From Candidatus Latescibacterota bacterium (GTDB lineage: Bacteria > Latescibacterota > UBA2968): a stretch of 11,985 bases of DNA. This document shows, piece by piece, positions 1-11,985 of this stretch; position 1 is the first letter of the stretch, and every line of letters begins with the position of its first letter. The DNA lies in NCBI GenBank assembly GCA_038279365.1, contig JAYODI010000124.1, forward strand, positions 1 to 11,985. The letters are read 5' to 3'. Made by a program: the position numbers and the translations under genes. The notes under the pieces are model-generated. The model did not search any database. It was not told the DNA's origin and saw only the letters and a list, made by a program, of their open reading frames with translations.

Positions 1-1983
1 TAAGTGTACCAAAGTTTCAGAGAAGTTTTCGGGTTTGAGTTTAACTCCCAAATGGTGATACAAGCTTGAGCGCATAATAAAAACAACGGGTCCGATTTCT
101 TCACGAAGGGATCGGTTGTGAAAATCTTGCACAACACCAATGACTTTGCCTGGGTTGCTGTTGAAGGTAAATGATTTGTCAATGGGGTCATCCCAACCGA
201 GTTGTTTGACGGCGGTTTCGTTTAAGATATAAGCGTTAAAGCGGTCTGATTCAATGTCGGGTGAGAAGTTGCGGCCTGCAACAAGGTTCAATCCAAATGT
301 TTCAAAGAAGTCTTCGTCCACTTCATTTGTGGGCATACGCCATGTGTTGGGCGGAAATCCTTCGGGTTGTACGGTGCGAATGAATTCTTCACCTTGACCC
401 AGCTTAAAACGAAAGGCAGTGGTTTTGAGAATGTTGGGGTGTTGCTCAAACACTTCTTTGGCCATGTTGTAGCGAAAGGACAAGCGGTTTCCGTCTCGCG
501 GTCTGGTAACGCGATCTGTAACGAAGATGGGTACGGTGATGATTTGTGAGCCATCAAAACCTAATTTTTTGTTGCGCATGAAAGCCAATTGCTCATAAAT
601 GACCGTGGTGCCAATGATGAGCATGACCGATGCGGCAAATTGAAAAACAACCAAGCCTTTTCTGAGCCAAGCACCTTTGGCTTGGTTGGTAGAGAGGCCT
701 TTCATCACGACAATGGGTTGAAATGCTGAGAGATAAAAAGCAGGATAACTGCCCGCTAACAGACCCGTGAACAGGGTGAGGGCAATGAGGTAGAGGGGCA
801 TGAGACCGTGGAAGATGTCGGTAAAGTCTAATAGCCTACCAGAGAAATTGTTGAATGTGGGTAATACGATGCGAATAAGGAGGACTGCAAGAAGGAGTGC
901 TAAAAAGGAGAGCAACATAGATTCGCTGATGAATTGTCGAATGAGGCTGGTGCGATTGGCACCGACCACTTTGCGAATGCCCACTTCACGGGCACGGTGA
1001 ACGGAGCGTGCGGTGGAGAGGTTCATAAAGTTGATGCAGGCGATGATGAGAATGAAGATGGCCACCGTGATGAGCAAATAGACGGTGGTAATGTCACTGG
1101 AAATGGGCATGCCATAATCAGGAAAGGCGATAAGTTGCATGCCATAGTCTTCATATTCATACAAGTGCATACGGGTGAGCGGTTGTAAGTGATAGTCGTT
1201 CATTTTGCGAATTTGTGCCCCCATGTAGCGCTCAATGGCATCGGGCAATTTGGCTGAGAGTGCGTTGACATCCGTACTTGGTGCAAGGCTGATGAATGTT
1301 TGAATGGGGCGCACGTCATATTCGGCATGCCACTGGTTCCACCATTCTTCGGGTTCACCGGGTTTGACGGTGGCGGTCATAATGTCAAATTGGATAGACG
1401 ATTGTGTTGGAAAGTCGCGCATCACGCCAGTGATACGATAGGGTTTGGATTCGTGGTAGTTGTGGTCTAAGGTCAGTGTTTGCCCAATGGGATTTGTGTT
1501 GCCAAAAAGTTTAATGGACATTGTTTCGCTGATGACAATCGTTTCGGGGGTGTCAAAAACTGTGGCGGGGTTGCCATAGAGAAGCGGAATGGTGAAGACG
1601 TCAAAGATAGCAGGATCAACAATGGCAACCCATTGGTAAAAGCCTTTGTTGGTGTTCTGAGTGTCATAAACCCAGAAGTTGCGTTCCCAAATGCGGGTGG
1701 CGTGTTCAATTTCTGGAAAATCTTGTAATAAGGAGGGAACTAAGCGCCCAGATGATCCAGGATGTATAGATGCGCGGTCGCCTTCCATACGGGTTTCTCT
1801 TACCACGCGATAAATGCGGTCTTTGTTGGTGTGGTATTGGTCATATTGCCATTCATTTTGTACATAAAGCATAATGAGCATACAACAGGCCAACCCAATT
1901 GCCAGACCTAAGATATTGATAAATGAATAAGCTTTGTGACGCAGGAGATTTCTTGTGGCGATGAGGAGATGGTTTTTAATCAT
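1..1983 (-). CDS. ABC transporter permease, MacB/FtsX family (3' end truncated by the window edge)
   Basis: Not in the ORF track because the stop is outside the window. Manual translation from ATG at 1983 (preceded by GGAGA) gives an open frame to base 1: MIKNHLLIATRNLLRHKAYSFINILGLAIG...IACINFMNLSTARSVHRAREVGIRKVVGA...GSYPAFYLSAFQP...WLRKGLVVFQF. It is collinear with the neighbouring permease. Confidence 0.93.
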   Translation of the reverse strand, partial: MIKNHLLIATRNLLRHKAYSFINILGLAIGLACCMLIMLYVQNEWQYDQYHTNKDRIYRVVRETRMEGDRASIHPGSSGRLVPSLLQDFPEIEHATRIWERNFWVYDTQNTNKGFYQWVAIVDPAIFDVFTIPLLYGNPATVFDTPETIVISETMSIKLFGNTNPIGQTLTLDHNYHESKPYRITGVMRDFPTQSSIQFDIMTATVKPGEPEEWWNQWHAEYDVRPIQTFISLAPSTDVNALSAKLPDAIERYMGAQIRKMNDYHLQPLTRMHLYEYEDYGMQLIAFPDYGMPISSDITTVYLLITVAIFILIIACINFMNLSTARSVHRAREVGIRKVVGANRTSLIRQFISESMLLSFLALLLAVLLIRIVLPTFNNFSGRLLDFTDIFHGLMPLYLIALTLFTGLLAGSYPAFYLSAFQPIVVMKGLSTNQAKGAWLRKGLVVFQFAASVMLIIGTTVIYEQLAFMRNKKLGFDGSQIITVPIFVTDRVTRPRDGNRLSFRYNMAKEVFEQHPNILKTTAFRFKLGQGEEFIRTVQPEGFPPNTWRMPTNEVDEDFFETFGLNLVAGRNFSPDIESDRFNAYILNETAVKQLGWDDPIDKSFTFNSNPGKVIGVVQDFHNRSLREEIGPVVFIMRSSLYHHLGVKLKPENFSETLVHL

Positions 1984-2010
1984 GAATTTCTCCAAACAAG
2001 GGATGGGAAT

Positions 2011-4452
2011 TTACTCATATCGAACGGCATCCACAGGGTTGGCCCGAGCCGCTTTCAAGGCATGATACCCTACGGTGATGGTGGCAATGAGCAGGGCGAG
2101 AAAGCCGCTTAGGGCAAATGGCCACACATTGAGGGTGAGACGATAGGTGAAATTTTGAAGCCAGTTGTTCATGATCCAATAGGCAAGCGGCCAGGCAATG
2201 ATGTTGGCCAATAATACGAGGTTGGCAAAGTCGCGCGAAAGCAAGCCCACAATGTTGGGTTCTGATGCCCCGAGCACTTTGCGAATGCCTATTTCTTTGG
2301 TGCGTCGCTCGGCGGTAAATGCCGCCAGACCAAAAAGCCCCAAACAGGCCACCAGCACAGCAAGTATTGCAAAGGCATTAAATGTGCGTTCGAGGCGCAT
2401 GAGTGCACGATAGGCGGTCATCATGCGGTCTTCTAAAAAGGAAAATTCAAATTCTCTTTCGGGTAAGTAGCGGTTCCACACCCGTTCAAAATGGGCAAGG
2501 GTTTCAGAGAAATTGTCCATTTTTACTTTGAGTGCAATGTGTCGGTAAAATCCTGGGCTCATATAAATGAGCACGGGTTCAATATTGCCATGCAGGGAGT
2601 GAAGGTGAAAATCTTTTACCACACCAATGACGGTGCATGTTTGACCGTCTTCACCCAAAAATTCAATGGTTTGCCCCAAAGGATTCTTCCAGCCAAGCTG
2701 TCGAACGGCTGTTTCATTTAGGATGACTGCTTCTGTGCGATCAGATGAAAGGTCTGCCGAAAAATTTCTGCCTGCAATCAGGTCAATGTCTAAAAGTGAA
2801 AGGAATCCTTCGTCCACTTCTTGCACAAACCATCTCATTTCATGCCCATCTGCCAGGCGAAAATTTCGTTTGATTGGGCCGCCTCCTGTTGATTTGTCGC
2901 GTCCAATAGAGAACCGATAAGATGCGACTTTTTCTACATTGGGATGATCTGAAAAGGCGCGTTTGACAGGCCCCACATCCCAAGATAAACGGTCTTCGGG
3001 CGCACCGCCATGGGTGTTCCAATGCCGAGAAAAAATGGGCAGTGTGACCACTTGCTCTCGGTTAAATCCCATATCTTTGTTTTGGATATAAGTGAGTTGG
3101 TTGTGTACCACAACGGTGCAAATGATAAGTAAAATGGACATGGCAAATTGAAACATGACCAGACCTTTTCGCAACCAAACCCCACTGTGGCCCATGTTCT
3201 TGATGCCTTTAAGGGTTTCTACGGGGCGAAATGCCGACAACACAAAGGCCGGATAACTGCCCGCCATCAAACTGACCAACAACCAAAGGACAGGCAACAT
3301 TAGTAAGACGTAAAGATTTTGAAAGACCCCAAATGTTAAATCGCGTTCGACAAAACCATTAAAAGTGGGCAGGGCCAAAAAGGCCAAAAAACATCCCAAC
3401 AGGAGTGATAAGGCGGCTTGAATGAGCGACTCACTTAAAAACTGCCCAAAAAGTTGTTCACGATAGGCTCCCACCACTTTGCGCAACCCCACTTCGCGTG
3501 CCCGCAAGGTTGCACTTGCTGTGGATAGGTTCACAAAGTTGATGCAGGCAATGAGTAAAATGAATACGCCAATGGCGATGAGCGATATCACTTGGTCAAT
3601 GCTGCCGTTTGAGCGCAATTTGTAATCGGTTGTAGAATAAAGGTGTGCTCTTAATAAGGGTTGCAGATGAAAGGTGTTGGTTTGGCGGTCTTTTTCATTG
3701 AGACGTGTTTGAGCCAGTGCATTGAGTTTTTGAATAAGGGCAGGCATATTGGCATCTGTTCGTAACTTGAGATAGGTTTCGGCATGATACCCCAAACCAA
3801 CGGGTTGCCACGTTTCCCATCCTGGGCGAATCCACGCATCGTTTTGGAGCGAGAGTAAAAATTCTGCGTAAAGAGTTGATTGTTGGGGGAAATCTTTGAT
3901 GACACCTGTAACGGTATAAAGACCGGCAAGGTTGATGCTTGCAAGTTGAATGGCTTTGCCCAAAGGATCTTCCTGACCAAATATTTGTTGGGCGGTGGAT
4001 TCGGTTAAGACAATGCTTCCTGGGTTTGTGAGTGCTGTTTTTGGGTCACCTTGTATGAGTGGCAATGTGAGTACGTCAAAAATGTGGTTGTCTGTCAGGT
4101 AGCCCCATCGGTTAAATTTTTTGTCTCCATAAGTCATTAATACACCATTGCTCCAAATGCGTGTTGCAGTTTCTACTTCGGGCAGCGTGCTGGCGGCATC
4201 GGGGCCCAACATGCCCGGATTGTTTAAGACGTAGGTTTGTGTGTCTCCTGTGTTGGCTTGTGTTGCCCGAATGACGCGATATATACGGTCGGCATACTGA
4301 TGGTGACGATCTACTTGAAATTCGTTGTGAACATAAAGCCCAATTAAAATGGCTGCGGCCATGCCAATGTCCAAGCCGACCATGTTGATGAGGGTATATA
4401 CTTTGTTGCGCAAAAGATTGCGAATGGCAATGGTGAAGTAGTTTTTGAACAA
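2011..4452 (-). CDS. ABC transporter permease, MacB/FtsX family, 813 aa, two periplasmic + FtsX repeats
   Basis: TTG start after an AGGTGA SD-like sequence. Family motifs: FKNYFTIAIRNLLRNK, IACINFVNLSTA..RAREVGLRKVVGA, GSYPAF, ACLGLFGLAAFTAERRTKEIGIRKVLGAS, C-terminal ANPVDAVRYE. Confidence 0.95.
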   Translation of the reverse strand: MFKNYFTIAIRNLLRNKVYTLINMVGLDIGMAAAILIGLYVHNEFQVDRHHQYADRIYRVIRATQANTGDTQTYVLNNPGMLGPDAASTLPEVETATRIWSNGVLMTYGDKKFNRWGYLTDNHIFDVLTLPLIQGDPKTALTNPGSIVLTESTAQQIFGQEDPLGKAIQLASINLAGLYTVTGVIKDFPQQSTLYAEFLLSLQNDAWIRPGWETWQPVGLGYHAETYLKLRTDANMPALIQKLNALAQTRLNEKDRQTNTFHLQPLLRAHLYSTTDYKLRSNGSIDQVISLIAIGVFILLIACINFVNLSTASATLRAREVGLRKVVGAYREQLFGQFLSESLIQAALSLLLGCFLAFLALPTFNGFVERDLTFGVFQNLYVLLMLPVLWLLVSLMAGSYPAFVLSAFRPVETLKGIKNMGHSGVWLRKGLVMFQFAMSILLIICTVVVHNQLTYIQNKDMGFNREQVVTLPIFSRHWNTHGGAPEDRLSWDVGPVKRAFSDHPNVEKVASYRFSIGRDKSTGGGPIKRNFRLADGHEMRWFVQEVDEGFLSLLDIDLIAGRNFSADLSSDRTEAVILNETAVRQLGWKNPLGQTIEFLGEDGQTCTVIGVVKDFHLHSLHGNIEPVLIYMSPGFYRHIALKVKMDNFSETLAHFERVWNRYLPEREFEFSFLEDRMMTAYRALMRLERTFNAFAILAVLVACLGLFGLAAFTAERRTKEIGIRKVLGASEPNIVGLLSRDFANLVLLANIIAWPLAYWIMNNWLQNFTYRLTLNVWPFALSGFLALLIATITVGYHALKAARANPVDAVRYE

Positions 4453-4612
4453 GATATCACCTGCATTGTTTTATGATGGAATGAGACAACCTTATAAACC
4501 TATTAATAATACAAACCTGTGCCTCAATAGGTTTTGAATATAAAAAGTCCTCTTATTAACATGAGAAGTGGGCTTTGGTTCTTGTGACTATTCTGTTGTC
4601 GGTTTCCAAAAA

Positions 4613-4653
4613 TAAAACGCCGTCCTTCTCAATGTGAGATGGACGGCGTTTTA
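4613..4653 (-). terminator. Intrinsic terminator closing the sigma-factor/RNA-array transcript (possibly bidirectional)
   Basis: Inverted repeat TAAAACGCCGTCC-t-TCTCA / TGAGA-t-GGACGGCGTTTTA. On the minus strand it runs into TTTTATTTTT. Confidence 0.8.
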
Positions 4654-4659
4654 CATTTA

Positions 4660-4964
4660 AACCCCGGGGGGAAGGATGTGCGCCTTCCCCCCGAGTGCTG
4701 CCAGCCTTTTGCGAAGCGCACAGAACTTCGTGTCCAGGTCTGACAGGTTATTTTTATCCCGAGAGGAAAGATGTACGCCTTCCTCTCGGGTGCCCAACTG
4801 CCCTTTGCGAAGTGTACAGAACTTCGTGTCCAGATCTGATGGGCATAAATTTTGTGTGTGACGGTCCAAACAGGAAGCGCATCACTTGCTGCTTGGAAAC
4901 AGTTAGCCTTTTGTGTGTTGGATGCGCAACACCTAACGCCAGGTCCAACTGTGTTTGACCGCCA
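4660..4964 (-). ncRNA. Putative tandem array of three structured RNA units with kissing loops (4859-4964, 4753-4849, 4660-4749); family not recognised
   Basis: Two units are recognisable direct repeats (period 95-96 bp). The third has diverged in sequence but keeps the same fold and core. Compensatory changes occur in stems and in loop-loop pairs, and most stem mismatches become G-U on the minus strand. Confidence 0.7.
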
Positions 4965-4985
4965 TCAATTTATTGAGAAAGTGAA

Positions 4986-6089
4986 TTATGTCACTTCTCT
5001 TTTTGCTTTTAGAATGGCCAGTAACAAACGTTGAAAGCCACTTTTGAGTTTGGGGTCGGTTTCACGTTCTAAGGCTTGGGCCACTTTTTCAGGTGAAAAA
5101 CAGGTTAGATATTTTTTGACAGGCCAAACGTTGGTGAAATGTCGTCTGACTGTTTTACTGGAGTCAAACATGAGTTCAACAATGAGTGGCATAAATTCTT
5201 CTTGTTTGCGTTGTTCACTCACGTTGAGTTTAAGCAACTCGCGCATGGTGTATTTTCGAACTTTTTTATTTGGGTCATAGAGTGCTTTTTTGAGCAAGTT
5301 CACAACGTCTTCGGTTGGCAAGTCATTGTGAACATAACTGACCACGGCGCGGCGCGTTTGCCAATGAGGTTGTTGAAAGGCTTTTTGGAATCCTGAAATT
5401 CCCCGTGATCCAATTTGTTTTATTTTTTGGCGAATATCGCGTTGAAACATGTTGCTTCGGTTGGGATAGGCATTGAGCAGTTCAAAAACTTTTTCAGTAA
5501 AGTTTTCGCCGGGTGCGCCTTCTTTTAAAACGTCTTCGACCATGTGTATCATATCCTCTTTGAGTCGATTGCGGGCCTCATAAAGGCGGCGTTTGATGGT
5601 GCCAACGGGCACTTCTTGAATGTGCGCCACTTCTTGTTGTGAGTATCCGCTGATGTAATATAAGGTGACGGTTTCACGCTGTGTTTTGCTCAAGCGACCA
5701 ATGGCCGTTAAAACTTGTTCGCGCAATTCGGCCTGTTCTAAGTCGCTGTGTGGATTGAGCGATGATTCAGGTTCTTCAATGCTGTCGATGGTGACTGACC
5801 GTGCTTCGCGTTTGAGGTAATTGATGCAGCGGTGAATGGTGATGGAGCGCAACCACGCACCCAAACGGTTGGGGTCTTTTAAGTCGGCCAGCCGGTCAAA
5901 GGCTTCGACGAATGATGACTGTGTGAGGTCTTCGGCATCGTGAAAATTGCGCAGACGTGAGAGCGCCACACCAAAGACGGCATCTTTGTAGCGTTCAATG
6001 ATGGGGCCAAAAGCCTGTGGCCCGCCAGAGAGTGCCATATTCACAAGCGTTGTGTTATCTGGTGATGAGGATGTTTCCAACGCCTTCAT
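4986..6089 (-). CDS. ECF-type RNA polymerase sigma factor with a C-terminal HEAT-repeat-like extension (about 367 aa)
   Basis: Region 2: FHDAEDLTQSSFVEAF...LGAWLRSITIHRCINYLK. Region 4: LSKTQRETVTLYYISGYSQQEVA...PVGTIKRRLYEARNRLK. The C-terminal ~180 aa has HEAT-like units (FQQPHWQTRRAVV; ALYDPNKKVRK; LMFDSSKTVRR; ALERETDPKLK). ATG 6089 is preferred to TTG 6101, which lies inside the promoter motif. Confidence 0.9.
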   Translation of the reverse strand: MKALETSSSPDNTTLVNMALSGGPQAFGPIIERYKDAVFGVALSRLRNFHDAEDLTQSSFVEAFDRLADLKDPNRLGAWLRSITIHRCINYLKREARSVTIDSIEEPESSLNPHSDLEQAELREQVLTAIGRLSKTQRETVTLYYISGYSQQEVAHIQEVPVGTIKRRLYEARNRLKEDMIHMVEDVLKEGAPGENFTEKVFELLNAYPNRSNMFQRDIRQKIKQIGSRGISGFQKAFQQPHWQTRRAVVSYVHNDLPTEDVVNLLKKALYDPNKKVRKYTMRELLKLNVSEQRKQEEFMPLIVELMFDSSKTVRRHFTNVWPVKKYLTCFSPEKVAQALERETDPKLKSGFQRLLLAILKAKREVT

Positions 6090-6093
6090 AGGT

Positions 6094-6124
6094 AAAGTCA
6101 AATGGATGCCTCAAAAGGTTCGGT
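6094..6124 (-). promoter_or_regulatory. ECF-type promoter, copy 1 (probable autoregulatory promoter, near-leaderless sigma mRNA)
   Basis: Minus strand ACCGAACCTTTTG-N8-ATTTGACTTT-N4-ATG. The GAAC -35 box is typical of ECF promoters. The motif is repeated exactly 193 bp upstream. Confidence 0.7.
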
Positions 6125-6153
6125 AGATTTTTTTAAAATGTTTTCATTGCACT

Positions 6154-6282
6154 TTACAGATTGTATATACCAGCTTGATAGGGCTTTTGATCTTTAGTCC
6201 GAAGGACTTTTACTCTCTTAGCACCAGAATTTATTCCGGTGCGTTTGGTTGGGCCATTCCCAAAGTCATTTTTCAACCTCAT
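6154..6282 (-). other. Short transcribed unit behind promoter copy 2: 42-aa basic ORF and/or structured leader RNA
   Basis: The ATG sits at the same offset from the promoter as the sigma ATG. It reads MRLKNDFGNGPTKRTGINSGAKRVKVLRTKDQKPYQAGIYNL*. The region also has hairpins GCACCGGAA-UAAA-UUCUGGUGC, UUGGG-AAUGG-CCCAA and AGUCC-UUC-GGACU. Confidence 0.35.
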
Positions 6283-6286
6283 AAAC

Positions 6287-6317
6287 AAAGTCAAATAAGC
6301 ACAGCAAAAGGTTCGGT
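6287..6317 (-). promoter_or_regulatory. ECF-type promoter, copy 2
   Basis: ACCGAACCTTTTG-N8-ATTTGACTTT-N4-ATGA. The 13-bp and 10-bp boxes and their spacing are identical to copy 1, while the spacer sequence differs. Confidence 0.7.
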
Positions 6318-6430
6318 GAGGTATTGGATAAATCGATATTGGCTTGGTTTCTGGCTCAAAATAGCCCGTTTTTCATCGTTAGAAAAGGTTATTTTTCTTT
6401 GCAACGACATTGATCATTGATTCCCTAAAC

Positions 6431-6491
6431 AAAAAAACGCGGGCAACGTGCCACAGAAGAGGTTACTCCCCTATGGCAGGTCGCCCGCGTT
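6431..6491 (-). terminator. Long hairpin plus U-tract ending the sigma54-type mini-transcript
   Basis: Minus strand AACGCGGGCGACCUGCCAUAGGGGAG-UAAC-CUCUUCUGUGGCACGUUGCCCGCGUU followed by U5. The 26-position stem has 4 G-U pairs and one C-C mismatch. Confidence 0.8.
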
Positions 6492-6537
6492 ATCAGTGCG
6501 AGCAAAATGATTCTACCAATTGAATATGGATCTGGTT

Positions 6538-6615
6538 TTAAGAAGTGGGTGGCATGAGGAAGAACAACACACTCCAAATCAAAATTCCCGTCCAACGTGT
6601 ATATTTATGATTCAT
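6538..6615 (-). CDS. Small hydrophobic peptide, 25 aa (MNHKYTRWTGILIWSVLFFLMPPTS)
   Basis: Perfect AAGGAGG SD 8 nt before the ATG. Lies between a sigma54-type promoter and a terminator. Too short for the ORF track. Confidence 0.6.
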   Translation of the reverse strand: MNHKYTRWTGILIWSVLFFLMPPTS

Positions 6616-6651
6616 GATCGTTGCCTCCTTAAAGGGTCTAATGGTAAGGAT

Positions 6652-6667
6652 AGCAACTGGCGTGCCG
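6652..6667 (-). promoter_or_regulatory. Sigma54 (RpoN) -24/-12 promoter
   Basis: Minus strand cGGCACGCCAGTTGCT versus consensus TGGCACG-N4-TTGCW, with exact GG-N10-GC spacing. Confidence 0.75.
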
Positions 6668-6675
6668 AATCGTAA

Positions 6676-6693
6676 AAAGCTTGATATATCAAG
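6676..6693. promoter_or_regulatory. Palindrome CTTGATATATCAAG (6680-6693) / IHF-like site just upstream of the sigma54 promoter
   Basis: Perfect 14-bp palindrome. Minus strand TATCAAGCTTTTT is one mismatch from the IHF consensus WATCAANNNNTTR. Confidence 0.4.
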
Positions 6694-6754
6694 GATATTT
6701 CGAGTTTTAGAGGTGAAATCGCGTTATGGCTTCGTGTTTTCACCACGTTCTAAC

Positions 6755-6783
6755 TTGACCTTATTGCTTTGTGGCGGTATTTT
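6755..6783 (+). promoter_or_regulatory. Sigma70-type promoter for the flavoprotein gene
   Basis: TTGACC-N17-TATTTT, about 75 bp upstream of the likely start. Confidence 0.45.
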
Positions 6784-6858
6784 CAGGCCGATGCGTTTTT
6801 GAGGTATGTAATGTAATCCTTTGTGATGATTCATTGTGTTTTTGATAATGGGATGCTC

Positions 6859-8103
6859 ATGGCAGAAGAAATGTATGATTTGGTGATTGTTGGTGGTGGG
6901 CCAGCCGGTGCCACAGCGGCGTTATATGCCCAGCGTGCAGGGCTTAAAACGTGCTTGGTCGATAAGGCCACATTTCCACGCGATAAAATTTGTGGTGATG
7001 CCTTGTCGGGCAAGGTGGTGTCGATTTTACACGAGTTGGATTTGCTGGATAAGATCGGTCAGTTGCCAGGTGCGCCCATTCACGAAGTGGTTTTTGGCAG
7101 CCCCAATCATGTGCAAGCCAGCGTTGATTTGAGTCGTTATGACCATCACGATTTGCTCACGGGCAAAGAAATGCCGATGGAAGGGTTTGTGATTCGGCGC
7201 GAAGTGCTCGACCATTTTATGTTTCAAGAAGCACGTGCGGCTGTGGATGTTTGTTTGGAAGGGTTTTCTGTTCGTGATGTGATCACTGAGGGCGCTCAAG
7301 TGGTGGGTGTTCGAGGTGAGGTAGATGGTGAGGTGCGTGAGATTCGGGGGCGTGTGGTTTTGGGCTGTGATGGGTTTAATTCTATTATTGCCCGAAAAGT
7401 GGGGTTGTATAAACACGATTCCTTACATTCTGTGGTGGCCCTGCGGTGTTATTATGAAAATGTGGCCGATTTGACCGATCAGATTGAGTTGCATTTTGTG
7501 GAAGAAGTGTTGCCGGGGTATTTTTGGGTTTTTCCCTTGGACAGTGGTCAGGCCAATGTGGGCATTGGGATGCGCCACGATATGTTGAAGAAGAAAAAAA
7601 TTGATTTGAAGGTGGCGTTGCAAACGGTGATTGATCGGCCCCCCTTTAAAAGCCGCTTTGAACATGCCAAACCATTGGAAGAACCTGTGGGATGGAATTT
7701 GCCAGTGGGCAGTACACGGCGCACCAGTTATACAGGCGGTTGCTTGCTTTTGGGCGATGCGGCGGGTTTGATTGATCCGTTTACGGGTGAGGGTATTGGC
7801 AACGCGCTTTATTCTGCGCGTTTTGCTGTGGAAACAGTGAAAGATGCGATTGCGGCAAATGATTTTTCGGCGTCGTTTTTAAAGCGGTATGAAGATGGGC
7901 TTTGGGAAACGATTGGCGATGAGTTGGCCACGAGCACACGCATGCAAAAATTGGGGCGTTGGAAACCGTTGCTGAACTTTACGGTGAATAAGGCGGCTCA
8001 CAATGACAAGGTGCGCGATCTCATTTGTGGCATGATGGCCAATGCGGTGCCGAAGAAACAGTTGACCAATCCGTTGTTTTATTTGAAGCTGTTGTTGAGT
8101 TAA
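6859..8103 (+). CDS. Geranylgeranyl reductase family FAD-dependent oxidoreductase
   Basis: YDLVIVGGGPAGATAA dinucleotide-binding motif, FPRDKICGD, GCDG, GYFWVFP and LLGDAAGLIDPFTGEGI. The start was moved to ATG 6859 (MAEEMYD) after GGGA; the exact start is uncertain. Confidence 0.9.
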   Translation: MAEEMYDLVIVGGGPAGATAALYAQRAGLKTCLVDKATFPRDKICGDALSGKVVSILHELDLLDKIGQLPGAPIHEVVFGSPNHVQASVDLSRYDHHDLLTGKEMPMEGFVIRREVLDHFMFQEARAAVDVCLEGFSVRDVITEGAQVVGVRGEVDGEVREIRGRVVLGCDGFNSIIARKVGLYKHDSLHSVVALRCYYENVADLTDQIELHFVEEVLPGYFWVFPLDSGQANVGIGMRHDMLKKKKIDLKVALQTVIDRPPFKSRFEHAKPLEEPVGWNLPVGSTRRTSYTGGCLLLGDAAGLIDPFTGEGIGNALYSARFAVETVKDAIAANDFSASFLKRYEDGLWETIGDELATSTRMQKLGRWKPLLNFTVNKAAHNDKVRDLICGMMANAVPKKQLTNPLFYLKLLLS

Positions 8104-8132
8104 TCTCGTACATGATTGATCCGTGTAAATGA

Positions 8133-8169
8133 ATAAAGCCGATGCATTTTTTCATCGGCTTTGTTATTT
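8133..8169. terminator. Probable bidirectional intrinsic terminator
   Basis: AAAGCCGATG-N8-CATCGGCTTT with T-rich flanks, between the convergent flavoprotein gene and the PIN remnant. Confidence 0.7.
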
Positions 8170-8301
8170 GGATGATATTTGGCGAGACTGCGCGAGGATA
8201 GGATTGATTTTGAGGTCTTGTATGCGTTCAAAATGACGCGTGTTTCCGGTTACCAATTCGAGTTGATGGTAAATGGCATCGGTGTCGAATAAATAAGCCA
8301 T
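8164..8301 (-). pseudogene. vapC: Internally deleted VapC-like PIN-domain toxin remnant (45 aa)
   Basis: MAYLFDTDAIYHQLELVTGNTRHFERIQDLKINPILAQSRQISSK*. The N-terminal PIN motif YLFDTD is fused directly to the C-terminal motif HxLxLVTGNxRHFERI. Confidence 0.7.
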
Positions 8302-8390
8302 AGTATGAACCAAATAGCAACCAATCAGACGCATGAAGCGTATAATATAATTAACCTACTTCTATCCACCGTCTCTTGCCGGGAGGGTTT

Positions 8391-8951
8391 ATGAGACGTT
8401 TTTCCTTCCTTTTTTCTTTCCTCGTGTTGTTGTCTGGTTGTGACAGCAACAATCCAACCTCTTCCACCCGTTCCCTTGAGCGATTGATTGTGGGCACATG
8501 GGTGGTTCCCAACAATAGTTTTGTGATTGAAGAATTTGAAGATTGGCGACATATTATTTTTAACCCCGATGGCACATTTTCTGCGCCTTGGGGATTGGCG
8601 GGACCTCGTTTGCCCGAGTTTAAAGGCAACTTTTGGGCCAAAGGCAATTATGTAGGAACGCGGGGTGTGGGTGGTTCATTGGGTGTGGGTGGTGCGCCGG
8701 GTGAAGGGCGTTTACATGTGCAGTTTGCCCGTGTGGAATTGACCCAATGGACAGACCCTGATGCGTTGGGGTTGCAAATTACCCAAATATTGCCCGAATA
8801 TATCGTGTCTTTGGGATATAACAGTGTGGATGATATGTCTTCGGGTGATGTAGAAAAGGCGTTAGATAAGTTGAATGAACGTGCCCCAAGTGCCGATGCC
8901 TTGGGCGATGTGCGCGTTTTTCAAAAAGTAGAGCGTTTCATACCGTTTTAG
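8391..8951 (+). CDS. Putative lipoprotein of unknown function (186 aa)
   Basis: GGGAGG SD, then MRRFSFLFSFLVLLSG/C lipobox. An early IVGTW motif recalls lipocalin-like beta-barrels. Confidence 0.8.
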   Translation: MRRFSFLFSFLVLLSGCDSNNPTSSTRSLERLIVGTWVVPNNSFVIEEFEDWRHIIFNPDGTFSAPWGLAGPRLPEFKGNFWAKGNYVGTRGVGGSLGVGGAPGEGRLHVQFARVELTQWTDPDALGLQITQILPEYIVSLGYNSVDDMSSGDVEKALDKLNERAPSADALGDVRVFQKVERFIPF

Positions 8952-9036
8952 TAGGGGCGCGGTCCCCGCGCCCATGTTTGGATACGCGCCCATTTATGGT
9001 TCCCTGCGCCCATGTTTGAATCCGCGCCCATTTATG
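8951..9036 (+). repeat. GTAG-family REP-like palindrome plus 38-bp tandem duplication
   Basis: GTAG-GGGCGCGG-TCC-CCGCGCCC at 8951-8973. Segments 8961-8998 and 8999-9036 match at 34/38 positions and contain four YGCGCCCAT copies. Confidence 0.75.
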
Positions 9037-9090
9037 ATTTTTTCACCCATCCACCATCGGTTCGAGTTTGCATGTGGAAAGAAGGTTTTG

Positions 9091-11397
9091 ATGCGACATT
9101 TTTATGCGATTATTTTGTGTCTTGGGTTTGTGATGGGTGAGGGGGATGCCCAAGAGATGAGTGTGTTAGAGGGTGTCATCTTGGGCAAGTCTGCACCACT
9201 TTCGGGTGCCAATGTGTCGGTTGTTGTGGGCAATGATACACTCAGTGCGGTGACCAATGATGTGGGATTTTATCGCATTGCGCACATCCAAGCTGGCACA
9301 CATCGGCTTGAGGCATCTCATGTGGCCTATCAAAAGGCGGTTGAAAATGCGTTTGTGTTTGGCGCTGGGCAAACACATCGGTGGGATGTGACGTTGGTGA
9401 GCCGCGAGTTGTCGCTGGATGAGATTGTGGTGAATCCCGGCAGTTTTTCGGTGATGGAAGATGACCCTGTGGCACCGCGTGGGTTGTCTCGGGCTGAGAT
9501 TAAGGCCATTCCTGCGGTGACGGATGACATTTTTCGCACGGTAGAACGGTTGCCGGGTGTGTCAGGTGGCGATTTTTTGGCGCGGTTTACGGTGCGCGGT
9601 GGTGATTATGATCAGGTGCTGGTGTCGTTAGATGGGTTGGAGTTGTTTGAGCCGTTTCACTTAAAAGATTTGGGTGGCGGTGTGTTGAGCATTATTGATG
9701 CCGAGGTGGTGGGTGGGTTGGATATGATGACGGGTGGGTTTTCGGCTGATTTTGGCAATCGACAAAGTGCGGTGTTGCAAATGCGCAGTCGCCGCCCAGA
9801 AGAGGGCATGCGCGCCTCGTTTAGTGCGGGCATTATGAATGCGCGGATTTTGGCCGATGGGGCCAATGAAAAATGGGGTTTTTTGGTGTCGGCACGGCGT
9901 GGGTATGCAGACATTATGGTGGAGAAGATTGACCCCGAGCGCGATTTTAACCCCGAGTATTACGATATCTTTGGAAAGGTGACCTACAATGGGGGCAACC
10001 ATCAGCTTGGCGCACAGGTGTTGTGGGCCTCAGACAGCGGTGGTTTTACGCAGGTCGATGGTGACCATTTGGAAAGTACCTATGGCAATGGTTATACCTG
10101 GTTGACTTGGGATGCGATTATTGGCTCGGGTTTGGTGGTGCGTACCTTGCCGTATTATGGGCGCATTACCAGTGACCGTGAAGCCACATTGATCAATGCC
10201 GAAGACAGTGCCGATGAGTTGATTGATGACATTCGCACCACGAGTTTGTATGGCATTAAGTCAGATGCCAAATGGCAGTGGCACGAAAAACATATTACGC
10301 GGTTTGGCGGTGAGCTTCGATGGCTCAAGAGTGATTACGATTATCGCAAACAAGAAAGTCGGTTGACCGATTATGTGGGGGCTGGACGTTATTTTGGTGT
10401 AACGTATGATGAGGTATCGGTAGATGTGACGCCCGAAGGGTGGCAAAACAGTTTTTATGTGAGTCATAAGTGGCGGTTGCACAATAAGCTTACGGCAGAT
10501 ATCGGTGGGCGTTTTGATCGACAGACGTATACGAATGATGAAGTGTGGAGCCCACGTGCGGGGGTGGCGTTGGTCTTGGATGATAAGACGATGCTACGCA
10601 CGGCTTGGGGGCGTTATTCTCAGTCGCAACACATTGGCGCATTGGATGTTCACAATGGCGTACAAACGTTTCAACCCGCTGCGCGGGCTACGCATTATGT
10701 GATGGGTTTGGAACGGTTGATGGGTAAGAATATTTTGGCACGTGTCGAAGCCTATCACAAAGATTATGATCAGATGTGGTCGCGTTATGAAAACCTCAAC
10801 CAAAACCATACCACAGATCCGTTGCCCGATGTGGTAGACGGTTGGACTGAGGTTTTTCCTGTAAAGGGAACGGCGCGTGGTATTGAGTTTTATGTAAAGC
10901 GCGATACGGGGTTGGGGCTCAATTGGTGGGCCACCTATGCGCTTACTTCTACGCGAGAGACCTTTGCACCAGGTGTGGGTGATCCGCAATTTCAAGGGCA
11001 AACATTTCCACGTGCATTTGATCAGGCACATTCGGTTTCGTTTGATCTGATCTATCGCCCAGTGTCCGATTGGTTTGTGGGGGCGGCCTGGCAGTTTCGT
11101 TCGGGTTGGCCCCATACGCCTTTGGAGTTAGAAGACCGGCCCGATGGGTCACAACGGTTTGTGTTTGGCGATTTTTATTCGGCAACATATCCCATTTATC
11201 ATCGGTTGGATGTGAAGGTGACACATTGGGTCGAATACGATTCGTGGAAGTTGGTGTTTGGGTTGGGCATGAGCAATATCTATGGGCGAACGAATGTGCG
11301 GCATTATAGCTATTTTATTCAAGATGGTCGGATGCGGCGTTTGATTGAGGGGTGGTTACCGGCGTTGCCATTTGCGAGTGTGAGTGCGGAATTTTGA
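9091..11397 (+). CDS. TonB-dependent receptor with N-terminal carboxypeptidase-regulatory-like domain (768 aa)
   Basis: Signal peptide MRHFYAIILCLGFVMGEGDA, N-domain PLSGANV...TNDVGFYRI, LDEIVV TonB-box-like motif, plug DIFRTVERLPGV..VRGG..GGFSADFGNR, barrel WSPRAG and YHRLDVK, terminal Phe. The track start at 8974 runs through the REP repeats and is rejected. Confidence 0.92.
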   Translation: MRHFYAIILCLGFVMGEGDAQEMSVLEGVILGKSAPLSGANVSVVVGNDTLSAVTNDVGFYRIAHIQAGTHRLEASHVAYQKAVENAFVFGAGQTHRWDVTLVSRELSLDEIVVNPGSFSVMEDDPVAPRGLSRAEIKAIPAVTDDIFRTVERLPGVSGGDFLARFTVRGGDYDQVLVSLDGLELFEPFHLKDLGGGVLSIIDAEVVGGLDMMTGGFSADFGNRQSAVLQMRSRRPEEGMRASFSAGIMNARILADGANEKWGFLVSARRGYADIMVEKIDPERDFNPEYYDIFGKVTYNGGNHQLGAQVLWASDSGGFTQVDGDHLESTYGNGYTWLTWDAIIGSGLVVRTLPYYGRITSDREATLINAEDSADELIDDIRTTSLYGIKSDAKWQWHEKHITRFGGELRWLKSDYDYRKQESRLTDYVGAGRYFGVTYDEVSVDVTPEGWQNSFYVSHKWRLHNKLTADIGGRFDRQTYTNDEVWSPRAGVALVLDDKTMLRTAWGRYSQSQHIGALDVHNGVQTFQPAARATHYVMGLERLMGKNILARVEAYHKDYDQMWSRYENLNQNHTTDPLPDVVDGWTEVFPVKGTARGIEFYVKRDTGLGLNWWATYALTSTRETFAPGVGDPQFQGQTFPRAFDQAHSVSFDLIYRPVSDWFVGAAWQFRSGWPHTPLELEDRPDGSQRFVFGDFYSATYPIYHRLDVKVTHWVEYDSWKLVFGLGMSNIYGRTNVRHYSYFIQDGRMRRLIEGWLPALPFASVSAEF

Positions 11398-11438
11398 AAT
11401 CGCTGTCAGCCATCAGCTTTTGGGAGGAGAGGAAATAC

Positions 11439-11840
11439 ATGACTGCGAGACTGTGTTTGATTTTGTTATGCGGGATTGTTACAGGATGTAGCAATCCTTT
11501 TTCCAATTCTGAAGACCCTTTGTTTTTTGGTGTTTGGTCGGCGCAAACGCTTCAGCCTACCAACGCGGGAGAGCCGATTACGCAGATTGCATTTCAGAAG
11601 GAAGGACGATATTTTGAAAATGGCGCACAGGTGGGTACATATTTGGTGACGAACAAACGAACAGTGCAATTAAACGATGGTTCTGAGGAAATTGATTTTG
11701 ATATGCAAATTACGTATGGCGATGGCACGCGCCTTGTGATTGCTGTGCGGATGTACACAGATACGTACTGGGAAATTTTGGTGTTTAATTCCAATCCGCG
11801 TGGGCCACGTGACAAATATGATTTGGTGGCGCGTCCATAG
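11439..11840 (+). CDS. Putative lipoprotein of unknown function (133 aa)
   Basis: GGAGGAGAGG SD, then MTARLCLILLCGIVTG/C lipobox. An early FFGVW motif and beta-rich sequence suggest a lipocalin-like fold. Confidence 0.8.
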   Translation: MTARLCLILLCGIVTGCSNPFSNSEDPLFFGVWSAQTLQPTNAGEPITQIAFQKEGRYFENGAQVGTYLVTNKRTVQLNDGSEEIDFDMQITYGDGTRLVIAVRMYTDTYWEILVFNSNPRGPRDKYDLVARP

Positions 11841-11849
11841 GCTTAATGG

Positions 11850-11985
11850 TTACAAATTTTCCTGAAGCCATTTTTGAATCAATGCGGCGTGCGGATAATT
11901 GGGATTGATTTCGAGCACTTTTTGGTAACAAGAGCGCGCTTGATCGCGTTGACCCAATTGTTCGTAGACCATGCCCAAACTGTGA
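11850..11985 (-). CDS. C-terminus of a TPR-repeat protein (5' part outside the window)
   Basis: HSLGMVYEQLGQRDQARSCYQKVLEINPNYPHAALIQKWLQENL* fits the TPR pattern LG..Y...G....A...Y...L...P. Confidence 0.8.
   Translation of the reverse strand, partial: HSLGMVYEQLGQRDQARSCYQKVLEINPNYPHAALIQKWLQENL

Follow-up and report, generated by a model that had tools for sequence, protein, structure and literature searches.

Among the main routes by which bacteria transduce signals are the ECF sigma factors, usually controlled by protein anti-sigma factors, fused domains or phosphorylation. In ECF operons the anti-sigma gene commonly lies directly after the sigma gene. Small RNAs of stress regulons are known as well: sigma-E-dependent sRNAs repress target mRNAs, and MicL and CpxQ, which are 3'-UTR-derived or sigma-E-dependent sRNAs, combine a seed that is single-stranded and conserved with a simple hairpin terminator. 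6S RNA, which binds RNA polymerase containing a sigma factor, is one long hairpin with a central bubble. Purine riboswitch aptamers and natural hammerheads are both built as a compact three-way junction whose arms kiss, the latter with a core consensus CUGANGA ... GAAA around the junction. The ToxI repeats of type III toxin-antitoxin systems are short, nearly identical and precede the toxin gene.

The locus compared here with these systems lies on contig JAYODI010000124.1 of a Candidatus Latescibacterota bacterium; the whole stretch analysed, 11,985 nucleotides in length, is called the window. On its minus strand, a gene for an ECF sigma factor with C-terminal HEAT repeats (sigma-HEAT) is followed, 21 bases past the stop codon and on the same strand, by an array of three RNA units of about 90 nt (4964-4660). 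Each unit consists of a long bulged hairpin and a GC-rich hairpin with mutually pairing loops, and the loop-pairing sequence is different in each of the units A, B and C (Table 1). The units belong to a conserved structured RNA not described before, found in a self-contained module of an ECF-type promoter, the sigma-HEAT gene and the RNA; we consider it somewhat probable that the RNA plays its own part in this module.

Table 1. Features of the sigma-HEAT locus in the window, and places of the RNA behind sigma-HEAT genes in the phylum.
Feature	Positions	Strand	Basis or description
Second promoter-motif copy	6287..6316	minus	CCGAACC 6316-6310, TTGAC 6294-6290; motif at -214, the other at -21
ECF-type promoter motif	6094..6123	minus	CCGAACC 6123-6117, 17-nt spacer, TGAC 6100-6097
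Sigma-HEAT gene, ECF sigma with C-terminal HEAT repeats	4986..6101	minus	Pfam, NCBIfam
Unit A, complete form	4859..4964	minus	sequence, fold, model matches
Unit B, duplicate without closing stem	4756..4846	minus	sequence, fold, model matches
Unit C, duplicate without closing stem	4661..4750	minus	sequence, fold, model matches
Intrinsic terminator after the array	4608..4652	minus	stem AAAACGCCGUCC / GGACGGCGUUUU, then UUUUAUUUUU; fold and sequence
Places with a clear RNA			G000, G140, G055, G054, G056:C524, G125, G157, G114, G077, G163 (two), G121:C61, G162, G068
Places with a weak match (2)			G011, 30.9 bits; G069, 24.9 bits, behind an 84-aa gene remnant

The sigma-HEAT protein counts 371 aa from the TTG at 6101; the ATG at 6089 is the likely true start. 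Pfam domains were assigned to Sigma70_r2 (residues 34-101), Sigma70_r4_2 (127-180) and HEAT/HEAT_2/Cnd1 (242-321), and the NCBIfam model sigma70-ECF matched at 3e-29. A sequence search of solved structures with the HEAT part gave a best E of 0.37. The last 185 residues are basic, with a pI of 8.1-9.8 in 11 of 12 proteins compared to 4.8-8.8 for the sigma part, a crude measure that covers another region in proteins of differing length (G121, G068, G163b, G162). The locus encodes an ECF sigma factor to which a C-terminal domain is fused and holds no anti-sigma domain in its flanks, nor was such a domain present among 32 flanking ORFs of 10 loci. In ECF operons the slot directly downstream of the autoregulated sigma gene is usually taken by a co-transcribed anti-sigma gene; there the downstream element encodes a protein, whereas here it is a non-coding RNA. 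Unlike in ECF operons with anti-sigma proteins, the sigma factor's own C-terminal domain may be the regulator instead. A whole-word search of the main text of PMC7826278, the paper on the reclassification of ECF sigma factors, gave no occurrence of HEAT.

Upstream of the sigma-HEAT genes a motif is conserved, (C/G)(G/C)AACC(T)TTT, about 12 nt and (T/C)(C/T)GAC(A)T, which ends about 7 nt before the start codon. It was recovered in 10 of 15 loci by pattern search (GAACC/CAACC, about 17 nt, CGAC/TGAC), and in four further loci GTC replaces GAC, as judged by eye. In the window the motif lies 7 nt before the ATG at 6089, and from this arrangement of the sequence the sigma-HEAT mRNA may be leaderless. 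The second copy of the motif is followed by an ATG (6282) and a frame of 16 codons, and resembles what is left of a duplicated gene start. The RNA core CCGGACC resembles the -35 motif CCGAACC; by eye the two do not co-vary across genomes and the likeness is probably a coincidence. A sigma-70-like promoter sequence (9 of 12 positions) occurs at 4994-4967 on the minus strand, one of six such sites found where 2.7 were expected, and it was not relied on.

A gene for a FAD-dependent oxidoreductase lies divergently upstream of sigma-HEAT in the window, and two MacB_PCD/FtsX permease genes (Pfam) follow 3' of the terminator on the same strand. The genes flanking the pair of sigma-HEAT and RNA vary by genome and are often convergent; glycerate-kinase-like, GNAT, PD40, DegT aminotransferase, SDR and Dak genes were found, next to the MacB permeases of the window. 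Because the flanking genes differ between loci, a leader or riboswitch serving a downstream gene is ruled out, and a riboswitch for the MacB-type permeases was rejected on the same ground, the downstream genes being different in every genome. No tRNA-like or tmRNA-like genes were detected in the window with ARAGORN.

The original prediction, made from the window sequence, had described three structured units with covarying kissing loops downstream of the sigma gene. The repeat array in that position was confirmed, and all quoted sequences of the three units are present on the minus strand. The MFE fold of 4975-4600 on this strand recovered every stem described, at -162 kcal/mol against -109.4 +/- 5.8 kcal/mol for 100 shuffles (z -9.1, none of the 100 as good); the plus-strand fold of the same stretch had a z of -5.9.

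Unit A is the only unit of the window with the closing stem P0, in which UGGCGGU (4964-4958) pairs with ACCGUCA (4865-4859), followed by the junction CAAAC. Its first arm comprises an 8-bp stem, a bulged A, CCU/AGG, an internal loop and a 6-bp hairpin with the loop CGCAUC (4926-4921); the second arm is a hairpin whose loop GAUGCG (4883-4878) is complementary to the first. Three models were used for searching, R1 built from units B and C, R2 from four sequences and R3 as the final model. Unit A was matched with 22.8 bits (E 0.003) by R1, from which it had been left out, and with 75.7 bits at 4852-4969 by R3.

Units B and C are P0-less duplicates, so that the predicted three-way junction stands for unit A and falls for the other two, where the conserved closing stem is absent; the closing stems proposed for B (UUUAU/AUAAA) and for C turned out weak and unconserved. 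In unit B the loops UGUAC (4818-4814) and GUACA (4776-4772) pair, the first stem has two mismatches (U-U and A-A), and the R3 local match of 33.6 bits is confined to model positions 16-103. In unit C the loops are UGUGC (4722-4718) and GCACA (4681-4677), one compensatory change away from unit B within the loop-loop pairing. The predicted coordinates need small corrections: the model matches are 4846-4756 for unit B and 4750-4661 for unit C, and the first stem of unit C begins at 4746 and not at 4749. Unit C shows 87% identity to a unit in genome G007, and most positions differ between unit A and units B and C.

BLAST of the array against its own genome and 40 relatives returned the array itself and one unit in G007, located at the end of a short contig, as the first relative detected. 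With R2, units were found in three further genomes of the class, each just 3' of a HEAT-repeat ORF or of a complete sigma-HEAT gene. The HEAT part as protein query matched 12 of 132 genomes of the class and 17 of 168 genomes of the phylum, in 19 places. A clear RNA was present at 14 of these 19 places, with 43-113 bits (R3, no filters), always downstream and on the coding strand, in addition to the two weak matches listed in Table 1. No RNA was found at the remaining three: at G138 the contig ends 100 nt past the gene, at G122 the sigma-HEAT gene is broken and the R2 score is 17 bits, and the third is G056:C24. An R3 scan of 151 of the 168 genomes yielded matches in 13, of which 12 have a HEAT-domain match and the 13th (G007) a sigma fragment of the family; since related genomes are not independent, these counts overstate the support and show a pattern rather than a statistical test. 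G007, a genome 89% complete, holds two RNA loci and no HEAT-domain match.

The RNA loci are all from one small phylum, probably the Latescibacterota. Among ESM Atlas clusters, the one nearest to the sigma-HEAT protein (score 0.99, 55 members) has Candidatus Latescibacterota as its commonest taxon. An exact pattern derived from units B and C, run on genome and metagenome contigs, returned a contig of the same organism (L020), a G007 contig (L019) and a Roseibium record, the last being a chance match with 19.9 bits and poor pairing. An array, which the original prediction took as the form of the RNA, holds for the window and is unusual elsewhere: of the 14 sigma-HEAT places where the RNA is clear, 12 gave a single unit with the model. 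Three features go beyond that prediction, namely the strict association with the sigma-HEAT gene, a promoter in common, and loci in which promoter and RNA remain but the ORF is missing.

The distribution bears on the question of a selfish or neutral repeat, either MITE/REP-like or a leftover of tandem duplication, that has no function. Tandem duplicates and truncated copies do occur (units B and C in the window, a truncated third copy of the unit in G056), contigs frequently break within the arm-2 hairpin, and in an RNA-library contig unit C has other flanks. Against this, the own genome of 6.0 Mb contains one locus only by BLAST and all three models, which answers the concern about MITE/REP-like scatter raised earlier and differs from interspersed repeats of this type, and other genomes have at most three loci. 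Moreover, in several classes of the phylum the RNA keeps the same place and strand downstream of a single gene family, and its fold is held by compensatory changes across GC contents of 50% to 77%. A functionless repeat is thus highly improbable.

The full form of the RNA is a three-way junction of about 115 nt, with P0 (GGCGG/CCGCC), the junction UCAAA, two arms and kissing loops. In the homologues, the 5' strand of P0 is followed by UCAAA and the 3' strand stands directly after the second hairpin. P0 starts a few bases from the stop codon in at least eight loci, and overall the RNA begins about 0-40 nt past the stop. Sequence conservation across homologues is found in both strands of P0, in UCAAA and in the elements CGG-A-CC(C/U)-GG and AAGG-CUGG. 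The whole internal loop, with GGACA/CAAA, which the first prediction counted with the conserved core, is conserved in the window but not in all homologues, and in G140 arm 1 is a continuous helix where the window units have the internal loop. The conserved nucleotides concentrate at the junction and the internal loop, and the 5-nt UCAAA is the sole conserved stretch that is unpaired. P0 is mostly conserved in sequence; its variants preserve pairing, namely GACGG/CCGUC (G121, G114), GAUGG/CCAUC (G121:C16) and GGUGGCG/CGCCACC (G163).

Units from 13 other genomes add strong covariation to that seen within the window. An alignment of 16 units was fitted to the model, a step that favours the structure; standard pairs make up 91.8% of its 473 cells, and double-sided changes occur in 26 of 31 pairs. 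None of 500 shuffles of this alignment matched any of five measures, and sliding the partners by 1-3 columns lowered the pairing to 35-50%. The unfitted alignment is 80% paired, with double changes in 23 of 36 pairs, and its P0 cells are paired for 85.7%. RNAalifold, run on a plain MAFFT alignment of 14 units, predicted P0, arm 1 with the bulge, and arm 2, in total 24 pairs with compensatory changes in 12. G-U cells outnumber A-C cells in both alignments (52 versus 14 of 473 in the fitted, 44 versus 4 of 336 in the unfitted), which places the RNA on the strand of the sigma gene.

Complementarity between the two loops, over 5-8 contiguous bases, was observed in 19 of 22 units when the loops were picked automatically from the fold of each arm. 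Among the other three, the loops of G055 were mis-picked and by eye read GUGCGCU/AGCGUAC; G007:C132 and G125 are without a clear kiss. At least ten distinct loop pairs exist, for example GUGUGC/GCACAC, GGGUGUCC/GGACACCC, GUGCC/GGCAC, GUGUC/GACAC, CUCC/GGAG and GCAUC/GAUGC. When the second loops were re-dealt among the units, none of 5000 permutations attained the observed sum of complementarity. The hairpin stems of unit A are mutually unrelated, so the match of its loops is not a by-product of an inverted duplication. Covariation, the permutation of loop partners and the excess of G-U thus bear out the selected minus-strand fold and its kissing-loop contact as they were predicted.

Several loci retain the RNA without an intact gene. 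In G007:C132 the promoter motif is followed after 7 nt by the P0 of a unit and then by a U-run, with no ORF; it adjoins a gene for a FAD-dependent oxidoreductase, as upstream in the window, and by its sequence is the window-equivalent locus minus the ORF. G121:C16 contains a slightly degenerate promoter and an ATG, homologous to those of the intact sigma-HEAT gene of the same genome, and 45 nt past this ATG a well-formed unit of 54.6 bits with a 7-bp kiss. The sigma-HEAT gene of G077 is broken by an internal deletion and its RNA is intact; in G007:C559 the sigma-HEAT homology ends around residue 110, five bases before a P0-less unit, and the unit of G056:C68 has no sigma-HEAT similarity upstream. 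That the ORF was lost repeatedly and the RNA kept speaks for an importance of the RNA beyond its own mRNA; such gene-less RNAs may also be dead loci that decay slowly.

These loci weigh on the main rival explanation, a cis-acting element of the mRNA 3' end without a role of its own, in which the folded junction terminates transcription and/or shields the mRNA from 3'-to-5' exonucleases. That the RNA begins right past the stop codon agrees with such an element, as does a U-run behind P0 in L040, L053, L039 and L067. The arm-2 hairpin is moreover like ordinary terminators, as seen from weak model matches in G015 (31 bits) and G043 (27 bits), both of which were discarded as ordinary terminator hairpins between convergent genes. 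However, the U-run after P0 is missing from about 10 of 15 homologues and from the window units, a separate canonical terminator lies 3' of the window array, and a plain hairpin would suffice for this purpose, yet the kissing contact and the bulged core are kept by compensatory change. RNA and promoter are also kept where the ORF is gone. A purely cis-acting terminator or stabiliser is for these reasons rather unlikely.

The 4652-4608 hairpin of the terminator, which is strong and carries a U-run, was not listed by a simple terminator scan, perhaps owing to an internal mismatch in its stem. By eye, seven of eight bases can pair between arm 2 and the terminator; an antiterminator pairing of this kind was rejected as unlikely, since the 13-bp GC hairpin of arm 2 is the first to form.

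Rfam 15 gave no match at the gathering score in the window or in 10 homologous loci, so that both AT-rich and GC-rich versions were covered, and the failure of the original prediction to place the RNA among known riboswitches or ribozymes was thereby upheld. At E values up to 10, nine weak matches appeared, the best with 25.7 bits against a cut-off of 70; eight fall on the terminator hairpin (4585-4669) and Pseudomon-1 (14 bits) spans the terminator and the arm-2 hairpin of unit C. Among the titles and openings of abstracts listed by full-text searches, none describes such an RNA. The type of fold has precedents in other RNAs; for this RNA family, and for its coupling to an ECF sigma gene, none is known.

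In its architecture the RNA is similar to the purine riboswitch aptamer (RF00167), with a closing stem, side-by-side arms and a fold held together by Watson-Crick pairing of the terminal loops. In the purine aptamer, which lies in a 5' leader, three junction strands are conserved, whereas the sigma-HEAT RNA has one (UCAAA) and follows its gene, with unrelated or convergent genes downstream. Arm 1 is much longer than in the purine aptamer and kinked by the bulged A and the internal loop, the loops vary freely while pairing, and there is no sequence or model match between the two. The hammerhead core is also absent: CUGGACA ... CAAA lies within arm 1, off the junction, and no Rfam hammerhead model matched. 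A ligand-sensing aptamer or self-cleaving ribozyme at the 3' end of the gene would fit the compact junction with kissing arms, as in purine aptamers and natural hammerheads, and the clustering of conserved nucleotides at the junction and internal loop. It is nevertheless very doubtful in view of the negative Rfam result for AT-rich and GC-rich versions alike, the unrelated and often convergent downstream genes that leave nothing to switch, the continuous helix in place of the internal loop in G140, and CUGGACA/CAAA where a hammerhead would have CUGANGA/GAAA.

A trans-acting base-pairing sRNA of the sigma-HEAT regulon, either released from the 3' UTR by cleavage or transcribed by itself and repressing target mRNAs, would resemble MicL and CpxQ in its origin at an mRNA 3' end or from an ECF-type promoter and in belonging to a stress sigma regulon. 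The promoter-RNA loci without an ORF speak for it, along with the dependence on an ECF-type promoter suggested by the conserved motif. In contrast to MicL and CpxQ, the sigma-HEAT RNA is folded into a closed tertiary structure and shows no evident seed: a conserved single-stranded seed is missing, both loops vary and are engaged in the internal kiss, and the lone conserved unpaired stretch is the short UCAAA junction. We regard an sRNA of this kind as quite unlikely.

Tandem structured RNA units followed by a terminator are reminiscent of ToxI. Different from ToxI, unit A differs widely from units B and C, most genomes have a single unit, and no toxin gene is next to the array, where the following genes are the MacB_PCD/FtsX permeases; Tandem Repeats Finder detected no tandem repeats in the window.

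Metagenomic DNA runs from estuary, salt-marsh and marine sites, belonging to 13 studies, contain the window stretch. Two metatranscriptome runs, both from a single study, yielded contigs over unit C (4661-4756, one difference) and over unit C with part of unit B (4661-4796); the contigs of two RNA libraries cover unit C with one and four differences. Part of unit A (4894-4932) is also covered by RNA-library contigs, the loose end of which reads as a canonical P0 start, and of the sigma ORF only 5928-6023 is represented, with eight differences. The flanks of these contigs are unlike the window, and their source is therefore a relative. The contigs give a weak hint that the array is transcribed, as strand, ends and level cannot be read from them and the libraries may contain carried-over DNA; parts of the stretch left uncovered in the libraries X19 and X20 are no evidence of silence.

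If the RNA has a role of its own in the module of promoter and sigma-HEAT gene, its synthesis would depend on the promoter of the sigma factor itself, yielding the 3' end of the sigma-HEAT transcript or, where the ORF is deleted, a stand-alone small RNA starting at P0. It would then be a component of the sigma-HEAT circuit, in the slot usual for the anti-sigma gene. The likeliest mode would be protein binding, with the basic HEAT domain as prime candidate and feedback on sigma activity, and extra units would serve as extra binding sites. More tentatively, the RNA could be the missing sigma regulator itself, which binds the HEAT domain and switches the ECF sigma-HEAT factor off or on in place of a protein anti-sigma; this is possible, and the extra units of the window or the ORF-less promoter-RNA loci of G007 and G121 would tune the feedback. 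By functional analogy the RNA would be comparable to 6S RNA as a control RNA dedicated to a sigma factor. 6S RNA differs in its target, the housekeeping holoenzyme, and in that its gene does not follow a sigma gene, and the sigma-HEAT RNA has no Rfam 6S match.

We know of no cultured members of the host phylum. A complex RNA sits in this phylum where an anti-sigma gene would be placed, and its fold has been kept by evolution even with the sigma ORF deleted. With about 115 nt, the sigma-HEAT RNA is small enough for structural work. If it acts on the sigma factor, it would represent a new mode of control of transcription initiation and a first function for the HEAT extension; even if it merely shapes the 3' end of the mRNA, the RNA family is new and its tertiary contact well supported.

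A promoter motif of ECF type was found to be conserved 5' of the genes for sigma-HEAT, the ECF sigma factor with a C-terminal HEAT-repeat domain; it consists of GAACC or CAACC and, after about 17 nt, CGAC or TGAC. The mRNAs of these genes may be leaderless, since the start codon lies only about 7 nt past the end of the motif. The second copy of the motif in the window is followed by just a 16-codon frame, an arrangement that resembles what a duplicated gene start would leave behind as a stump. A sigma-70-like match was also located at the extreme end of the sigma ORF, directly 5' of RNA unit A. This match may be without meaning, because the scan returned six sigma-70-like sites versus 2.7 expected by chance.

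Features located in the window and in related genomes
Feature	Location	Positions	Strand	Basis
ECF-type promoter motif	window	6094-6123; 6287-6316	minus	
ECF-type promoter motif	L039, L040, L045, L046, L051, L053-L056			
Sigma-70-like promoter match, GTGACA, 16 nt, TAAATT (9/12)	window	4967-4994	minus	promoter scan
Two consecutive MacB_PCD/FtsX permease genes, downstream of the RNA array	window	1-4452	minus	
TonB-dependent receptor gene with CarboxypepD_reg domain, further upstream on the other strand	window	8974-11397	plus	
Promoter-RNA locus, entire sigma-HEAT ORF missing	L067 (G007:C132)	1465-1620		
Promoter-RNA locus, entire sigma-HEAT ORF missing	L072 (G121:C16)	1440-1623		
Terminator hairpin	L015 (G015:C1)	1501-1571		
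Terminator hairpin	L016 (G043)			

Promoter and RNA were found at two loci from which the sigma-HEAT ORF is absent altogether. The locus in genome G007 is syntenic with the window, and the same FAD-dependent oxidoreductase gene adjoins it. Broken sigma-HEAT genes were present at three more loci (L044, G077:C105; L048, G122:C37; L049, G069:C1), where the damage takes the form of an internal deletion, of frameshifts or of reduction to an 84-aa stump. Of the RNAs that lie 3' of these broken genes, the one in G077 is intact, that of G122 is degenerate and that of G069 is partial.

Hairpins at L015 and L016, a stem-loop of GGUGGAAG-ACACACA-UCUUCCACC, are similar to arm 2 of the RNA motif and reached model scores of 27–31 bits. 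They are placed between convergent genes and were rejected as instances of the motif, being judged plain terminators.

Several assemblies end within a unit, inside its GC-rich arm-2 hairpin (at position 1 of loci L010 and L019, at position 1-10 of L020 and at the end of L037). The arm-2 palindrome probably confuses the assembler and so breaks the contig. As assemblies break inside this hairpin, RNA units may be under-counted in fragmented genomes.

In the spacer of two tandem units at L041 (G056:C524, 643-741), the truncated start of a third unit (AGCGGUCAAGGCAG...) was observed; tandem duplication with decay has therefore also taken place in this GC-rich relative. For window positions 4661-4756, as represented in metatranscriptome runs X19 and X20, an RNA-library contig carries a unit that shares 99% identity with unit C and has an entirely different downstream flank; a close relative thus has this unit, which lacks the closing stem P0, in another context.
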